Source: an uncultured Candidatus Saccharibacteria bacterium (GTDB lineage: Bacteria; Patescibacteriota; Dojkabacteria; SC72). Taken from it: a stretch of DNA of 64,000 nt. The stretch covers positions 1,059 to 65,058 of the forward strand of contig CAZUOO010000001.1 of assembly GCA_964621555.1 (NCBI GenBank), read 5' to 3'. The notes beneath the pieces were generated by a model. It did not search any database. It saw only the letters and a list, made by a program, of their open reading frames with translations, and was not told where the DNA came from. Each line of letters begins with the position of its first letter. Positions within the stretch are counted from its first letter, which is position 1. Shown here piece by piece: positions 1 through 64,000 of the stretch. The translations under genes were made by a program, and so were the position numbers.

Positions 1-107
1 CTCCGATTAGATTCGCTAAAGAAAGTATTACGCCTAGTAGAATTCCTATACAGGATAGTGTCCAACTTAATATGTTGATAACAGTTGTCTTTATGGACAC
101 TTTCATA
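1..107 (-). CDS. Partial CDS (N-terminal ~35 aa, probable membrane protein) running off the window edge
   Basis: The reverse complement of 1..107 reads ATG-initiated MKVSIKTTVINILSWTLSCIGILLGVILSLANLIG..., a hydrophobic helix, open to the window edge. Confidence 0.3.
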
Positions 108-232
108 TTTTAGTTGCGTATTGTTAATTATAGGTAACTGTCATATGACAGCATTCTATATCGGAATTATATAACTATATCTTATGCTGAGCAATATATC
201 TTTCCCCTTACTTATGATATGATTGCCAGGTA

Positions 233-1240
233 ATGAAGGTTGTAGAAAATAATTATAAAAAATACATAAAGATAATATTACAAGTACTTTTGTACTCATC
301 TGTAATATACTTTATAGGAGTTAGAGTTGCTTCTACGGACGATGTTTGGCACAACATCGGAAATATTGATATCTTCTTCTTTGGTTTAGGTATATTCATT
401 TTCGCACTTCAAACTCTTTTTAATGGATATATGTGGTATTACATTATGAAGGCCTCTGGAGAAGATGTTACACTTAAGTCTCAAATGTCTGTGTATCTAA
501 ACTCCTACTTATTAAGATATATACCTGGAAATGTTGTCGGTATACTCGCAAGAGGGGAGTTCAATAGAAAGCATGGTGTATCTAGGCTTAAGAGCTTATG
601 GGGATGGTTCTTGGAGAATGTAACGTTCCTTTCAATCGGACTGTCTATTGGAATATATTTCATTGTGAAGAACTTTCCAGATTTAACAGGGTTGAATGTT
701 GTAATATCAGATAGATCGGATCTAATTGTAATAGGTAGTGTCTTATTATTTGGATTAATAATCTTTTCTAGTGCACTTCTAATGTTTAAAGGAAATGCAC
801 TGTGGGAATTGTTTAATACATATGTAATTAGAAAGCTTTTAAAGAAACATCTTGGAAAGCATATTGATATTAAACTTACAAATCAATCTCGTATACTTAT
901 AACTCTTGGATATCTTTTCTCATGGATATTGTATTCAACCTCATTTATTTTAATTGCGTACTCTATTGTACCTATGTCGATCAACTACCCTCTAGCAACA
1001 ATCTCTATAAATGCACTCGCGTGGTCACTGGGCTACCTCTTTATCATTACACCTAGTGGTACAGGAGTTCGAGAAGCTGTATTTCTAACGTTGCTACCTA
1101 TGATTGCAGTTATTTCCCCTGCAAACTCAGCTATTATAGCTGTTGGAATGAGATTGGTTACGATTCTTGGTGAGCTTAGTGCATTCATTATTTACAAGGG
1201 ATATAATATGCTCATTAAATTGAATGGCAAGCTAGATTGA
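233..1240 (+). CDS. Integral membrane protein resembling the UPF0104 / lysylphosphatidylglycerol-synthase transmembrane (flippase-like) family
   Basis: Multi-helix hydrophobic 335-aa ORF with motif YLLRYIPGNVVGILARGEF. It is translationally coupled (ATGA overlap) to the downstream GT2 gene. Confidence 0.5.
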   Translation: MKVVENNYKKYIKIILQVLLYSSVIYFIGVRVASTDDVWHNIGNIDIFFFGLGIFIFALQTLFNGYMWYYIMKASGEDVTLKSQMSVYLNSYLLRYIPGNVVGILARGEFNRKHGVSRLKSLWGWFLENVTFLSIGLSIGIYFIVKNFPDLTGLNVVISDRSDLIVIGSVLLFGLIIFSSALLMFKGNALWELFNTYVIRKLLKKHLGKHIDIKLTNQSRILITLGYLFSWILYSTSFILIAYSIVPMSINYPLATISINALAWSLGYLFIITPSGTGVREAVFLTLLPMIAVISPANSAIIAVGMRLVTILGELSAFIIYKGYNMLIKLNGKLD

Positions 1241-2160
1241 AAAAAATCTCAGTTATAGTCCCAATATATAATGAAGGCCCAGAGTTCAAGATATTTCTTG
1301 AGGAGCTTCATAGTGAGCTTAAGGTATTGGGAAATCCATTTGAAGTATTAGTGATTGATAGTTTAACTGAGAATAGTTCATATGACGTTGTTAAGGCCTT
1401 TGCTAAAGCAAATAGGAATGTAAAAGGATACTTTATGAGACATCCTGGGGCTGCGGTTACGGATAAGACTAATAAGTATATGCTAGGGTTTGAAATTGCT
1501 AAGGGAGAGTATGTGATAACTATGGATGGTGATGGTCAAGATAGGCCAAGTGAAATCAAGAAATTTGTTGAGGAGTTGGATAAAGGTAACGATTTTGTAA
1601 TTGGGTATAAGCAGAAACGAAAAGATGGGTTTGTGTATATGCTCACCTCTATGGTTGCAAATGGGCTAATTAGGTCAATCACGGGGGTAAAGGTGCATGA
1701 TATGAACAACGGATTTAAAGGATTTAGATATGATATCCTTCGTGACTTAAAACTTAGATCTGGTCACTTTAGATTTCTTCCTGTAATAGCTGCCGCTAAA
1801 AAGTGGAAGACCGCTGAGGTTAAGGTACTTCACAGAGCTAGGGAGCATGGAAAGGGTAAGTTCAGCTTTACAAGCAGACTTCAGGGTGGGCTATTCGATA
1901 TGTTTGTAGTCTATGTAGTTTCAAAGATGGGAGATACTCCTATGTATACCCTTGGATGGTTCTCAATACTCTTATTTTTGATTGGTTTAGTTGTAGGTAT
2001 ACTTTCACTCTATACGGGTTCAATGCTTCTAGCTATCATCTCCGCTTTGGTAGGATTCTTCGCTTTAAACGTATTTCTTTTGGGAATTATTATTGAGTAT
2101 ATGAGAGGACAAAGCCCAATGAAGAGCTACAAGGGATTGGTAGTGGATATCATTGATTAG
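1237..2160 (+). CDS. GT2 glycosyltransferase, polyprenol-phosphate sugar synthase-like (DPM1/ArnC-like) with C-terminal TM helices
   Basis: N-terminus ISVIVPIYNEGPE and a DGDGQD motif typical of Dpm1/ArnC-type GT2 enzymes, followed by a hydrophobic C-terminus. Confidence 0.75.
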   Translation: MKKISVIVPIYNEGPEFKIFLEELHSELKVLGNPFEVLVIDSLTENSSYDVVKAFAKANRNVKGYFMRHPGAAVTDKTNKYMLGFEIAKGEYVITMDGDGQDRPSEIKKFVEELDKGNDFVIGYKQKRKDGFVYMLTSMVANGLIRSITGVKVHDMNNGFKGFRYDILRDLKLRSGHFRFLPVIAAAKKWKTAEVKVLHRAREHGKGKFSFTSRLQGGLFDMFVVYVVSKMGDTPMYTLGWFSILLFLIGLVVGILSLYTGSMLLAIISALVGFFALNVFLLGIIIEYMRGQSPMKSYKGLVVDIID

Positions 2161-3848
2161 AAGTCGCAGAGCCTATCCTTATTATCTATTTCAAAGATAA
2201 AGAAGCTGTGACCAAGTTCTCGTACTGGTTCAATCTCATTTGCAAAGAATTTATACCTCAAGCATACTTGCCACTGTTCCAACTTCTTAATATTTGTAGA
2301 AAGCATTTCCTTGGGGTATACAACGTAATTTGTATTTTGAAGCTCTCGCTCCTCTCTTTCAAGTAGGTGATTTTCCTGTCTCCAATCAAAATTACTATCC
2401 TGCAAGTATAGGTAATTATATTTCTCCTGTCCTACAACTTGGTTAAAGTATGCAATGTAGATTGGATAGTGAGTAACAGAAAGGAATATATGTGAAGCAA
2501 TTAGTAGTCCAACTGTATATTTATACCAGCTGAGGTTTTTAAACTTCTCGTATAGCGAAACTATTACGAATGCAGATGCAAGGGTTAAAAAAGGATATAC
2601 AGGGAGCAGATGACGTATTCCAATGTTTATTGAACTTGAAAGCGAAAGTAGGGTTAAGACCACAGGAATGGTTATCAAAGGTAGTAAAACGGGCCTCTTG
2701 TTGATTATGTTCTCTCTATTTCTATATGCTAACGCACCCATATATATGGCTGTGAACACACTTATGATGATGAATGGAACAGTTTCCTTCGCAAGAAATG
2801 CTATTGGGAAGTATAGTGGATTTCCTCCATTGCTAGGTTGTCCCAAAAGATATGTTCTGTGCCCGTGGAAATTATGCTTAACCACGTTATCATAGAATCC
2901 TTTAAAGTACTGAGGGAAAGGTAGTTTAACATCTTTATATATTGATTCTAGGAATTCTAGTTTGATAAATGGAACAATCCGCTCAATTGTACTAAGGTGG
3001 TCCATAGTTGCTTCGATCTTACCTGGATTGTTGTAGTCAACTTCATAGATTGTGGCAAAATTAAATCCGTAGGCGGCCGTTAACAGAAAGAGTATTGATA
3101 TAACGATACCTACAGTTGATAGTGCAACCGCTTTTATTGAATGTCCAAAGCTCTTATACCTCACAAATATATACGTAAGTAGCCAAAATGGAAGGAGCAA
3201 TGTGGCCGTATATTTAGTAATTAAAGCTACTAGAATTAAGATGATACTTAGCCATGGTTTATGCTTCGAATTATTCTGCGTTAATCGAAGGTCGTGATAG
3301 AGAGCGAGGGTTGCAAGAAATATTGTAAACATTGCTGGAGCGTCCGTAGTTACTAAACCAGAGTGGGCAATTAGGGTAGGGGAGAATGCTAGAAGGAGTG
3401 TTGATATAACTGTTCGTCTGAAGCCGAAATTAATATAGAGTAGTTGGTAGATTATAAAAAGCATAGTAGCGGAGAGCAACGATGCCGTAAAACGGCCATT
3501 AACTAGAAACTCTAGAGAATATGTTTCTCTTCCTCCATTGAGCTCCACTAATCTGAATGCAATATCATCCTTTTTAGCTTGCTCCCAGTTCTCACTATCA
3601 AGGTCTTCAATTACAAAGCTTTTATCTGCTGAAATTGGTATCGAATGTAATATATTAAAGAGAATAGGGTGGTGCTGGTTTATTCTATAGTCTCCTGTAC
3701 GTAGTAACATAACCCCTCTGGCGGTATGACTCACTTCATCCGTTGTATAGGATAGATCTTTTACAGATCCAAACGAGAGTAAGAAGAATGCTAACGATAT
3801 CGTTAATGGAATTAACAAACGCTTTAGGACAGTTTTAAACTTTGTCAT
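2157..3848 (-). CDS. GT-C fold membrane glycosyltransferase (ArnT/PMT-like, GT39/GT83 family)
   Basis: 563-aa polytopic membrane protein with an ArnT/PMT-like topology. It lies convergent and adjacent to the GT2 and flippase-like genes. Confidence 0.55.
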   Translation of the reverse strand: MTKFKTVLKRLLIPLTISLAFFLLSFGSVKDLSYTTDEVSHTARGVMLLRTGDYRINQHHPILFNILHSIPISADKSFVIEDLDSENWEQAKKDDIAFRLVELNGGRETYSLEFLVNGRFTASLLSATMLFIIYQLLYINFGFRRTVISTLLLAFSPTLIAHSGLVTTDAPAMFTIFLATLALYHDLRLTQNNSKHKPWLSIILILVALITKYTATLLLPFWLLTYIFVRYKSFGHSIKAVALSTVGIVISILFLLTAAYGFNFATIYEVDYNNPGKIEATMDHLSTIERIVPFIKLEFLESIYKDVKLPFPQYFKGFYDNVVKHNFHGHRTYLLGQPSNGGNPLYFPIAFLAKETVPFIIISVFTAIYMGALAYRNRENIINKRPVLLPLITIPVVLTLLSLSSSINIGIRHLLPVYPFLTLASAFVIVSLYEKFKNLSWYKYTVGLLIASHIFLSVTHYPIYIAYFNQVVGQEKYNYLYLQDSNFDWRQENHLLEREERELQNTNYVVYPKEMLSTNIKKLEQWQVCLRYKFFANEIEPVRELGHSFFIFEIDNKDRLCDF

Positions 3849-6063
3849 TACTAATAATTTCAGATTTACTATCTATTGGGTATGTTATATATAGTTGATG
3901 TAGCGCTCTAGTTGCCGCTACATAGAACTTTCTTGCACTACTAAAATTGGCTGGATATAGGTTTATATCTAGATCAAGTATGAATACTGTATCAAACTCC
4001 AATCCTTTCGCATTTAGAACAGGTGTTACGATTATACCAGATGAATAGTTCGAGCTATCCATCTCTACTAAATATTCAGAAATTGTTGGGATTGCTTTAA
4101 GTTTATTGTATACGTTTGATGCTGTTTCCATGTCGGGGGTTACAACTGCGATTGTATTCCTATTTAGTTTTAACTCTATATTTAGATATTTTACGAGATC
4201 ATCGATAGTTGTATCCTCGCTTGTAAGCAATGTACGGGTTGGAATCTCGATCACATCATTACCATGTCTAAGCACGGCCTCGGGTCTAAGAAAAGTTTTA
4301 GGAAATAGATTTTCAACCTTTTCTTTAATATAGTCGATTATTTCAATTGTAGTTCGATAGCATTTATTAAGTTGGTGGTACTCGAATTTTTGCAAATCAG
4401 GTTTTAACTGCTTGAGTGTATCTATTAGTTCAATCCAATCGTCAATATTATTAGGATCCTTGATTGCCTGTGCTAGATCACCCGCCAACATCAAATTATT
4501 ACGCCTTGAAATCAGTAGAAGGGAGAATATCTGAGGGAATGAAAGGTCCTGTGCCTCGTCAGCTATTACATAATCCTTCTGGAACTCTGTCGTACCGTTA
4601 AGAAGAAGGCTTAAGATTGCAAGTGGGGCTAAATCTTCCATTTCATAGGTATAGAATCCCTTTACCTTCCTAACCATTTTCTTTGTTCTTTCCTTTATAT
4701 CACTTGGGATACTCATGTCATTTACAATTGATTTGTAGATATTGAGCAGGTTTAATTTTTCTCTGAAGTATTTAATAATTTTTTCTTCAATTACCTCATC
4801 CAAAATCGAAATTCCTTGCATGTATGATCCAACAGTACTGTTTTTAATTAGTAGGTCGGATTTAACTTTCTCAACTGCTAGCTTTAGAGCTTCGGAAGTT
4901 GTAACTGTATCTGTTTTTCTTTTAATGTCGTAGTAGTTACGTTGTATAAGGTCGGATTTTGAATATGGGATCTCTTCGAGCAGTGTTTCAATGTAATTAT
5001 TGAAGCCTTCTACAAGTGAAACAAGGAACTCTTTAGAACCCTTAAACTTAATGGATTGTCTATCAGGTTTCGCACTAGCAAGTATATATTTATTATCCCA
5101 TTTCAATATTTTCTTTGCCCAGAATAGATATGTGTTGGCCTCTACGCCATCTATGCCTAGAGAGGGGAGCACTCCTGAAATATAATCCAGAAATAGCTTA
5201 TTAGGGGCGATGATTAACGTATTCTTGGCGCTGATGTGTTTTTGATACATGAAGAAAAGGTACGCCAGTCTGTGTAGTACAATTGTTGTTTTACCACTAC
5301 CTGCTACTCCTTGTAGTACGGTTAGTTTATCGATATCATCTCTAATAATTCTATTCTGCTCACCTTGAATTGTAGAAACGATATCTGTTAATTTCTGTCC
5401 TACCTTCTGATTAAGTTGTGAAAGGAGGAATTCATCGGCGGCAGTATTACCTGTTTTGGAATCGTATACATTCTTAATTCTAGCCTTAGAGATCTCTAAC
5501 ATCTTCTTTTCTGTAATGTCTCCTTTCTGGCTACCCATGGGACTTACAAATTCCACATCACTTGTTGGTCCTGAGTTTGTATAGTATAGGTTGGCGATAG
5601 GGGCTCTCCAATCCGTAATAAGTGATGATTTTGTCAACTTATCGAAATATGCAAACTTCCCGATGTATGAAGTGATTTTCCCCGCAGGAAACGTTGAGTC
5701 AGCTTTTCTATTGAATACAATCTTACCAAAGTATGGAACATCTAGAATATCTAGTTCGTGATTTAATCTATTTACACAATCCTGTATCTGTTTAAGTATC
5801 TGATTATATATCTTTACAGCTGCTGATTTATCATCACCAGTTTCATTTTCAACAACTAGTACTTGCTTCTCTAATTCCTTCTCAAGCTCTTCCAAATGGT
5901 TGAGGAGATATTTAATCTGTTCGGTTACAGTTTGAGTTGTAGTTTTGAGGTATGGATACTCTACCTTTATGGTGTCGTTAAGAGGTTCTTTTATATCTGA
6001 ATAATCGGATATAGTATCAACCTTGTTTATTAGGGGATTAAGGTGCTCCTTAAAAGTTAGCAT
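3835..6063 (-). CDS. helD: HelD-like (helicase IV) UvrD-family helicase
   Basis: HelD N-terminal motifs PYFGKIVF, YIGKFAYFD and ITDWRAPIANLYY, followed by Walker A GVAGSGKTT and motif II ADEAQDLS. Confidence 0.75.
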   Translation of the reverse strand: MLTFKEHLNPLINKVDTISDYSDIKEPLNDTIKVEYPYLKTTTQTVTEQIKYLLNHLEELEKELEKQVLVVENETGDDKSAAVKIYNQILKQIQDCVNRLNHELDILDVPYFGKIVFNRKADSTFPAGKITSYIGKFAYFDKLTKSSLITDWRAPIANLYYTNSGPTSDVEFVSPMGSQKGDITEKKMLEISKARIKNVYDSKTGNTAADEFLLSQLNQKVGQKLTDIVSTIQGEQNRIIRDDIDKLTVLQGVAGSGKTTIVLHRLAYLFFMYQKHISAKNTLIIAPNKLFLDYISGVLPSLGIDGVEANTYLFWAKKILKWDNKYILASAKPDRQSIKFKGSKEFLVSLVEGFNNYIETLLEEIPYSKSDLIQRNYYDIKRKTDTVTTSEALKLAVEKVKSDLLIKNSTVGSYMQGISILDEVIEEKIIKYFREKLNLLNIYKSIVNDMSIPSDIKERTKKMVRKVKGFYTYEMEDLAPLAILSLLLNGTTEFQKDYVIADEAQDLSFPQIFSLLLISRRNNLMLAGDLAQAIKDPNNIDDWIELIDTLKQLKPDLQKFEYHQLNKCYRTTIEIIDYIKEKVENLFPKTFLRPEAVLRHGNDVIEIPTRTLLTSEDTTIDDLVKYLNIELKLNRNTIAVVTPDMETASNVYNKLKAIPTISEYLVEMDSSNYSSGIIVTPVLNAKGLEFDTVFILDLDINLYPANFSSARKFYVAATRALHQLYITYPIDSKSEIISNDKV

Positions 6064-6117
6064 TAATGTATTTCTCTTAAGTAAAAGCGAACTGCATTTT
6101 ACAATATAATTAGAGTA

Positions 6118-7179
6118 CTATTCAACTATTTCAGTAATAATTCCTCCACCTACACACTGATCACTATTGTATAGCACAATACTTTGTCCCAATGTCGCAG
6201 CCCATTGCATTTCACTAAATGTGATTAGGGCTCTGCTATTATCTAATTTGAGGTCGGCATTAGTTGGCTTGGCTCGATATCGTATGATACCTGTCATCTT
6301 ATCCGTTTCTTTTACTTTCTCTAGGGAGTGGAATTCCTCGACAATATATTTCGAAGTCCAGAGTTTTTGATGGGATTTACCTTGCGCTACATAGAGGGTA
6401 TTAGCTTCTACGTCTTTAGCACATACGAAATATGGTACCTTTAGACCCCCAATATGTAACCCTTGTCTTTGACCTATGGTATAGAACCATACACCTTTGT
6501 GCTGACCTACAACTTTTCCAGTATCGATATCTACACTATTTCCAACTACCACCTTCAATCTTTGGCTTAGAAATTCTTCAATATCTACTTTCCCTATGAA
6601 GCATATACCCTGACTGTCTTTTCTATTGAAGTTTGGTAATTTAGCTTTTTCTGCAATTTCTCTAACTTCACTTTTTAGTAGGTTGGAGAGAGGGAAAAGA
6701 GTGGAAGATAGTTGTGCATTGGTTAATTGATGGAGAAAGTATGTTTGATCCTTAGTGCTATCTTTAGCATTATATAGCTTTCCATTTATGGTTTTAGCGT
6801 AGTGACCTGTTGCTATAAAATCTGCACCTTCACTAAGTGCCTTGGTGAGAAACTTATCAAATTTAATATACTTATTACAAAGTATATCCGGGCTAGGGGT
6901 GTTTCCGATGCTGTACTGATAGAAGAAATCTTCAATTACAAGCTCTCTATACTCTTTTTCAAAGTTGTATACCTTGAGCTCAATCTGTAAAAAGTCCGCC
7001 ACCTCTCGCGCGGACTTTAAATCTTCTTCCCAGGGACAGTTTTCTGAAATTCCATAATCATTACCTGACCAATTTTTGAGAAAAACTCCTGTTACATCAT
7101 ACCCTTCCTGTTGTAGTAGTAATGCAGCAACTGCACTGTCAACTCCACCAGATAATCCCACAAAAACTTTCTTTCCCAT
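6118..7179 (-). CDS. mnmA: tRNA-specific 2-thiouridylase MnmA
   Basis: N-terminal PP-loop KVFVGLSGGVDSAVAA; length and overall layout match MnmA/TrmU. Confidence 0.85.
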   Translation of the reverse strand: MGKKVFVGLSGGVDSAVAALLLQQEGYDVTGVFLKNWSGNDYGISENCPWEEDLKSAREVADFLQIELKVYNFEKEYRELVIEDFFYQYSIGNTPSPDILCNKYIKFDKFLTKALSEGADFIATGHYAKTINGKLYNAKDSTKDQTYFLHQLTNAQLSSTLFPLSNLLKSEVREIAEKAKLPNFNRKDSQGICFIGKVDIEEFLSQRLKVVVGNSVDIDTGKVVGQHKGVWFYTIGQRQGLHIGGLKVPYFVCAKDVEANTLYVAQGKSHQKLWTSKYIVEEFHSLEKVKETDKMTGIIRYRAKPTNADLKLDNSRALITFSEMQWAATLGQSIVLYNSDQCVGGGIITEIVE

Positions 7180-7201
7180 ATGGATATTATACAGAAATGA
7201 A

Positions 7202-7807
7202 TTACATTTGGCTCATTACAAATTCAACCTTCCTTGACCACTCGTTAGGAGTGTGGGGGTTGTATCTTGGAGCAATTTGCTTAGGTGTGATTAGACCAGA
7301 TGCATGATATCTTGATAGTCCTCTTGTTACAGTGTAGATTCCTTCTTCCCAACTTGAAAAGGTGAATGCCTGCATACTTCCTCCCCAACCCCATGCATTA
7401 TATGGTCTATATGCATACTTACCACCACCTGATTCTATTATTGAAATGGCAGCAACTAGTCTATAGTCCAATCCAAATTCCTGGGCTGTCTTTACTAAAT
7501 ACTCTGCTTTGCTAGCTAGTGGAGCCCCTCTAGCGGCAAGATAGTTTCTAACCTTTCTCACCTTTATCTGATCCACGTCCATCAATTCCAATTTGGCAGA
7601 AATAGCCTGGTATTCTAACTCCTCATGTCCTGAAATTGATTGAGTGCCAAGTATATCTCCTTCATCAGCATATACTGCACCTATATATTCAGTATCTAAG
7701 AAGAAGAATACTTTCTCCTGAGTTTTAATTAAAAACCCAGAACTTAGGATTATAGTGAAGAGGTATAGCAAGAGGTTATTCAGTTTTGACGAATATCTTT
7801 TCTTCAT
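7202..7807 (-). CDS. Secreted lysozyme-like / SLT-like putative peptidoglycan hydrolase (paralog of 16330..17118)
   Basis: Signal-anchor N-terminus. Motif LVAAISIIESGGGKYAYRPYNAWGWGG resembles the SLT catalytic E-S motif. It shares a TVTRGL block with the paralog at 16330..17118. Confidence 0.45.
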   Translation of the reverse strand: MKKRYSSKLNNLLLYLFTIILSSGFLIKTQEKVFFFLDTEYIGAVYADEGDILGTQSISGHEELEYQAISAKLELMDVDQIKVRKVRNYLAARGAPLASKAEYLVKTAQEFGLDYRLVAAISIIESGGGKYAYRPYNAWGWGGSMQAFTFSSWEEGIYTVTRGLSRYHASGLITPKQIAPRYNPHTPNEWSRKVEFVMSQM

Positions 7808-7873
7808 ATAGTATTATTAGAAGTGTGGTATTATACCATATTGAGAGTTATTAACATGTAAAGAGGGAATAAA

Positions 7874-8506
7874 ATGATATTAGATATTATTAATTGGTTG
7901 GTGAATATTATTGACAGCATAGGGTATGTAGGGGTTTTCATAGCAATGTTCATAGAAAGTTTTTTTGCACCTATTCCTAGTGAATTGATACTCCCATTTG
8001 CAGGCTTTCTAAGTATTCAAGGTGAGATGAATATTGTAATAGTGATACTTGTTGCTGGATTGGCCAGCGCCTTAGGGTCACTACCTTTCTACCTTATTGG
8101 ATACTGGGGAAATGAGATTGTGTTGGATAGATTCCTTAAGAGATATGGGAAATATTTTTTTATATCCAATTCCGACATTGAAAAAGGCATGGAAATATTC
8201 GATAAATATGGGAATATTGTGGTATTGCTAGGTAGGTTAATCCCAATTATTCGAACCGTCATATCATTTCCTGCCGGTTTGGCAAAGATGAACTTCCTAA
8301 CCTTTATTGCCTACACTTTAGTTGGATCCACTGCTTGGAGCGCGGTATTAGCGCTCTCCGGTTATTTCCTAGGGGCTAAGTGGGAAATAGTTAACGTTTG
8401 GATTGAACAGTATCAGAATATAATCATAGTTGTAGGTGTGATTGCAGTACTAGCGTTCCTATTAAGAAAGTTGTATTTAAGTAGAGTTGCTCCAGCTAAA
8501 GCGTAG
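7874..8506 (+). CDS. DedA/VTT-family membrane protein
   Basis: Motif FIESFFAPIPSELILPFAGFL typical of the DedA/SNARE-associated family. A good AGAGGG RBS lies 8 nt upstream of the ATG. Confidence 0.8.
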   Translation: MILDIINWLVNIIDSIGYVGVFIAMFIESFFAPIPSELILPFAGFLSIQGEMNIVIVILVAGLASALGSLPFYLIGYWGNEIVLDRFLKRYGKYFFISNSDIEKGMEIFDKYGNIVVLLGRLIPIIRTVISFPAGLAKMNFLTFIAYTLVGSTAWSAVLALSGYFLGAKWEIVNVWIEQYQNIIIVVGVIAVLAFLLRKLYLSRVAPAKA

Positions 8507-10031
8507 TTAGGAGTGATTTTCCACTCATCTCAGAGGGTAGGGGGATTCCCATTAAATCGAGTACTGTTGGTGCAATATCCTTAAGTGCTCCGTATGGAAG
8601 CTTTCGTGGTGGCCTACCTGGGTCAACAATTATAATTGGGACGGGATTGAATGAATGCTCTGTATCTATCTCTCCTGTGGTTAAATTAACAACTTCCTCT
8701 ACATTTCCATGGTCAGATGTAATTATTACACTCCCTCCCTTAGCGGTGAATCTCTTCACTAATTCATTTACACAGTGGTCTACTACCTGCATAGCCTTTA
8801 TAGATGCGTTGATATTGCCTGTATGACCAACCATGTCTCCATTTGGAATGTTAAGTACGATGAAATCGTATATATCTGTAGATATACGGTATTTCAAAAT
8901 ATCTAGAATCTCCATTGCACTCATCTCAGGCTTAAGGTCATATGTTGAAACGTTTGCTGAAGGCACCTCAATTCTATCCTCTCCTTGGTATTTGATTGGA
9001 AGTCCACCGTTAAAGAAATATGTTACGTGAGGGAATTTCTCAGTCTCAGATATTCTTAATTGACGAAGGTTATGGTTTGAAAGAACTTTACCGAGAGGTT
9101 GTGTAATATGTTCTCTAGGGAAAAGTACATTTCGTGGAAAGCCCTTTCTATATTCAACCATAGACGCAAAGAAAAGGTTTGTTGGGAGTATTCGGTTGAA
9201 GTATGTGAATTCCTGGTGCGTAAATGCAAGAGAAAGCTGAACCGCTCTATCAGCTCTATAGTTCATAAATATCACTGCATCATTTGCCTCTACCTTCGTT
9301 GGTGAGTTGCCTTGTGCGATGATACTTGGAGGTATGAACTCATCTGTGATTCCTTTAACATAGTTCTTATCAAAAACCTCTGACCACTGTGAGTACCTTT
9401 CACCGACCCCTTGAGTTATTAGGTTGTATGCTGCCTCTGTTTTATTCCAACGCATACTTCTATCCATTGCAATTGACCTTCCAACGATTGTGGCTATCCT
9501 TCCAATACCATACTTATCTATTATATTCTGCATCATAGCGAAGTATTTCCGTCCATGGTCAGGCGGTGTATCCCTTCCGTCCGTAAATCCATGTATAAGT
9601 ACTTCATGAGGGAAGTTGTTGCTTGCTAGGAATTCAAGCACAGCGGTGAAGTGGTTGATATGTGAGTGTACCGATCCATCGCTCAAACAACCCATGAGAT
9701 GAATGTTACTTCTATGCTTAATTGCGTGTCTCAATGTCTCCCAAAGCGCCCCGTTGTTACCGAAGGATCCATTCTCGATAGCTTTATTAATTCGGGGAAG
9801 AGTTTGTGTTACGACTGATCCTGCTCCTATATTTAAATGTCCAACCTCACTGTTACCTTTGGTCTTTTGAGGAAGCCCTACGGCCTCTGAGCACGCCAGA
9901 AGGTATGTGTGGGGGAAGGTATCCCAGAGTTGAATTAGATTTCGAGGGTTTGCTAATGCCACAGCATTTCCTTTGTTCTGGGGGGCAACCCCTACGCCGT
10001 CCATTATTATTAGCAGTACTTTCTTCTTCAT
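8496..10031 (-). CDS. gpmI: 2,3-bisphosphoglycerate-independent phosphoglycerate mutase
   Basis: N-terminus KKVLLIIMDGVGV and a metalloenzyme-superfamily C-terminal domain (SDHGN), 511 aa. Confidence 0.9.
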   Translation of the reverse strand: MKKKVLLIIMDGVGVAPQNKGNAVALANPRNLIQLWDTFPHTYLLACSEAVGLPQKTKGNSEVGHLNIGAGSVVTQTLPRINKAIENGSFGNNGALWETLRHAIKHRSNIHLMGCLSDGSVHSHINHFTAVLEFLASNNFPHEVLIHGFTDGRDTPPDHGRKYFAMMQNIIDKYGIGRIATIVGRSIAMDRSMRWNKTEAAYNLITQGVGERYSQWSEVFDKNYVKGITDEFIPPSIIAQGNSPTKVEANDAVIFMNYRADRAVQLSLAFTHQEFTYFNRILPTNLFFASMVEYRKGFPRNVLFPREHITQPLGKVLSNHNLRQLRISETEKFPHVTYFFNGGLPIKYQGEDRIEVPSANVSTYDLKPEMSAMEILDILKYRISTDIYDFIVLNIPNGDMVGHTGNINASIKAMQVVDHCVNELVKRFTAKGGSVIITSDHGNVEEVVNLTTGEIDTEHSFNPVPIIIVDPGRPPRKLPYGALKDIAPTVLDLMGIPLPSEMSGKSLLTTL

Positions 10032-10165
10032 TGGCAGTTGTATATATCTAAAAATATAACATAAACTATGGAATAATTTAACCTTATGTCATATAATAGG
10101 GGAATTGGTTACACAGATTAATGATTTCTGATATAATCGGCAGACTTATATAATAACAAACAAAA

Positions 10166-10585
10166 ATGAACACAGATATATTAAAGAAGATTGAAGAGAA
10201 GCAGATGAAGAAGAGACCTGAGGTTAAGGTTGGCGATACTGTAAAACTTCACTTGAAAATTAAGGAAGGAAACAAGGAAAGAGTACAGGTATTTGAGGGT
10301 TTGGTAATTGCACTAAAAGGTTCAGGGCTTGGAGCAACTGTTACAGTTAGAAAGATCTCTTCTGGTATATCTGTAGAAAGAATTATGCCTTTGCACTCAC
10401 CACTTTTAGAAAAGATTGAGGTTGTACAGCGAGGAAAGGTAAGACAGAGCAAACTATATTATGTAAGAGAAAAGATTGGTAAGAGAGCATTGAAGGTAAG
10501 TAATCTTAAAGATGTATACCTTACCGACGAAGTAGAAGCACCTGTTGTTGAAGCTGAAGCTACAGAAGAACCTGTATCAGCATAA
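10166..10585 (+). CDS. rplS: 50S ribosomal protein L19 with an acidic C-terminal extension
   Basis: Core motifs [31 protein letters not shown]...TVRKIS are conserved; an extra ~25 aa Glu/Ala-rich tail follows. Confidence 0.85.
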
Positions 10586-10597
10586 GCTATTTGAAAC

Positions 10598-10674
10598 GCG
10601 AGAGTAGTTCAATTGGTTAGAATATCTGTTTTCCAAACAGAGGGTTGCGGGTTCGAGTCCCGTCTCTCGCTCCA
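10598..10674 (+). tRNA. tRNA-Gly (anticodon UCC)
   Basis: Cloverleaf with acceptor GCGAGAG/CTCTCGC, anticodon stem-loop TCTGT-TTTCCAA-ACAGA, T-arm GCGGG-TTCGAGT-CCCGT, discriminator U and an encoded CCA. Confidence 0.85.
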
Positions 10675-10750
10675 TTTTCAAATATATAGCTAGGTATTAA
10701 CATTTCCCCCTATTCTTGGTAGAATAAAGTATATTATTAATATCTATACT

Positions 10751-11398
10751 ATGCCTCAAATAATACCAGGTAACACAAATCCACCAACACCTGTTCCAAG
10801 TCCTCCAAGTTGGGGTGGGGATAATTCTAACAATGCTAACCCTTGGGGTTGGAATCAACCTGGACAAACGCAAGGTCAAGAGAAGCGTTTAACACCACAA
10901 GAAAGAGTTGAGATGATTGAAAAGGTATATCAGGAGATATTAAACAGAAAGCCAGATACTAGGGATATCAACTACTACAAGTACTCTACGCTATCAGAAG
11001 AAGAGATAAGAAAACAACTAATAACGGGTAAGGAGCATAAACAGTTACTGGATGATGGAAAGGATTATAAAAAGATGAAGGACAGGGCTATGCAAGCTGA
11101 AACCAGAGTAAATATGCTTGAATCTCAAATCAAGGATCAAGTTGAGGAGTTTCGTCACCTTACAGAACTATTAACCGAGAAGAATCAATATATACAGCAA
11201 CTGAGGCAGAAGCTTAATAATCCATATAATTTAGTTGATAATAGACCTGCAGTTGTAGCTCCAGTAGTAGAACCAGTAATTGCATCTTCTGTAGGAAATC
11301 AAGTATATGCACAACCAGTTGAGAGTAGCATTCCGAAGGTACAACACTCTGCCAAAACTAGAATTCTAGATATAATTAAAAACATAATCCCAGATTAA
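10751..11398 (+). CDS. Hypothetical protein with a Pro/Gly/Asn-rich N-terminus, a DUF4214-like segment and a coiled coil
   Basis: ERVEMIEKVYQEILNRKPDTRDINYY resembles the DUF4214 core. The heptad-rich middle region suggests a coiled coil. Confidence 0.4.
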   Translation: MPQIIPGNTNPPTPVPSPPSWGGDNSNNANPWGWNQPGQTQGQEKRLTPQERVEMIEKVYQEILNRKPDTRDINYYKYSTLSEEEIRKQLITGKEHKQLLDDGKDYKKMKDRAMQAETRVNMLESQIKDQVEEFRHLTELLTEKNQYIQQLRQKLNNPYNLVDNRPAVVAPVVEPVIASSVGNQVYAQPVESSIPKVQHSAKTRILDIIKNIIPD

Positions 11399-11703
11399 TG
11401 AGTATTAAATTTGTAGCGGAAAGAATTAAAAAGGCTAGAGAGGAGAGGGGAATTTCCCAGAAAAAACTTGGGATGATATTGGGACTTTCGGACAAGGCAA
11501 TTAGTGCATATGAAGCTGGAAGAACTTACCCACCTTTGGATACATTATTTAAGCTCTCAAAAGAGCTCTCAAAGCCTGTTACATACTTTTTGGAAGAGAA
11601 TGGAGGTAAGGCGACTGTGGTAGATTCGTTGGCCAAGATATCTGAAAAAATGGCTTCTATCTCATTGGAAATAGAGAAGCTAAGTAAGAATATTAAGTCT
11701 TAG
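11398..11703 (+). CDS. XRE-family helix-turn-helix transcriptional regulator
   Basis: GISQKKLGMILGLSDKAISAYEAGRTYP matches the Cro/C1-type HTH. Its start codon overlaps the stop of the upstream gene. Confidence 0.75.
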   Translation: MSIKFVAERIKKAREERGISQKKLGMILGLSDKAISAYEAGRTYPPLDTLFKLSKELSKPVTYFLEENGGKATVVDSLAKISEKMASISLEIEKLSKNIKS

Positions 11704-12478
11704 GTATCAAGTTTGTTTTATACTCTTTTTCAACTCCTTCTAGGTATAACTTCTCCAGTTGAACAAGTCTATTAAAAGATGTTTTAAGCTCTCTCTGTAG
11801 TGTTTTTATCTTCTCACTACTAGGTTTATTATGAATGTTATAGACTATATCCCAATAATTATAGTACTCCCTCCAGTATTCAGAGAAGCCTGTTATATTT
11901 TTATCTATATACTGTTCTAGAGACTTCGCTGTATTTCTACATTCCGTAATTTCAGCTTTTATCTTTACATCAGTTGCTTTTAAAGGTATTTCATCAAAAC
12001 ACTTCTTGACGTTGCTGGCATCGGATATAAGTTGGTAGTATCCTTCTAGTGAGCTTACAAACCCATTATAGCTTAGATGTAATGAAACTCTCTCTCTTGC
12101 CATTTCTCTCTCTCTTTCATCAAATGATTTGATATCATATGTTAAGATTAGTATTTCATTGGATATGTATTGTAGTTCGGTGTTTATAATGCTGAAGAGA
12201 CCCAACTGTTCCATATATGTACTGTGTGCAGTTTGAGGTGAGTATATACTCAATTTCATAACTGCCTCCTTCACAGCATTAAACTCAGATATTTCATGAT
12301 TATACCTTTCAATATACTGATTTCTTTTACTATTAAGTAACTCCTCTTCTTTTTGGCTCTTAGTCGTAATATAGGAGGTTATTGTGAGCGCTACGATAGT
12401 CAAAACAAGGAACCCTATTATTATAGGGAGTAGGGGTTTTACTACCTTATTGAACTTTATTCTGGTGGAGTTAGCCAT
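11693..12478 (-). CDS. Hypothetical membrane-anchored coiled-coil protein (last gene of a 7-gene minus-strand operon)
   Basis: N-terminal TM helix, then a long charged helical region. Overlaps the upstream gene by 22 nt. Confidence 0.4.
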   Translation of the reverse strand: MANSTRIKFNKVVKPLLPIIIGFLVLTIVALTITSYITTKSQKEEELLNSKRNQYIERYNHEISEFNAVKEAVMKLSIYSPQTAHSTYMEQLGLFSIINTELQYISNEILILTYDIKSFDEREREMARERVSLHLSYNGFVSSLEGYYQLISDASNVKKCFDEIPLKATDVKIKAEITECRNTAKSLEQYIDKNITGFSEYWREYYNYWDIVYNIHNKPSSEKIKTLQRELKTSFNRLVQLEKLYLEGVEKEYKTNLIPKT

Positions 12479-13023
12479 ACCAATAACTTTTTATATGCAA
12501 ATTTCAGTGCAAAGTATAACCCGGCGAGTAATCCCGCATAGAATAGTGCGATGATTAAACCTCTTGTTAACACCGCTCCTGAGTATCCTGGGGTTTGTGG
12601 ATCTGTTACTAAATCCTCATCAAACCGAACAGTAATTGAATCTGAGGATGTGTAATTTGTATCAACCTCCCAGTCAATGATGTTGCCTGCTATGTTATAT
12701 GTACCATCTATAGATGGTGTTACATATGCTTTATATGCATACGTATCTCCTTTTTTGGTTGATATGAATTGTGGGTGTCTCTTCTTAAGCTTTAATCCAT
12801 CTGGTACGTCCCATGATATCTCAACTCGTTTAGCAGTTACATTTGATCTAAACTTTATATTGATTGGTACTGCCTTTGTCCATGGAGATTGTGTTCCTAA
12901 CGACATCTCTATATCGAAGTAGTCACCTGATATCACGGGTTTCTCCTCTGCAAATAGTGTGTTAGGAGTGATTATCAATACAGAGAGGATTAAAACGAAA
13001 GCAAGCTTGATTAGTTTGTTCAT
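12457..13023 (-). CDS. Hypothetical secreted protein with a C-terminal TM anchor
   Basis: Signal peptide ILSVLIITPNTLFA, a beta-rich ectodomain, and C-terminal helix GLIIALFYAGLLAGLYFAL. Overlaps its neighbours by 4 nt. Confidence 0.4.
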   Translation of the reverse strand: MNKLIKLAFVLILSVLIITPNTLFAEEKPVISGDYFDIEMSLGTQSPWTKAVPINIKFRSNVTAKRVEISWDVPDGLKLKKRHPQFISTKKGDTYAYKAYVTPSIDGTYNIAGNIIDWEVDTNYTSSDSITVRFDEDLVTDPQTPGYSGAVLTRGLIIALFYAGLLAGLYFALKFAYKKLLVWLTPPE

Positions 13024-13436
13024 CCTAATATCTGTGTAATCAATTTATAATATACCTCGTACGCAAGTTTAGTTTCTTCTTTTGTAACCTCTACATTCTC
13101 ATGCACAATTCTATTTCTCAATTTGTGATAATACCATATATCTTCATATAATGATTGTTTGACCCGCTTTCGAATTAATTTCAGGTTCTCACCAATCATA
13201 AGCTTATTGCTATTTTTATATTGAAGAACCTTCGAGAGTAGGCTGTCTAATCTCACGATACTATCTCTATTTGCGGAGTTTATCTCGAGTCCAATATTTC
13301 CCTTAATATCTTTTAGCTGTCTGTATATATCATTTCTACGTCTTTGCGAAACCTTTCTGCTTCCAAAACTAGCAAAAACAAAAAGAAGTATGATTAGGAG
13401 AATTATTACGGATGTTATATATAATGGGTTATCCAT
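13020..13436 (-). CDS. Hypothetical small N-terminally anchored protein
   Basis: N-terminal TM helix VIILLIILLFVFASFG followed by a basic, helical cytoplasmic domain. Confidence 0.35.
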   Translation of the reverse strand: MDNPLYITSVIILLIILLFVFASFGSRKVSQRRRNDIYRQLKDIKGNIGLEINSANRDSIVRLDSLLSKVLQYKNSNKLMIGENLKLIRKRVKQSLYEDIWYYHKLRNRIVHENVEVTKEETKLAYEVYYKLITQILG

Positions 13437-15315
13437 TTTTCTTAATCTTTTTAATTATATACCCAATCAGACTGTACAATACCATGAATATTATAAATGA
13501 AATTAAGATACTTTTTAATTCGTTTATTTCAGATGTTTGAATACCACCCTCTATTTTAGTTATTTTTTTGAAAACATTACCCTCTATATCGCTAAATGTA
13601 GATATAACCCGGCTGTCGCTATCTATATTGGTTTTGGGGAAAACAACCGAGAACTCTCGACTTTCACCAGGGATGATATTGTACGAAGTCCATAAGTTTT
13701 CAGCTTTAATTAAATCTTTTTCCTTCAGAATGGATAAGTTTTGTAGCTGAAGTATTCTATTCCCTTGATTAGAGACTGTTAGTACCCCTTTAATATATTT
13801 ATCACTTGTTTTTGTAAGTCTGAATGAAGTTTCGGTTGTAGTGAAACTTGTAACTGAATTGTATGCAGGATTAATTCTAAACTCCTCTGGTGAAAAGCGC
13901 GATATTTGAGGAAGGATTGAACTTTTGGACCTAGATACTAGTGCTATGTGGTCGTAATTTGTAGCAAGATATCTGCTTGGGAAGTAGTCCTCGAGAGCAG
14001 GGTCTAGCAGAATCCAACGGTTTTCATCAATATTCCAATACTCAACCCACGAGTGGAAAAATCCGTCTTCTTGATATGAATTCAATGGAGTAATGTATCC
14101 CAATACCATTCTACTTGGTACTCCTGCTTCCCTGAGTATTGCAATTAAAAAATCAGTATAATCATCGGGGTTTGCCCCATCGGATAGGATTCTTGAGATA
14201 TTTCCCATCCCAAGTCTAACCTCGGATTTTATCTCTCCACTTCCCAGTGGTAGTGGGTTAAGTCGATCTAAAGTATATCTATATAGTGACGTTACAAACT
14301 CCTTGCGTTGTTTGGCATCTGTAATTTGGTCGATTGTCGCAGGAAAAGAATTATTTCTAAGGTACACAGAAAGTCTCTTCATCTCGTCAGAGCTTGGAAA
14401 CTGCCAATAGTTATCCAGGGTTAAGTAGTTTTCAAACGTTAAGGGTAGTTTGTGCTCTTTCTCATCAAAGTATATATACCCTTCCGCTTCAATATTAATC
14501 GTCTCTTCCGGATTTAAAAGGTATGAGATATTAATATTAGATTCACTGTCAAACTCTATATCGAATGGGGTGGGTTTAATCTTTTCGTATAGCACGTGCT
14601 GTCCATCTCCTTCTCTTGGAATTGATATTTTGTAAATAGATGGTTTATCTGTGCTGTTGGTAATTTCCCTACTTATCTCAATTTTATATCCAATCTTCTC
14701 TCCAATAAGGATGGCAATAGCAGGGTTTGAGATATCCTTAGGGAATTTGAGACCAATAGTTATATTTGATCCTTCCTCTTTAACAACTTCATAATCTACT
14801 GACCCCCAAATCACTTTCCCAAACTTACTCGGAAATGTAATCTTCACATCCTCAGTCACGAAACTTGGTATAGGAGGGATTAGTATGTAGTAGTTAACTC
14901 CAGAGGTGTTAACATATGCTTTCATTACAATATTTGCAATGATTTCAGTTGATCCATTCTGGGGAACTATTAAGTTTGGCAGTTCAAGTGTGATTTTAAG
15001 TCCTCCAGTTTCAGACTTTTGGTTGTATTTATAAGGTGTGTCACCTATAGATATGATCAAACTATCGTACTTTTCAAATGGTATAAAGAAAGAAAAATTT
15101 GTTATTACAGACGGAGTACTAGTCTTGTTATTGAGTTTGAAATTATACCTAGCATATAGGTCTCCATTATTATTTACTTCAAAATATGATGAAGATGTTT
15201 TTAAGAGGTTGGGTGATGCCAAAACTTTTTGAGGTGTACTGAAGGAAAGTGACGCAAAAAAAAGAACGCTACAAGCTAACAGAGTCTTCTTTAAATAGCC
15301 ATTCAAATTTTTCAT
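13429..15315 (-). CDS. Secreted, C-terminally anchored protein with a transglutaminase-like (probably non-catalytic) domain
   Basis: Signal peptide, and the block FLIAILREAGVPSRMVLGY...FHSWVEYW...RWILLDPA matching the transglutaminase-like core, with Tyr in place of the Cys nucleophile. C-terminal TM helix plus KKIKKNG. Confidence 0.5.
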   Translation of the reverse strand: MKNLNGYLKKTLLACSVLFFASLSFSTPQKVLASPNLLKTSSSYFEVNNNGDLYARYNFKLNNKTSTPSVITNFSFFIPFEKYDSLIISIGDTPYKYNQKSETGGLKITLELPNLIVPQNGSTEIIANIVMKAYVNTSGVNYYILIPPIPSFVTEDVKITFPSKFGKVIWGSVDYEVVKEEGSNITIGLKFPKDISNPAIAILIGEKIGYKIEISREITNSTDKPSIYKISIPREGDGQHVLYEKIKPTPFDIEFDSESNINISYLLNPEETINIEAEGYIYFDEKEHKLPLTFENYLTLDNYWQFPSSDEMKRLSVYLRNNSFPATIDQITDAKQRKEFVTSLYRYTLDRLNPLPLGSGEIKSEVRLGMGNISRILSDGANPDDYTDFLIAILREAGVPSRMVLGYITPLNSYQEDGFFHSWVEYWNIDENRWILLDPALEDYFPSRYLATNYDHIALVSRSKSSILPQISRFSPEEFRINPAYNSVTSFTTTETSFRLTKTSDKYIKGVLTVSNQGNRILQLQNLSILKEKDLIKAENLWTSYNIIPGESREFSVVFPKTNIDSDSRVISTFSDIEGNVFKKITKIEGGIQTSEINELKSILISFIIFMVLYSLIGYIIKKIKKNG

Positions 15316-16000
15316 ACTTTCTTAGTATTTGCTTAATGATTGGGGTTTTAAGCGTAATCCCTAGTTTCATCAGTACTTCATCCCACTTTACTTTTCTAGG
15401 ATCGGAGACCATTTTATATCCTGGGTTCCGTACAGTCTCCTGTTTTGCGTTCTTCCTTATTACATAATAGGCCATACCATTCATATCATCAAGCTCATCG
15501 ATTTCATCCGATTTAGAGAATGAAATCTCACTTACAACAAGCATAGAGGATCTGGTATTTGTAATAGAGTATGCATAGTCAGCAGGAATAATAACCTTTG
15601 TATCCTTTTTCAGGTTCGAAATGATAATATCTCCTTCGAACTTCTTCTCAAAGTTTTGTAGGATTATGATTCCGGCTCCACTCACAACTTCTAATATCTT
15701 AGGGTAGCTTGTAGTTCGAACTCCACGTGTTTTCACATACTCAATCCCCGCGAGGTTTGATTGAATTGTTATCAGGTTAACTTTGATATTCTTAGATTTG
15801 TAGATTCCATCTTTATCGAAGTTATAATATTTGGTATAGAAAACTTCTGGACATGTAATTTCGCTATTGAGGAGTTGATCCTTCATATCTTTTATCTCGA
15901 ATGACGCTGAGTTTGAATATTGCAACTCAGATTCAACAACAATTCCATCTTCAATGATAACTGAAAATCCGAGTGTTTTCTTTAGATCTAACTTTGACAT
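15269..16000 (-). CDS. Hypothetical protein (possibly cupin-like beta-barrel)
   Basis: 243-aa ORF with no diagnostic motif. Overlaps the downstream transglutaminase-like gene by 47 nt in the operon. Confidence 0.3.
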   Translation of the reverse strand: MSKLDLKKTLGFSVIIEDGIVVESELQYSNSASFEIKDMKDQLLNSEITCPEVFYTKYYNFDKDGIYKSKNIKVNLITIQSNLAGIEYVKTRGVRTTSYPKILEVVSGAGIIILQNFEKKFEGDIIISNLKKDTKVIIPADYAYSITNTRSSMLVVSEISFSKSDEIDELDDMNGMAYYVIRKNAKQETVRNPGYKMVSDPRKVKWDEVLMKLGITLKTPIIKQILRKYEKFEWLFKEDSVSL

Positions 16001-16023
16001 GATTACATTATACCACGTGGCTC

Positions 16024-16311
16024 CTAATCTCTAGAAAATGCTTTGATAAGCTCAATAACTACATATCCTACTACCATATAGAAGGCTAGAGCTACTAAAG
16101 AATTTAAATCAAGTTTAACCCCAAAAAGCTCTAGAGTTGAAGAAGTGATTCCATAGAAAGGTTTTACAAAGGGCTCACTATATTCATAAACCCAATTAAC
16201 TAATGAGTTGCTTTTATTTGCATTAATAAATAGTAGTATAAACCTAATACCAATTAACGCCTCAATAAAAGTAATTGCTGTGTAAAGTAATCTTAATAGT
16301 AGTTTTATCAT
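16024..16311 (-). CDS. YggT-family small membrane protein
   Basis: VNWVYEYSEPFVKPFYGI matches the YggT/Ycf19 signature (TEPxLxPxR-like); two TM helices; 95 aa. Confidence 0.6.
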   Translation of the reverse strand: MIKLLLRLLYTAITFIEALIGIRFILLFINANKSNSLVNWVYEYSEPFVKPFYGITSSTLELFGVKLDLNSLVALAFYMVVGYVVIELIKAFSRD

Positions 16312-16329
16312 AGTAATATATTAATGTAA

Positions 16330-17118
16330 TTAATAAATAGTTTCAAGATTATCAACATAGTATTGAAGCTCATTCATAAATTGTGTCACACCATTTGCCC
16401 AAGCGTGTGCTGGGTTTCTACCACATGGAGGACAGTAGACAGGCTCAATATCAAATGGAGTTAGTGTAATACCGTAACCCAATGCCAAGCGTCTGGTAAC
16501 TGTCTCTATTCCATCAGCCCATGTTGGGAATATACTGTATGCCCCACCTGGCCCTCCTCTCCAACCCCAGCCATTATTGGAACGATAGGGTATTAAGTTT
16601 CCAAATGCGGATTCTACACCAGATATTGACGCCACCAATCTCCAGTCAAGACCATATTTATCAGCTTCCTTTACAAATACATCTGCATATATGTACATAG
16701 GAGAGTACCTATCTATCAAGTACTGTCGCATAGCTAAAATACGAGGATCTGTAGTTGTAATACTTGTCTCGCCTGCTGCTGCACCCAATATATTACCGTT
16801 GACTAAGAAAAAGGAGTCCGCGCTTGTAATGTACAAACTATTAGACTCCACAGGGGTCAATCTGTTAATCTCAAAGGTAGAACCTCTCTCAACATTCTGT
16901 GAAATTGAGACAGCGAGATCGGATCCAAATGCGAAATGGAATACCGCAAATGCTACAATGAAAAAGATTAATTTTATAGGCTTAGATAAAACTCTATCCA
17001 TAAAAGATGCTAATATTTTAAAAGAGAAATAGGTTTTATAATAAATCCCTATAATTAAGTATAATATAATTAAAATAACATATACCTGCAAATATAAAAA
17101 GAAATGAACTTCACACAT
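16330..17118 (-). CDS. Secreted lysozyme-like / SLT-like putative peptidoglycan hydrolase (paralog of 7202..7807)
   Basis: LVASISGVESAFGNLIPYRSNNGWGWRGG resembles the Slt ES-AFNP motif and shares the TVTRRL block with the paralog. The true start is probably the internal Met MDRVLSK... at about 17001, which gives a signal peptide. Confidence 0.45.
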   Translation of the reverse strand: MCEVHFFLYLQVYVILIILYLIIGIYYKTYFSFKILASFMDRVLSKPIKLIFFIVAFAVFHFAFGSDLAVSISQNVERGSTFEINRLTPVESNSLYITSADSFFLVNGNILGAAAGETSITTTDPRILAMRQYLIDRYSPMYIYADVFVKEADKYGLDWRLVASISGVESAFGNLIPYRSNNGWGWRGGPGGAYSIFPTWADGIETVTRRLALGYGITLTPFDIEPVYCPPCGRNPAHAWANGVTQFMNELQYYVDNLETIY

Positions 17119-20100
17119 CTACATCTACACTCTGAATACTCGCTACTAGATGGGGTAAGTCGACTCCCTGATTTGGCCTTAAAACTTCAGGAATTTAAAA
17201 TGACTGCTTGTGCATTAACCGACCACGGAAATATGTACGGAGCGTTTAAGTTCTATAACGAAATGAAGCACTCTGATATTAAGCCAATTATTGGATGCGA
17301 GATCTACATCTCCCCACGCACACGTTTTGATAAGGAGGCAGGTATAGATAATAAGTACTACCATATGACCGTGTTAGCAATGAACCTACAAGGGTATAAG
17401 AACCTCGTTAAACTTGTTTCAATCGGTTACATGGAAGGCTTCTACTATAAACCTAGAGTAGACTGGGAGGTATTAGAGAAGTACAACGAAGGGCTGATTG
17501 TGCTTTCAGGGTGTTTGAGTGGTGTGCTTTCCAAGCATATAAAGGTAGGTGAGCATAGCAAAGCTATTGAGAATGCCAAAAGATATTCAGAACTTTTCAA
17601 GAATCGTTTCTTTATCGAGATACAACGAAACGGAATAGATGAACAAGTAGAAGTGAATAATAAATTGCTTGAAATTGCAAAAGATTTAAAACTTCCCATA
17701 GTTGCAACTTGTGATGTTCATTACATAAATAAAGATGACTACCAAGTGCAGGAGATAGTATGGGCAATTGCCGATGGCAAAACACTTGAGGACCCAACTC
17801 GCAGAGTCGCCACTTCCAACGAATTCTACCTTAAAAGTAGTGAAGAGATGGTTGAACTGTTCAAGGATCTCCCAGAAGCAATTGAAAACACTCAAAAAAT
17901 AGCTGATATGGTAGAGGATTACTCTCTTACATTTGGGCGTGTTGAACCTCATTATTTAGACCTTCCAGAGGGTTCTAATCCTAAAGATTACCTTCGAGAG
18001 CTAGTATACGAAGGCGCTAAACGAAAGTATAAAGAGGTAACGAAAGAGATCTCTGACCGTATAGACTATGAACTCGGAATTATCAGCGATAAAGGATATA
18101 ACGACTACTTCCTAGTGGTTTATGACTTTGTAAACTTCTGTGTACGTAATGACATTATGGTTGGTGCAAGAGGTTCTGCAGTTGGTACAGTGGTTGGATA
18201 CTGTTTGGATATTGCGGGTGTTGATCCAATAACGTGGGAGTTATACTTCGAGAGATTCCTAAATCCAGGTAGAGATTCACCTCCCGATATTGACTTGGAT
18301 ATTTCCGACCAAAGAAGAGGTGAGGTAATCAAGTATGCACAAGAGAAATACGGAGACGCAAATGTAAAGCAGATTATAACCTTCAGTAAGCTCCAAACTA
18401 GACAGGCAATTAGAGATGTTTCTAGGGTAATGGGTATCGATTTACAGACCGCAGATAAGCTTTCAAAGCTTGTAAAGGTAGAGTTCGGTAAAGCCAAGTC
18501 AATTGACTATATGATCGAAAATGACGTTGAGTTTGCCCAAGTCATTAATTCTTCAGAGCGACTTCAGGAGATGAGCAGGATAGCTAAAAAGATCGCAGGA
18601 TTGGCTCGAGGAGTTTCTACACATGCCTGTGGGGTAATAGTCGCACCTGCACCCGTAGACGACTTTGTACCGGTACAGAAGGATTCTAAGAATGAAGGTG
18701 TTGGCATGTCCCAGTTTGAAATGATGGACATAGAATATGTAGGACTATTGAAGCTCGATTTCCTAGGTTTAAAGAACCTAAATATAATTGATAACGCTGT
18801 CCATAAAATAAAGAAAGGAAAGGATAAGGACTTCAACCTACTCGATATTGATGTGAACGATCAAAAGGTATATCAAATGCTAAGAGATGGACATACCATG
18901 GGTGTCTTTCAGCTAGAAAGTGAAGGTATGACGAAGGCATTGATAACAATTATGCCAGAGACACCTGAAGACCTTTGTTATATTCTCGCAGCATATCGCC
19001 CTGGCCCTATCGAATTTATTCCTGAGTATGCCGCGGTTAAGAAAGGTGAGAAAGAACCTCACTACATCTTGGAGGACCTAAAACCCATTCTCTCCGTTAC
19101 CAACGGAGTAATAACGTACCAGGAGCAGGTTATGAAAATCGCTACTGATCTTGCAGGATATACACTCTCTGATGCAGACAATTTAAGGCGAGCTATGGGT
19201 AAGAAGAAGATGGAGATCATGGAGGCAGAAAAGCCTAAGTTCATTTCAGGAGGAGAGGAAAGGGGATATCCAAAAGAAAGTATGGAAGAGATATGGGAGC
19301 TCCTTCTTAAATTCGCAAACTACGGATTCAACAAATCACATGCCGCCGCCTATGCAATGGTCTCATACTACACTGCATATCTTAAATACCACTACCCACT
19401 TGAATATATGGCAGCACTTCTTGAAGCAGACCTTGAAAACTTTAATAGAATATCTCTTGATATACAGGAATGCACCAGACTTGGGATTGAAGTTGTACAA
19501 CCAAATATAAATAAAAGTGGAGTATATTTCACCGTTGAAGAAGGCACACTAAAGAAGATTAGGTTTGGTTTAGGAGCTATAAAAAATGTCGGCCATGACA
19601 TCGTGGTTCAAATTGTAAAAGAAAGAGAGAAGAATGGCGAATACCGATCTCTTGATGACTTCATTTTGAGAAATATTAAGGGTAAGTTGCAGGTTAGGGT
19701 TGTAGAGTATCTAATTATGGCTGGAGCTATGGATATATGGGGAGATAGAAGAGCCCTCCTTACAATTCTTCCTGGGATATTTGAGAGATTTAAAAAACAG
19801 AAACAATCTGAGGAACATGGTCAGATAGATTTTTTCAACACACCTGGGGGATTAGAGGAGAACGCAGATTTAATTACCACGAAAGTGCCTGATGAAATTA
19901 AGTGCCCCATGAGAGAGGTGCTACAGTGGGAGAAAGATCTGCTTGGATTATACTTTTCCAGTCACCCACTAGATGACCTACAAGAATTCTTTGCACAGAA
20001 GAACGTTGTATCTGTTCAGTCCATACAAACATTACGTGCAGGTAAACTAATTGTACTCGGTGTTCTCTTTACAAAGGTACGTAGAATTTCCACAAAGAAG

Positions 20101-20508
20101 GGTGATATGATGGCATTTCTAACGGTAGAGGATAAATCCGGGGCAATAGATGCGGTAGTATTTCCCAAATTATATGATGAGATGAAAGATATGTTTGAGG
20201 CCAATACTCCAATTTTAATGGCAGCCAGAGTATCAGAAAGAGAAGGTGCAAAAAGTGTAATTATTGAGAAGGCTAAGCACGTGGATCAAGATAAATTCGC
20301 CTCAAACTTTAAAGGTGTCATTTTCAAAATAACTAAGAAACATACTAAAAAGCAGATCGAACTTCTAAAAACATACCTTAAAGATAATCCAGGTGACCTA
20401 CCTGTTAAAATACTTGTCCAAGAGAAGGACCAATTAAAGACCATTGATATCAAAAATAAAATTACCCTTACGCCTGAAGGTAGGGAACTACAGCAAGCGT
20501 TCTCATAA
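17104..20508 (+). CDS. dnaE: DNA polymerase III alpha subunit
   Basis: PHP-domain N-terminus FTHLHLHSEYSLLDG, a polymerase core and an OB-fold C-terminus; 1134 aa. Confidence 0.95.
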   Translation: MNFTHLHLHSEYSLLDGVSRLPDLALKLQEFKMTACALTDHGNMYGAFKFYNEMKHSDIKPIIGCEIYISPRTRFDKEAGIDNKYYHMTVLAMNLQGYKNLVKLVSIGYMEGFYYKPRVDWEVLEKYNEGLIVLSGCLSGVLSKHIKVGEHSKAIENAKRYSELFKNRFFIEIQRNGIDEQVEVNNKLLEIAKDLKLPIVATCDVHYINKDDYQVQEIVWAIADGKTLEDPTRRVATSNEFYLKSSEEMVELFKDLPEAIENTQKIADMVEDYSLTFGRVEPHYLDLPEGSNPKDYLRELVYEGAKRKYKEVTKEISDRIDYELGIISDKGYNDYFLVVYDFVNFCVRNDIMVGARGSAVGTVVGYCLDIAGVDPITWELYFERFLNPGRDSPPDIDLDISDQRRGEVIKYAQEKYGDANVKQIITFSKLQTRQAIRDVSRVMGIDLQTADKLSKLVKVEFGKAKSIDYMIENDVEFAQVINSSERLQEMSRIAKKIAGLARGVSTHACGVIVAPAPVDDFVPVQKDSKNEGVGMSQFEMMDIEYVGLLKLDFLGLKNLNIIDNAVHKIKKGKDKDFNLLDIDVNDQKVYQMLRDGHTMGVFQLESEGMTKALITIMPETPEDLCYILAAYRPGPIEFIPEYAAVKKGEKEPHYILEDLKPILSVTNGVITYQEQVMKIATDLAGYTLSDADNLRRAMGKKKMEIMEAEKPKFISGGEERGYPKESMEEIWELLLKFANYGFNKSHAAAYAMVSYYTAYLKYHYPLEYMAALLEADLENFNRISLDIQECTRLGIEVVQPNINKSGVYFTVEEGTLKKIRFGLGAIKNVGHDIVVQIVKEREKNGEYRSLDDFILRNIKGKLQVRVVEYLIMAGAMDIWGDRRALLTILPGIFERFKKQKQSEEHGQIDFFNTPGGLEENADLITTKVPDEIKCPMREVLQWEKDLLGLYFSSHPLDDLQEFFAQKNVVSVQSIQTLRAGKLIVLGVLFTKVRRISTKKGDMMAFLTVEDKSGAIDAVVFPKLYDEMKDMFEANTPILMAARVSEREGAKSVIIEKAKHVDQDKFASNFKGVIFKITKKHTKKQIELLKTYLKDNPGDLPVKILVQEKDQLKTIDIKNKITLTPEGRELQQAFS

Positions 20509-21987
20509 ATGAAAACAGAATTAAGAGATAAAATACAAATGATCCCCCCTGCTCCAGGAGTGTATAAATTCCTTAATGAAAGTGGAGATATAATATACAT
20601 TGGGAAAGCAATCAACCTTAAGAGTCGTGTAAGTTCATACTTCACATCGAATCATGCAGACAGACCTCGAATAATACATATGGTCCCATTAGTGCATGAT
20701 ATTGATTACACAATTACAGATAATGAAATAGAGGCATTGGTATTAGAGTCCGCCCTCATTAAAGAACACATGCCGTTGTACAACTCAGACCTTAAGGACG
20801 ATAAGAGTTATGCATGGTTGTATATAAACACCAAGGACGATTACCCAACAGTAAGAATTATAAGAACAATCAAAAAGGGTGAATATAATCGAGGAAAGCT
20901 CTTTGGCCCATATCCGAGTGGTAGATCAATCAAAAGAGTTTTCAACTATATACGTAAAATATATCCTTTCTGTACTAGCAAAGACCCTACCAAGCCTTGC
21001 TTCTATTCCAGAATTGGACTATGCCCAGGCCCAAATGCGACCAAGGAAGAATATAATGCAAATATACAAGGAATTATAGAATTCCTTAAGGGGAATAATC
21101 GTAGTCACTTGAAATATCTTGAGGCAAAAATGCTCGAATATTCCACAAATGCCGAGTATGAGAAAGCTGCAGAAATTAGAGATAAAATCGCAGATCTAAA
21201 GTATCTTGGATCTGAAATTAAATTTACATATTTCAATTCAGAAGATCAGTATATTGATGACCGTGAACAACGTGCAAAGACACAGGTGAAGAAGATTGCA
21301 ACAATACTTGGATTAGATAAGCTAGATCGAATCGAATGCTACGATATATCTAACATACAAGGTAAATTGGCATACGGTTCAATGGTAGTGAGTGTCGATG
21401 GCACCCCTATGAACTCACAATATCGAATATTTAGAATAAAAACAGTATATGGACCAAACGACCCATTAATGCTAAAGGAGGTCTTAAAAAGAAGATTTGC
21501 ACATATAGGTAAGGATAAAGATGAAAGCCTTACCCAAAAACCCGACATAATACTAATTGATGGAGGTAAAGCTCAACTCTCAGTTATCAAAGACGAAATA
21601 CCTTCTGATGTATTCACGCTAGGAATAACAAAAGGTAGGAAGTATAGGAGAAAAGGGGGGAGGTTGAAGGATGAGTTTCTCCAATACAGCAATGACGATA
21701 TAATACCCGTTAACTTAGGCAAATATACTCAAGTACTTTCAATACTACGTGATGAGGCACATAGGTTTGCAATATTACATCACAGGAAATTACGAAAGTT
21801 TGTATCAAAAAAATCTATCCTTGATAGTGTAAAAGGTTTAGGCCCTGTTTCAAAACGAAAGCTCATCAAAGAGTATGGAAGTGTCTTTGAGCTTAGAAAA
21901 CTTTCACAGGAGCAACTAAATTCAATACTGAAGAATAAAACAACCGTTAATAACCTAATTGAAGCATTGCACGGTCAGAGGAATTAA
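20509..21987 (+). CDS. uvrC: Excinuclease ABC subunit C
   Basis: GIY-YIG GVYKFLNESGDIIYIGKAINLKSR, a UVR domain (EYEKAAEIRDKIADLKYL) and a C-terminal HhH. The ATG overlaps the dnaE stop (TAAATG). Confidence 0.9.
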   Translation: MKTELRDKIQMIPPAPGVYKFLNESGDIIYIGKAINLKSRVSSYFTSNHADRPRIIHMVPLVHDIDYTITDNEIEALVLESALIKEHMPLYNSDLKDDKSYAWLYINTKDDYPTVRIIRTIKKGEYNRGKLFGPYPSGRSIKRVFNYIRKIYPFCTSKDPTKPCFYSRIGLCPGPNATKEEYNANIQGIIEFLKGNNRSHLKYLEAKMLEYSTNAEYEKAAEIRDKIADLKYLGSEIKFTYFNSEDQYIDDREQRAKTQVKKIATILGLDKLDRIECYDISNIQGKLAYGSMVVSVDGTPMNSQYRIFRIKTVYGPNDPLMLKEVLKRRFAHIGKDKDESLTQKPDIILIDGGKAQLSVIKDEIPSDVFTLGITKGRKYRRKGGRLKDEFLQYSNDDIIPVNLGKYTQVLSILRDEAHRFAILHHRKLRKFVSKKSILDSVKGLGPVSKRKLIKEYGSVFELRKLSQEQLNSILKNKTTVNNLIEALHGQRN

Positions 21988-23072
21988 AATAGAGATGTTC
22001 CTGCTGGCTCAATCCTTTCTACAATAAATTTCAGAAATGGATCACTTTCCTCTGATGAAATTAATAGGTAAACCACATTATTTCTAGGGTTTCCAACTAT
22101 ATATGCATCCGCAACTGCGCCATTATTAGTAATCTTTCCTGAAATCGCCTCTTGACCAGCGATGGCAGTTACAACTGTATTTATTATTGACCATGTTACC
22201 TTCTCTTTCTTGTTTATATCTTTAAGCGCGTTCTCAAGAAACCTATCGTAAGTAAACGCACCCATGTACCCCAATGGTATAATCCTAACACTCTTGTTTG
22301 ACCCAATTCTCTGGAACTTAACCGCTTGAAGTTCCCCTAAATCGGTACTTGAATATGTAGCAAGGTAGTCAGAAGAGTAGCTAAGTACCCATGGGAAATC
22401 AGGTCTTAGGTCTTCATTGTTATTCTCAGTTAAAAGTAGTTGTAGCTCCACTTCCTTTTTAACTTGGGCTTCTAGACCGGTTCTAGCGTCTGATACTGTG
22501 ATTGTCTGATACCATATATCGTTTAGTTTTGAGTATATACGTACCCCTAACTCTCCCTTAATCCAGTATTCACCATACTTCTGCTCTTCAGATTCCAATG
22601 GAACCGTTAGTACATACTCCCACCCATTCTTTGGCAATTCTATACTGTAGTATTCAATTACATCATCAAAAGTAGTCTTTGGATCTAGCCTGTATATAGC
22701 TTGGCCTGAACTTAGGAATTTCTTAACGTCATCATTATCTAAATTATCTTTAAATATATATTTAGACTTAGGATATTCAGGTATTGAATCAAAACCAATT
22801 ACATTCACACCTGTCGATACGGTATCGCTATTAATGCTTTGACGAAGTGACGTTACATAGTTGAAGATAAGATATATAACCGATGCAAAGAGAGGAATTA
22901 TTAGGATAATTACAACAAATTGAAGTAGTTTAGCCATGTAGTTGTCACCTCTAAGCCTTCTTGCAGCACTCTTTTTATATTTTGAATCTTTCTTAGTAAA
23001 CTTTCTCTTTACCCTTTGGATGATTGATTCCTTCCTCTTAACATTTGTTTTCTTAGATATTGTATATTTCAT
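21984..23072 (-). CDS. Hypothetical N-terminally anchored extracytoplasmic protein with a Lys-rich cytoplasmic tail
   Basis: Very basic N-terminus (KRK-rich), one TM helix (FVVIILIIPLFASVIYLIF), and a ~290-aa ectodomain with no recognisable motif. Confidence 0.35.
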   Translation of the reverse strand: MKYTISKKTNVKRKESIIQRVKRKFTKKDSKYKKSAARRLRGDNYMAKLLQFVVIILIIPLFASVIYLIFNYVTSLRQSINSDTVSTGVNVIGFDSIPEYPKSKYIFKDNLDNDDVKKFLSSGQAIYRLDPKTTFDDVIEYYSIELPKNGWEYVLTVPLESEEQKYGEYWIKGELGVRIYSKLNDIWYQTITVSDARTGLEAQVKKEVELQLLLTENNNEDLRPDFPWVLSYSSDYLATYSSTDLGELQAVKFQRIGSNKSVRIIPLGYMGAFTYDRFLENALKDINKKEKVTWSIINTVVTAIAGQEAISGKITNNGAVADAYIVGNPRNNVVYLLISSEESDPFLKFIVERIEPAGTSLF

Positions 23073-23134
23073 ATAGTTATAATTTAATAGAAAGTCTGTT
23101 ATATTACAAATCTAGATAGTATAATACACAGTAT

Positions 23135-23208
23135 TGCGGGATCGTCTAATGGTAGGACACCGGCCTTTGAAGCCGTGAATCATGGTTCGAGTCCATGTCC
23201 CGCAACCA
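23135..23208 (+). tRNA. tRNA-Gln (anticodon UUG)
   Basis: Acceptor TGCGGGA/TCCCGCA with a U1:A72 pair as in bacterial tRNA-Gln, anticodon loop CTTTGAA, T-arm CATGG-TTCGAGT-CCATG and an encoded CCA. Confidence 0.8.
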
Positions 23209-23229
23209 ATATATATCCAATCTAATCCC

Positions 23230-24258
23230 ATGGAAAATTTTACTCTCCTAGTCCAGAAGTCAAAAACCATCCTAATCGCCGGTCATATGACACCTGATAT
23301 TGATGCCTATGCAAGTACTATTTTAATGGGGAAGTTGATACAAGAAAACTATTCAGAAAAGACAGTTCACATGGTAATAGATTCAAAGAACAAGATGAAT
23401 TTAATCTCACACCTAGAAGGATATGAGGAGATTGAATTGGGAAGTATTTTAGAGAAGCTAAAGAATTACAAACCAGATTTGTTAATCCTAGTTGATGGCT
23501 CAGACGTTTCAAGATTCTTCACAGATATTGAGGAATTTGAAAAGATAAGGGGAGGCACGAAGGTTGCAATATTTGATCACCATACACCAGTAGATGAAAA
23601 TGTTGATTACTATTTATCTGAGAAAAGGTGGTCATGTGTAGATGTTATATACAATAGGTTGGTAAAGCTAGAGGGTTTTAAACCCTTTAAAGGATGGGAA
23701 GAGGTTTATCTGACAGGATTAATATCTGATTCAAGCCGTTTCTACTATTCAATGCAATACTACAGAGACACATTTGATACAGTTAGCAATCTATTGGATA
23801 AAGGGTATAGCATTCGAGATGTATCTGATTCAATAACTGGGTTCACCAGAGATGAGCTAAAGGTATTCAACCTATTTATTCAAAAAGTGAAATACAATGG
23901 TAATTATGCATTCGCCTATATAACTCAGGAAGAGTTCGAGACAGAACTCAAAGGAATAGATGTTAATATCTATAAGCGAGCAAGAAGATATTACATCGAC
24001 AATATTCTAGTGAAAGTATATGACATTGATTTTTGTTACACACTTGCTCCTGATGAAACTGTAGATGATGATACTGTATATACGCTTTCCTTTAGATCTA
24101 AGCCTAATACGTATGATTGCGTAAAGCTAGTTCAAAACTTTAAAGGAGGAGGCCATATAACGGGTGCAGGTGGAACTATAGTAGCAAATAATATGGAAGA
24201 TGCGATTAAGCAAGTGGAGGAGAGTATAAGTAATACAATAGAAGAGGCAGGGCTATAG
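23230..24258 (+). CDS. nrnA: DHH/DHHA1 phosphoesterase, NrnA-like oligoribonuclease/pAp phosphatase
   Basis: DHH motifs HMTPDIDAYAS and IFDHHTP, and DHHA1 GGGHITGAGG. The ORF track starts at 23182 inside tRNA-Gln, so the start is trimmed to the MENFTLL Met at 23230. Confidence 0.7.
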   Translation: MENFTLLVQKSKTILIAGHMTPDIDAYASTILMGKLIQENYSEKTVHMVIDSKNKMNLISHLEGYEEIELGSILEKLKNYKPDLLILVDGSDVSRFFTDIEEFEKIRGGTKVAIFDHHTPVDENVDYYLSEKRWSCVDVIYNRLVKLEGFKPFKGWEEVYLTGLISDSSRFYYSMQYYRDTFDTVSNLLDKGYSIRDVSDSITGFTRDELKVFNLFIQKVKYNGNYAFAYITQEEFETELKGIDVNIYKRARRYYIDNILVKVYDIDFCYTLAPDETVDDDTVYTLSFRSKPNTYDCVKLVQNFKGGGHITGAGGTIVANNMEDAIKQVEESISNTIEEAGL

Positions 24259-24301
24259 CGCAATGTCAAAAACCTCTATATTATACCTTTCAAAGTCTAG
24301 A

Positions 24302-24329
24302 TTGTAGGGTGTAGAATAACTCATATAAA
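24302..24329 (+). promoter_or_regulatory. Candidate sigma70-like promoter (TTGTAG, 16-nt spacer, TATAAA) upstream of the SDR gene
   Basis: Hexamers are read directly from the sequence. The genome is AT-rich, so chance matches are common. Confidence 0.25.
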
Positions 24330-24346
24330 TTCGATATATTCAAAAT

Positions 24347-25090
24347 ATGGAAATAAAAGATAAGGTCGCTTTAATAACAGGTGGTTCAAAAGGAATTGGA
24401 AAAGCTATCGCACTGCTATTAGCAGAAACAGGAGTTAATGTAATAGTGAATTATAATGCGGATGAGGAAGGTGCAAATAATGTAGTAGATGAAGCTATTA
24501 AACTTGGTCGTGAGGGATTAAGTGTAAAGGCTGACATCTCCGATGAATCACAGGTGAAAATGATGTATAAAGAAATCTTGGAGAAATTTCCAGAGGGCAT
24601 TGATATCTTAATTAATAATGCTGCGATTTTTGATAGCTCTGACGGTCCTAAATCAAGCGAAGCTTTTAAGAATATATTCGATACAAACTTCCTTGGACAA
24701 GTTTATGTTACGAACGAATTTCTTGAAATGAAAAAAGAGGGGAAAATCGTATTCATTTCCTCCATACATGGAAGAATTGGGTCTGGTAGGCCTTCAGCAA
24801 TTGCATATTCTGCTCTCAAAGCCGCCTTAGATTCATATATGAAAAACCTCGCTAAAGCAGTTGCACCTCAAATACTGGTAAATTCAGTTGCACCTGGAAG
24901 AACAATTACACCTATGTGGGGTGAAATGGAACAAACTGAAATAGATGAACTTGCTCAAGATCATTTAACTAATAAATGGATTCAACCCGATGAGATTGCA
25001 GATGCAGTATTATTTATACTAAGGAATGATTCAATCTGCGGTGAAATTTTAACAATCGATGCTGGAATGAGTTTAAAAACACTAGGGTAG
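24347..25090 (+). CDS. Short-chain dehydrogenase/reductase (FabG-like)
   Basis: Rossmann motif KVALITGGSKGIGKAIA, an NNAA motif and a Y..K catalytic pair (YSALK). Confidence 0.8.
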   Translation: MEIKDKVALITGGSKGIGKAIALLLAETGVNVIVNYNADEEGANNVVDEAIKLGREGLSVKADISDESQVKMMYKEILEKFPEGIDILINNAAIFDSSDGPKSSEAFKNIFDTNFLGQVYVTNEFLEMKKEGKIVFISSIHGRIGSGRPSAIAYSALKAALDSYMKNLAKAVAPQILVNSVAPGRTITPMWGEMEQTEIDELAQDHLTNKWIQPDEIADAVLFILRNDSICGEILTIDAGMSLKTLG

Positions 25091-25147
25091 TATTATTGTG
25101 TAAAGTCCACTATACACAAACTCTATAAAATCAAGTATATTTGGTAT

Positions 25148-26569
25148 ATGAAAAACATAGTAAAGAATATTCTTAAAAAGCTTCTCTTCAAAGGCTTCTT
25201 TGAAATTGAACTTACAAATACAGAGAAAAACACCGCTGAGGAATCACTCTCAGATAAGTATGTTAATGGTTTAATGACTAGTGCTATGCTAGGAATTCTA
25301 TCTATACCTGCCATACTATTTTTAGACGTCTCTTTGCTCGTAAGCGTACTTATACCTATAACTATGGTATCTGGTACTGCATGGTTTGCTGTATCTCTCG
25401 TAAATATAAAAAGGAAATTCGAAAACTTCGGGAATGATTTAACTAAGGATCTCTATAGGAGTTTCTGTACATCATTGGTACTACTATCATTAATTGCGCT
25501 AGCTTCACTAAATAGTACGGCATTAAAGCCTCTTATAGAATTAGGGCAGTCTAGTACCATTGTAATCGCACTATCTGGTGTTATAGGTACTCTCGTTGTA
25601 TTAAAAATGATCTATGATGTATTTTCAGGTGCTACAAAGTATGACATGAACGATTCTATGCTAACAGGACAGAATGAATCAGCAGAAAGATACTTTAGAA
25701 AATCTCTTTCTCTGCTAAACTCATGTGCCACAAATCTTAGATTAGGCGGCCAAGATATTGGAGTTACTGCATATTACTTCTCTCTAGCATTTTATGAGGT
25801 ATTTAGCTATATCAAAACTATAAAAGGTGAGGATACCGATATAGATGAAGCACTCGTAAAAGCAGAAAGTCTTAAACTGAACCCTCCAACTTCTCAAGAT
25901 CAACTAGTTAGCAACACAACCACATTCATAGAACTATTTGTAGATAAAGTTTCAAACATACAAGAAAAATCTGTCGCGAAAAGTATTAAGAGTATCAAAA
26001 ATGAAATAGTCGCAGTTAAGAACAACGGTACTTCACTTGCATTGTTCAACCTAAGGCTCTCTACGATACTGGATGAAGTTGAAGATCTATTAGTATCACA
26101 AGGAGAAGCCTTGTTTATAAAGAGAACAGAGATTGAAAGACGGTTCCTAATATCTAAAGACATAGATTTAGGCAACTCTGTTCCCATAGAGATTAAGCAG
26201 GGATATATCGAAATCACCTCCGATACGGAGGAAAGAGTCAGGTCTATGAATACAGAATACTACCACACTATTAAGAAAACGCTACCATCAGGATATAGAG
26301 AGGAAACAGAAAAGAGAATATCCGCAGAGGAATTTAATACTTTATGGCAAAAAACTGAGGGACATAGACTTGTTAAAACTCGATATAAACTACCATTGGG
26401 TGATTACACAGCTGAAGTTGATATATTTGGGGAAAATAACACAGGATTGAAAATCGTAGAGGTTGAATTTCCAAGTGAGAATGAGGCAAATCGCTTTGTA
26501 CTACCTGATTGGTTTGGAGAAGAGGTTACATTTAATAAGCCATATAAGAATCAGAGTTTAGCAAGATAA
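25148..26569 (+). CDS. Membrane protein (4 predicted TM helices) fused to a C-terminal CYTH (triphosphate tunnel metalloenzyme) domain
   Basis: The C-terminal ~160 aa begin with the CYTH signature EIERRFLI and carry the later acidic and basic tunnel residues (EVEFP, KTRYKL). The N-terminal 220 aa are hydrophobic. Confidence 0.55.
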   Translation: MKNIVKNILKKLLFKGFFEIELTNTEKNTAEESLSDKYVNGLMTSAMLGILSIPAILFLDVSLLVSVLIPITMVSGTAWFAVSLVNIKRKFENFGNDLTKDLYRSFCTSLVLLSLIALASLNSTALKPLIELGQSSTIVIALSGVIGTLVVLKMIYDVFSGATKYDMNDSMLTGQNESAERYFRKSLSLLNSCATNLRLGGQDIGVTAYYFSLAFYEVFSYIKTIKGEDTDIDEALVKAESLKLNPPTSQDQLVSNTTTFIELFVDKVSNIQEKSVAKSIKSIKNEIVAVKNNGTSLALFNLRLSTILDEVEDLLVSQGEALFIKRTEIERRFLISKDIDLGNSVPIEIKQGYIEITSDTEERVRSMNTEYYHTIKKTLPSGYREETEKRISAEEFNTLWQKTEGHRLVKTRYKLPLGDYTAEVDIFGENNTGLKIVEVEFPSENEANRFVLPDWFGEEVTFNKPYKNQSLAR

Positions 26570-26571
26570 TT

Positions 26572-27537
26572 ATGGAGATCCTAAGTTTAGTTAAGGGTAT
26601 CCTCACAAACAATAATATAAGGTATAAAGATGTTACACCTGTAACAGGTGGATTTAATAATAAAGTATTGAATGTCGATAATAAATATATTCTAAAAATT
26701 GGCAACTCAGAGGAATCCTTAAATATATTTAGAAACGAGGAAGAACTATTTATTAAAATAGGGAAGTCTGCAAATGTACCTGAAATTCTCCATGTCGGAA
26801 GTTATGAAAACTATGCATACCAGATACAAGTATATATTGAAGGTGAAAAGATATTTAATAAATGGAGTAGAATTGAGAATCAGAGAAAAATAAGAATAAT
26901 TGATAGTCTAGCAATTCAACTTAAGGGATTACATGGACACAATCTTTCTAATAGCTTTGGTCGATGGTCTGAAGTCGATCTTGTGAGTAATACTTGGAGA
27001 GAATATATAACTAAACTCTTTAATACCTCAATAAAGTATGTTCAAGACTCCAATTCAGGAATCGGGGCAAGTATAATAGACTCATGGGTTTCATTCTTTG
27101 AAGCAAATATCGATTTACTCGTAGATAGTCAAAAATCCACACTTCACGGCGACGTATGGTTCGAGAATATTATAGTGGATAAAAACGATAATGTGACATT
27201 AATAGATTTCGAATACATATTAACTGCCCCTATTGAATTTGAATTAGTAATACCTGAACTAATATCTATGTATCCTAATCTTGTATCTTCACAACATTAT
27301 AAGACTGGTGACTTTTCTGATTTTGTACCACTATTATTACAATCATATCCAGACCTAATGAAGATTGCTAACCTACGAGAAAAAGTTGACCTGTACCAGT
27401 TCGTATATAATCTCTATAAGTATAGGCTAAGAAGAGAATGGGAATTGAGAAATGACCCTACGTCAATTAAGTTTCCAGATTATCTACTAGCTAGAACTTA
27501 CAATTTTATAATGAAAGAGGGTGTGAGAATGTTTTAG
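26572..27537 (+). CDS. Aminoglycoside/choline-kinase-like phosphotransferase (APH family fold)
   Basis: Catalytic loop HGDVWFENIIV and a DFEY motif (Brenner HxDxxxxN...D). The start lies 3 nt after the CYTH gene stop. Confidence 0.65.
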   Translation: MEILSLVKGILTNNNIRYKDVTPVTGGFNNKVLNVDNKYILKIGNSEESLNIFRNEEELFIKIGKSANVPEILHVGSYENYAYQIQVYIEGEKIFNKWSRIENQRKIRIIDSLAIQLKGLHGHNLSNSFGRWSEVDLVSNTWREYITKLFNTSIKYVQDSNSGIGASIIDSWVSFFEANIDLLVDSQKSTLHGDVWFENIIVDKNDNVTLIDFEYILTAPIEFELVIPELISMYPNLVSSQHYKTGDFSDFVPLLLQSYPDLMKIANLREKVDLYQFVYNLYKYRLRREWELRNDPTSIKFPDYLLARTYNFIMKEGVRMF

Positions 27538-27633
27538 GTATAGCTAATATTACTCATATCTATTACAAACTAGATATACATATTTCTTCAACCTTGATAT
27601 GCAATAATTCAAAAAAATGATACTATTACCAAT

Positions 27634-30600
27634 ATGAAAACTAAGAAGGTAAAAAGAAATATTCAAAAACTACTACTAACGATTATAGCTTCGATATTAG
27701 TACTAACAGGAACCTTCCTGTACTTCAAAGACCTCATATTTGTAAACGCAAGAGACGTAAAAATTTCAAACCTCACCTCAACCTCTGCTACTATAACGTG
27801 GGTTACAGATAAAAAGACCCCTGGTATGTTACTCATGAATGAAGGTTCTAAGTTTTCCAATTCTATGCTTGATCTTTTCACAAGTGAAAAAGTCTACGAC
27901 CAGAGAGATATACATACAAAAGCTACACGACAAGCTATTGATGGCAAAAGGAGATACACCCACTATGTCACAATCGCTGATCTAAAACCCAACGATAAAT
28001 ATACATTCAAAATTTCAAATGGAATTAGAATATGGGATATAAATGATGTAGATCAGAACGCTGAGTGGTACTCTGTTGAGAATATGTCAGACTTCTCATT
28101 CAATACCCAAGATTTAGATAACGGTAATTTCTCGCTACCACAAACACTTTCTGGAGACCTACTCGATCAGGAAGCCTCCCCATACTCTGATGGTATTATA
28201 TTTGTAAAAGTATACCCAGTGAAAAGTGACGGGAAAATCGATGAGGAGAAGGGAAGTCAAATTATTTCCTCCTATGTAGACAAATCAGGAGGATGGATTC
28301 TCGACTACTCGTTGGCGACGTCAACTCTTGAAAGTAATCTCAACGAAGCATATATTTTCGCACACATAGAGAATAAATCAGATATTCCAGGACAATTTGA
28401 GAAGGTAGCGGAAGGTAATACCGAAGTGAAACTATTTAAATACGATAGAATGCAATCACTTAAGGAGAACTTCATACCTCAGTTTGCAAGTAAAGTGCAG
28501 GCAGCTGGAAGATCTATGTGTTGCGCCCTAATTGTGTCGGGTAGAGAAAATGTATACTTTGATTATGAAAACGATTCAACCTGCGATTCTTGTGGAGCAT
28601 GCTTCCCAGTTGGAAAACCTGTGGCAGGTGGGACAATCAAAGAGGTTGGTGAGGTACAGGTATCGGGTAGTAATGACTCGGAAAGGAGAAATAGTTGTGA
28701 AAGTATGACTAGATTGGCGAGTGAAGGACTCCCAAGTGGATCATCATCAGGTGGATCTGGCAATTTTGCAGGGACTTGCAATGCAAGCCTAAAGGATTCT
28801 GAGTTCGAGTTAAAGGAGATTGATCGTGAAAGGTTCATTTCATATGCAAACAGACTGGCTGGCGATGGCAGTCAAGCAGCTGAGTGCTATAATTATGTGG
28901 TATGTAAAGCACGTCAAAATGGAATAAATCCTGCTATGATGCTCAATATTTGGGTGCATGAATCTGCAGCTAGTAACTATAAACGATTCCCAGGAGTTGA
29001 GGATATGGGCATACACTGCTATGGTGGTGCAGGTAACTATCCAGCATACCCTTGTAATCAAACCCCTAAGGAAGATATTAAAGCACAGACAGAAATGTTT
29101 GGACTCCTTCCTCATACCAAATGTCTAAATGGTGGTTTTGACATAATCAAATGGTCTACAGGATTCTGGACAGGTAATTGTACCGATACTTCATATGGTG
29201 AAAGATACTATACTGACCTTAAGCTTCAATGGAGTTCATATGGTATAGGGAGTTTTCCTAATTGGATGAAAAATCCAAGTACCGCGAAACCAAATCTAGA
29301 CTGTGATACTGATGGGGCTACTTCTCCTGAATCCCCAACAAATGGTTCAGGATCTGGTTCAAGCTCAGGTGGAAGTACATCTAACCCACAGCCAACAACT
29401 CCAACCCCAACAAGCGATACCCCACGTGAAATGTGTTGTGCTGTAATACTTGAAGGTCAAAACAAATTTATGAGTAAGCTAACAACTGCAAAAAGTTGTG
29501 CATCTGCTTTTCAAGTAGGTACAGAGGTTCAAATTGGTACTACCACTGGAAAAGTTCAGTTTGGAGCAGAAATCAACTATGAAAAAACTTCACAAGTTCA
29601 ACCACTATGTTGCGCAATTAAATATGAGGGCAGAGACAATCTATATTTCGACTATGAAAATAAGGGTGCGTGTAATAAGTGTGGTGAGTGTTTCCCTGTT
29701 GGGAGTTCAAATGGTGGAGCGAAAGTACTTGCCGTTGGAAGTGAACCTGTGAGGGGTGCTAATGATGCTGAGATGCGTGCAAATTGTGAGGCTACGGTAA
29801 GGTCTGCAAGCGCAGGAGTACCTGCTGATACACCTAGAGATAGTTCCGGTGCTAATAATTGTAATGGTGGTGTATATAACATAGTTTGTGAAAATGGACT
29901 ACCATCGCCAGATGGGAGGAAGTCCTCATCACAGTACGGCACAAATACTAGATGTATAAATCCTAACGACATTCCTAAAGATGATGGGATAATTAATGTT
30001 CCAATCACAAAAGAGAATTCGACAATATTTTCACAGTTGGCTACAACAATTCACGCCGCTGAGGCAAGCAAGGTGAAAGAAGTAAGTGGAAGCATAGTTA
30101 AGTTCACTGAGGATGGTATATATAACATTCAAATAGGGGACTACAAAGTTTCTAACGTACCAATAAACTCAGATGCCAGATATAGATTCTTTGATGATGT
30201 AAATGGGGCAAGAGGTTTTCAATCAGACAAGGACAAAGCAGTCTCTCCTAAAGATAAGAATGGCATTAAAGCTGTAAAAATTGAAAGTGCATATAGATTG
30301 GAACTAAACTCAGGGTACAATTTCATTTCCACAAACTATAAGAGAGAGCCGGGATCTATCGTAGTATCACCTAACAATCCAAACGATATAACATCTGAAG
30401 CACTCTTGAATATTGGAAACATCGATGAAATACGTCTTACATACATAACCACATATGAGGGTGGTAAATGGGTAAACGGTGTTAAACCAAGGGAAGATAG
30501 AAAGGTGGGGATTGTTGGTAACAGCTTTATCATAAATAAGAATCAAGGTTATGTTATTGTGTCCAACAGCGACCTAAAAGGGCCCCTTGCCCTTATACTA

Positions 30601-30882
30601 CCAGGCAAAAGCTCAAATACTAAGTATAAAACAACAATTAATCCTGGTTGGAACTTTAAAGGAATCACCGGAAAAATTGAACCCGCATCTGCTATCAAGT
30701 ATATTTCGGAGGCAAAGTCTTCAAATTCTCTTAAGAAAATAACTATTACACAATGGGATTCAAAGAAAGGGTTCTTTGAGAGTGTTCAAAGCTTGGATTC
30801 AAATATCTATGGAACAGATTTTACTCTCAAAAACGGCCTAGGATACTTTATATATACAGATAAGGAATTCAGTCTTAAATAG
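27634..30882 (+). CDS. Large (1082 aa) N-terminally anchored surface protein: FN3-like domain, duplicated Cys-rich modules, Gly/Ser linkers and an SLT-like segment
   Basis: There is an N-terminal TM helix. The NLTSTSATITWVTDKKTPG motif is FN3-like. The module CCA..G.N.YFDYEN..C..CG.CFPVG...ND.E.R..CE...AS.G.P occurs twice, near aa 295 and aa 660. The segment NPAMMLNIWVHESAASNY resembles the SLT paralogs. Confidence 0.5.
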   Translation: MKTKKVKRNIQKLLLTIIASILVLTGTFLYFKDLIFVNARDVKISNLTSTSATITWVTDKKTPGMLLMNEGSKFSNSMLDLFTSEKVYDQRDIHTKATRQAIDGKRRYTHYVTIADLKPNDKYTFKISNGIRIWDINDVDQNAEWYSVENMSDFSFNTQDLDNGNFSLPQTLSGDLLDQEASPYSDGIIFVKVYPVKSDGKIDEEKGSQIISSYVDKSGGWILDYSLATSTLESNLNEAYIFAHIENKSDIPGQFEKVAEGNTEVKLFKYDRMQSLKENFIPQFASKVQAAGRSMCCALIVSGRENVYFDYENDSTCDSCGACFPVGKPVAGGTIKEVGEVQVSGSNDSERRNSCESMTRLASEGLPSGSSSGGSGNFAGTCNASLKDSEFELKEIDRERFISYANRLAGDGSQAAECYNYVVCKARQNGINPAMMLNIWVHESAASNYKRFPGVEDMGIHCYGGAGNYPAYPCNQTPKEDIKAQTEMFGLLPHTKCLNGGFDIIKWSTGFWTGNCTDTSYGERYYTDLKLQWSSYGIGSFPNWMKNPSTAKPNLDCDTDGATSPESPTNGSGSGSSSGGSTSNPQPTTPTPTSDTPREMCCAVILEGQNKFMSKLTTAKSCASAFQVGTEVQIGTTTGKVQFGAEINYEKTSQVQPLCCAIKYEGRDNLYFDYENKGACNKCGECFPVGSSNGGAKVLAVGSEPVRGANDAEMRANCEATVRSASAGVPADTPRDSSGANNCNGGVYNIVCENGLPSPDGRKSSSQYGTNTRCINPNDIPKDDGIINVPITKENSTIFSQLATTIHAAEASKVKEVSGSIVKFTEDGIYNIQIGDYKVSNVPINSDARYRFFDDVNGARGFQSDKDKAVSPKDKNGIKAVKIESAYRLELNSGYNFISTNYKREPGSIVVSPNNPNDITSEALLNIGNIDEIRLTYITTYEGGKWVNGVKPREDRKVGIVGNSFIINKNQGYVIVSNSDLKGPLALILPGKSSNTKYKTTINPGWNFKGITGKIEPASAIKYISEAKSSNSLKKITITQWDSKKGFFESVQSLDSNIYGTDFTLKNGLGYFIYTDKEFSLK

Positions 30883-32854
30883 ATTTAAGCTCCTTTAACC
30901 GATCTCTCAACTCTGCGGCTTTCTCAAATTGTAGGTTAGAAGCATAGAAATGCATCTTGCTCTCCAATTCCTTGATAACCCTCTTAATCTCCTTCTCTGG
31001 TGGTTTGGCACTAGCAATCCACTCTTTATAGTTAACTGCTGCAACATCTTCCTCCTTATCAACCAATCTATCCCTAATCCCCTTAATTATTGAAGTTGGT
31101 GTAATGCCGTGCTCGTTATTGTAACTCTCCTGATACTCACGCCTGCGCTTTGTCTCTGAAATGGCAAAAGCCATACTATCTGTAATCTTATCTCCATACA
31201 TAATAACTCTCCCTTCTACGTGCCTTGCAGCTCTCCCAATTGTCTGTACAAGACTAGTACGTGATCTAAGGAACCCTTCCTTATCTGCATCAAGAATAAT
31301 TACGAGAGACACCTCAGGTAGATCAATACCCTCACGCAATAGGTTGATTCCTACCAATACATCATACTCACCAAGTCTAAGGTCTCGCAGTATATCAACT
31401 CTCTCAACAGTATCTACGTCTGAGTGTAGGTACTGAACCTTAATACCTAAATCTTTGATATACGAAGAAAGATCCTCAGCCATACGCTTAGTCAATGTGG
31501 TTATCAAGACTCTCTGACGCTTGGCTATATTATTTCTAACCTCCTCAATCACATTATCAATCTGTTCACCGGTTGGTCGAACCTCAATAATTGGATCAAG
31601 CAATCCAGTAGGGCGGGTTAATAGTTCGGTTATTTCGCTATGTGAATCGTCTATTTCCCACTGATCGGGAGTGGCTGAGAAGTATATTGTACTACCTTGT
31701 TTCTTTCTAAACTCATCGAAGTGAAGGGGGCGATTATCACGAGCGGAAGGTAGGCGGAAGCCATATTCAATTAGGTTATCCTTACGTGCTTTATCTCCAT
31801 TAAACATCCCTCGGACCTGTGGAATAGTTATATGTGATTCATCCACAAAGAGTAGGTAGTCCTCTCCAAAGTAGTCAAGAAGGGTATATGGTGCTTCTCC
31901 TTCCTTACGACCATCGAAATATATAGAGTAGTTTTCCATGCTTTTACAGTATCCAACCTCTTTAATCATTTCCATATCGTATCGTGTCTTTTGGAGTAGC
32001 CTATTTGCCTCGAGCTCCTTCCCTATATTCTTTAAAAAATTGACTCGCATTTCCAAATCTTTCTCAATCTTCTTGAGCGCAACTTCGATCACACTATTTT
32101 CATATACTAGGGAGGTTGCAGGAAAGATCTCAACACTGTCGACATCCTTAACTCTATGCGTGGTAATTGGTTCAATGTATGAAATTCGTTCGACCACATT
32201 ACCAAAGAACTCTAATCGTACAGGATAGTCATCATATGGAAGGAATACATCAACCACATCCCCCTTAATTCTAAATGTACCTGAAACAAAATCCTCTCCA
32301 TTTCTCTCATATCTCATAAATACGAGCTCACCTGCTAGTTTAGAAAGCTCAAATGTATCACCAACCTTTATTGTCAGTGCTTTATTCTCATAGTTTTGAG
32401 GATTACCTATGTTATATATGCACGATACCGAAGCCACAATAATTGTATCTTTCCTTGTAACTGCGGCATTCATTGCAGAGAACCTCATTCTCTCAATCTG
32501 CTGGTTAACCTCTGACTCCTTCTCTATATATAGATCACGGTTTGGGATGTATGCCTCTGGTTGATAGTAGTCGTAGTATGATACAAAGTATTTAACAGCG
32601 TTATTAGGAAAGAACTCTTTAAACTCCTCATATAATTGAGCTGCAAGCGTTTTATTATGCGAGAGTATTAATGCAGGCCTATTTAACTCACTAATTATAT
32701 TTGCCATTGCGAATGTTTTTCCTGAACCTGTCACCCCAAGTAGCACCTGCCTCTCCTTTCCTTCTTCAACATTCTTCACAAGTTTCTCAACCGCTTTCTG
32801 TTGATCTAGTGACTTGGCATAATTAGATTGTAGGTTGAATTTCAGATTCTTCAT
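30875..32854 (-). CDS. uvrB: Excinuclease ABC subunit B
   Basis: Walker A GVTGSGKTFAMANII, a helicase core and a C-terminal UVR motif; 659 aa. Confidence 0.95.
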   Translation of the reverse strand: MKNLKFNLQSNYAKSLDQQKAVEKLVKNVEEGKERQVLLGVTGSGKTFAMANIISELNRPALILSHNKTLAAQLYEEFKEFFPNNAVKYFVSYYDYYQPEAYIPNRDLYIEKESEVNQQIERMRFSAMNAAVTRKDTIIVASVSCIYNIGNPQNYENKALTIKVGDTFELSKLAGELVFMRYERNGEDFVSGTFRIKGDVVDVFLPYDDYPVRLEFFGNVVERISYIEPITTHRVKDVDSVEIFPATSLVYENSVIEVALKKIEKDLEMRVNFLKNIGKELEANRLLQKTRYDMEMIKEVGYCKSMENYSIYFDGRKEGEAPYTLLDYFGEDYLLFVDESHITIPQVRGMFNGDKARKDNLIEYGFRLPSARDNRPLHFDEFRKKQGSTIYFSATPDQWEIDDSHSEITELLTRPTGLLDPIIEVRPTGEQIDNVIEEVRNNIAKRQRVLITTLTKRMAEDLSSYIKDLGIKVQYLHSDVDTVERVDILRDLRLGEYDVLVGINLLREGIDLPEVSLVIILDADKEGFLRSRTSLVQTIGRAARHVEGRVIMYGDKITDSMAFAISETKRRREYQESYNNEHGITPTSIIKGIRDRLVDKEEDVAAVNYKEWIASAKPPEKEIKRVIKELESKMHFYASNLQFEKAAELRDRLKELKSI

Positions 32855-32914
32855 GCCTACAATTATATACTAAATGAGAGTAATATATAGAGTATAATTT
32901 AATAAATAATAACA

Positions 32915-33337
32915 ATGGAAAGTGATAAATGTATTTTCTGCAAAATCATAAAAGGGGACATCTCATCGTTTAAAGTATATGAAGATGAGAAATATATGGC
33001 TTTCCTTGACCTTGCTCACTTCACAGAAGGTCATGCACTTTTGATACCTAAGAATCATTCCCCATTTATTTGGGAAACAGATGATATAGGTGAGCTATAC
33101 AGTACAGCGAAGAAAATCGCGGATCACTATAGAAATGTATTAGGATATAAATATGTAGACACAGCTACGTTTGGAAGAGATGTTCCACATACACATATTC
33201 ACCTTGTTCCTCATAATGGTGAGGGTAGTGATTGGGAGAGCTCTCTTAGGGCCATAGGTGAGATTCAAAAGGATAGGAGTAGATGGTTAAGTAAGGGGGA
33301 GGGAGAGAAGGTTGCTATGAAGTTTCAAGTAAAATAG
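32915..33337 (+). CDS. HIT-family (histidine triad) hydrolase
   Basis: Histidine triad HTHIHLVPH. Confidence 0.8.
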   Translation: MESDKCIFCKIIKGDISSFKVYEDEKYMAFLDLAHFTEGHALLIPKNHSPFIWETDDIGELYSTAKKIADHYRNVLGYKYVDTATFGRDVPHTHIHLVPHNGEGSDWESSLRAIGEIQKDRSRWLSKGEGEKVAMKFQVK

Positions 33338-33764
33338 ATTCTAAGTGCTGGTGTGCAATATATTTTGGATTGAGTGTATTTGTCATACCATTTGCTATGT
33401 TAACTTCAGTTGGAATTTCACTTATTCCGATATATTCTTTAAGTGCTTGAATTCCCCTAACAATTATATAAAGCACATCTTCCGTGATATCAGGACGATT
33501 GTAACTTCCAAGCCCTATAATACTAAATACACTTTGATTTGAGTCACCAATACTTATCTGAACTGAATTGAGTTTACCTTCCTCTGTAGATAAATGTAGC
33601 CAATGGAAGGACCCGCCTGATTCAAGTCCAAATTGAATCCCTTGATCAGCAAACTCTTGGGTACTGTTTAATGCATTACAAATAGAATCAGAATGGAATC
33701 CAATCTTCAAATTGATTTCTAGGGATAAGTCACCACCCATTACAAAATGTGTTAAAATAAACAA
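33315..33764 (-). CDS. Hypothetical protein
   Basis: 149-aa ORF with no recognisable motif, lying between the HIT gene and mutL. Confidence 0.3.
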   Translation of the reverse strand: MFILTHFVMGGDLSLEINLKIGFHSDSICNALNSTQEFADQGIQFGLESGGSFHWLHLSTEEGKLNSVQISIGDSNQSVFSIIGLGSYNRPDITEDVLYIIVRGIQALKEYIGISEIPTEVNIANGMTNTLNPKYIAHQHLESILLETS

Positions 33765-33765
33765 T

Positions 33766-35595
33766 ATGAATACAGTTCAAAAACTACCACAAGAATTAAT
33801 AAACCAGATAGCTGCAGGAGAGGTTATAGAACGCCCATCCTCAATTGTCAAGGAACTAGTAGACAATGCCATAGATGCTAAAGCAACTGTAATAAAGATT
33901 AGAATTGAAGAAGGTGGTTTAAAACTAGTTGAGATATCTGACAACGGTATAGGCATAAGGAAGGATGACCTATCGAAGGTATTTGATGCACACACTACCA
34001 GTAAGATAGAGAAGCTTGAAGACCTAAATCATGTACTAACCATGGGATTTAGGGGAGAAGCCCTCTCAACCATAGTTGCAATCTCAAATGTAAAAGCAAT
34101 TTCCAAACATAGTGATGATGATTATGGATATGAAATATCGTTTGATGGCATTACCCCTCTCCCTGTAACTAAATCTGCTAAAGAACAAGGTACAACTATA
34201 ACTGTTGCTAATATCTTCCATAATGTACCTGCTAGAAGGAAGTTCCTTAAAACACCAGAAACAGAGTATAGAAAAATACTAGAGATACTATATCCGTTCT
34301 TTCTTCAGTATAATCAAATCCACTTCATCCTACATAAGGATGGGAAAGAGGTTTTAAACCTACCAGCATCAGGAACAGACATTGACAGTATCAATCTAGA
34401 TAGAGCAATGAAGGTACTAAAAGCTGATTACATATCTAGAATGTTTAAGTTCACCTCCCAAGGAGCAGGAATGACGATATTTGGATATAGTGGTCATCCA
34501 AAAGACAATTTTGAAAAGGTTAAAGACCAGTACATATTCGTGAATAGAAGACCTATATGGGATTTTGGAATTGCTAAGGCTGTTAAATCCGCATACTCAA
34601 GATTCATCCCCCATACTCAAAAAGTGCCCTTCATAATATCCATAGAAATAGATAGTTCATTAATTGATGTAAACGTGCACCCAAGGAAAGAAGAGATTAG
34701 ATTTGAAAACCCATACAGAGTATATTCTACCGTTGAGAGTGCAATTATGCATGCGTTAGAGAACCTCGTTAGAACTGAAAATACTCCTTCCGAACCAAAC
34801 TCATTTGACACCTCATACAATACTAATGAAGGACTCTCAGATCGTGGAACCAAATCATATATGGGTGCAAGTATGTTTGGAGCAAGTGGAGCAGGTTCCA
34901 ACACTAGAGATATTAGGTTCAATAAACCACAGAAAGAGTATACGATTCAACAAAGCTTAGAGTTCTCCAAAGAGGTACTAGAACAATCAACTTCAGAAAT
35001 TAAGCCATCAAGCTATGTTGATGTAAACAAGGTATTTCAAATATTTAATAAATACATTGTAATCGATAATAATGATGAATTGATTATGATTGATCAACAT
35101 GCGGCGGCAGAAAGAATAAACTTTGAGAAGCTTGAAGATAGTATTGAGAATAAAAATATGGATATACAAAACCTCCTAATACCAACAGAAATAGATATGT
35201 CCGACGTAGAAATATCATACATTAACGAGAACCTATCATTCTTTGAAAGCCTTGGATTTAAAATATTGGTGAAGGAAAATACAATTGATGTAACCGCTAT
35301 CCCATCAATATTTGCAGGTGAGGATATACAGAAGTTACTTAGATCAATATTTGATATTAGCGAAGAACAGAGAGATATAAAAAAATCATTTGAAAATGCT
35401 AAACAAAATATACTAGCTACCCTTGCATGCCATGGAAGTATAAGAAAGGGACAAAGCTTAACCCCATATGAAGGTATGAGACTATATCAAGACCTTCTAA
35501 AGTGTAAAAATACATACAGTTGTCCTCATGGGCGTCCTATTATTTGGAAACAAAAGCTCACCGATATAGATACTAACTTCTACAGAACATACTAA
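33766..35595 (+). CDS. mutL: DNA mismatch repair protein MutL
   Basis: GHKL ATPase N-terminus LPQELINQIAAGEVIERPSSIVKELVDNAIDA and a dimerisation C-terminus. The start is trimmed to MNTVQKLP from the longer track ORF. Confidence 0.9.
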   Translation: MNTVQKLPQELINQIAAGEVIERPSSIVKELVDNAIDAKATVIKIRIEEGGLKLVEISDNGIGIRKDDLSKVFDAHTTSKIEKLEDLNHVLTMGFRGEALSTIVAISNVKAISKHSDDDYGYEISFDGITPLPVTKSAKEQGTTITVANIFHNVPARRKFLKTPETEYRKILEILYPFFLQYNQIHFILHKDGKEVLNLPASGTDIDSINLDRAMKVLKADYISRMFKFTSQGAGMTIFGYSGHPKDNFEKVKDQYIFVNRRPIWDFGIAKAVKSAYSRFIPHTQKVPFIISIEIDSSLIDVNVHPRKEEIRFENPYRVYSTVESAIMHALENLVRTENTPSEPNSFDTSYNTNEGLSDRGTKSYMGASMFGASGAGSNTRDIRFNKPQKEYTIQQSLEFSKEVLEQSTSEIKPSSYVDVNKVFQIFNKYIVIDNNDELIMIDQHAAAERINFEKLEDSIENKNMDIQNLLIPTEIDMSDVEISYINENLSFFESLGFKILVKENTIDVTAIPSIFAGEDIQKLLRSIFDISEEQRDIKKSFENAKQNILATLACHGSIRKGQSLTPYEGMRLYQDLLKCKNTYSCPHGRPIIWKQKLTDIDTNFYRTY

Positions 35596-35596
35596 T

Positions 35597-36301
35597 ATGG
35601 AAAAGGGTACCCTATATCTCATTCCAACCTCTCTCTCAGGTAAGCCATTAACTGATATATACCCAGAGTCAATACTAGATATCCTCCGTACACTAGATCA
35701 TATTGTAGTGGAAACACCTAAAATAGGTCGATCTTTTCTGAAAGGATTAAACCCTAATAGGCAAACATCATCATTAACCTTCTATGAACTAAATGAAAAC
35801 AACAGGAATAGTATATCAGATGTAATAACTACGCTTCTAAATGGTCATTCGGTCGGAGTTATGAGTGACGCAGGATACCCAGCGATTGGTGATATGGGAG
35901 CAGATTTAGTAATGAAAGCCCATATATCCGAAATTAATGTAATTACATTCCATGGTCCATCCTCGATACTACAGTCTCTAGCGTCCTCTGGACTCGGTGG
36001 GCAGAACTTTAAGTTCAATGGATATCTTCCTAAAGACCAAGAAGATAGAAGGAGAAAGATATTAGCGATAGAGCGCAGGTCTTCACAAGAAAACCAAACT
36101 GAAATATTTATAGAAACACCATACAGAGCACAGTATATATTCGAGGATATTCTTTCAATCTGTAAGCCCACCTCAATGCTTTCTATGGGAATTAATATAG
36201 AGATGGCTGATCAGAAATATATTACGAAAACAATCCGAGAGTTTAGAAATATGAAACTGAATTTAAATAAACAGCAGGTTGTGTTTATATTAAAGGCTTA
36301 A
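35597..36301 (+). CDS. rsmI: 16S rRNA 2'-O-ribose C1402 methyltransferase RsmI-like (tetrapyrrole-methylase fold)
   Basis: N-terminus GTLYLIPTSL (compare LYLVPTPIGN) and FHGPSSILQSLASSGL...FKFNGYLPKDQEDRRRKI match the RsmI layout. Confidence 0.65.
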   Translation: MEKGTLYLIPTSLSGKPLTDIYPESILDILRTLDHIVVETPKIGRSFLKGLNPNRQTSSLTFYELNENNRNSISDVITTLLNGHSVGVMSDAGYPAIGDMGADLVMKAHISEINVITFHGPSSILQSLASSGLGGQNFKFNGYLPKDQEDRRRKILAIERRSSQENQTEIFIETPYRAQYIFEDILSICKPTSMLSMGINIEMADQKYITKTIREFRNMKLNLNKQQVVFILKA

Positions 36302-36349
36302 AACGTACAGATATTGCTTTCTATATGGGAATATCATATCCTTTTCTAT

Positions 36350-37024
36350 ATGATAAAAGCAGAGAGCCTAGGTAAAACATATAGAATGAATAAAAACGTA
36401 AGTGTACACGCACTACAGGAAGTATCATTTGAAATCCCAGATAGTAGTACTGTGGCAGTCATCGGCCCATCTGGCTCGGGCAAATCTACGTTGCTTAACA
36501 TTCTAGGAGGTTTAGATACCGCATATGACGGTAATTTGTTAGTTGATGATAAAGATATAAGAGACTACAATACAAACCAATATCGTAGAAATGTAGTAGG
36601 TACGATATTTCAGCAATTCAACCTAGTATCATCACTTACAGTAACTGAAAATATCCTATTACCTATCTCATTTGGTAAACAGCTTGATTCATTTGATTTA
36701 AATAATAGATTAGAATATCTCCTAGATCGCCTAGGACTTAAAGATAGGGCCAAGCATAATCCCACAGAACTCTCAGGAGGTCAGTCACAAAGAGTTGCAA
36801 TTGCACGTGCTTTAATTGCTAAACCAAAGATTATACTTGCTGATGAGCCAACAGGTAATCTCGACTCCAAAACCGGGTCTGAAATTGTAGATTTGCTATT
36901 TGATTTGAATAAGGAAGAGGGTACCACTCTAGTAATCGTAACCCATGACCCTGAACTATTCATGAATGTTGATAAAAGAATACATCTACGTGACGGTAAT
37001 ATTATCAAAGAAGAAAATGTTTAA
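36350..37024 (+). CDS. ABC transporter ATP-binding protein (MacB/LolD/FtsE-like)
   Basis: Walker A GPSGSGKST, signature LSGGQSQRVAIARAL and Walker B ILADEPTG. Confidence 0.85.
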   Translation: MIKAESLGKTYRMNKNVSVHALQEVSFEIPDSSTVAVIGPSGSGKSTLLNILGGLDTAYDGNLLVDDKDIRDYNTNQYRRNVVGTIFQQFNLVSSLTVTENILLPISFGKQLDSFDLNNRLEYLLDRLGLKDRAKHNPTELSGGQSQRVAIARALIAKPKIILADEPTGNLDSKTGSEIVDLLFDLNKEEGTTLVIVTHDPELFMNVDKRIHLRDGNIIKEENV

Positions 37025-38297
37025 ATACGCATTAAGCCTAGTGCTTAGAAGAAAACTTAGAACCTTTCTAACTAGCCTTGGAATTACGATCGCGGTATTT
37101 CTAATCAGCTTTATAATATTTGGAATGCAGGATCTACAGACTCTTCTGGTAGATCAGTTTAATACTATCCTTAAACCTAACCAAGTCATCGTAACTAAGG
37201 AAGGACAGCTTAATATGTTTACAGGGGTAGGGGATGCTACATACGATCAAGAAGAGAAAAAGAAAGTGATAATGGATTCTGAGGTGATTGCTGACCTTGA
37301 AAACCTTGATTATGTAAAAGAGGTCTCCAAGCTAACTGTACTAACGGGAATGCAAATGACGCTTGAGAATAAGAAAGTCCCGTACCCTCAAGCATTCATG
37401 TCTGGATGGGACGTAAGGTCTAACAACCCATACTTTAAAGACTTTACAGGTGATGTAGTTGATACCCAGAAGGGGAGTATTTGGGTTTCAACAAGTCTCG
37501 TTAAATTCTACAAGGAGAGTGTAACTTCGATAATAGGTAAAACAATAACCCTAGAGCCTTCCCCTGACTCAATACTCTCTAATCGTTCGAAAAGTATAAT
37601 TGGAAAGAAGTTTGACTATAAAATATCTGGTGTCTTCGATCCAGGGCAGGATAAAAATGACGCGGTATTAAATATAGATGACAGTATCTCACTACTAAGT
37701 AGTCTAGGTGGGTTCGAGTCTAATTCAGAGTACATTAAGGAGATTGGATACGACAATCTATACGTAACAACAGAGAATGATAAAGTTTTAGATTTTAAAG
37801 AGTACGTAACCGAAAAGTATGGCTACGAAACATTTACAGCGGATGATGTAATTTCAATACTCGGTAGTATTACACAAGGCTTAACTATAGCATTAGTAAT
37901 GTTTGGACTTGTTTCAGCACTTGTAGCAGGTATTGGAATTATTAATACAATGATTATGAGTATCTATGAGCAAACCAAGGAGATAGGTATAATTAAAGCA
38001 ATCGGAGCTTCCAATAGTCAGGTACTAACAATCTTCCTAATACAATCTGGATTCATTGGATTATTTGGGGGTGTACTAGGTCTCTTTCTAATATATATAA
38101 CTATGAAGCTAACAGACTCAGTAATCGTAGATCAACTTAATAATGCAGGATTTAGCAGTACAACATTCTTTAACTTTGATATAACTATTGCATTAATAAT
38201 TACCCTATTGAGTATTCTAGTAGGGGTATTTGCAGGTATATATCCTGCAATTAGGGCTGCTAAACTAGACCCTATCAAAGCATTAAGGTATGAGTAG
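37017..38297 (+). CDS. ABC transporter permease, FtsX/MacB-like
   Basis: N-terminal TM helix, a large periplasmic domain and a C-terminal FtsX-like 3-TM bundle. Its start overlaps the ATPase gene stop by 8 nt. Confidence 0.75.
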   Translation: MFKYALSLVLRRKLRTFLTSLGITIAVFLISFIIFGMQDLQTLLVDQFNTILKPNQVIVTKEGQLNMFTGVGDATYDQEEKKKVIMDSEVIADLENLDYVKEVSKLTVLTGMQMTLENKKVPYPQAFMSGWDVRSNNPYFKDFTGDVVDTQKGSIWVSTSLVKFYKESVTSIIGKTITLEPSPDSILSNRSKSIIGKKFDYKISGVFDPGQDKNDAVLNIDDSISLLSSLGGFESNSEYIKEIGYDNLYVTTENDKVLDFKEYVTEKYGYETFTADDVISILGSITQGLTIALVMFGLVSALVAGIGIINTMIMSIYEQTKEIGIIKAIGASNSQVLTIFLIQSGFIGLFGGVLGLFLIYITMKLTDSVIVDQLNNAGFSSTTFFNFDITIALIITLLSILVGVFAGIYPAIRAAKLDPIKALRYE

Positions 38298-38305
38298 CTA
38301 GTAAG

Positions 38306-39454
38306 CTATATTTCCAAACTATGAAGTTGATTAAGCGTTTTTTCACTTAACTCTATCCTATTACCTGTAATCCCCTCAATAAATAGGTCAATATGTCTTC
38401 TACCCAACCTTTCTCCCTTTAATGCAAATGCGACCTTATCAATCATTTTTCGTAAGAAATATACATTCATTTTCTCCTCCAACCCATCAGGCTTGTATCC
38501 AAGCTCTGCCACATACCCTTCTATCATAGCCTCCCTCTTGGGAAAAGCCGATTTCCATGTCGGAGCAGTACCAAGCTCATTAATTGGATCAAACATTGCT
38601 GCATTCTCCCAGTCAAAGAAACAAAGAAAGTTACTATTCTCATAACACATATTAAGATCAGAGGGGTCATTATGAATTAAAGAGGCTATACTATCTGCAA
38701 AAAGACTTTTAACATTATCTGACTTGAAAAATCCCATCAGTTGAAACAGTTCATCAGCAGTAATTAGTTCGAATAATTTAATAACTTCTAGATCATGTTC
38801 CAAAAATGCTGTGAGGAAATCATTATGAGTACCATATACACCATATAACCCACTCTCATCCTTTCGTATCCTTCCCCAACCTCTTCCCTTATACTCCGTC
38901 ATCCTTGCAATATACTTACCTTGTTGAATACAAATCTTCTCATAATCGGATTGTGTGCCCTCCCATTGTGAACCTAAATTACGCCCCGGCAACCTTTTCA
39001 TAATTTGATAATCAAATGGGAATACCTTTCTACTAGAATCAGCATAGATCAACTCATTAACGGGGATACCTAAATCAATATAAATTTTCAGAAAATCAAA
39101 CTCCAGATCCATATACGTTTCTGGGTAGGGAAGTGATGCATTTGCCCTAACCACGACTTCACCATTTCTCGCTGTCTCTATAAATGCAATTACATGCCCA
39201 GTACCTAGAAGATCCGAAACACTGGAGTTAACAACTGTATCTGCAAGTCCATGTTGAATAATTGCAGGAAGGTATGAAGAGTCGAACATTTGCACCCTAT
39301 GTTGCAAGTCCTTAACCAACGCTTTAGGCCTATGTACATTGAAATAGTTTACAAAATCTGGACTGAATCCCTCTCCAAAATACTTATTATCTAACTCTTG
39401 CAGCTGACTTTCATAACTACTATATGATATCTTTTTGGTCATACTCATAAACAA
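38306..39454 (-). CDS. Second APH/kinase-like phosphotransferase family protein
   Basis: Motif HNDPSDLNMCYE...FFDWENA (HxDxxxxN...DWE). Confidence 0.5.
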   Translation of the reverse strand: MFMSMTKKISYSSYESQLQELDNKYFGEGFSPDFVNYFNVHRPKALVKDLQHRVQMFDSSYLPAIIQHGLADTVVNSSVSDLLGTGHVIAFIETARNGEVVVRANASLPYPETYMDLEFDFLKIYIDLGIPVNELIYADSSRKVFPFDYQIMKRLPGRNLGSQWEGTQSDYEKICIQQGKYIARMTEYKGRGWGRIRKDESGLYGVYGTHNDFLTAFLEHDLEVIKLFELITADELFQLMGFFKSDNVKSLFADSIASLIHNDPSDLNMCYENSNFLCFFDWENAAMFDPINELGTAPTWKSAFPKREAMIEGYVAELGYKPDGLEEKMNVYFLRKMIDKVAFALKGERLGRRHIDLFIEGITGNRIELSEKTLNQLHSLEI

Positions 39455-39463
39455 TTATACCAC

Positions 39464-40060
39464 CTAGGCTTTGATCCTCTCTAATACATTATCCCAATTA
39501 ACTACATTCCACCACTTCTCTAAATATGCACCTCGGTCATTCATATAATCAAGATAGTATGCATGTTCCCAAACATCATTAACGAGCACAGGTGTAAAGG
39601 AAGTGATACCCAAGAGATTATGATTTTGAACTTGGGATACCAATAAATTACCACTACCATCTTTAAACAGTATTACCCATCCAGAAGCTTCTACAGCCTT
39701 TCCTGCGTCCATAAACTCCTTTTTGAATGAATCTACAGAACCGAAGTTGGCGATTAACATATCCTCAAGCTCTTGTGGAATGGGATTCTCTTGGGAATAT
39801 GCTCTCATATTACTCCAAAATATCTCATGAAGAAGATGACCGTTTAAGTGGAAGCTCAAATCTCTCATCACTGCTTTAATGTTAATTCCCTTCTCTCCTT
39901 TCCTACCTTTCTCCAAGAGTTCCAATGCAATGTTAGCACCATCAACATATGACTTATGGTGCTTATCGTGATGTAGCATCATAATCTCCTTAGAAATGAC
40001 AGGCTCTAGGGCATCATAATCGTACGATAATGGGGGAAGTGTATATCTAATACCTTGCAT
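39464..40060 (-). CDS. sodA: Fe/Mn superoxide dismutase
   Basis: LPPLSYDYDALEP, HHDKHH and DVWEHAYYLDY signatures. Confidence 0.95.
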   Translation of the reverse strand: MQGIRYTLPPLSYDYDALEPVISKEIMMLHHDKHHKSYVDGANIALELLEKGRKGEKGINIKAVMRDLSFHLNGHLLHEIFWSNMRAYSQENPIPQELEDMLIANFGSVDSFKKEFMDAGKAVEASGWVILFKDGSGNLLVSQVQNHNLLGITSFTPVLVNDVWEHAYYLDYMNDRGAYLEKWWNVVNWDNVLERIKA

Positions 40061-40092
40061 AATTACAACAAATAAATTTAGATAGAAACCAA

Positions 40093-40443
40093 CTACTTTG
40101 TATGCTTTTTGCTTGAAATATATTTACTAAAATCACCAATGCTCTCACTAAAACCAGAAGAAGGAAAAAGATATATATTCTTTCCTTTTCTTTTGGATTC
40201 GACCAAGCCAAAATCAAGAAGTTCTTTAACATGATTTGAAACGGTAGGCTGAGGAATATCAAGTGACGTTGCTATCCTCGTAACACAGTTATCTGAAATT
40301 TCATCTTTCTCCATACAACTCTCACATGATGTTTCCAATATATTTAAGAAAATAGACATCCTAGTTGGATTTGAAAGTACTCTAAAGTATTTAGATATTG
40401 TATCTGAATTCATATGTCTAAATGTAATACTAATTGTTGCCAA
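40093..40443 (-). CDS. ArsR/SmtB-family metalloregulatory transcriptional repressor
   Basis: Winged-HTH LSNPTRMSIFLNIL with a CESCMEK Cys pair. It lies immediately upstream of sodA on the same strand. Confidence 0.7.
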   Translation of the reverse strand: MATISITFRHMNSDTISKYFRVLSNPTRMSIFLNILETSCESCMEKDEISDNCVTRIATSLDIPQPTVSNHVKELLDFGLVESKRKGKNIYLFPSSGFSESIGDFSKYISSKKHTK

Positions 40444-40451
40444 TTACAATA

Positions 40452-41210
40452 TTAGATAAATTTGAAAAACAATCTCCCTGTTCGCTTTATATAATTCGCA
40501 TACTCTTTATTACCCTTATACCTCTCCGCATATTTCTTCTCAAGCGTTGGAATGCCAGTTACGTTTAGCAGAAGGTATGCAATGAAAAGTGGAGATACGA
40601 TTGATAGCAGCTCAATATTATTGATAAAGGGTAGTACAAACAGAAATACTCCAACCCACATCATAATCTCACCTAGATAGTTTGGGTGCCTAGAATATCT
40701 CCAAAGCCCTGTATCTATCCACTTCCCTCTATTAGCCTCATCACTTTTAAACTTAAACTTCTGCATATCAGCAAATGTTTCAATTAGTAGGCCAACGGAA
40801 GCAATTACTAATCCTAATACTGTAATCCAGTTTAATTCTAAGGCAAATGGGGTAGACATAAGAAAAAGAGATGGGAGCAGAACCACCCATACTGTCACCC
40901 CCTGCAAAAGCCAGAACGAAATAAACTTCACTGGGTTTTCACGTATCCCATCAAACCTATCGTCTTTCTTAGTCTTAAGAATACGAATGAAGAGATAAGT
41001 AGCAATCCTTAGCGCCCAAAGAGATACCAATACCGTTAGTACTAGCTTAAGCGTAGAATATTCATTAGAGAAAAATGCAATCAATATAAGCAAAAGGAAA
41101 GTTAGTCCATATGAGATATCGGTAAGAACATCGGTTTTTCTAATAACCGCAATCGTGCCAAGAACAACTTGAATTAAAACCGAAACTCCGAGCAAGTATA
41201 GTACTTCCAT
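40452..41210 (-). CDS. DUF1295 / ICMT-like membrane protein (phospholipid or isoprenylcysteine methyltransferase-like fold)
   Basis: Polytopic membrane protein with the C-terminal motif GLWRYSRHPNYLGEIMMW (RHPxY). Confidence 0.55.
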   Translation of the reverse strand: MEVLYLLGVSVLIQVVLGTIAVIRKTDVLTDISYGLTFLLLILIAFFSNEYSTLKLVLTVLVSLWALRIATYLFIRILKTKKDDRFDGIRENPVKFISFWLLQGVTVWVVLLPSLFLMSTPFALELNWITVLGLVIASVGLLIETFADMQKFKFKSDEANRGKWIDTGLWRYSRHPNYLGEIMMWVGVFLFVLPFINNIELLSIVSPLFIAYLLLNVTGIPTLEKKYAERYKGNKEYANYIKRTGRLFFKFI

Positions 41211-41220
41211 AGTAGTATTA

Positions 41221-41730
41221 TTAATTTAAATTATAGTCAATCAAATCAACCAAATCACTCTCTAAAATCTCTCCGGTAGCTTTTTTAAATATGCTCCCAT
41301 CTTTATTAATTAGGACATAGAAATTATTATATCCCACTCCATAATCCATCGCGACTAAACCTTTCTCATCCATAAGGACTGGGTGAGTGATTGAGTTTTG
41401 ATCTACAAACTTTCTAACATCGCTCTCTGACTCCTTAGAATTAATACCCCAAACAGCCAATTGAGAGCTATAGCTTGCAGACATTAGTGAAAGCTTAGGA
41501 GCGCTAACTTGGCATGTTGGACACCAAGTAGCATAAAAAGCAATTACAACTGGCTTAGATTTAAGCTCATCTTTGAGTGAGTGCAAGTTACCATTAATAT
41601 CCTTCAACTGGAAATTGTAATCCTTGCTAGTGGGGTCTAGCTTAACTGAACCTGAGTTTGTAAAATATATAGAGGCAATAAATACAACAAGTATTCCCAA
41701 TATTGATGCAATAATAATGTATCTATTCAT
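41221..41730 (-). CDS. TlpA/ResA-like thiol-disulfide oxidoreductase (thioredoxin fold), membrane-anchored
   Basis: N-terminal anchor and the motif VVIAFYATWCPTCQ. Confidence 0.8.
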   Translation of the reverse strand: MNRYIIIASILGILVVFIASIYFTNSGSVKLDPTSKDYNFQLKDINGNLHSLKDELKSKPVVIAFYATWCPTCQVSAPKLSLMSASYSSQLAVWGINSKESESDVRKFVDQNSITHPVLMDEKGLVAMDYGVGYNNFYVLINKDGSIFKKATGEILESDLVDLIDYNLN

Positions 41731-41808
41731 AGTAACTACATATTACCTTAAATATTCCAAATATAAAATATATGATAATATTATCTGTTAAGTTATAACC
41801 TTCTATAG

Positions 41809-42207
41809 ATGATTAAACATATACAGAAATATATTATTACACTAACCGTATTCTTTTTTATAGACCTTGTATGGATACAGTACGTGGCTAACAGACTATA
41901 CAATGAATATGTGGCCGACATACTAATAGATAACCCAAGGCCACTTCCCGCAATCCTCTTCTACCTAATTCATTCCTTTGTACTTGTCTATATAAATGCT
42001 CAAATACCAACCTCAAGCATATTTAAAAAGTTCACAGTTGCGTTTCTGATTGGATTAACATCATACGCCACCTACAACCTAACGAATTACGCAATAATTG
42101 AGGCATGGCATGTAAACCTCCTTCTTCCTGATATTCTCTGGGGAGGAATATTAAGTGGAGTCTCTGTAGTTGCAGCTGAATATTTAACACGCACTAAAGA
42201 TGTATAA
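41809..42207 (+). CDS. Small integral membrane protein (DUF2177-like)
   Basis: Four predicted TM helices; no catalytic motif. Confidence 0.4.
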   Translation: MIKHIQKYIITLTVFFFIDLVWIQYVANRLYNEYVADILIDNPRPLPAILFYLIHSFVLVYINAQIPTSSIFKKFTVAFLIGLTSYATYNLTNYAIIEAWHVNLLLPDILWGGILSGVSVVAAEYLTRTKDV

Positions 42208-42883
42208 GAACATTATTTTCGACTTTGACGGAACAATAAATGACTCTAGAGATTATACCCTACAAACATTCCTTAATCTGAGTAAAAATAAGGTCGGAGA
42301 GAAATTTGATTCAATAAGAGACAAAAGTCCTAAGGAAATTATAGATGAGTTTAGAGATATATCATTTGCAGATATAAAGAAAAGGTTCAAACTTAATATT
42401 ATATCCTTCTTTAGCATCGTTAATCTTGTACAGGAGGAAGAGTATAAATTCATTACAACATCATCTAAAGAAGAAGTTCTCACCAAACTACCTTTCTATG
42501 AGGGTATGTTAGAACTAATTGAAAGATTAAATAAGGAGGGGGTAAATATATATCTTCTGTCGTCAAATAAGGAGAAGGTACTACGTGCCCTCCTAAAGCA
42601 TACGAAGACGTTTAGCATGTTTAAGAGGATTGTAGGTGGTACCAAACTATTTGGTAAAGCATCTAAGATACGTTCGCTTATGAGAAAGGAAAGGTTGAAA
42701 GCAAGTGATACGGTGTATATTGGTGATGAGGTTAGGGATATTACAGCATCACAAAAGGTAGGTATTGATATAGCATCTGTTACATGGGGATATGCTAGTA
42801 TGAAGCAGTTGGTTAAATATAACCCTACATTTATATGTGAGAGCGTAGGGGAGTTGGAGAGAGTACTTACAACTGATAATTAA
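42200..42883 (+). CDS. HAD-superfamily hydrolase (phosphoglycolate phosphatase-like)
   Basis: Motif I IIFDFDGTINDS and motif IV YIGDEVRDI. Confidence 0.8.
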   Translation: MYKNIIFDFDGTINDSRDYTLQTFLNLSKNKVGEKFDSIRDKSPKEIIDEFRDISFADIKKRFKLNIISFFSIVNLVQEEEYKFITTSSKEEVLTKLPFYEGMLELIERLNKEGVNIYLLSSNKEKVLRALLKHTKTFSMFKRIVGGTKLFGKASKIRSLMRKERLKASDTVYIGDEVRDITASQKVGIDIASVTWGYASMKQLVKYNPTFICESVGELERVLTTDN

Positions 42884-43665
42884 GCTGCAAGTTCATCAAA
42901 AATCCAATCTTTAATTAAACGATAGTCTGTATTTGGGTTGTACTTAGATATATGATTTCCCTCGTACACCTTAACCGAATTATTTGGATATTTAGATAGG
43001 ACTTTCTCAATAGACTTAGGATCAATAATATGATCTTTAGAAGCTTTGATAATTACAGTTGGCTTGGTTATAATCGATTCGAGATCTATATTATAATCTA
43101 ATATAGATAGCCATTGCTGATTTATCATTCCTAACCTAGTTTTAGGAAAGTACATACCCTCAAACGCACGTAATATATTAGTAACAAGAAGCTTAAGGAT
43201 GTTTGAATAAAATTTACTGTACGTAGCTGGTTTAAAAATTTTACGAAGAAGATTTTTCTGAGTTTTAGTAAAGAACTCTCCAGGATTAACTAATACGACT
43301 TTGTCTATTTTCTCTAAACTTGGGAGTAACTCACACACCTTACTTATAATCGCTGTACCATATGAAAAGCCTAGGAAAGTAACACTTTTAAAATTATTCG
43401 AACGTAGAAAATCAGTTAGTAAATCTGAAGTAATTAAAGATATGTTATTGACATCATTACCAGTATTTAGAACCGAGGACTTATATCTAGAAGGATAAGA
43501 CAAGCATATCATCCTGCTATCAATTTTTAGATCTAAATCCTTTACAAACCTTGCATCGTATATACCTGGGGGGAAGATAACAACCAAGTTATTTGAATCT
43601 TTTCCGTTATCTAGATAATGAAACTCTCCTTGAGAATGCTTGTAGAACTTATCAGTATAATCCAT
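42880..43665 (-). CDS. Alpha/beta-hydrolase fold protein
   Basis: Nucleophile elbow FLGFSYGTAI (GxSxG). Confidence 0.65.
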   Translation of the reverse strand: MDYTDKFYKHSQGEFHYLDNGKDSNNLVVIFPPGIYDARFVKDLDLKIDSRMICLSYPSRYKSSVLNTGNDVNNISLITSDLLTDFLRSNNFKSVTFLGFSYGTAIISKVCELLPSLEKIDKVVLVNPGEFFTKTQKNLLRKIFKPATYSKFYSNILKLLVTNILRAFEGMYFPKTRLGMINQQWLSILDYNIDLESIITKPTVIIKASKDHIIDPKSIEKVLSKYPNNSVKVYEGNHISKYNPNTDYRLIKDWIFDELAA

Positions 43666-43721
43666 GTTAAGAATTGTATCTGGCCTAATTGAAACTAGCG
43701 CGGATTTCGAAATATAGCAAT

Positions 43722-43798
43722 TGGTCGGGGAGACAGGACTTGAACCTGCGGCCTCTGCGTCCCAAACGCAGCGTTCTAGCCATCTGAACTACTCCCCG
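43722..43798 (-). tRNA. tRNA-Pro (anticodon UGG)
   Basis: The reverse complement folds as CGGGGAG-TA-GTTC..GAAC-CTGCG-TTTGGGA-CGCAG-var-GCAGG-TTCAAGT-CCTGT-CTCCCCG-A-CCA. Confidence 0.85.
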
Positions 43799-43839
43799 AC
43801 AACTTCTGTATTTTATCACACAATAATATAAAACAAAAA

Positions 43840-43860
43840 GGGAGGCGAACCTCCCTTTTT
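43840..43860. terminator. Rho-independent bidirectional terminator
   Basis: Perfect GGGAGG-CGAA-CCTCCC hairpin flanked by an A5 run upstream and a T5 run downstream, sitting 3' of the minus-strand DUF4870 gene. Confidence 0.75.
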
Positions 43861-43881
43861 ATAATCAGCTAATTCTAAAGA

Positions 43882-44280
43882 TTAGAATCTATTCATAATC
43901 TCTAATGCATACTTAGAAAGAACAGGAACATCAAACCTTTCTCCCTTATATGCTTTCATTGCTCCAACGATAACTAATACAAAACTACCTAATGAAACAA
44001 TAGGTATTAAGCATAGACTTAGAAGACCAACTATTACATTGATAACAGGGATAGCTCCTAAAACACCTGTAACTAAACCAAATGCTAAACCTGCAACGAA
44101 AAGTAATGCAAACTGTGCTGCATAATACCTAACGAAGAGATCTTTTCTCTCAACAAAAAACATAACCAATCCTACAATAGGAATACATGATACTGCGGCC
44201 ATCAATGCATTGTCCTTATTAAATTTGATATCATTCAATGATACCTGCCTTACAGCTTCTTTTGCCTTAACTTCTGCCAT
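43882..44280 (-). CDS. DUF4870-like small membrane protein
   Basis: AAVSCIPIVGLVMFFVERKDLFVRYYAAQ matches the DUF4870 signature; three TM helices. Confidence 0.5.
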   Translation of the reverse strand: MAEVKAKEAVRQVSLNDIKFNKDNALMAAVSCIPIVGLVMFFVERKDLFVRYYAAQFALLFVAGLAFGLVTGVLGAIPVINVIVGLLSLCLIPIVSLGSFVLVIVGAMKAYKGERFDVPVLSKYALEIMNRF

Positions 44281-44389
44281 AGATATATAAAAATAATATT
44301 AAGTAATCTTTATCAGTATAGTTGAGCACGGAGTAACATTCAAGGGGTATATTAATACACTACAAGGTATTGCAATTGTTAAACCGAGG

Positions 44390-44404
44390 GTATACCATGT
44401 ATAC
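44390..44404 (+). promoter_or_regulatory. Candidate LexA operator (GTATAC-CAT-GTATAC) 26-40 nt upstream of lexA
   Basis: A tandem of the palindromic hexamer GTATAC forms a near-palindromic 15-mer in the lexA promoter region. Confidence 0.3.
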
Positions 44405-44429
44405 ATAATTAATATATTAGCTTTAATAT

Positions 44430-45065
44430 ATGAACCAATTTTTAACAGAAAAACAAGTAAAGGTGTTAACGACAATTAGGGATTTCTTTCTTGAAAATGG
44501 CTACGCACCATCATTAAGTGAATTGCAAATTATGCTACATATTAATACTAAGCGAGGTGTGGTAAACCACTTAGAATCCTTGGAAAAGAAGGGCTACATT
44601 ATTAGAACGAGCGAGCCTAGAGGTATACGCCTCGTAGAGGAAGAGGAATATCAGTATATGATTGGTATACCTATATTGGGATATGCTAATGCAGGTAAGC
44701 CACTTGCAATTGCTGAAGAAGATAGATTAGGTGTTTTACATGTTGATAAATCATTACTCACACATAAATCAGATCTTTTTGCATTAATTGTTAATGGAGA
44801 TTCTATGAATCAAAGAGTTATTGAGGGGAAGAATATGAAAGATGGGTGTTATGTAATTGTTTCTAAAAGTGCAGAGATTAGCGATGAGGATGCGGTAGTT
44901 GCAGTTTTGGATAATTCCGCTACAATCAAATCATATAAAAAGGATGACGATATGATTATTCTATACCCACAATCTGACAACCCTATCCATCAGCCAATAT
45001 ACCTTGATCAGTACAGCAATAGTTTAATCAACGGTAAGATTATTAAAATACTCGATAGACCATAA
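44430..45065 (+). CDS. lexA: LexA repressor
   Basis: N-terminal wHTH (LTEKQVKVLTTIRDFFLENGYAPSLSEL), an Ala-Gly cleavage site (ANAGKP), and the S24 Ser/Lys dyad context VNGDSMN ... K. Confidence 0.85.
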   Translation: MNQFLTEKQVKVLTTIRDFFLENGYAPSLSELQIMLHINTKRGVVNHLESLEKKGYIIRTSEPRGIRLVEEEEYQYMIGIPILGYANAGKPLAIAEEDRLGVLHVDKSLLTHKSDLFALIVNGDSMNQRVIEGKNMKDGCYVIVSKSAEISDEDAVVAVLDNSATIKSYKKDDDMIILYPQSDNPIHQPIYLDQYSNSLINGKIIKILDRP

Positions 45066-45602
45066 ATGGAAGGTATTAAACTACTTTCAAATAAATACGT
45101 TAGATTAGTAGTGATTCTTCGGATTGCAGGTTATTTTACGATCCTCTGGTATCCCCTTGAAGGGATCCTTCTTTCAATGTTTTTAGATATTCTTGACTGG
45201 TATATTTTGAGCTGGGGAGGTGTACCTAGAAGTACATATCATAAGGTTGATAAACCAATTGATTATATACAGTACCTTTTTATGATACCTCCGATATTAA
45301 GCACCCCTATATTCCCAACTTACATGCTGTTTCTAATTTGGAGAACTATTGGGCATCTGGTGTACTATAAAACGGGAAAACGTGCCTTCTTCATACTTTT
45401 TCCTAATGTTGCTGAATACATTGCAATTGTATACTTCATCTCCGAAAGGTATGGGTTAGGAGTTAGTGCAAACTCACTCCAAGTGATACTAATCATAATC
45501 ATATTTAAGATAGTGATGGAGGTTTGGCTCCACTATTTCGCCAAAGGTAGTAGCTACGACTGGGGAAGGCGCATTAGAGCTTTCTTGTATCCAAACTCCT
45601 AA
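45066..45602 (+). CDS. Hypothetical polytopic membrane protein co-transcribed with lexA
   Basis: Its start abuts the lexA stop; multiple hydrophobic helices. Confidence 0.4.
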   Translation: MEGIKLLSNKYVRLVVILRIAGYFTILWYPLEGILLSMFLDILDWYILSWGGVPRSTYHKVDKPIDYIQYLFMIPPILSTPIFPTYMLFLIWRTIGHLVYYKTGKRAFFILFPNVAEYIAIVYFISERYGLGVSANSLQVILIIIIFKIVMEVWLHYFAKGSSYDWGRRIRAFLYPNS

Positions 45603-45642
45603 TATAGTATCATTGTCACACAATAATTAATCCTTTTTCCTA

Positions 45643-46602
45643 ATGGATATTAACACTGAGAATATACTAATAGGTGACACAATATATATTGTTGGACATA
45701 GAAAACCTGACGTAGATGCAATAGTATCTGCATACTCATATCAAATATATAGACACTCAAGAGGAGACTTCAACTATAGCGCTATTAGGTGTGATGATGT
45801 AAACCCATTAACAACATGGCTATTTGAATATTTTAAGATTGAACTTCCTATGTTGATTAGGGATATATCTGGAAAAAAGGTGGTACTTGTAGACCACACA
45901 GATCCTGACCAAAGGGCTACAGGGTGGGAAAATGCAGAGATAATAGAGGTTGTTGATCACCATAACTTAAAGCTAGAAACTACAGTACCTCCTAAAATAA
46001 CTATTCGACCATATGGATCAACCACCACACTCGTAGCCCTAAAGTTAATACGTGCAAATGTAAAGATTCAAGCTAATGTAGCAGGTTTAATGCTTTCTGC
46101 CATCCTAGACGACACCCTAGCGCTTAGATCTCCAATTACAACCTATGTTGATAGATCAATAGCAGGTAATCTGGCTGCAATTGCAGGTATTTCAGATATC
46201 TCTGGATTTGCGCGTGACCTATTTAACCATAAGGATGTATGGGCAAAAATGAAAGCCTTAGATATTATTAATACTGATATCAAGAACTTTGAAACTAATG
46301 GAGTAACGTTCTCCATATCACAAGTAGAAACAATGGATAACCAGAAGCTATCCTCTAAAGAAAAGGAAATATTAACCTCCCTGAAAAAGCTGAATCAGAC
46401 AGAACCAATGAACATAAGAGTAGTTATGTTAACAGACCTGCTTAGAAATGACTGCATTTTGCTTGCAGACGGAGATATGGTGGGTGACCTGGAATCAATC
46501 TTTGAAACCAAGCTCGAGAATGGTAATAGAATGTACCTTCCAGGAGTATTATCCAGGAAGAAACAGCTCCTTCCAAAGATTCTAAACCACTACACAGCTT
46601 AA
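45643..46602 (+). CDS. ppaC: Manganese-dependent inorganic pyrophosphatase (family II, DHH/DHHA2)
   Basis: The protein is collinear with PpaC. Matching blocks are IYIVGHRKPDVDAI, VVLVDHTD, EVVDHHN, AGLMLSAILDDTLALRSP and the C-terminal GVLSRKKQLLP. Confidence 0.85.
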   Translation: MDINTENILIGDTIYIVGHRKPDVDAIVSAYSYQIYRHSRGDFNYSAIRCDDVNPLTTWLFEYFKIELPMLIRDISGKKVVLVDHTDPDQRATGWENAEIIEVVDHHNLKLETTVPPKITIRPYGSTTTLVALKLIRANVKIQANVAGLMLSAILDDTLALRSPITTYVDRSIAGNLAAIAGISDISGFARDLFNHKDVWAKMKALDIINTDIKNFETNGVTFSISQVETMDNQKLSSKEKEILTSLKKLNQTEPMNIRVVMLTDLLRNDCILLADGDMVGDLESIFETKLENGNRMYLPGVLSRKKQLLPKILNHYTA

Positions 46603-46673
46603 TCATAGCTTTACGGTTCTCTCAAGTGCTATTATTTAGCATAACTTAAACCTGTCACTCCTTCATAACTCAA

Positions 46674-48083
46674 ATGCAAATACTAACCAAGACAGATTTC
46701 AAAACATATCTAGACACGCCAATGCATCTTTGGGGCAAGGTAAACGGTCAGTATACTAAAGACGAAAACGACTTCATACTTCATATAAAAGGACAGGGAA
46801 GAGAGGTTGAGAAACTAGGTCTAGAATATATCAAACAAAATATAACCCCCAACTTTGAATATCAGAGAAAATTTACATTTGAGAACCTTGAATGCATATG
46901 CGATATCCTCATAGAAAATGAAGATAATACATACTCACTCTATGAAATTAAAAGTGCATCTGACGTAAAGCAGGTAGATGAATACGACATACTCTTCCAA
47001 TACTACGTAGCATCTCAAGCTATAACTATAAGCAAGATATACGTAATACACGTAAATGGTAAGTATATGAGAGAAGGGGAATTAGACCTTAATGAAGCTT
47101 TCAAAACAAGAGACCTAACAGAATTAATAGATAGTAAACTTGAGGAAACGGTAGAACTAATAGGGAAAGCCAAGGAAGTACTCAATAGAGAAGCTCCTAA
47201 CGACATAGAAACGTGTAGAAAGCTAAAAGATTGCCCTTGCCCTCAACTCTGCTTCCCATCACTGCCTGAATACTCCATATATAACCTTGCTAATATCCAC
47301 CAAGAAAGACTAATCCAATTAGAGGAGGAAGGAATACTAGATATTAACGATATACCCGACCACTTCAACCTTAGTACCAAGCAAAGGTATCAGCTCATTA
47401 GCACCAAAACACGAAAGCCAATAATTGATAGTTCAGGGGTATCCACTTTTATCTCAAAACTAAGCTACCCGCTATACTTCCTAGACTATGAGGCATACTC
47501 ATGGCCAATACCTATGTATGACAAACACACTGCATACCAAAATGTAGTATTCCAATACTCACTACATAAAATAGTGCAAAGTAGTTCAGAAATAATACAT
47601 AAAGAATACCTCTCAACTACAAAAAACGACCCAATTAAAGAGGTGTTAGAACATTTAGAAACGGACATTGGTGATAGAGGAACAATACTTGTATGGAATC
47701 GAATATTTGAGCAGGGATGCAATAGGGAAATGGCCAGGATATATCCCCAGTATAAAGATCTATTACAAAATATAAATAGTAGAATTGTTGATCTTAGCGA
47801 CATATTTAGCAAGCAGGTATACGTAGATTACAGATTTAAAGGAAGTTGGAGTTTGAAGAACGTACTACCAATTCTCGCCCCAGGTATTAGCTATAAAGGA
47901 ATGCCCATATCAAACGGCACATCTGCAATGCTAAAGTGGAAGGAGTTGGTATATAACCAAACCAATCTAAAGGAGAAAAACATGGTATATGAGAACCTAT
48001 TAAGATACTGTGAGCTTGACACATATGCTATGATTAAAGTATTGGAAGAATTATATAGATGTGTAAATAGAACACTTATATAA
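46674..48083 (+). CDS. DUF2779-like protein: N-terminal PD-(D/E)xK nuclease domain, Cys cluster, and C-terminal DEDD-type 3'-5' exonuclease-like domain
   Basis: CDIL...YEIKSA (D...ExK), a C-x6-C-x-C-x3-C cluster (CRKLKDCPCPQLC), then YFLDYEAY (Exo I-like) and YCELDTYAM (Exo III-like). Confidence 0.55.
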   Translation: MQILTKTDFKTYLDTPMHLWGKVNGQYTKDENDFILHIKGQGREVEKLGLEYIKQNITPNFEYQRKFTFENLECICDILIENEDNTYSLYEIKSASDVKQVDEYDILFQYYVASQAITISKIYVIHVNGKYMREGELDLNEAFKTRDLTELIDSKLEETVELIGKAKEVLNREAPNDIETCRKLKDCPCPQLCFPSLPEYSIYNLANIHQERLIQLEEEGILDINDIPDHFNLSTKQRYQLISTKTRKPIIDSSGVSTFISKLSYPLYFLDYEAYSWPIPMYDKHTAYQNVVFQYSLHKIVQSSSEIIHKEYLSTTKNDPIKEVLEHLETDIGDRGTILVWNRIFEQGCNREMARIYPQYKDLLQNINSRIVDLSDIFSKQVYVDYRFKGSWSLKNVLPILAPGISYKGMPISNGTSAMLKWKELVYNQTNLKEKNMVYENLLRYCELDTYAMIKVLEELYRCVNRTLI

Positions 48084-48093
48084 TTACAACCTC

Positions 48094-48106
48094 TGTGATA
48101 TTATCA
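48094..48106 (+). promoter_or_regulatory. Candidate metalloregulator operator: 6-1-6 palindrome GTGATA-T-TATCAC upstream of the ZIP transporter gene
   Basis: Perfect inverted repeat 27 nt upstream of the ATG, resembling a shortened Fur/Zur-type TGATAAT-n-ATTATCA box. Confidence 0.3.
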
Positions 48107-48132
48107 CGAATTAATATATTAGAAACGCGACA

Positions 48133-48852
48133 ATGCTATACGAAATTATAATTGCAACGCTACTCATTAGCTCAATCTCATTAGTAGCTGTTCTTTTTCT
48201 TGCACTTAGTGATAAGCTCTTAAACCTCACCACACACTATTTTGTGGCTCTCTCCGCAGGTACGATGATGGGAACAGCGTACTTACACTTAATTCCTGAA
48301 CTAAGTGAAGAGATTAGTTTGGAAAACCTACTAATGATAATCCTAATTGCCTTCGGAGTGTTTTTCATCCTAGAAAAAATAATACACTGGAGACATTCAC
48401 ACTCAGACGTTGATAGTAAACAATCAATTGGACATATGAATCTCATTGGAGATGGTCTACACAACTTCATAGACGGTTTGCTTCTGGCAGCCACATTTGC
48501 GGTAGATGTCAGATTGGGAATACTAGCATCGTTTGCGGTAGCCCTACACGAACTCCCACAGGAAATAGGGGACTTTGGTGTACTGTTGCACGCTGGCTGG
48601 AGCAAAGCCAAAGCTATAAAAGCCAATATACTTGTATCACTAACAATGGTTCTTGGTGGTATATTAGGATTCTTCCTTTTCAACATATTTGAAGGATTTC
48701 TCCCATACCTCACTGCAATAGCGGCGGGAGGATTTATATACATAGCATCATCTGATCTAATCCCAGAATTAAAGGAGGAGAGAAATATCTTGAAATCACT
48801 TTCACACCTTCTAGTCTTCGGACTTGGAATCGCAATCACATATATGCTGTAA
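48133..48852 (+). CDS. zupT: ZIP-family divalent metal transporter (ZupT-like)
   Basis: ZIP signature HELPQEIGDFGVLL and a His-rich loop (WRHSHSDVD). Confidence 0.8.
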   Translation: MLYEIIIATLLISSISLVAVLFLALSDKLLNLTTHYFVALSAGTMMGTAYLHLIPELSEEISLENLLMIILIAFGVFFILEKIIHWRHSHSDVDSKQSIGHMNLIGDGLHNFIDGLLLAATFAVDVRLGILASFAVALHELPQEIGDFGVLLHAGWSKAKAIKANILVSLTMVLGGILGFFLFNIFEGFLPYLTAIAAGGFIYIASSDLIPELKEERNILKSLSHLLVFGLGIAITYML

Positions 48853-49464
48853 ATGGTAGGGACAGATATCCTAGAACATTTCAAAGTGAATGACACTAAA
48901 ATTCACTCACTTATTATAAAGAAGGGAATTGAGATACCTGCACAAACGCCAACGCACGAATTATATATTCAACTAACAAGAACTATCGTATACCAGCAAC
49001 TACATGGGAAAGCTGCACAGACGATATTTAACAGGTTCATATCACTATACCCCACTCAATCCCCAAATCCACAAGAGATTATAGACACTCCAATTGAGAA
49101 ATTAAGGGAAGTAGGGCTGTCAAACTCTAAAGCGAACTATATACAAAATATTGCTAAAGCCTGTGTAGAAGGGTCTCTAGACTTCTCTAAACTGTATACC
49201 ATGACAGACGACGACGTTATATCAGCTCTAACTACAATTAAGGGGGTAGGGAAGTGGACAGCCCAAATGTTTCTAATCTTTAACCTAAGTAGACCAAACG
49301 TATTTTCATATGGAGATTTAGGTCTGATGAAGGCTATAACCAAGCTATACGGATATAAGAAGACACCTTCAATCGCCACTATAAGCAGGATTGTGAAAAG
49401 ATGGGACCCGTATAAAACGTATGCCACACTATCACTTTGGAAGTATATAGATGATAAGGAATAA
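48853..49464 (+). CDS. alkA: HhH-GPD DNA glycosylase, AlkA-like (3-methyladenine DNA glycosylase II)
   Basis: HhH-GPD block LTTIKGVGKWTAQMFLIF...PNVFSYGDLG with a catalytic Asp. Confidence 0.75.
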   Translation: MVGTDILEHFKVNDTKIHSLIIKKGIEIPAQTPTHELYIQLTRTIVYQQLHGKAAQTIFNRFISLYPTQSPNPQEIIDTPIEKLREVGLSNSKANYIQNIAKACVEGSLDFSKLYTMTDDDVISALTTIKGVGKWTAQMFLIFNLSRPNVFSYGDLGLMKAITKLYGYKKTPSIATISRIVKRWDPYKTYATLSLWKYIDDKE

Positions 49465-49536
49465 CTATAAAACCTGACCAATTTACATTTATATTGGAAT
49501 TAGTTAATATGAATAATTAATTCTGAATAAACAAAT

Positions 49537-49913
49537 ATGCACTACATTTTTAGAAAGATAGCACAGCGAGTCTCAAACTTTGTAGGAAGTTCGTATGCAT
49601 TCATGGTAGCCCTAATGATAATTGTAATATGGGGGATTACTGGCCCTGCATTTGGATACTCAGATACCTGGCAACTTGCAATCAATACAGGAACTACAAT
49701 TGTAACATTTCTAATGGTATTCCTAATCCAGAACACACAGAATAGAGAGACCAAGGCAATTAACCTCAAGCTGGATGAATTGATTATTTCAAGCTACAAA
49801 GCAAAAAACCATATGGTTGCTGCTGAAGACTTTGAAGACGAGAAGATAGACGACCTAGGTGAGAAATATAGAAAGATTGCTAATTCAAGACCAAGAAGAC
49901 CAAAGATAACAGT

Positions 49914-49917
<4 letters not shown>
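49537..49917 (+). CDS. Small membrane protein of the low-affinity iron permease (Fet4-like, PF04120) family
   Basis: AFMVALMIIVIWGITGPAFGYSDTWQLAINTGTTIVTFLMVFLIQNTQNRETKAINLKLDELI matches the family core. Confidence 0.55.
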
Positions 49918-51759
<1,842 letters not shown>

Positions 51760-52674
51760 TTAATTACTAAGAGCTTCGATACCGGAAACAATTTCTGAAA
51801 CCTCCTGAGTTATACTTGCCTGTCTTCCTTTGTTAAAGGTGAGAGTTAAGGAATCTCTAAGATCAGAAGCATTATCAGAAGCGTTCTTCATTGCTATCAT
51901 ACGACTGCTATGTTCACTGGCACTAGATTCTAGTATCGCTTGGTAGATTTTGGTATCGAGGGTTTTGAGAAAAATATACTCTTGTAGCTTGTCCGGGCTT
52001 GGTTCTAGGAGAAAATCATTTTTTAGAGGATCTTCCGCAGGAATATACTCTTCACCTTCTGAATTCTTCTCTGTTACAATATCTTTAAATGGCAATATCT
52101 TATCTATTACAATATTTTGTACCTGTGCAGATTGGAAAGATGTGTATATTAAGATAACTTCATCACACTCGTCTGCCAAATACTTGTCTATAATAGTTCG
52201 AGATACTTCCAAACTCTTCTCATATGATCTAGTCTCATACATTTTCTCGTATATAGAATCAAGTTCGATGCCATTCAACGTCGCTATTTTCGCACCTTTC
52301 TTTCCTAAACTCATTAACTTGATAATTCTATTTGGATCCTCACCACGTACCTCTTTAACATAGTTTGAGACTACATTAATTACATTAGCGTTGAAACTTC
52401 CACATAGCCCACGATCAGAGGTAAGGGCTACGATTAGCGTAGTATCTAAACTTCTCTTGGTAAGAAGAGCAGGGGAGTTGCTATCTACAACGATTGTAGA
52501 TGCAAAACTAGAATTAGTTTCAGAGAGCTCTTTAGTGTACTGCTTCGATTCAAGTGCAAATGTTGAAAATCTAGATCTTTTAACCGCAGAAATCTTTTCC
52601 ATCGATCTAGTTACCTTATTAGTATTCTTAACCGAATTGATCCTATTTTTAATTGCCTTGGTATTAATACTCAT
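51760..52674 (-). CDS. atpG: F0F1 ATP synthase gamma subunit
   Basis: [26 protein letters not shown]-terminus. The start is trimmed to [12 protein letters not shown] from the longer track ORF. Confidence 0.85.
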
Positions 52675-54436
52675 CGTTTGCAAAGAATTCTTTACACACA
52701 TTATCTAGCAAAGATTCAATTTCTTCAGACCATTCTCCAGTTGAAAGTCTCTCCATCAATTTGCCATGCTTCTTTCCAACATACTCAATTAATGATTTCT
52801 CTTTTTTCTGTACACTAGCTCCATCTATCTCATCAAAAAAGCCATTATTAACAGCATATATGGATAGAACTTGAGATGCCAGTGGGAATGGTGAGTACTG
52901 ATTTTGCTTTAGAATTTCAATTGTCTTTTGCCCTCTATTTAGCTGTGCCTTAGTTCCAGAGTCTAAATCTCCTGAAAACTGTGCAAATGCTTCAAGCTCT
53001 CTAAACTGTGCGAGGGATATTTTAATCTTTCCTGCAACCTTTTTCATAGCTTTAGTTTGTGCAGCTCCACCAACCCTAGATACAGACAGTCCTACGTTAA
53101 TAGCAGGCCTAATACCTTTGTTAAAGAGGTTGCTTTCGAGAAAAATCTGCCCGTCGGTAATGGAGATTACATTTGTAGGGACATAGGCACTAATATCTCC
53201 TGCCTGAGTCTCAATGATAGGGAGGGAAGTTATAGATCCACCACCTAATTCATTATTATATTTAACTGATCTCTCAAGTAGTCTGGAATGCAAGTAGAAG
53301 ACATCACCTGGGAATGCTTCACGACCTGGTGGTCTTCTTAGTAGTAGTGAGACTTCTCTATATGCAACAGCATGCTTAGAAAGGTCATCATAGATTACTA
53401 ATACATCTTTTCCTTTATCTGCAAAGTATTCTGCAATTGCGGTGGCACTATATGGAGCCAAGTATAGTAGGGGAGCTGGGTCAGATGCACCTGCAGCAAC
53501 AACAATCGTATTCTTTAGGGCATCGTTACTTCTTAGCCTTTCAACAATATTTACAACCTTAGACATTTTCTGACCAATTGCAACATAAATGGAGATAACT
53601 CCACTATCTTTCTGGTTAATAATTGTATCAATTGCAAGAGTTGTCTTACCTGTTTGCCTATCTCCAAGGATCAACTCTCTCTGCCCTTTACCAATAGGAA
53701 CGAGAACATCAATAGCTTTAATACCTGTTTGAAGAGGCTGAAATACAGGTTGCCTATCTAACACCCCTAAAGCAAGCTTTTCCACAGGGTATGATTTAGA
53801 AAGGCTTAACTTCTCACCACTATCAATTGTATTTCCAAGTGGATCCAAAACTCTTCCGAGAAGTTCTTCACCTACAGGTACAGATACAACCTTTTGAGTA
53901 CGGGTAACGGTATCGCCGACCTTAACCTTAGTATAATCACCTAATATGATTGCTCCAACACCTTCTGCCTCAAGGTTAAAAGCGATTGCTTTAATTCCAT
54001 TTTTAAACTCAAGAATTTCCTGATACATAGTACCTGATAGTCCTTCTATCATACAGATACCGTCTTTAAGTGTAGTTGTAACTCCAACCTCGTTCTCATC
54101 TGCCACAGGTGTAAATGCCCCCGTTGTTTTGGCGACCTGATCTACAACGTCGGCATTTTCGTCTAAGGCACTGGAACTTATCAAATCACCAAGTTGTTCT
54201 AATTTACTCCTGTATGATTCATCAAGAACTGTATCACCAACCTTAATTATATGCCCACCAAGCAAAGTTTTATCCTCACGAACAACAACTTTTGCAGAAG
54301 GGTGAATATTTCGTATCTCGTCCTGAAGATGTTTGCTGCTGATTAAAGAATATACTGATAATTCCACCAACATAGAATCATCGTAGGGAGTTTCTTTTAG
54401 AAAAGTATTGATATCTTTCATGTCTTTATCCTTCAA
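52664..54436 (-). CDS. atpA: F0F1 ATP synthase alpha subunit with an in-frame N-terminal ~84-aa segment matching the C-terminal domain of the delta (OSCP) subunit (apparent truncated atpH fused to atpA)
   Basis: Residues 45-84 ([36 protein letters not shown]) match the delta C-terminus. The alpha N-terminal barrel starts immediately after, with no intervening stop or ATG. P-loop GDRQTGKT. Confidence 0.8.
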
Positions 54437-54872
54437 TTTTATCTTTTAATTCTTTAGTAACTATTTTAGCGATATTCTTTTGAACAGAGGACATAATCTT
54501 TTCCTTTGTTTTAAGAGAATCTTGTTGTGCCTTATCTCTAATATATCCAGCCTCAGCAAGTGCCTTGCTCTTTACCTCATTGTGTAGGGTATCAGCTTCT
54601 TTCTTTGCTTCATCTAACATAGCTTCTTTTCGTGCTTTGGCGTCCTCGATAATCTTGAGACGTTCATCATTAGCAGACTTTAGATTTTCATCTGCCTTAG
54701 CAGCATTAGTAAGTCCCTCATCAATTAGTCTTTCCCTTTCATCAATTACTGACATCACCTTATCAAAGAGAAACTTCTTAAGAAGAAATATTAGAATTAC
54801 AAAGTTAATGGTGTTAAATATAAACACCTTTAAATCAAAGCCTACATTTTCAAGTATACCGATTATATCCAT
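54426..54872 (-). CDS. atpF: F0F1 ATP synthase subunit b
   Basis: N-terminal TM helix followed by a long charged helix ([14 protein letters not shown]...). Confidence 0.75.
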
Positions 54873-54891
54873 TATAAATATAAAGTCGTAA

Positions 54892-55107
54892 TTATAGTGT
54901 GAAGAATGCTACTAATGCATAGATTGCTGTTGACTCAACAAGCGCAATAGCAATAATAACCTTACTGAACAATGTCTCTTCAAGCTTTGGATTTCTACCA
55001 ATAGCTTCAAACGCTGCACGTGCAATTGATGCTTCTGCAATAGGTGTTGCCATCATTGAAAGAACTGCAATTGCTTTTGCAATATATCGTACTACTTCTG
55101 TCTCCAT
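54892..55107 (-). CDS. atpE: F0F1 ATP synthase subunit c
   Basis: 71-aa helical hairpin with RNP loop (GRNPKL) and ion-binding Glu (ALVESTAIY). Confidence 0.85.
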   Translation of the reverse strand: METEVVRYIAKAIAVLSMMATPIAEASIARAAFEAIGRNPKLEETLFSKVIIAIALVESTAIYALVAFFTL

Positions 55108-55127
55108 CTTAATAAATTATAAATAAG

Positions 55128-55910
55128 TTAAATATTTTCTTTCAGAGCGCTTGCTAAATATGATGTAACAAGCGAACCAAAAACTATAGCCTGTATTACC
55201 CCAGATAGTAGTGAGAGACCGATCATGGGTAGAGGGAGCATTAATGCGAAAATTCCCATTAATACACCTTGGAGTAATTCACCCGCAAACATATTACCAA
55301 ATAATCTTAATGAAAGTGATATTACCTTTGCGAATTCAGATATTATATCAAGAAAACCAATAAATGCATCTATCAAACTCATCATGCCGTCTGCAATACT
55401 CTTCCTAAAGGCTAGAAATACCTGCTTTATCTTTATATATTTAAAAAAGTAGTTAAGTGGCTTCAACTTAACCACGCTAAATATTTGAGATGCAAGTACC
55501 GAGATTGTAGCTAGAGCAAAAGTAGTATTAAAATCGTTTGTATGTGACCTAAACACGCCAATTCCCTTATACGTGAAGCCTGTTAGAAACGGTAGGAATG
55601 TTAAAATGATATCTGATACTAGAATTAGAATAATCAAAGAAGATACCAAAGGTAGAATTTTCTTAGCAATTGCATCATCTCCAGCAATTTGATTAATTAG
55701 CCCTCTAACCATTTGAAAGACCATTTCTACCCCTAGCTGAAACCTACTTGGATTATGCACTCTAAACTTGCTGACAAAGTAGAAGAGGATTCCAAATAAA
55801 AACAGCTCTACAATAAACATAATCATTGTCCCTGTAATTGGGAAACCATGAAAGTAATCCAAAATCTGAACACTAATTGTTAGTGGATCCGAAGGAATGC
55901 TTAGCGGCAT
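55128..55910 (-). CDS. atpB: F0F1 ATP synthase subunit a
   Basis: Polytopic 260-aa protein with a conserved Arg-containing helix (ISLSLRLFGNMFAGE). Confidence 0.8.
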   Translation of the reverse strand: MPLSIPSDPLTISVQILDYFHGFPITGTMIMFIVELFLFGILFYFVSKFRVHNPSRFQLGVEMVFQMVRGLINQIAGDDAIAKKILPLVSSLIILILVSDIILTFLPFLTGFTYKGIGVFRSHTNDFNTTFALATISVLASQIFSVVKLKPLNYFFKYIKIKQVFLAFRKSIADGMMSLIDAFIGFLDIISEFAKVISLSLRLFGNMFAGELLQGVLMGIFALMLPLPMIGLSLLSGVIQAIVFGSLVTSYLASALKENI

Positions 55911-56161
55911 TATGAAGTTTTATTCTTAGAAGTTAGTAGGTTAAATCTCTTAACAAGGTACAAGCACATTAAAATTGATACCACATAACTAAGTACAAAC
56001 ATTGATATATAACCATAGGGATACGTTCCGAACTGATTATCAATCAATTTTCCTGCGTAAGACCCTCCAATTGCACTCAGAAAGAAAAGTACTAAAACAA
56101 CAAACCCAAATTTAAGGGTTCTTTTATACAGTTCTTGTGAACGATTACCATCTTTTTCCAT
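55910..56161 (-). CDS. Small 2-TM membrane protein at the head of the atp operon (AtpI/AtpZ-like)
   Basis: Position and topology only. Its stop overlaps the atpB start. Confidence 0.4.
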   Translation of the reverse strand: MEKDGNRSQELYKRTLKFGFVVLVLFFLSAIGGSYAGKLIDNQFGTYPYGYISMFVLSYVVSILMCLYLVKRFNLLTSKNKTS

Positions 56162-56237
56162 TATTTACCTATTGAAATTTTGATTTTGAATTCTATACCC
56201 ATATCAACAATATTACAAGGTCTAATATTTAATGAAT

Positions 56238-56972
56238 TCATAGCTTCTCTATTACGTTATCTATAAGTTCAATCTCTAAATTTACCGGCTTATATATTCC
56301 TCGGTCGATTAGGTACACTTCCACCTGTTTATCCAATCCAAAGAGAACCAGAATACCCATAACAAAAAATAGTGCACCGATTGTTCTTTTGAACCATCCG
56401 TTGGGATTAACCGCCCACTTTACCTTCTCAATAAATCTATACCCCAGAATTGAAATTGCATACAGTACTAATGCAAGCCCAATAATATAAATGACTAAGC
56501 TAATAAGACCATTTGCAAAGCTTAATGGAAGGATGGTTGCGATAATAAGTGAGTAGGTAGGACTACAGCTTGAGAAAACTGGGCCGAGTGATGCTCCAAC
56601 TAATATATCCGAAAACCTTCCATTAATCCCTCCAGCACCTTCAAGAAGTTTCTCTGACGAGTTATTGAAACCCATCCAGTAGCTCATTTTTCCCCACCAC
56701 ATAGGAAAGAGAGTAAAAACTCCTAAAGACATTAGGATACCTCCAGAAACCAATCTCCATACCTGGGAGTCAACATTTAGAAATAGCGTAGAGACCTTTA
56801 GCATAAGAGTGAAAAAAAATATTGAAATCGACATTGAAAGTATAATCAGTAAAGCGCTTCGCTTCTCGCCAGACTTCAAACTTCCTCCAAGAATTACAGG
56901 TAGGAGTGTAAACACACATGGAGAGAGAATTGTAAGTACACCTGCAATAAATGAGAGAATAATTATTTCCAT
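56238..56972 (-). CDS. ccdA: CcdA/DsbD-family thiol-disulfide transporter (cytochrome c biogenesis TM domain)
   Basis: LSPCVFTLLPVILGG, with a second Cys in a TM helix (PVFSSCSPTY). Confidence 0.75.
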   Translation of the reverse strand: MEIIILSFIAGVLTILSPCVFTLLPVILGGSLKSGEKRSALLIILSMSISIFFFTLMLKVSTLFLNVDSQVWRLVSGGILMSLGVFTLFPMWWGKMSYWMGFNNSSEKLLEGAGGINGRFSDILVGASLGPVFSSCSPTYSLIIATILPLSFANGLISLVIYIIGLALVLYAISILGYRFIEKVKWAVNPNGWFKRTIGALFFVMGILVLFGLDKQVEVYLIDRGIYKPVNLEIELIDNVIEKL

Positions 56973-56997
56973 AATTCAAATAGTATACATGAAGATA

Positions 56998-58350
56998 TTA
57001 ACTTCCTGTAGCTTTGACCTTAATAATCTCATTTATAAACAAGGCTTCGCCCACCTGCTTGCCCTTAACCATAAGCTTTCCACTACTATCAGCTCCAACG
57101 ATTACCCACCCAGGATTAGAGACAGTTATATAATACTCCCCTGGTACCTCAATCGTCTCATAACGACCTTTAGAATCAGAGGTAAAGCTACGTACAAACC
57201 TCTCCCACTTCGCCTCAAATAAATTGAAAGTAATATTGGGGATGCTTTTACCACTATTATCCACCACCGCCCCGTAATACAATCTGCTACTCATTTTAAT
57301 ACTATACTTAAACATTAGGAGTAGGGCAGAAACGGCCGTGAATATCCATGTATCAATATATCCTGGCCATTGATAGATTTGGCCAAGAGAAAGTAGTATT
57401 AACAGTGCAGGATTCGCATTATCAACTACGGAGAATACACCCGAAGCAATAGAATTAATTTTAGAAGTCACAACTTGAGAACCCTCAGGATCAAGCGGAA
57501 TATTAAACTTTAGCCTAGAACCATTTTTCGCAATACTAAATTCTGAGCCGTAATATAGACTAGTATAGTGATCGTCAGCCGGAAGAGGGGAGAGCGCACT
57601 TGGAAAAGTATACCCCTGTTTCATTACAGAAATAGAATACTTCCCTTTATCCAACTTTAGATCCATAAAACCTATTACACTCGTAATATACGTCTTCACC
57701 AGCCGACCTGCAGAATATATACGTACAATCGCTCCTGAAATTGGCTTCTTAGTCTTTGAATCGTATATAACAGCCATACTCTTCCCCACTTTAAAGAAAC
57801 CGAATATAGCAAAGAACCAAATAATATTCTGTATTAAATAGGAGGTTCTTCCCAACCAATACCCACCCTCATCCTTATTGAAATATCCAACCTCCCACTG
57901 ATATGTAAGGTTACCTTCAATATCATATAGATACAGTTCGGATATAATGGAATATCTCTCCCTTATATTATTATTATCCTCAATTATAACCTCCCGTGTA
58001 CTGGCATCTATTACAACTCTAGGATCACTTAAGTTGAAGCTAGAATATGTTTTGGTACTATCAAGAAAGTATGAATACTCCTTCTCATTACTATTAAATA
58101 GGTATTTAGATCCAGACAGTTTAATATACGACCTATTCAAATCAATTCTATCCAAATTATCCACTCCAAAACGCAGTGTATATGACGGATCTGTAATTTC
58201 ACGAATACGTGGGGCATAGAGGACTTCAGAGGAGAAACCATTCGCAAACACATACTTAGCCATAAGGGATATTTCTAGACCAAAATATCCAATCACCATT
58301 ACAAAGAATAGGGTGTAGAAAAGTAATCTCTGATATTTTGGTTTCATCAC
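56998..58350 (-). CDS. Hypothetical membrane protein with two carboxypeptidase-regulatory-like (prealbumin-fold) beta-sandwich segments
   Basis: SGAIVRIYSAGRLVKTYITSVIGFMDLKLDKGKYSISV and a second similar C-terminal segment (YETIEVPGEYYITV); TM helices at the N-terminus and mid-protein. Confidence 0.35.
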   Translation of the reverse strand: MMKPKYQRLLFYTLFFVMVIGYFGLEISLMAKYVFANGFSSEVLYAPRIREITDPSYTLRFGVDNLDRIDLNRSYIKLSGSKYLFNSNEKEYSYFLDSTKTYSSFNLSDPRVVIDASTREVIIEDNNNIRERYSIISELYLYDIEGNLTYQWEVGYFNKDEGGYWLGRTSYLIQNIIWFFAIFGFFKVGKSMAVIYDSKTKKPISGAIVRIYSAGRLVKTYITSVIGFMDLKLDKGKYSISVMKQGYTFPSALSPLPADDHYTSLYYGSEFSIAKNGSRLKFNIPLDPEGSQVVTSKINSIASGVFSVVDNANPALLILLSLGQIYQWPGYIDTWIFTAVSALLLMFKYSIKMSSRLYYGAVVDNSGKSIPNITFNLFEAKWERFVRSFTSDSKGRYETIEVPGEYYITVSNPGWVIVGADSSGKLMVKGKQVGEALFINEIIKVKATGS

Positions 58351-58423
58351 ACAATGTATATATAACTATCTAATTATTGATAGCACATTGCAGATAATTT
58401 GAGGAGAACCTATATAAATATGA

Positions 58424-58620
58424 TTAATAGATTTCAAAACTCTTCAACAACTTTTTATTTCCATCTATCTGGTATTTTAGTAGATCGGAATATATACCTG
58501 GTTTAGTAGATAGTTCCTTAGGAGAGCCAATAGCTTCAACTTTATGATTATTTAATACGATAACCTTAGTGGCATTTTGAATTGTAGAAAACCTGTGTGC
58601 AATTACAATTGCAAAGTCCA
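58424..58620 (-). pseudogene. Remnant of the C-terminus of an ABC exporter ATP-binding domain (MsbA-like)
   Basis: IVIAHRFSTIQNATKVIVLNNHKVEAIGSPKELSTKPGIYSDLLKYQ matches the last ~60 aa of ABC exporters (IAHRLSTI...GxY..L). An in-frame stop lies immediately upstream, and there is no Walker A/B coding upstream. Confidence 0.55.
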
Positions 58621-58787
58621 AATATCTAATCTAGATATATACAATTCTCACCCCATTGTACAAAGATATAGCCCTATGATATAATATCCTCCGTTGAATG
58701 TAGATTTTACGAAATAAGCACCTTACGGTTTAAATTTTATTTTCGGTTATCTATAGGAAACTGAAAATAAAATAATTATAAACAATC

Positions 58788-59993
58788 GTGAGAAATTTTC
58801 ACAGAAATAATAGCGGATACCGTTCAGGCGGTTTCGGAGGAAGAAGATCATTTGGATCTAGAGGTGGTGGTCGTAGGTCTAGCTTTAAAGGCAATATCAT
58901 AACAATTGATAAGTTAATTGCAAAGGCTGTTGATACGAAACCCGTTAACATTTACGTTGACGACTACAACTACTCTCAGTTCGATATTGATACAATTCTA
59001 AAAAGAAATATATACGAAAAAGGATACAGTAGCCCAACTAAGATACAATACGAGGCAATACCACAGATATTAGAAGGCAAGGATATTCTAGGGTTAGCAA
59101 GTACTGGATCTGGTAAAACAGCTGCATTCCTAATTCCAATGTTAAACAAGGTAATTAAGGAAAGATCAAACAAATGTTTGATCATAGTCCCAACTCGAGA
59201 ACTAGCTATGCAAATCCAAGATGAACTAAGACAGCTTTCATACAATACAGGTATTGGAAGCGTATTAATCATCGGAGGTAATAGTATGCGAACTCAGTTG
59301 AGTATACTTCAAAGAAACCCACAGTTTGTAATTGCAACTCCAGGTAGATTGAAAGATCTAACTGAAAGAGGGTCAATAGACCTTTCAATTATTAATAATG
59401 TGGTACTAGACGAAGTAGATAGAATGCTAGACATGGGATTCATAGACGATATTAATTTCATTGTGAGAAAATTAAACAAGGACAGACAATCTCTTTTCTT
59501 CTCTGCAACAATGAATAGAAAATCTGAGGATATTGCAAACACTCTTCTCAATAACCCTGTAAGAGTACAAACTGAAGCTCAAAAGCCAGGTGAGAATGTT
59601 GATCAAGACGTAGTTAGACTTGAAAGAGGTCAGAATAAGTTCGAAGTACTACTAGCTCTCCTACAAAAAGAGGAGTTAGAGAAAGTATTAATCTTCACAT
59701 CTACAAAGCGAGAAGCCGAGAAGCTATCTAGAGCTCTTAGAGATGAAAAGATCTATGTAGACTCATTACACGGAGATAAGAAGCAAAGTCAAAGAAGCCG
59801 AATTATAGACGATTTCAAGAAAGGAAGAATTGACGTACTAATAGCAACAGACGTAGCATCTAGAGGATTAGACGTTAACAATATCACACACGTAATCAAC
59901 TATGATATGCCACAGTCATACGATGACTATACACATAGAATTGGTAGAACTGGTAGAGCAGGTAAGAAAGGTTTCGCCCTAACTTTCATATAA
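58788..59993 (+). CDS. DEAD-box ATP-dependent RNA helicase with an N-terminal RGG/RS-rich tail
   Basis: Q-motif, ASTGSGKT, DEVD, SAT and HRIGRTGRAG motifs. The first ~35 aa are Gly/Arg/Ser-rich (GGFGGRRSFGSRGGGRRSS). Confidence 0.9.
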   Translation: MRNFHRNNSGYRSGGFGGRRSFGSRGGGRRSSFKGNIITIDKLIAKAVDTKPVNIYVDDYNYSQFDIDTILKRNIYEKGYSSPTKIQYEAIPQILEGKDILGLASTGSGKTAAFLIPMLNKVIKERSNKCLIIVPTRELAMQIQDELRQLSYNTGIGSVLIIGGNSMRTQLSILQRNPQFVIATPGRLKDLTERGSIDLSIINNVVLDEVDRMLDMGFIDDINFIVRKLNKDRQSLFFSATMNRKSEDIANTLLNNPVRVQTEAQKPGENVDQDVVRLERGQNKFEVLLALLQKEELEKVLIFTSTKREAEKLSRALRDEKIYVDSLHGDKKQSQRSRIIDDFKKGRIDVLIATDVASRGLDVNNITHVINYDMPQSYDDYTHRIGRTGRAGKKGFALTFI

Positions 59994-60087
59994 AAATCCC
60001 TATACACATAGGTCAAGAATAGTTCAACCATTTTGATTGGTGGATTAAATATTTCTCCCATAGACGTTTTGCTGTACAATCAGCTAT

Positions 60088-60513
60088 ATGGCAGAACTAA
60101 AAACCAAACCCACTAACCAAAGCGTTATACAATTCATAGAGAGTATATCGGACGCGACGAAACGAGATGATTGTATGACGATACATAATATGATGACAGA
60201 AATCTCTCACACTGCACCTAAGATGTGGGGTACCAATATTATTGGCTACGACCTATACAGCTATGAGTATGCATCAGGTAGAAAAGGGGAGTGGTTCATA
60301 ATTGGTTTTTCACCTAGAGTATCGGCCTTAACATTATACTTAATGAGTGGATATGAACATTTCCCCGAAACACTTTCTAAGCTAGGTAAGTATAAGGTGG
60401 GCAAATCCTGTCTCTACATTAAGAAACTTTCAGACATAAACATAGAGGCATTAAAAGAACTCATAACCAAATCATACCTACACCTTAAAAAAGGAGATAA
60501 GCCACAATACTAA
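60088..60513 (+). CDS. DUF1801 (YdhG-like) domain protein
   Basis: Fold-family resemblance only (KTKPTNQSVIQFIESI... layout). Its stop overlaps the sufC ATG. Confidence 0.4.
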   Translation: MAELKTKPTNQSVIQFIESISDATKRDDCMTIHNMMTEISHTAPKMWGTNIIGYDLYSYEYASGRKGEWFIIGFSPRVSALTLYLMSGYEHFPETLSKLGKYKVGKSCLYIKKLSDINIEALKELITKSYLHLKKGDKPQY

Positions 60514-61187
60514 TGCTACAAGCAAATTTCAAGCAAATACTCGTAAACAACACCCCACTACTACACGATATTAACATTGAGATACACAGTGGCAAGGTAA
60601 CAACAATCCTTGGGCCCAATGGATCAGGAAAGAGCACAATTGCAAAAACGATACTAGGATTTCCACATATAAAAGCAGAAGGGAAAGTGGAAATGGATGG
60701 TATAAATATAACCAACCTTCCACTTCATAAAAGAGTACAGGAAGGAATATATCTAAGTCACCAATCTCCAAGCGGTATATCTGGAATTAGACTATCCTCC
60801 TTCCTAAGAACTGCATACCTACAAATGAATTACATCGATCCAAAACTTGACCTACTATCTTTTAGGAAAGAAATGGTAGTTCAGATGAAAACACTAGGCC
60901 TCAAACAAGATATATTAGACAGAGAGCTTCATGTAGGATTTTCGGGAGGAGAGATGAAAAAAATCGAATTCCTTCAACTAATACTCTTCAAACCGAAATA
61001 TGCAATACTAGACGAGATTGACTCTGGCTTAGATATAACAGCTAGAAAGGTTATATTTGAAATCATTAAACAACTTAGTATCGAAGGGATGGGGTTTTGC
61101 ATAATTACACACAGAGAGAATATTGCCAATGAACTACCAATAGATAAGCAGTACAACTTAGGTGGTGGCACAATTACCCATGAGTAA
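60513..61187 (+). CDS. sufC: Fe-S cluster assembly ATPase SufC
   Basis: Walker A GPNGSGKST, SufC-type signature GFSGGEMKKIEFLQL and Walker B ILDEIDSGLD. Confidence 0.85.
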   Translation: MLQANFKQILVNNTPLLHDINIEIHSGKVTTILGPNGSGKSTIAKTILGFPHIKAEGKVEMDGINITNLPLHKRVQEGIYLSHQSPSGISGIRLSSFLRTAYLQMNYIDPKLDLLSFRKEMVVQMKTLGLKQDILDRELHVGFSGGEMKKIEFLQLILFKPKYAILDEIDSGLDITARKVIFEIIKQLSIEGMGFCIITHRENIANELPIDKQYNLGGGTITHE

Positions 61188-62508
61188 CTACACATTAAGT
61201 CCAGAAACAATAACTGAAATATCTAGGCGGAAGGAAGAACCAAGTTGGATGCTTGAAGTACGGCTAGAAGCCCTAGAAACCTTCAAAACTATGCCAAATC
61301 CACAATGGGGACCAGATATATCCGAAATAGATTTCAACAAAATACAATATTACACACCTGGGGAAAGTACCAAATCAGCTTGGGAGAGCATACCTCAAAA
61401 GATACTAAATGATTTTGAGAAGATTGGAGTACCACAACGAGAAAGAAAGTTTCTAGCAGGGGTATCTACACAGTATGACTCTGAAATTATATACCACAAC
61501 TTTAAAAAGAGATTTGAAAACACTGGAGTAATATTTGAGAGCATAGAAAATGGTCTAAAAAAATATCCCCACATATTTAGGGAATACTTTGGGAAAATTA
61601 TAAGTGCAAAAGATAATAAATATGCAGCACTAAATACCGCCTTCTGGAGTGGAGGAAGTTTTGTCTATGTTCCTAAAGGTATAAAGCTTGTGTTACCAAT
61701 TGAAACATACTTTAGAATTAACGCCAAGGCACTAGGACAATTTGAAAGAACTCTAATTATAGCTCAAGAGAAATCCTCCATACACTATATAGAAGGCTGT
61801 ACCGCACCTCAATACCTAGCATCATCCCTCCACTGCGGAGTTGTAGAGATATTTGCAATGAAACAATCACACGTAACATATACAACCCTCCAAAACTGGT
61901 CTACAAATGTCTATAACCTTGTAACAAAAAGAGCACTTGCTAAAGAAGAAGCTTTGGTAGAGTGGGTAGATTGCAATATTGGCTCAAAGATAACTATGAA
62001 ATATCCCTCGGTAATACTAGAAGGGGATAGATCAGTAGGAAAGCTAACATCGTTAACTCTAGCTTCAAATGGTCAGCAGATAGATTCAGGGGGGAAGATG
62101 ATACACATTGGCAAGGAAACCCAAAGCATTATTCGCTCTAAGACTGTATGTTCAAATGGTGGTACAGCCACGTATAGAGGACTTTCCAAAATAACGAAAG
62201 AAGCCAACAATAGTAGGGCGTTTGTAGATTGTGACTCACTCATTCTAGATATACACTCTAAATCTCTCGCAATACCAGAGGATGTAGTCGAAAATAGTAG
62301 CTCAGTGTTTGAGCACGAGGCATACATATCAAACATATCTCAAGACCAACTTCATTACTTAATGTCCAAAGGAATCTCTGAAGATCGTGCCCGAGATTTA
62401 ATAGTACAAGGGTTTGCGGAATCAATAGTGCAACTACTACCAAATGAATATTCCGTTGAACTTGAACGAATACTATTTCATTTTAGCAAGAAGGAAGGAT
62501 ATGAGTAA
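61180..62508 (+). CDS. sufB: Fe-S cluster assembly protein SufB/SufD family (probably SufB)
   Basis: AFWSGGSFVYVPKGIKL and C-terminal LHYLMSKGISEDRARDLIVQGF. The start is trimmed to the MSNY overlap (ATGA) with sufC. Confidence 0.75.
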   Translation: MSNYTLSPETITEISRRKEEPSWMLEVRLEALETFKTMPNPQWGPDISEIDFNKIQYYTPGESTKSAWESIPQKILNDFEKIGVPQRERKFLAGVSTQYDSEIIYHNFKKRFENTGVIFESIENGLKKYPHIFREYFGKIISAKDNKYAALNTAFWSGGSFVYVPKGIKLVLPIETYFRINAKALGQFERTLIIAQEKSSIHYIEGCTAPQYLASSLHCGVVEIFAMKQSHVTYTTLQNWSTNVYNLVTKRALAKEEALVEWVDCNIGSKITMKYPSVILEGDRSVGKLTSLTLASNGQQIDSGGKMIHIGKETQSIIRSKTVCSNGGTATYRGLSKITKEANNSRAFVDCDSLILDIHSKSLAIPEDVVENSSSVFEHEAYISNISQDQLHYLMSKGISEDRARDLIVQGFAESIVQLLPNEYSVELERILFHFSKKEGYE

Positions 62509-62956
62509 TAGAGAAGTAAAAGTATTACAAATAGACAGAATCAAGAATGAAAGGGTAGTGAGAATCACCAAAGACAGCGAGTACATACTAAAGTGTAACC
62601 CAAATACTACTGGTGAGTACACTCTTAAGTTCATCCCAATTGCAGAGGATATCACAATAAATGTTAGACTTAACGCATACTTAGAGCATAATTCTCACCT
62701 CACTCTTAAAATAATCTTCCAACAGGTAAACAAGTCCAATAACTTCAACTACCTATTTAATGGAAAGATAATACTTTTTGACGATAGTAAAGCTAAAGTA
62801 TTTCCAATAATACAAACCCAAGGGAATATGGCTACAGCCAACCATAAATTATCAATAGGGGGGATTGATCCAAATACAATAGAATACCTATCATCGAAAG
62901 GTCTATCAAAACTAGAGATTGAAAGTATTATAAAAAGTGAAATAGATGGACTTTAG
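62501..62956 (+). CDS. Truncated SufD-like protein (~150 aa)
   Basis: The C-terminus ANHKLSIGGIDPNTIEYLSSKGLSKLEIESII resembles the SufB/D C-terminal helices, but the protein is about one third of normal SufD length. ATGA overlap with sufB. Confidence 0.5.
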   Translation: MSNREVKVLQIDRIKNERVVRITKDSEYILKCNPNTTGEYTLKFIPIAEDITINVRLNAYLEHNSHLTLKIIFQQVNKSNNFNYLFNGKIILFDDSKAKVFPIIQTQGNMATANHKLSIGGIDPNTIEYLSSKGLSKLEIESIIKSEIDGL

Positions 62957-63657
62957 TAGTTTCTAACCACTACCTTATCTACATACTTAGACATGATACT
63001 TGCAAACTCATTTAGCTCTCCTTCATTAAAACTATTACTATTATCCAAACTCATATCTATTGACTTTCCACTTCTAAAATTCTGAATGTAATATATTGGA
63101 GATCCCTTCACCAACTTCCCAATCTCTTCCATTATCTTAGTATTGTGCATACCTTTAACTACCGTAGTTCTGAACTCATACTCCACCCCAGAGTTTTTCA
63201 ACATATCGATAGTCTCTTTGATATTCTGTGATTTCATTCCACCATTCACCCCCTGTTTATACATTTCATCCTCATATTTAACATCCATCGCCCAGTAATC
63301 AACCAAACCAGTTTCAAGAATTTCCGCGACCTTAAGAGGAAAGGTACCGTTGGTATCCAGTTTAATTTGCAATGTTGGTACCTCAGTACGTACTCTAGAT
63401 ATGAAAGGTATTAGGTCTTTATGTACAGTTGGTTCACCACCAGTAATTACAAATCCGTCTAACTTACTTTCCCGCTCTTTCAAGAACTGCACGACCTCAT
63501 CTTCTGTGATGATGTTCTCTTCCTTCAATTCCTCAGTCACTAATTCAGGATTATGGCAGTATGGGCATCGCAAATTACAACCGTATGTAAAAGCGACCGC
63601 CGCCACTCGGCCTGGAAAATCAAGAAGGGTGAGTTTTTCTAGGTGTTGTATTAACAC
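62953..63657 (-). CDS. nrdG: Anaerobic ribonucleoside-triphosphate reductase activating protein (radical SAM)
   Basis: LLDFPGRVAAVAFTYGCNLRCPYCHNPELV, GTG start. Confidence 0.85.
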   Translation of the reverse strand: MLIQHLEKLTLLDFPGRVAAVAFTYGCNLRCPYCHNPELVTEELKEENIITEDEVVQFLKERESKLDGFVITGGEPTVHKDLIPFISRVRTEVPTLQIKLDTNGTFPLKVAEILETGLVDYWAMDVKYEDEMYKQGVNGGMKSQNIKETIDMLKNSGVEYEFRTTVVKGMHNTKIMEEIGKLVKGSPIYYIQNFRSGKSIDMSLDNSNSFNEGELNEFASIMSKYVDKVVVRNY

Positions 63658-63659
63658 GG

Positions 63660-63806
63660 TTATTTAGTCTTAGTAGCTGTTGCTACAAAAGTCTTTCTAT
63701 CTATATACTCTGACTTCTTCCCTTTGTTCCATTGCTGTACAGGCCTAATATATCCAACCACTCGTGAATATACCTCACACTTTTGTCTTTGCATTGTCTT
63801 TTTCAT
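63660..63806 (-). CDS. Stand-alone 48-aa ORF encoding the NrdD-type C-terminal glycyl-radical peptide
   Basis: MKKTMQRQKCEVYSRVVGYIRPVQQWNKGKKSEYIDRK... contains the RVxGY glycyl-radical motif and the WNxGK tail normally contiguous with the NrdD C-terminus. It lies 3 nt upstream of the nrdG start. Confidence 0.5.
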   Translation of the reverse strand: MKKTMQRQKCEVYSRVVGYIRPVQQWNKGKKSEYIDRKTFVATATKTK

Positions 63807-63831
63807 CTAACTATATAAATAATGTTAAATA

Positions 63832-64000
63832 CTAATCTTTATAACCGATTTCGATATCACACTTAGGACAGAATTCATGTTCTCCATTTAAATACCCATG
63901 CTTAGGACAAATACTAAATGTAGGGGTAATTGAAAAGTATGGGAGTGCATAGTTTGTAGCGACCTTTTTTACAAAACTCTTGGTAGCTTCAACATCTGGC
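63832..64000 (-). CDS. nrdD: Anaerobic ribonucleoside-triphosphate reductase NrdD, C-terminal part (5' end outside the window), ending after the Zn ribbon
   Basis: ...ATNYALPYFSITPTFSICPKHGYLNGEHEFCPKCDIEIGYKD* is the characteristic NrdD Zn-ribbon region. TAG stop at 63832..63834. Confidence 0.7.
   Translation of the reverse strand, partial: PDVEATKSFVKKVATNYALPYFSITPTFSICPKHGYLNGEHEFCPKCDIEIGYKD

Follow-up and report, generated by a model that had tools for sequence, protein, structure and literature searches.

A delta C-terminal domain fused in frame to the ATP synthase alpha subunit of a Dojkabacteria-like bacterium: a natural enzyme of putative multi-stalk architecture and its engineered counterpart

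The 64-kb window (the whole stretch of DNA analysed here) contains an atp operon with the gene order I-a-c-b-[fusion]-gamma-beta-epsilon, in which the bracketed position is held by a single gene that joins part of the delta subunit to the alpha subunit (Table 1). The only b gene of the operon encodes a PF00430 domain and no delta part, and b is separate from delta also by the model for b-delta fusions (NF009961), which gives 52.2 bits against a cut-off of 328. The mechanical open reading frame (ORF) of the gamma gene atpG reaches 52701, and from its likely start the gene shares 11 nt with the end of the fusion gene, exactly as in 2 relatives (L083 and L084). An Rfam search over the window returned three tRNAs only and nothing close to the atp operon.

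Table 1. Features of the atp operon in the window, with the subdivisions of the fusion gene.
Feature	Position	Strand	Basis and remarks
deltaΔN-alpha fusion gene (atpH'-atpA)	52664..54421	minus	585 codons plus stop; start inferred from relatives' N-termini
delta/OSCP C-terminal domain, residues 1-85 (585-aa numbering)	54167..54421	minus	Pfam OSCP, E. coli delta alignment, AF2, Foldseek
in-frame TTG (Leu), codon 85	54182..54184	minus	flagged by the initial annotation; column not conserved
junction and retained alpha N-terminal helix, residues 86-108	54098..54166	minus	alignment A1; AF2 helix 92-101
alpha subunit proper: beta-barrel, nucleotide-binding domain, C-terminal helical domain	52667..54097	minus	PF02874, PF00006, PF00306; TIGR00962
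atpI-like small membrane protein, 83 aa	55910..56161	minus	weak PF09527, 22.8 bits, below cut-off
atpB, subunit a, 260 aa	55128..55910	minus	ORF; position orthologous to PF00119 genes in L083-L086
atpE, subunit c, 71 aa	54892..55107	minus	ORF and two-carboxylate motif
atpF, subunit b, 148 aa	54426..54872	minus	ATP-synt_B 61.4 bits (Pfam); TIGR01144 77.5 bits
atpG, subunit gamma, likely start MSINTK	51760..52674	minus	Pfam ATP-synt 256.6 bits from residue 13
atpD, subunit beta	50362..51750	minus	ORF; Walker A GGAGVGKT
atpC, subunit epsilon, 151 aa	49914..50369	minus	ORF; operon position as in L081, L084, L085

The mechanical ORF of the fusion gene (52664..54436, minus strand) opens at a TTG at 54436 and comprises 590 aa, including the 34-residue block quoted in the initial annotation. 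Most likely, however, the gene starts at the ATG at 54421, which lies 4 nt past the atpF stop and gives a protein of 585 aa beginning with MKDINTF, because the N-termini of most relatives and their gaps of 1 to 4 nt agree with this choice. A database version of the protein (P0001) has the same 585 aa with 100% identity. Judged from its sequence, the product is an F-type ATP synthase alpha subunit that is complete including its N-terminal helix. The atpA model TIGR00962 scores 726.7 bits (cut-off 484.45) over model positions 5-499 of 503, beginning at residue 95 (590-aa numbering), and in Pfam the domains ATP-synt_ab_N, ATP-synt_ab, and ATP-synt_ab_C follow an OSCP match. The alpha part carries the Walker A motif GDRQTGKT, and solved alpha subunits in the PDB match the protein at E values around 1e-185.

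In ordinary enzymes, the N-terminal helical bundle of delta occupies the three-fold axis of alpha3beta3, where it grips the alpha N-termini and restricts the complex to one stalk, and the C-terminal alpha/beta domain of delta is the part that binds b. The initial annotation had proposed that delta is reduced here to this C-terminal domain and continues in frame into alpha, and both points are borne out by the domain matches and by the same architecture across the clade described below. The Pfam OSCP match (PF00213; 29.3-32.9 bits with a cut-off of 22.3) covers residues 38-83 (590-aa numbering), corresponding to about positions 121-169 of the 172 in the profile, and nothing in the fusion protein matches profile positions 1-120, within which the N-terminal bundle occupies about 1-100. 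Likewise, it is residues 103-176 of the 177 of E. coli delta, i.e., the C-terminal domain only, that align to a profile of the N-terminal 130 aa of the fusion. An AF2 model of this region comprises a short helix, four strands, and two helices (H2-10, E18-23, H27-39, E44-49, E57-61, E64-67, H70-83) with just ~16 residues ahead of the first strand, and Foldseek matches it to delta/OSCP C-domains. The same annotation had noted an operon without a separate atpH, and indeed none appears in the ORF list between atpF and the fusion gene. Beyond the fusion itself, an HMM built from 45 full-length deltas found no match at E<0.1 in the six-frame translation of the window. Two further searches, a phmmer-type search in which the N-terminal 144 aa served as the only query and a profile search with the N-terminal alignment A1 against a collection of 5.8 billion proteins (E<=1e-5), came back empty, the delta sequence having diverged too far to be picked up in a database of that size.

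The delta part had been thought to run directly into the alpha beta-barrel, but this is not the case: a retained alpha N-terminal helix (residues 92-101 of the model) lies between the two. The junction region aligns to residues 4-46 of solved alpha subunits and to chain I of PDB 9jc1, and its length is conserved in the clade with indels of at most one residue in alignment A1, which is nearly gap-free there.

The same combination of PF00213 with the alpha domains occurs in at least 19 proteins of 574-593 aa, with identities of 53-97%. Compared with the window, their N-terminal regions reach just 19-50% identity, with the exception of one near-twin at 93%. One fused fragment among the relatives is annotated as Candidatus Dojkabacteria, which together with the alpha tree is the basis for calling the lineage Dojkabacteria-like. 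A chance open frame is excluded on this sequence comparison because the frame is open and near-constant in length across 19 sequences despite such divergent N-terminal regions. The delta signature is kept as well, with G56 and D63 conserved in at least 90% of the sequences and L77 invariant. Comparison of related atp operons, which the initial annotation had called for, showed the order a-c-b-[fusion]-gamma-beta(-epsilon) in all five relatives that were read (L081/L082, L083, L084, L085, and L086), none with an atpH in the operon. Relatives with deposited genomes include GCA_964546485.1 and GCA_041738875.1. One other close relative, L089, encodes a separate delta-CTD ORF of 79 aa that overlaps the ATG of alpha in an ATGA; this locus lies on a "2x" contig whose atpB is in fragments, and it may represent either a viable two-protein arrangement or an indel in the contig. 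A 749-aa "alpha" at L033 was rejected as a further fusion, being a spurious over-extension of a high-GC ORF with a normal 177-aa delta in another frame. Among unfused CPR relatives, eight loci encode shortened deltas of 115-133 aa.

F-type ATP synthases have long been viewed as limited to a single peripheral stalk and a single a subunit, with the size of the c-ring alone setting the ion/ATP ratio. This view was broken twice in 2025, by an engineered enzyme with a truncated delta fused to alpha and by a two-stalk enzyme of Chloroflexus. The engineered protein, a delta(Δ2-104)-alpha fusion of Bacillus PS3, assembles into a working enzyme (Ueno et al., Nat Commun 2025; PMC12229609; PDB 9jc1) for which cryo-EM revealed b2 stalks and a subunits numbering up to three each, with fewer than three stalks in most particles and single-stalk particles being common (PMC12229609). 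The extra stalks assembled spontaneously to a mean of about two per complex as judged by SDS-PAGE, the H+/ATP ratio was 5.8 versus 3.0, and the equilibrium proton-motive force was 68 versus 133 mV (PMC12229609).

By both sequence and fold, PDB 9jc1 is the closest solved structure to the fusion protein of the window. A phmmer search of the PDB aligned query residues 50-562 to residues 42-556 of 9jc1_I in a single stretch, the profile of the fusion N-terminus found 9jc1_I as its best PDB match (E=5e-15), and Foldseek ranked 9jc1 chains top for both of our AF2 models (moderately confident at pLDDT 76-80), with 571-579 aligned columns for the full-length model versus about 470-520 for ordinary alpha subunits. 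This shows a near residue-for-residue equivalence of the natural and the engineered fusion, which both lack the delta N-domain, carry the delta C-domain on the N-terminus of a complete alpha, and measure 585 and 580 aa, respectively. The two differ in that the PS3 fusion was engineered through an artificial GGSGGS-type linker, one 3-residue insertion relative to the junction of the window. Furthermore, the PS3 enzyme is an H+-coupled Bacillus enzyme with a c10 ring whose stalks and doubled H+/ATP ratio were measured, while the corresponding properties of the window enzyme can only be inferred. The earlier suggestion that a covalent link would make the delta N-domain dispensable agrees with the PS3 experiment (PMC12229609). 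The stoichiometry puzzle raised alongside it, with three alpha subunits per complex, has found a published candidate answer in which each alpha-borne delta-CTD binds its own b2-a stalk, at most three per complex.

We therefore favor, by a modest margin of confidence, a reading in which the gene produces a single delta-CTD-alpha chain that needs no free delta and probably supports more than one b2-a stalk, up to three. One polypeptide would combine the b-binding delta C-domain, a short conserved linker, and a complete alpha, having lost the delta N-terminal bundle. A free delta would be unnecessary because each alpha bears its own delta C-domain, and the three alpha subunits would then present three equivalent docking sites for b2 on the F1 head. 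Several b2-a stalks would let more coupling ions pass per turn of the c-ring and so lower the ion-motive force required for making ATP. Translation as a single chain, the stalk number in vivo, the ion/ATP ratio, and the ion species are all properties that we infer from the genes, and the stalk number in particular depends on the amounts of a and b that are made, which cannot be read from sequence.

The most serious alternative, which we consider less likely than the multi-stalk reading, is that the chains are indeed fused while the enzyme keeps a single stalk, with the covalent link replacing the anchoring function of the delta N-domain in a streamlined genome and two of the three delta-CTDs remaining idle. 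Such an outcome would fit reductive evolution, given that CPR genomes generally shorten delta (as at the eight unfused loci), and it would be in keeping with the single a and b genes in their usual operon order and with the abundance of single-stalk particles in the PS3 preparation. Yet the extra stalks of that same enzyme formed spontaneously, no sequence feature of the fusion blocks two of three identical sites, and selection acts equally on all three copies of the delta-CTD.

Much less probable is that the ORF yields two proteins, a free delta-CTD and a normal alpha, by proteolysis or by initiation at the junction, for instance at the in-frame TTG at 54184 that had been singled out as a possible start. 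This codon is real, and the separate ORFs of L089 could be taken as a precedent if they do not simply reflect an indel, which is plausible for that contig. As a start, however, the TTG fares poorly: no Shine-Dalgarno sequence lies at usable spacing, its column holds G, H, N, S, and other residues in relatives (alignment A1), and no conserved methionine was found at the junction in 19 sequences. Scoring of Shine-Dalgarno sequences is uninformative in this clade, in which true starts are mostly without a match, and we relied instead on the presence or absence of start codons. On this count, L084 has not one in-frame ATG, GTG, or TTG from codon 40 to 114, and L083 has no in-frame start codon from codon 76 to 131. 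An assembly or sequencing artefact, in which a lost stop or a frameshift joined a truncated atpH to atpA, is a natural worry for a metagenome-type assembly and for fusions seen in single genomes, which are often errors like the L033 ORF, but is effectively refuted by the sequence comparison, since the same architecture recurs in independent NCBI, JGI, ENA, and Logan assemblies at identities as low as 53% and with a junction of conserved length, and the delta N-domain is wholly missing rather than just out of frame.

The c subunit of the window carries E25, E58, S59, T60, and Y63, with a constant offset of 7 from the loop R-N/Q-P; the residues of the Na+ motif in Fusobacterium nucleatum are Glu32, Glu65, Ser66, Thr67, and Tyr70 (PMC3692424). 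This two-carboxylate motif suggests Na+ as the coupling ion. A GxGxGxG motif is absent from helix 1 of the c subunit. The motif is common to the c subunits of the fusion clade, but a Na+-type c subunit as a constant partner of delta-alpha fusions had to be discarded as a rule, since the c subunits of L087 and L088 are without it.

The alpha core of the window is 61-64% identical to unfused alpha subunits of WS6/Dojkabacteria and 51-55% identical to that of a Firmicutes fusion from Christensenellaceae (P0224, L088), and in 86 of 100 bootstrap replicates the CPR clade excludes the Firmicutes fusions. Because the window alpha is thus nearer to its unfused WS6/Dojkabacteria relatives and the Firmicutes fusions branch elsewhere, these data suggest that the CPR fusion arose independently. 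Within CPR, the shared junction and c-subunit motif suggest a single origin, although the neighbor-joining bootstrap for monophyly of the fused group together with P0021 is weak (35 of 100).

More tentatively, and with somewhat less confidence than in the multi-stalk reading as such, it is conceivable that this Dojkabacteria-like CPR clade possesses a Na+-coupled enzyme with two or three stalks and a subunits as the last stage of a gradual loss of the delta N-domain across CPR, in a series from a delta of about 180 aa via about 130 aa to the CTD only. If so, the ion/ATP ratio would be two- to three-fold above c/3, enabling the enzyme to make ATP at a very small sodium-motive force or to pump in a very low gear, and multi-stalk F-ATPases could be common among ultra-small, energy-limited bacteria. 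This may help to explain how tiny fermentative epibionts with weakly energised membranes use an ATP synthase. To our knowledge, natural fusions of the engineered kind had until now been noted, though not studied, only in a few Firmicutes, and the window shows this design as a fixed, conserved trait of an uncultured CPR lineage, together with a Na+-type c subunit. The fused and shortened-delta relatives offer a natural evolutionary series in which to ask whether stalk number is a tunable bioenergetic parameter, and the operon is compact enough for heterologous expression.

Among known systems, the closest natural ones are fusions of alpha with a delta lacking its N-terminal domain in Acidaminococcus fermentans (D2RLW6) and in G4Q3K6 and A0A1I2C5T3, for which a multi-stalk architecture was predicted (PMC12229609). 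Acidaminococcus shares with the window a natural operon in which such a delta is joined to alpha, but belongs to the Negativicutes of the Firmicutes. The F1Fo enzyme of Chloroflexus aurantiacus has a shortened delta N-domain, two stalks, and two a subunits (PNAS 2025, PMC12002316; PDB 9itj). It resembles the window enzyme in this reduction, and its delta C-domain ranks with the best matches by fold, but its delta is a free protein of 157 aa that dimerises via a four-helix N-domain, whereas in the window this domain is gone and the attachment is covalent. The mycobacterial b-delta fusion (atpFH; PDB 7jg5_d) is likewise a stator fusion containing delta with a homologous C-domain, but it places delta on b, keeps the N-domain, and has one stalk, while b is separate in the window. 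V/A-type ATPases, with two or three EG stalks on their own head sites and a free axis (PMC12002316), offer an analogy in how the enzyme would work, though not one of membership, as their stalk proteins are unrelated and they have a single a subunit. Taken together, the enzyme of the window is a Dojkabacteria-like CPR member of the recently recognised kind of delta-alpha fusions, probably with an origin of its own.

The atp operon of the window is compact and lies on the minus strand at 49.9 to 56.2 kb, with no atpH among its genes; the initial annotation had reported none between atpF and atpA. The delta-alpha fusion described there is real: the product combines OSCP, ATP-synt_ab_N, ATP-synt_ab, and ATP-synt_ab_C domains of Pfam in this order, the quoted peptide is present in the ORF translation, and the TTG at the junction (54182 to 54184) lies in frame. 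The OSCP match covers residues 38 to 83 (590-aa numbering) and profile positions 122 to 169 of 172 (29.3 bits; cut-off 22.3), and the atpA model TIGR00962 sets in at residue 95 with model position 5 (726.7 bits). The ATG at 54421, 4 nt past the atpF stop, is likely the true start; the resulting 585-aa product is identical to database entry P0001 and has an N-terminus (MKDINTF) similar to those of its relatives. An HMM of delta, trained on 45 full-length sequences and run on the six-frame translation of the window, found the fusion N-terminus (E = 9e-9; HMM positions 135 to 178 of 181) but no second delta, all other matches having E > 0.1. At its other end, the fusion gene shares 11 nt with the likely start of gamma (MSINTK...), and the recurrence of this overlap in the fused relatives L083 and L084 suggests that translational coupling of the two genes is conserved.

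Coordinates of atp operon features in the window and in loci of other genomes
Locus	Feature	Coordinates	Strand	Remarks
Window	atpI-like small gene	55910..56161	-	
Window	atpB/a	55128..55910	-	
Window	atpE/c	54892..55107	-	
Window	atpF/b	54426..54872	-	
Window	Fusion gene, mechanical ORF	52664..54436	-	
Window	Overlap of fusion gene and gamma	52664..52674	-	
Window	atpG/gamma, atpD/beta, atpC/epsilon		-	Complete the same operon; Pfam and NCBIfam
L002	Short free delta	4773..5174		
L006	Short free delta	4794..5141		
L089	Delta-CTD ORF	4765..5004		
L089	Alpha ORF	5001..6569		
L087	P0254, 745 aa	6001..8238		Weak PF00430 match, residues 3-99; delta C-domain, 157-230; full alpha
L088	P0224, 594 aa	3954..5738		
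L088	c subunit, 125 aa	3053..3430		
L053	Delta-alpha fusion, 677 aa	4695..6728		
L053	Tandem c genes	3729..3950, 3965..4186		

As judged from sequence, the N-terminal piece comprises the entire delta C-terminal domain but no part of the N-terminal bundle, because a profile made from the N-terminal regions matches E. coli delta over residues 103 to 176 of 177. An AlphaFold2 model of residues 1 to 130 (pLDDT 79.6) has a short helix followed by a four-stranded sheet and two helices (E18-23, H27-39, E44-49, E57-61, E64-67, H70-83), then a helix (92-101) that is the counterpart of the alpha N-terminal helix, and the beta-barrel. Foldseek searches of the PDB with this model returned delta/OSCP C-domains of Chloroflexus, mycobacteria, bovine, and E. 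coli enzymes.

As encoded, every alpha of this organism bears its own delta C-domain, the b-binding domain, and the operon encodes no free delta. In the engineered Bacillus PS3 enzyme of PDB entry 9jc1, delta residues 2 to 104 were removed and the rest was joined to alpha; complexes of this fusion held as many as three b2 stalks and three a subunits, with an H+/ATP of 5.8 instead of 3.0 and an equilibrium pmf of 68 instead of 133 mV (Ueno et al., Nat Commun 2025, PMC12229609). Its authors argue that the delta N-domain, seated on the pseudo-three-fold axis, limits F-ATP synthases to one stalk (PMC12229609). By analogy, the covalent link would take over the anchoring role of the lost delta N-domain, and the free symmetry axis with three equivalent docking sites would permit, and probably bring about, two or more b2-a stalks in each complex, with ions per turn expected to increase in proportion to the count of a subunits. 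We lean slightly towards this proposal in full, including multi-stalk assembly in vivo. Its main competitor, an enzyme with a single stalk and two unused sites in which the fusion would be a by-product of genome streamlining, seems less likely.

A two-product model, in which an internal start or cleavage would divide the chain, is improbable. A whole-protein search yielded 19 proteins of 574 to 593 aa that have PF00213 together with the alpha domains, 53% to 97% identical to the window protein and drawn from NCBI, JGI, ENA, and Logan assemblies. All five relatives whose operons were read (L081/L082, L083, L084, L085, and L086) share the order a-c-b-fusion-gamma-beta(-epsilon), and none of these operons contains a separate delta. 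The N-terminal 130 residues align almost without gaps over the junction, though identity to the window drops to 19% to 30%, and the delta signature is retained (D63 and G56 at least 90% conserved, L77 invariant). A separate start of alpha at the junction is not conserved, because the alignment holds no conserved Met there, in-frame ATG, GTG, or TTG codons are entirely missing from codons 40 to 114 of L084 and 76 to 131 of L083, and the column of the window's TTG85, previously put forward as a possible alpha start, is variable. We are highly confident that the fusion genuinely exists and is translated as one chain or close to it, and an artefact is hardly conceivable.

The c subunits of the window, of all fused-clade loci (L081 and L083 to L086), and of L089 carry Glu at the Ilyobacter Gln32 position and E-S-T-x-x-Y (ESTAIY) in helix 2. 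The window residues E25, E58, S59, T60, and Y63 match, at the sequence level, the structurally defined two-carboxylate Na+ site of Fusobacterium nucleatum. An H+-type pattern (Ile and EAIAIY) occurs in five of seven unfused CPR loci. The fused clade has also replaced the helix-1 GxGxGxG packing motif by bulkier residues (SMMATPIAEAS). Such residues accompany a larger ring in other c subunits. The Na+ motif was rejected as a general companion of delta-alpha fusions, since the c subunits of two other fusion loci (L087 and L088) are without it.

Erosion of the delta N-domain appears to be already under way in the CPR radiation, because unfused loci carry short deltas. We surveyed 80 loci of species-representative genomes: the deltas of ordinary bacteria measure about 175 to 190 aa, and separate deltas of just 115 to 133 aa occur in eight loci (L001, L002, L003, L006, L027, L032, L043, and L079). 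Seven of the eight come from records with CPR or unclassified bacteria in the title, and the remaining one, L079, is binned as Pseudomonadales. Scanned with Pfam, two of these deltas begin at OSCP profile position 55 (L002) and 82 (L006), with the N-domain about half gone. Neighbour-joining of alpha cores placed the fused proteins beside WS6/Dojkabacteria alphas, and the fused fragment P0126 is annotated as Candidatus Dojkabacteria. The placement of Firmicutes fusions outside the CPR fused clade (86 of 100 bootstraps) and their lower alpha-core identity to the window (51% to 55%, compared to 61% to 64% for unfused Dojkabacteria-like alphas) point to independent origins of the two groups; monophyly of the CPR fused set is poorly supported (35 of 100 bootstraps). 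On L089, a relative nested within the tree beside the fused proteins (P0021) has a free 79-aa delta-CTD-only ORF whose stop overlaps the alpha ATG (ATGA). It may represent a genuinely split or intermediate state; an indel error is also a live possibility, given the 2x coverage stated in the contig label and the fragmented atpB.

When 1.84 billion cluster representatives were searched exhaustively with a profile, 7266 matched at E <= 1e-3. The best 150 of these include more deltaΔN-alpha proteins, e.g., P0224 (Christensenellaceae, 17 cluster members), a gut Firmicutes fusion 48% identical to the window protein, as well as full-length delta-alpha fusions (P0137, 676 aa; P0271, 689 aa, Erysipelotrichaceae). 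A further full-length fusion, from a Ruminococcus sp. MAG (L053), came from a genome scan rather than the profile search; several Firmicutes lineages have a delta with retained N-domain fused in frame to alpha. Also among the best 150 is the P0254 family (23 members), which looks like a triple fusion of a b-like transmembrane and coiled-coil segment, delta C-domain, and alpha, in an operon that additionally encodes a free 138-aa b. A chain of this kind would anchor each alpha in the membrane, implying three stalks, and is the strongest natural hint we saw of three-stalk F-ATPases, in another lineage than the window's. As side observations, the c subunit beside P0224 has a long N-terminal extension resembling a signal or leader segment, the tandem c genes of L053 encode identical 73-aa proteins, and P0174 (453 aa, a JGI fragment), in which a deltaΔN-alpha N-terminal half precedes an SRP54 GTPase domain, is probably an assembly chimera.

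Among known structures in the PDB, the N-terminal profile finds its best match in 9jc1_I (E = 5e-15; 580 aa), annotated "ATP synthase delta subunit, ATP synthase subunit alpha". The alignment runs unbroken from delta C-domain over the junction into the barrel, with one 3-residue insertion at the artificial GGSGGS-type linker of 9jc1_I, and phmmer with the full protein aligned query 50-562 to 42-556 of this chain in a single stretch. Top Foldseek matches of both the N-terminal and full-length models are 9jc1 chains, the latter over 571 to 579 aligned columns compared to about 470 to 520 for ordinary alphas. A mycobacterial-type b-delta fusion was ruled out for the window. Our literature searches found no paper linking Patescibacteria, ATP synthase, and peripheral stalks and no follow-up on natural multi-stalk enzymes. 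The Chloroflexus aurantiacus enzyme has two stalks and two a subunits, and its delta N-domain is shortened and dimerises (2025, PMC12002316); the short CPR deltas recall this form. With a delta C-domain present, the N-domain absent, and a complete alpha in frame, the window protein belongs by architecture with the deltaΔN-alpha fused F-ATP synthases of 2025 and may well work like them. Neither the atp operon nor the rest of the 64-kb window holds a free delta. The protein is a new and probably separately evolved case of this known design, of interest as a naturally conserved example that comes with evolutionary intermediates and belongs to a lineage of poorly understood energy metabolism.

What the first reader, a model, noticed from the sequence alone, without database searches (positions are those of the whole stretch)
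63660..64000. NrdD glycyl-radical domain encoded as a separate mini-gene between nrdD and nrdG
On the minus strand the nrdD reading frame ends with TAG right after the Zn ribbon (…CPKHGYLNGEHEFCPKCDIEIGYKD*). A 48-codon ORF starts 25 nt downstream with its own ATG and carries the RVVGY glycyl-radical motif plus the WNKGK tail that normally form the last ~40 aa of NrdD. nrdG begins with GTG 3 nt after that small ORF. Stop codons separate the two pieces in all three frames, so a single indel cannot rejoin them. The layout resembles a GrcA/YfiD-style autonomous glycyl-radical cofactor, but for a class III RNR. Alternatively nrdD is a pseudogene.
Basis: partly seen in the sequence, partly recalled or inferred. 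Interest (0 to 1): 0.75.

Follow-up and report, generated by a model that had tools for sequence, protein, structure and literature searches.

The report
Anaerobic RNR with separate radical peptide
The oxygen-sensitive enzyme that makes DNA building blocks is encoded here in two pieces, with the short tail that carries its working free radical made as a separate 48-residue protein; the same layout is conserved in hundreds of microbes and phages, and we found no description of it in the literature we could search.

Summary
On the minus strand nrdD stops (TAG 63834-63832) right after its Zn ribbon. A 48-codon ORF (63806-63660) follows after 25 nt in another frame, and nrdG (63657-62953) follows that. 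The large gene matches NrdD profiles up to the Zn ribbon. The mini-ORF supplies exactly the missing glycyl-radical loop; its Gly18 aligns with Gly621 of T. maritima NrdD.

This is neither a pseudogene nor an assembly error. The closest relatives (Dojkabacteria/WS6) have the same split with different spacers and frames. Substitutions in the mini-ORF fall mainly at third codon positions (dN/dS about 0.04-0.07). About 40% of the 80 best-matching species genomes carry such a mini-gene. In Synergistales, Pyramidobacter and cultured Halanaerobium it lies after nrdG; in a Falkowbacteria genome it is unlinked.

Related layouts also turned up:
- intact NrdD plus an extra 86-aa Zn-ribbon/radical-domain gene, a true spare-part layout;
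- one genome with a decayed in-cis domain;
- orphan mini-genes in phage contigs.

A June 2026 review states that spare-part proteins are known only for pyruvate formate-lyase.

Best reading: an obligate, separately translated radical-bearing subunit of class III RNR, activated by NrdG and docked non-covalently. Biochemistry is untested.

The parts
63832..64000 (-). 3' end of nrdD (large subunit of class III RNR), cut by the window edge. It covers the last 55 codons plus the TAG stop (63834-63832) and ends ...CPKCDIEIGYKD*.
   Evidence: sequence and translation. Pfam NRDD positions 482-528, E=6e-13. In L001 the overlapping residues differ at one position (F/Y), and there the gene is an intact 680-aa ATP-cone + NRDD protein.
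63859..63909 (-). Zn-ribbon ligand motif C-P-K-H-x10-C-P-K-C at the end of the large subunit.
   Evidence: codons TGT 63909-07, CAT 63900-898, TGT 63870-68, TGT 63861-59. It aligns with the CxxxH-x6-CxxC Zn site of T. maritima NrdD (PMC4493059).
63835..63858 (-). C-terminal tail DIEIGYKD of the large subunit. It carries the motif CxxC-[DE]-x-x-x-G-[YFW], which is typical of split forms.
   Evidence: the motif is present in 23 of 32 split large subunits and in 0 of 39 contiguous NrdDs.
63807..63831 (-). 25-nt A/T-rich spacer between the nrdD stop and the mini-ORF start. It has no Shine-Dalgarno motif.
   Evidence: only 4 of 59 large ORFs in the window have an SD-like motif, so its absence is normal here; 2 of 25 differences versus L001, against 24% at third codon positions (P=0.04).
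63660..63806 (-). Mini-gene for a 48-aa stand-alone glycyl-radical loop protein. RVVGY is at residues 15-19 and the radical Gly18 is encoded at 63755-63753.
62953..63657 (-). nrdG, the radical-SAM activase (234 aa, GTG start 2 nt after the mini-ORF stop).
   Evidence: Radical_SAM and Fer4_12. TIGR02495 NrdG2, 180.7 bits against a cut-off of 131.

Best explanation
The locus encodes a two-polypeptide class III ribonucleotide reductase.

The large subunit (about 680 aa in the near-identical relative L001) contains the ATP-cone, the alpha/beta barrel with the MCCR finger-loop motif, and the surface Zn ribbon. It stops there. The 48-aa mini-protein is the C-terminal loop that in ordinary NrdD dips into the barrel and carries the glycyl radical.

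Proposed mechanism:
1. The mini-gene is translated on its own, from an A/T-rich leader like most genes of this organism, possibly coupled to termination of nrdD.
2. NrdG, encoded 2 nt downstream, abstracts the C-alpha hydrogen of Gly18.
3. The loop sits non-covalently in the barrel of the large subunit. Its radical generates the thiyl radical that starts NTP reduction.
4. When oxygen cleaves the chain at the glycyl radical, only a 48-aa peptide is lost, not a ~730-aa enzyme. A new copy can be loaded.

Shown here: separate ORFs; exact complementarity to contiguous NrdD; conservation and purifying selection; synteny with nrdD and nrdG, and its permutation in other lineages.

Inferred: activation of the free or docked peptide by NrdG, non-covalent docking, catalytic competence, and the repair advantage.
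For: Complementarity to contiguous NrdD:
- Pfam NRDD covers 1-528 in the L001 large subunit and 530-562 in the mini.
- NCBIfam NF006126 covers 4-649 and 649-682.
- T. maritima NrdD (4COI) residues 103-608 align to the large subunit and 610-644 to mini residues 7-41, which puts Gly18 on Gly621.

The same split in relatives, with different junctions:
- L001 has a 25-nt gap; L002 (WS6 GW2011_GWF2_39_15, 721-kb contig) has a 5-nt gap in another frame.
- Across 32 split loci the gap runs from -29 to +187 nt for adjacent genes, and all three relative frames occur.

Purifying selection:
- Window versus L001: mini differences by codon position are 2, 2 and 11, with the same pattern in nrdD and nrdG.
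- 11 synonymous against 4 non-synonymous changes; dN/dS is 0.038 versus L002.
- 14 invariant residues among 44 diverse minis.

Breadth:
- The best 120 and best 150 database hits are all short proteins of 39-123 aa.
- At least 596 GTDB species genomes match. Of the best 80 loci, 32 have a stand-alone mini.

Gene order that excludes any fusion:
- nrdD-nrdG-mini in Synergistales, Pyramidobacter, cultured Halanaerobium saccharolyticum and a Bacillota MAG.
- An unlinked mini next to mraZ-rsmH in Falkowbacteria.
- A DPANN operon nrdR-nrdD-mini-nrdG-dCMP deaminase-dcd-thyX-trx.

Structural context, from PMC4493059: the Zn ribbon lies on the surface between the last barrel strand and the Gly loop, and the buried Gly must leave the barrel to be activated. 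The cut is therefore at a natural hinge.

From my own knowledge, not tested here: PFL activase activates short peptides that mimic the Gly734 loop (Frey et al. 1994; Vey et al. 2008).
Against: - There is no experimental evidence of any kind: no proteomics, no activity assay, no EPR.
- Only 55 codons of the window's own nrdD are visible, so its integrity is inferred from L001.
- AlphaFold2 gives the mini alone no confident fold (pLDDT 62.6). This fits fold-upon-binding but proves nothing.
- The complex could not be modelled with the tools allowed.
- No Shine-Dalgarno motif or promoter was detected in the spacer, although that is typical of this genome.
- Whether the genome also holds a contiguous NrdD or another RNR class could not be checked.
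Confidence: 0.85

Rival explanations
1. nrdD is a pseudogene, or the stop and spacer are an assembly or sequencing error. The 48-codon ORF is then a decaying remnant.
For: A stop codon interrupts what is normally one reading frame. The window holds only the 3' end of nrdD, so upstream lesions cannot be excluded from the window itself.
Against: - The split is present in independent assemblies and distant lineages, with different junction sequences.
- Differences in the mini fall mainly at third codon positions, and dN/dS is 0.04-0.07.
- 243 of 251 short homologues keep the C-EVYSRVVGY core.
- The same mini sequences recur on up to 35 contigs.
- The L001 large subunit is an intact 680-aa ORF scoring 1001.9 bits against NF006126.
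Confidence: 0.02
2. Translational recoding (frameshift, ribosomal bypass as in T4 gene 60, or stop read-through) joins the two ORFs, so a single conventional NrdD is made.
For: The ORFs are adjacent and only 25 nt apart here. In one relative (L025) the mini follows the stop directly and in frame.
Against: - The relative frame is 0, +1 or +2 in different relatives, and the gap varies from an overlap of 29 nt to 187 nt.
- Several stops lie between the ORFs in every frame in the window.
- Landing on the GAT that overlaps the ATG would read into a TGA (read).
- In five loci nrdG lies between the two genes, and in Falkowbacteria they are unlinked.
- Nearly all minis start with their own ATG, immediately after an in-frame stop.
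Confidence: 0.03
3. The mini-protein is mainly a spare part or regulator for a different, contiguous NrdD elsewhere in the genome, or a radical reservoir for another enzyme. The adjacent truncated NrdD is then inactive or has another role.
For: Related genomes do carry intact NrdD plus an extra radical-domain gene. Orphan minis exist in phages and in Falkowbacteria. The rest of this genome could not be searched.
Against: - The adjacent large subunit is itself under purifying selection: 0, 1 and 11 differences by codon position, and 81% amino-acid identity between L001 and L002 over 680 aa.
- It keeps the MCCR finger motif, the Zn ribbon and the ATP-cone.
- It has gained a tail motif found in the split forms and in none of the 39 contiguous ones.
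- The nrdD-mini-nrdG synteny is conserved, in one case inside a dNTP-synthesis operon.
- Dojkabacteria genomes are under 1 Mb, so a redundant second NrdD is unlikely (inference).
Confidence: 0.07

Closest known systems
GrcA/YfiD of E. coli and Y06I of phage T4 (autonomous glycyl radical cofactor, the spare part for pyruvate formate-lyase)
   Same: A small stand-alone protein carrying the RVxGY glycyl-radical loop. It is presumably activated by the cognate radical-SAM activase and inserted in trans into the barrel of a glycyl radical enzyme. A phage-borne version exists in both cases.
   Different: GrcA is about 127 aa and homologous to the PFL C-terminus (Pfam PF01228). It backs up an enzyme that has its own radical domain. 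The window's protein is 48 aa and homologous only to NrdD (PF13597). Its partner has no radical domain, so it is obligate. The 2026 review PMC13450708 says spare parts are known only for formate lyases.
Contiguous class III RNR NrdD, e.g. Thermotoga maritima NrdD (PDB 4COI/4U3E; NrdDh subclass with the SCCR/MCCR motif)
   Same: Same family and architecture: ATP-cone, barrel, CC finger-loop motif, Cys/His/Cys/Cys Zn ribbon, Gly loop, adjacent NrdG. Large subunit plus mini align collinearly to residues 103-608 and 610-644. Contiguous relatives are 55-57% identical to the L001 large subunit, the same range as split forms from other phyla.
   Different: It is one polypeptide. The linker CPKC-VIEQKC-EVYSR is replaced here by a tail (DIEIGYKD), stop, spacer, start and a new N-terminus (MKKTMQRQKC).
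Split class II RNR NrdJa/NrdJb of Pseudomonas aeruginosa (Crona et al. 2015, cited in PMC9669993)
   Same: An RNR catalytic chain encoded by two genes, with a C-terminal functional module on the second polypeptide.
   Different: It is B12-dependent. According to PMC9669993, NrdJb carries IscU-like and Zn-finger domains. The radical-bearing element is not the part split off.
Class I RNR alpha/beta
   Same: The stable radical is kept on a separate polypeptide from the catalytic barrel.
   Different: The beta subunit is a ferritin-like metalloprotein, and the radical travels by long-range proton-coupled electron transfer. Here the radical residue itself would sit inside the barrel.

Membership tests
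Class III RNR catalytic subunit NrdD (PF13597 / TIGR02487 / NF006126) | [quoted passage not shown] | tested here: inconclusive
   The window holds only the last 55 codons. The near-identical relative L001 has a 680-aa ATP-cone + NRDD protein (NF006126 1001.9 bits against a cut-off of 548; the MCCR motif is visible in the alignment).
Class III RNR catalytic subunit NrdD (PF13597 / TIGR02487 / NF006126) | Zn ribbon between the last barrel strand and the Gly loop | tested here: met
   CPKH-x10-CPKC at 63909-63859. It aligns to the T. maritima Zn site (PMC4493059).
Class III RNR catalytic subunit NrdD (PF13597 / TIGR02487 / NF006126) | C-terminal glycyl-radical loop (RVxGY) on the same polypeptide | tested here: not met
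   The loop is on a separate 48-codon ORF, behind stops in all frames. The same holds in relatives.
Class III RNR catalytic subunit NrdD (PF13597 / TIGR02487 / NF006126) | Cognate radical-SAM activase NrdG encoded nearby | tested here: met
   62953-63657: TIGR02495 NrdG2, 180.7 bits against a cut-off of 131.
Glycyl radical domain (functional definition) | Conserved RVxG[FWY] motif in a loop homologous to known radical sites | tested here: met
   RVVGY at residues 15-19. Gly18 aligns to Gly621 of tmNrdD. The Gly is invariant in 44 of 44 aligned minis.
Glycyl radical domain (functional definition) | Formation of a stable glycyl radical by the activase | not testable with these tools
   This needs anaerobic reconstitution and EPR.
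GrcA/YfiD autonomous glycyl radical cofactor | Small stand-alone ORF that encodes only a radical domain | tested here: met
   48 aa with its own ATG and stop. Hundreds of stand-alone homologues exist.
GrcA/YfiD autonomous glycyl radical cofactor | Sequence homology to the PFL C-terminus (Pfam Gly_radical PF01228) | tested here: not met
   Pfam finds only PF13597 NRDD at E<=1.
GrcA/YfiD autonomous glycyl radical cofactor | Coexists with a full-length enzyme that has its own radical domain (back-up role) | tested here: not met
   The adjacent large subunit lacks the domain. The feature is met only by the different 86-aa proteins of related genomes.
GrcA/YfiD autonomous glycyl radical cofactor | Restores activity to the oxygen-cleaved enzyme | not testable with these tools
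   This is a biochemical assay.
Split RNR of the NrdJa/NrdJb type | B12-dependent class II catalytic chain split into two genes | tested here: not met
   The chain is split, but the family is class III. Class II models score only 14-27 bits, through the ATP-cone.

The most novel reading that the evidence does not exclude
In these lineages the glycyl radical of class III RNR sits on a freely exchangeable 40-50-aa peptide, in effect a protein-based, replaceable radical cofactor. NrdG would charge it off the enzyme. It would then be loaded into any large subunit and discarded after oxygen damage. The same module would serve three ways: as an obligate subunit (this window), as a spare part beside intact NrdD (the 86-aa Zn-ribbon form in Moranbacteria and Parcubacteria), and as an auxiliary gene that phages bring along to keep host dNTP synthesis running (453 IMG/VR contigs). 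That would make it the first spare-part system outside pyruvate formate-lyase, and a two-component class III RNR.
Probability: 0.4. Interest if true: 0.9.

Novelty: new variant of a known kind. Interest (0 to 1): 0.85.

Why it matters
In every glycyl radical enzyme characterised so far, the radical-bearing domain is part of the catalytic chain. The only known autonomous radical domain (GrcA/YfiD) serves pyruvate formate-lyase. A June 2026 review lists as open the question of whether spare parts exist for other glycyl radical enzymes (PMC13450708).

This locus and its relatives show that class III RNR, an essential and ancient enzyme, exists widely in several forms: with the radical loop as a separate gene, with an extra back-up copy, and with phage-borne copies. 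Large RNR phylogenies discarded sequences under 400 aa (PMC9531940), which may explain why these were missed.

If the biochemistry holds, several things follow:
- It offers a natural system for studying how activases reach a buried glycine.
- It suggests a cheap repair strategy for oxygen damage in small-genome CPR and DPANN organisms.
- It defines a new class of phage auxiliary gene.
- It affects annotation: 680-aa 'NrdD' proteins lacking the radical Gly are not broken, and 40-90-aa 'fragments' are real genes.

Cultured carriers such as Halanaerobium saccharolyticum make the idea testable.

Tried and rejected
- Exact-sequence look-ups of the window's NrdG and mini-protein found nothing on record. 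Relatives were reached through homology instead.
- AlphaFold2 of the mini alone gave a low-confidence helical model (pLDDT 62.6, pTM 0.30), so no fold search was run on it.
- AlphaFold2 of the 86-aa extra protein was better (pLDDT 79). Foldseek against the PDB gave nothing below E=0.06; the best matches were generic Zn-ribbon ribosomal proteins, so this was uninformative.
- The large-subunit/mini complex could not be modelled, because only single chains from the window or from search hits may be submitted.
- The promoter/terminator scan of 62700-64000 found no more sites than shuffled sequence, and none in the spacer on the minus strand.
- I considered that the invariant Cys before EVYSR might be a split-specific inter-subunit Zn ligand. 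It is equally conserved in contiguous forms (243/251 versus 37/41), so it is a subfamily trait.
- I considered a gene-60-style bypass and rejected it from the sequence and from the variable junctions.
- I considered split inteins and rejected them. The tails are 8-77 aa, and no part of the window's tail or mini N-terminus is conserved beyond the short DxxxG[YFW] motif. No intein-domain search was run on the tails themselves.
- Eight literature searches and several targeted reads found no report of a split NrdD or of an NrdD-type spare part (searches; reads).
- The neighbour-joining tree places split forms in several clades. Its deep branches are too poorly resolved to count fission events.

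Full report
**1. The observation**

On the minus strand the frame entered at 63999 reads PDVEATKSFVKKVATNYALPYFSITPTFSICPKHGYLNGEHEFCPKCDIEIGYKD and stops at TAG 63834-63832. After a 25-nt A/T-rich spacer, an ATG at 63806 opens a 48-codon ORF. It reads MKKTMQRQKCEVYSRVVGYIRPVQQWNKGKKSEYIDRKTFVATATKTK and ends at 63660. This ORF is in the +1 frame relative to nrdD.

Stops lie between the two ORFs in all three frames. The last stop upstream in the mini frame lies after the nrdD stop, so one indel cannot fuse them.

Pfam NRDD matches the nrdD fragment at profile positions 482-528 and the mini-ORF at 530-562 of 562 (E=6e-13 and 3e-10). The two pieces abut with nothing missing.

**2. Closest relatives**

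Exact-match look-ups found nothing, but homology searches did.

- The best hit of the mini (92% identity) lies on a 9.5-kb contig, L001. Its layout is nrdD (680 aa, ATP-cone + NRDD), mini (48 aa), nrdG (234 aa), followed by sufD-like, sufB and sufC on the other strand, as in the window.
- A WS6/Dojkabacteria genome (L002, 721-kb contig) has the same layout. There the large subunit ends ...CDIEIGYVDLNLSI*, the spacer is 5 nt, and the mini is in a different relative frame.

The window is therefore most likely from a Dojkabacteria (CPR) genome, and the split pre-dates the divergence of these genomes.

Window versus L001: differences by codon position are 0/1/11 in the nrdD end, 2/2/11 in the mini and 5/5/61 in nrdG. 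Nei-Gojobori counts for the mini are 11 synonymous against 4 non-synonymous. In the 33-codon core the counts are 8 against 0. dN/dS versus L002 is 0.038. The mini-ORF is a translated gene under strong purifying selection.

**3. What the pieces correspond to**

- The L001 large subunit scores 1001.9 bits against NCBIfam NF006126 over model positions 4-649 of 684. The mini matches 649-682.
- Against solved structures, the large subunit aligns to T. maritima NrdD residues 103-608, ending at the CPVC of the Zn ribbon. Mini residues 7-41 align to 610-644, so Gly18 falls on the radical Gly621.
- The published structure places the Zn ribbon on the protein surface, between the last barrel strand and the C-terminal loop that dips into the barrel. 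It notes that the buried Gly must leave the barrel to be activated (PMC4493059).

The gene is thus cut at a natural hinge. The large subunit keeps the MCCR finger motif of the NrdDh-like group.

**4. Breadth**

- The 120 best hits among 5.8 billion proteins are all 39-80 aa and start with Met. They come from Dojkabacteria, Parcubacteria, Saccharibacteria-labelled MAGs, Nanoarchaeota/DPANN, Synergistales and others, some on contigs of up to 2.9 Mb.
- An exhaustive profile-free scan of 1.84 billion cluster representatives gave 3416 hits. The best 150 are all 41-123 aa.
- Fourteen positions are invariant among 44 diverse minis. 243 of 251 short homologues have the core C-EVYSRVVGY.
- A scan of one genome per GTDB species found at least 596 matching species.

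I classified the best 80 loci:

| Layout | Loci |
|---|---|
| nrdD-mini-nrdG | 25 |
| nrdD-nrdG-mini | 3 |
| decayed in-cis domain plus an 87-aa gene | 1 |
| mini without resolvable context | 3 |
| contiguous NrdD | 37 |
| contiguous NrdD plus an extra radical-domain gene | 6 |
| longer orphan fragments | 5 |

**5. Evidence against any fusion mechanism**

- Among split loci the junction ranges from a 29-nt overlap to a 187-nt gap, and the relative frame takes all three values.
- In a 2.9-Mb Synergistales-type genome, in Pyramidobacter, in cultured Halanaerobium saccharolyticum and in a Bacillota MAG, the order is nrdD-nrdG-mini.
- In a Falkowbacteria genome the mini sits after mraZ-rsmH, with no nrdD or nrdG within 10 kb. 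The same sequence was seen on 24 or more contigs.
- In a DPANN archaeon the split gene sits inside an operon: nrdR-nrdD-mini-nrdG-dCMP deaminases-dcd-thyX-thioredoxin.

Frameshifting, bypassing, read-through and assembly error therefore cannot be general explanations. No Shine-Dalgarno motif precedes the mini, but only 4 of 59 large ORFs in the window have one.

**6. A signature of the split form**

Contiguous relatives read CPKC-VIEQKC-EVYSRVVGY. Split large subunits end CxxC-[DE]-x-x-x-G-[YFW] plus a variable acidic tail. This motif occurs in 23 of 32 split forms and in 0 of 39 contiguous ones. The minis begin M-x(2-20)-[RK][QT]x-C-EVYSR.

The tail motif occurs in Dojkabacteria, other CPR, DPANN and Synergistales. 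That suggests either common descent of most split forms or a shared need, perhaps to hold the peptide. A neighbour-joining tree scatters split forms over several clades, but its deep nodes are weak.

**7. Related layouts that bear on mechanism and origin**

*(a) Extra gene beside an intact NrdD.* Six of the GTDB loci, plus L093 and L095, encode an intact NrdD followed by an 81-88-aa gene with its own CxxC...CxxC Zn ribbon and a second radical loop, and then nrdG.
- Within a genome the two loops are 23-27 of 29 residues identical and share lineage-specific residues. Their synonymous sites are nearly saturated (pS 0.5-0.9, pN 0.04-0.12). Both copies are therefore old and both are maintained.
- Between two related genomes the extra gene has pN/pS of 0.019/0.455.
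- This family has at least 120 clusters with full-length matches.
- This is a genuine spare-part layout.

*(b) A possible intermediate.* In Moranbacteria GW2011_GWA2_39_41 (L072) the in-cis loop has decayed (CPKCKAEQSSTVYLKVVMAD*) while the 87-aa gene is intact. It is a plausible intermediate on a duplication-then-loss route to a split enzyme.

*(c) Phages.* 453 IMG/VR viral contigs encode a relative of the mini.
- In most of the best 80 loci it is a 40-77-aa orphan, with no detectable nrdD or nrdG within 4 kb.
- Neighbouring genes are phage replication, lysis and structural genes.
- PHROGs has no family for them.
- The GenBank archaeal virus ANMV-1 has a 144-aa Zn-ribbon version.
- This parallels T4 Y06I for pyruvate formate-lyase.

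**8. Comparison with what is known**

GrcA/YfiD is the closest functional analogue, but it is not the same family. The mini matches PF13597, not PF01228, is much shorter, and here serves a partner that has no radical domain.

The split class II NrdJa/NrdJb is a precedent for a two-gene RNR (PMC9669993), but in that case it is not the radical element that is split off.

Eight full-text searches and several targeted reads found no report of a split NrdD or of an NrdD-type autonomous radical domain (searches; reads). [quoted passage not shown] The large RNR phylogeny removed sequences shorter than 400 residues (PMC9531940). NCBIfam and PHROGs have no model for these proteins. Source annotations call them 'anaerobic ribonucleoside-triphosphate reductase' or 'hypothetical protein'.

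**9. Verdict**

The finding is real.

The mechanism rests on homology and comparative genomics only. It comprises separate translation, activation of Gly18 by NrdG, non-covalent insertion into the barrel, and cheap replacement after oxygen cleavage. AlphaFold2 on the peptide alone was uninformative, and the complex could not be modelled.

I rate it a new variant of a known kind, of high interest, and directly testable in cultured Halanaerobium.

Noticed in passing
L013 4190-4450; L027 4243-4497; L028 4250-4504; L031 4234-4479; L053 3863-4126; L088 4215-4478; L093 4001-4261; L095 4001-4267: An intact contiguous NrdD is followed by an extra 81-88-aa gene with its own CxxC...CxxC Zn ribbon, a second RVVGY loop and often a C-terminal Cys pair, then nrdG. 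The two loops in one genome share lineage-specific residues although synonymous sites are saturated. This is a true spare-part layout for class III RNR, and the family has at least 120 clusters.
   Followed up: partly
L072 about 3700-4129: In Moranbacteria GW2011_GWA2_39_41 the in-cis radical loop has decayed and is truncated (CPKCKAEQSSTVYLKVVMAD*), while the downstream 87-aa Zn-ribbon/radical-loop gene is intact. It may be an intermediate between 'cis + extra' and 'split'.
   Followed up: partly
L097-L176 (IMG/VR), e.g. L101 about 3980-4180 and L099 about 4001-4130: 453 viral contigs encode NrdD-type radical-loop mini-proteins. Most of the best 80 loci are orphans, with no nrdD or nrdG within 4 kb. 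The neighbours checked are phage genes: DnaD/DnaC-like loaders, HNH endonuclease, endolysin, baseplate, head-tail adaptor. One viral subgroup has a distinctive N-terminus (NGDLxLDNGxIIPAxKR). PHROGs has no family for them.
   Followed up: partly
L091 3186-3620 (ANMV-1 virus KP703175.1, AJP62049.1): An archaeal virus of methane-seep ANME archaea encodes a 144-aa stand-alone Zn-ribbon + radical-loop protein, annotated as 'anaerobic ribonucleoside triphosphate reductase'. No NrdD lies within 3.5 kb. Similar 110-116-aa proteins occur in L076, L086, L127, P0195 and P0215.
   Followed up: partly
L035 3689-4126; L038 3450-3905; L087 3686-4147; L150 (153-aa ORF ending near 4120): Orphan 145-153-aa ORFs encode the last ~100 residues of the NrdD barrel, the Zn ribbon and the radical loop, behind a Lys-rich N-terminus. 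No nrdD core or nrdG is nearby. They are conserved across several CPR genomes and one viral contig. Their function is unknown; they may be a longer kind of spare part.
   Followed up: no
L177 and L178 10001-10147 (also L033 3986-4132): In a Falkowbacteria genome the 48-aa mini-gene lies just after mraZ-rsmH, with no nrdD or nrdG within 10 kb. The radical peptide can therefore be completely unlinked from its partners.
   Followed up: partly
L011 2091-3068 (also L022, L042, L043, L051, L065, L066, L085, L151, L154, L158): About 1-kb insertions interrupt nrdD. In L011 the insert shows intein-splicing and LAGLIDADG similarity (Pfam scores just below the curated cut-offs) and sits between the two Cys of the MCCR finger motif. 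Some split large subunits therefore also appear to carry inteins.
   Followed up: partly
window, upstream of 59 ORFs of at least 120 aa: Only 4 of 59 large ORFs have a Shine-Dalgarno-like motif. Many have TATAAT-like A/T-rich sequence 10-25 nt before the start codon, which suggests short-leader or leaderless mRNAs in this organism.
   Followed up: partly
window 63807-63831 and the matching spacers of L001, L026, L032, L042, L058: The nrdD-mini spacer contains a recurrent motif (TATTTAA[A/C]ATTATTA) in several Dojkabacteria. It differs at only 2 of 25 positions between the window and L001, against 24% at third codon positions. It could be an internal promoter or a translation-initiation element. 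The consensus promoter scan found nothing.
   Followed up: partly
C-termini of many minis and extras (e.g. P0004, P0019, P0027, P0064, alignment A2) and of contiguous NrdDs (L023, L034, L050, L078): Many radical-loop proteins end in Cys pairs (CC, CxC, CGC). [quoted passage not shown] The window's mini lacks them.
   Followed up: no
window 60513-62956 (+ strand): sufC (60513-61187), sufB (61162-62508) and a short SufD-like ORF (62444-62956) converge on nrdG. The same neighbourhood is conserved in L001 and L002. An Fe-S assembly system thus sits next to a [4Fe-4S] radical-SAM activase.
   Followed up: partly
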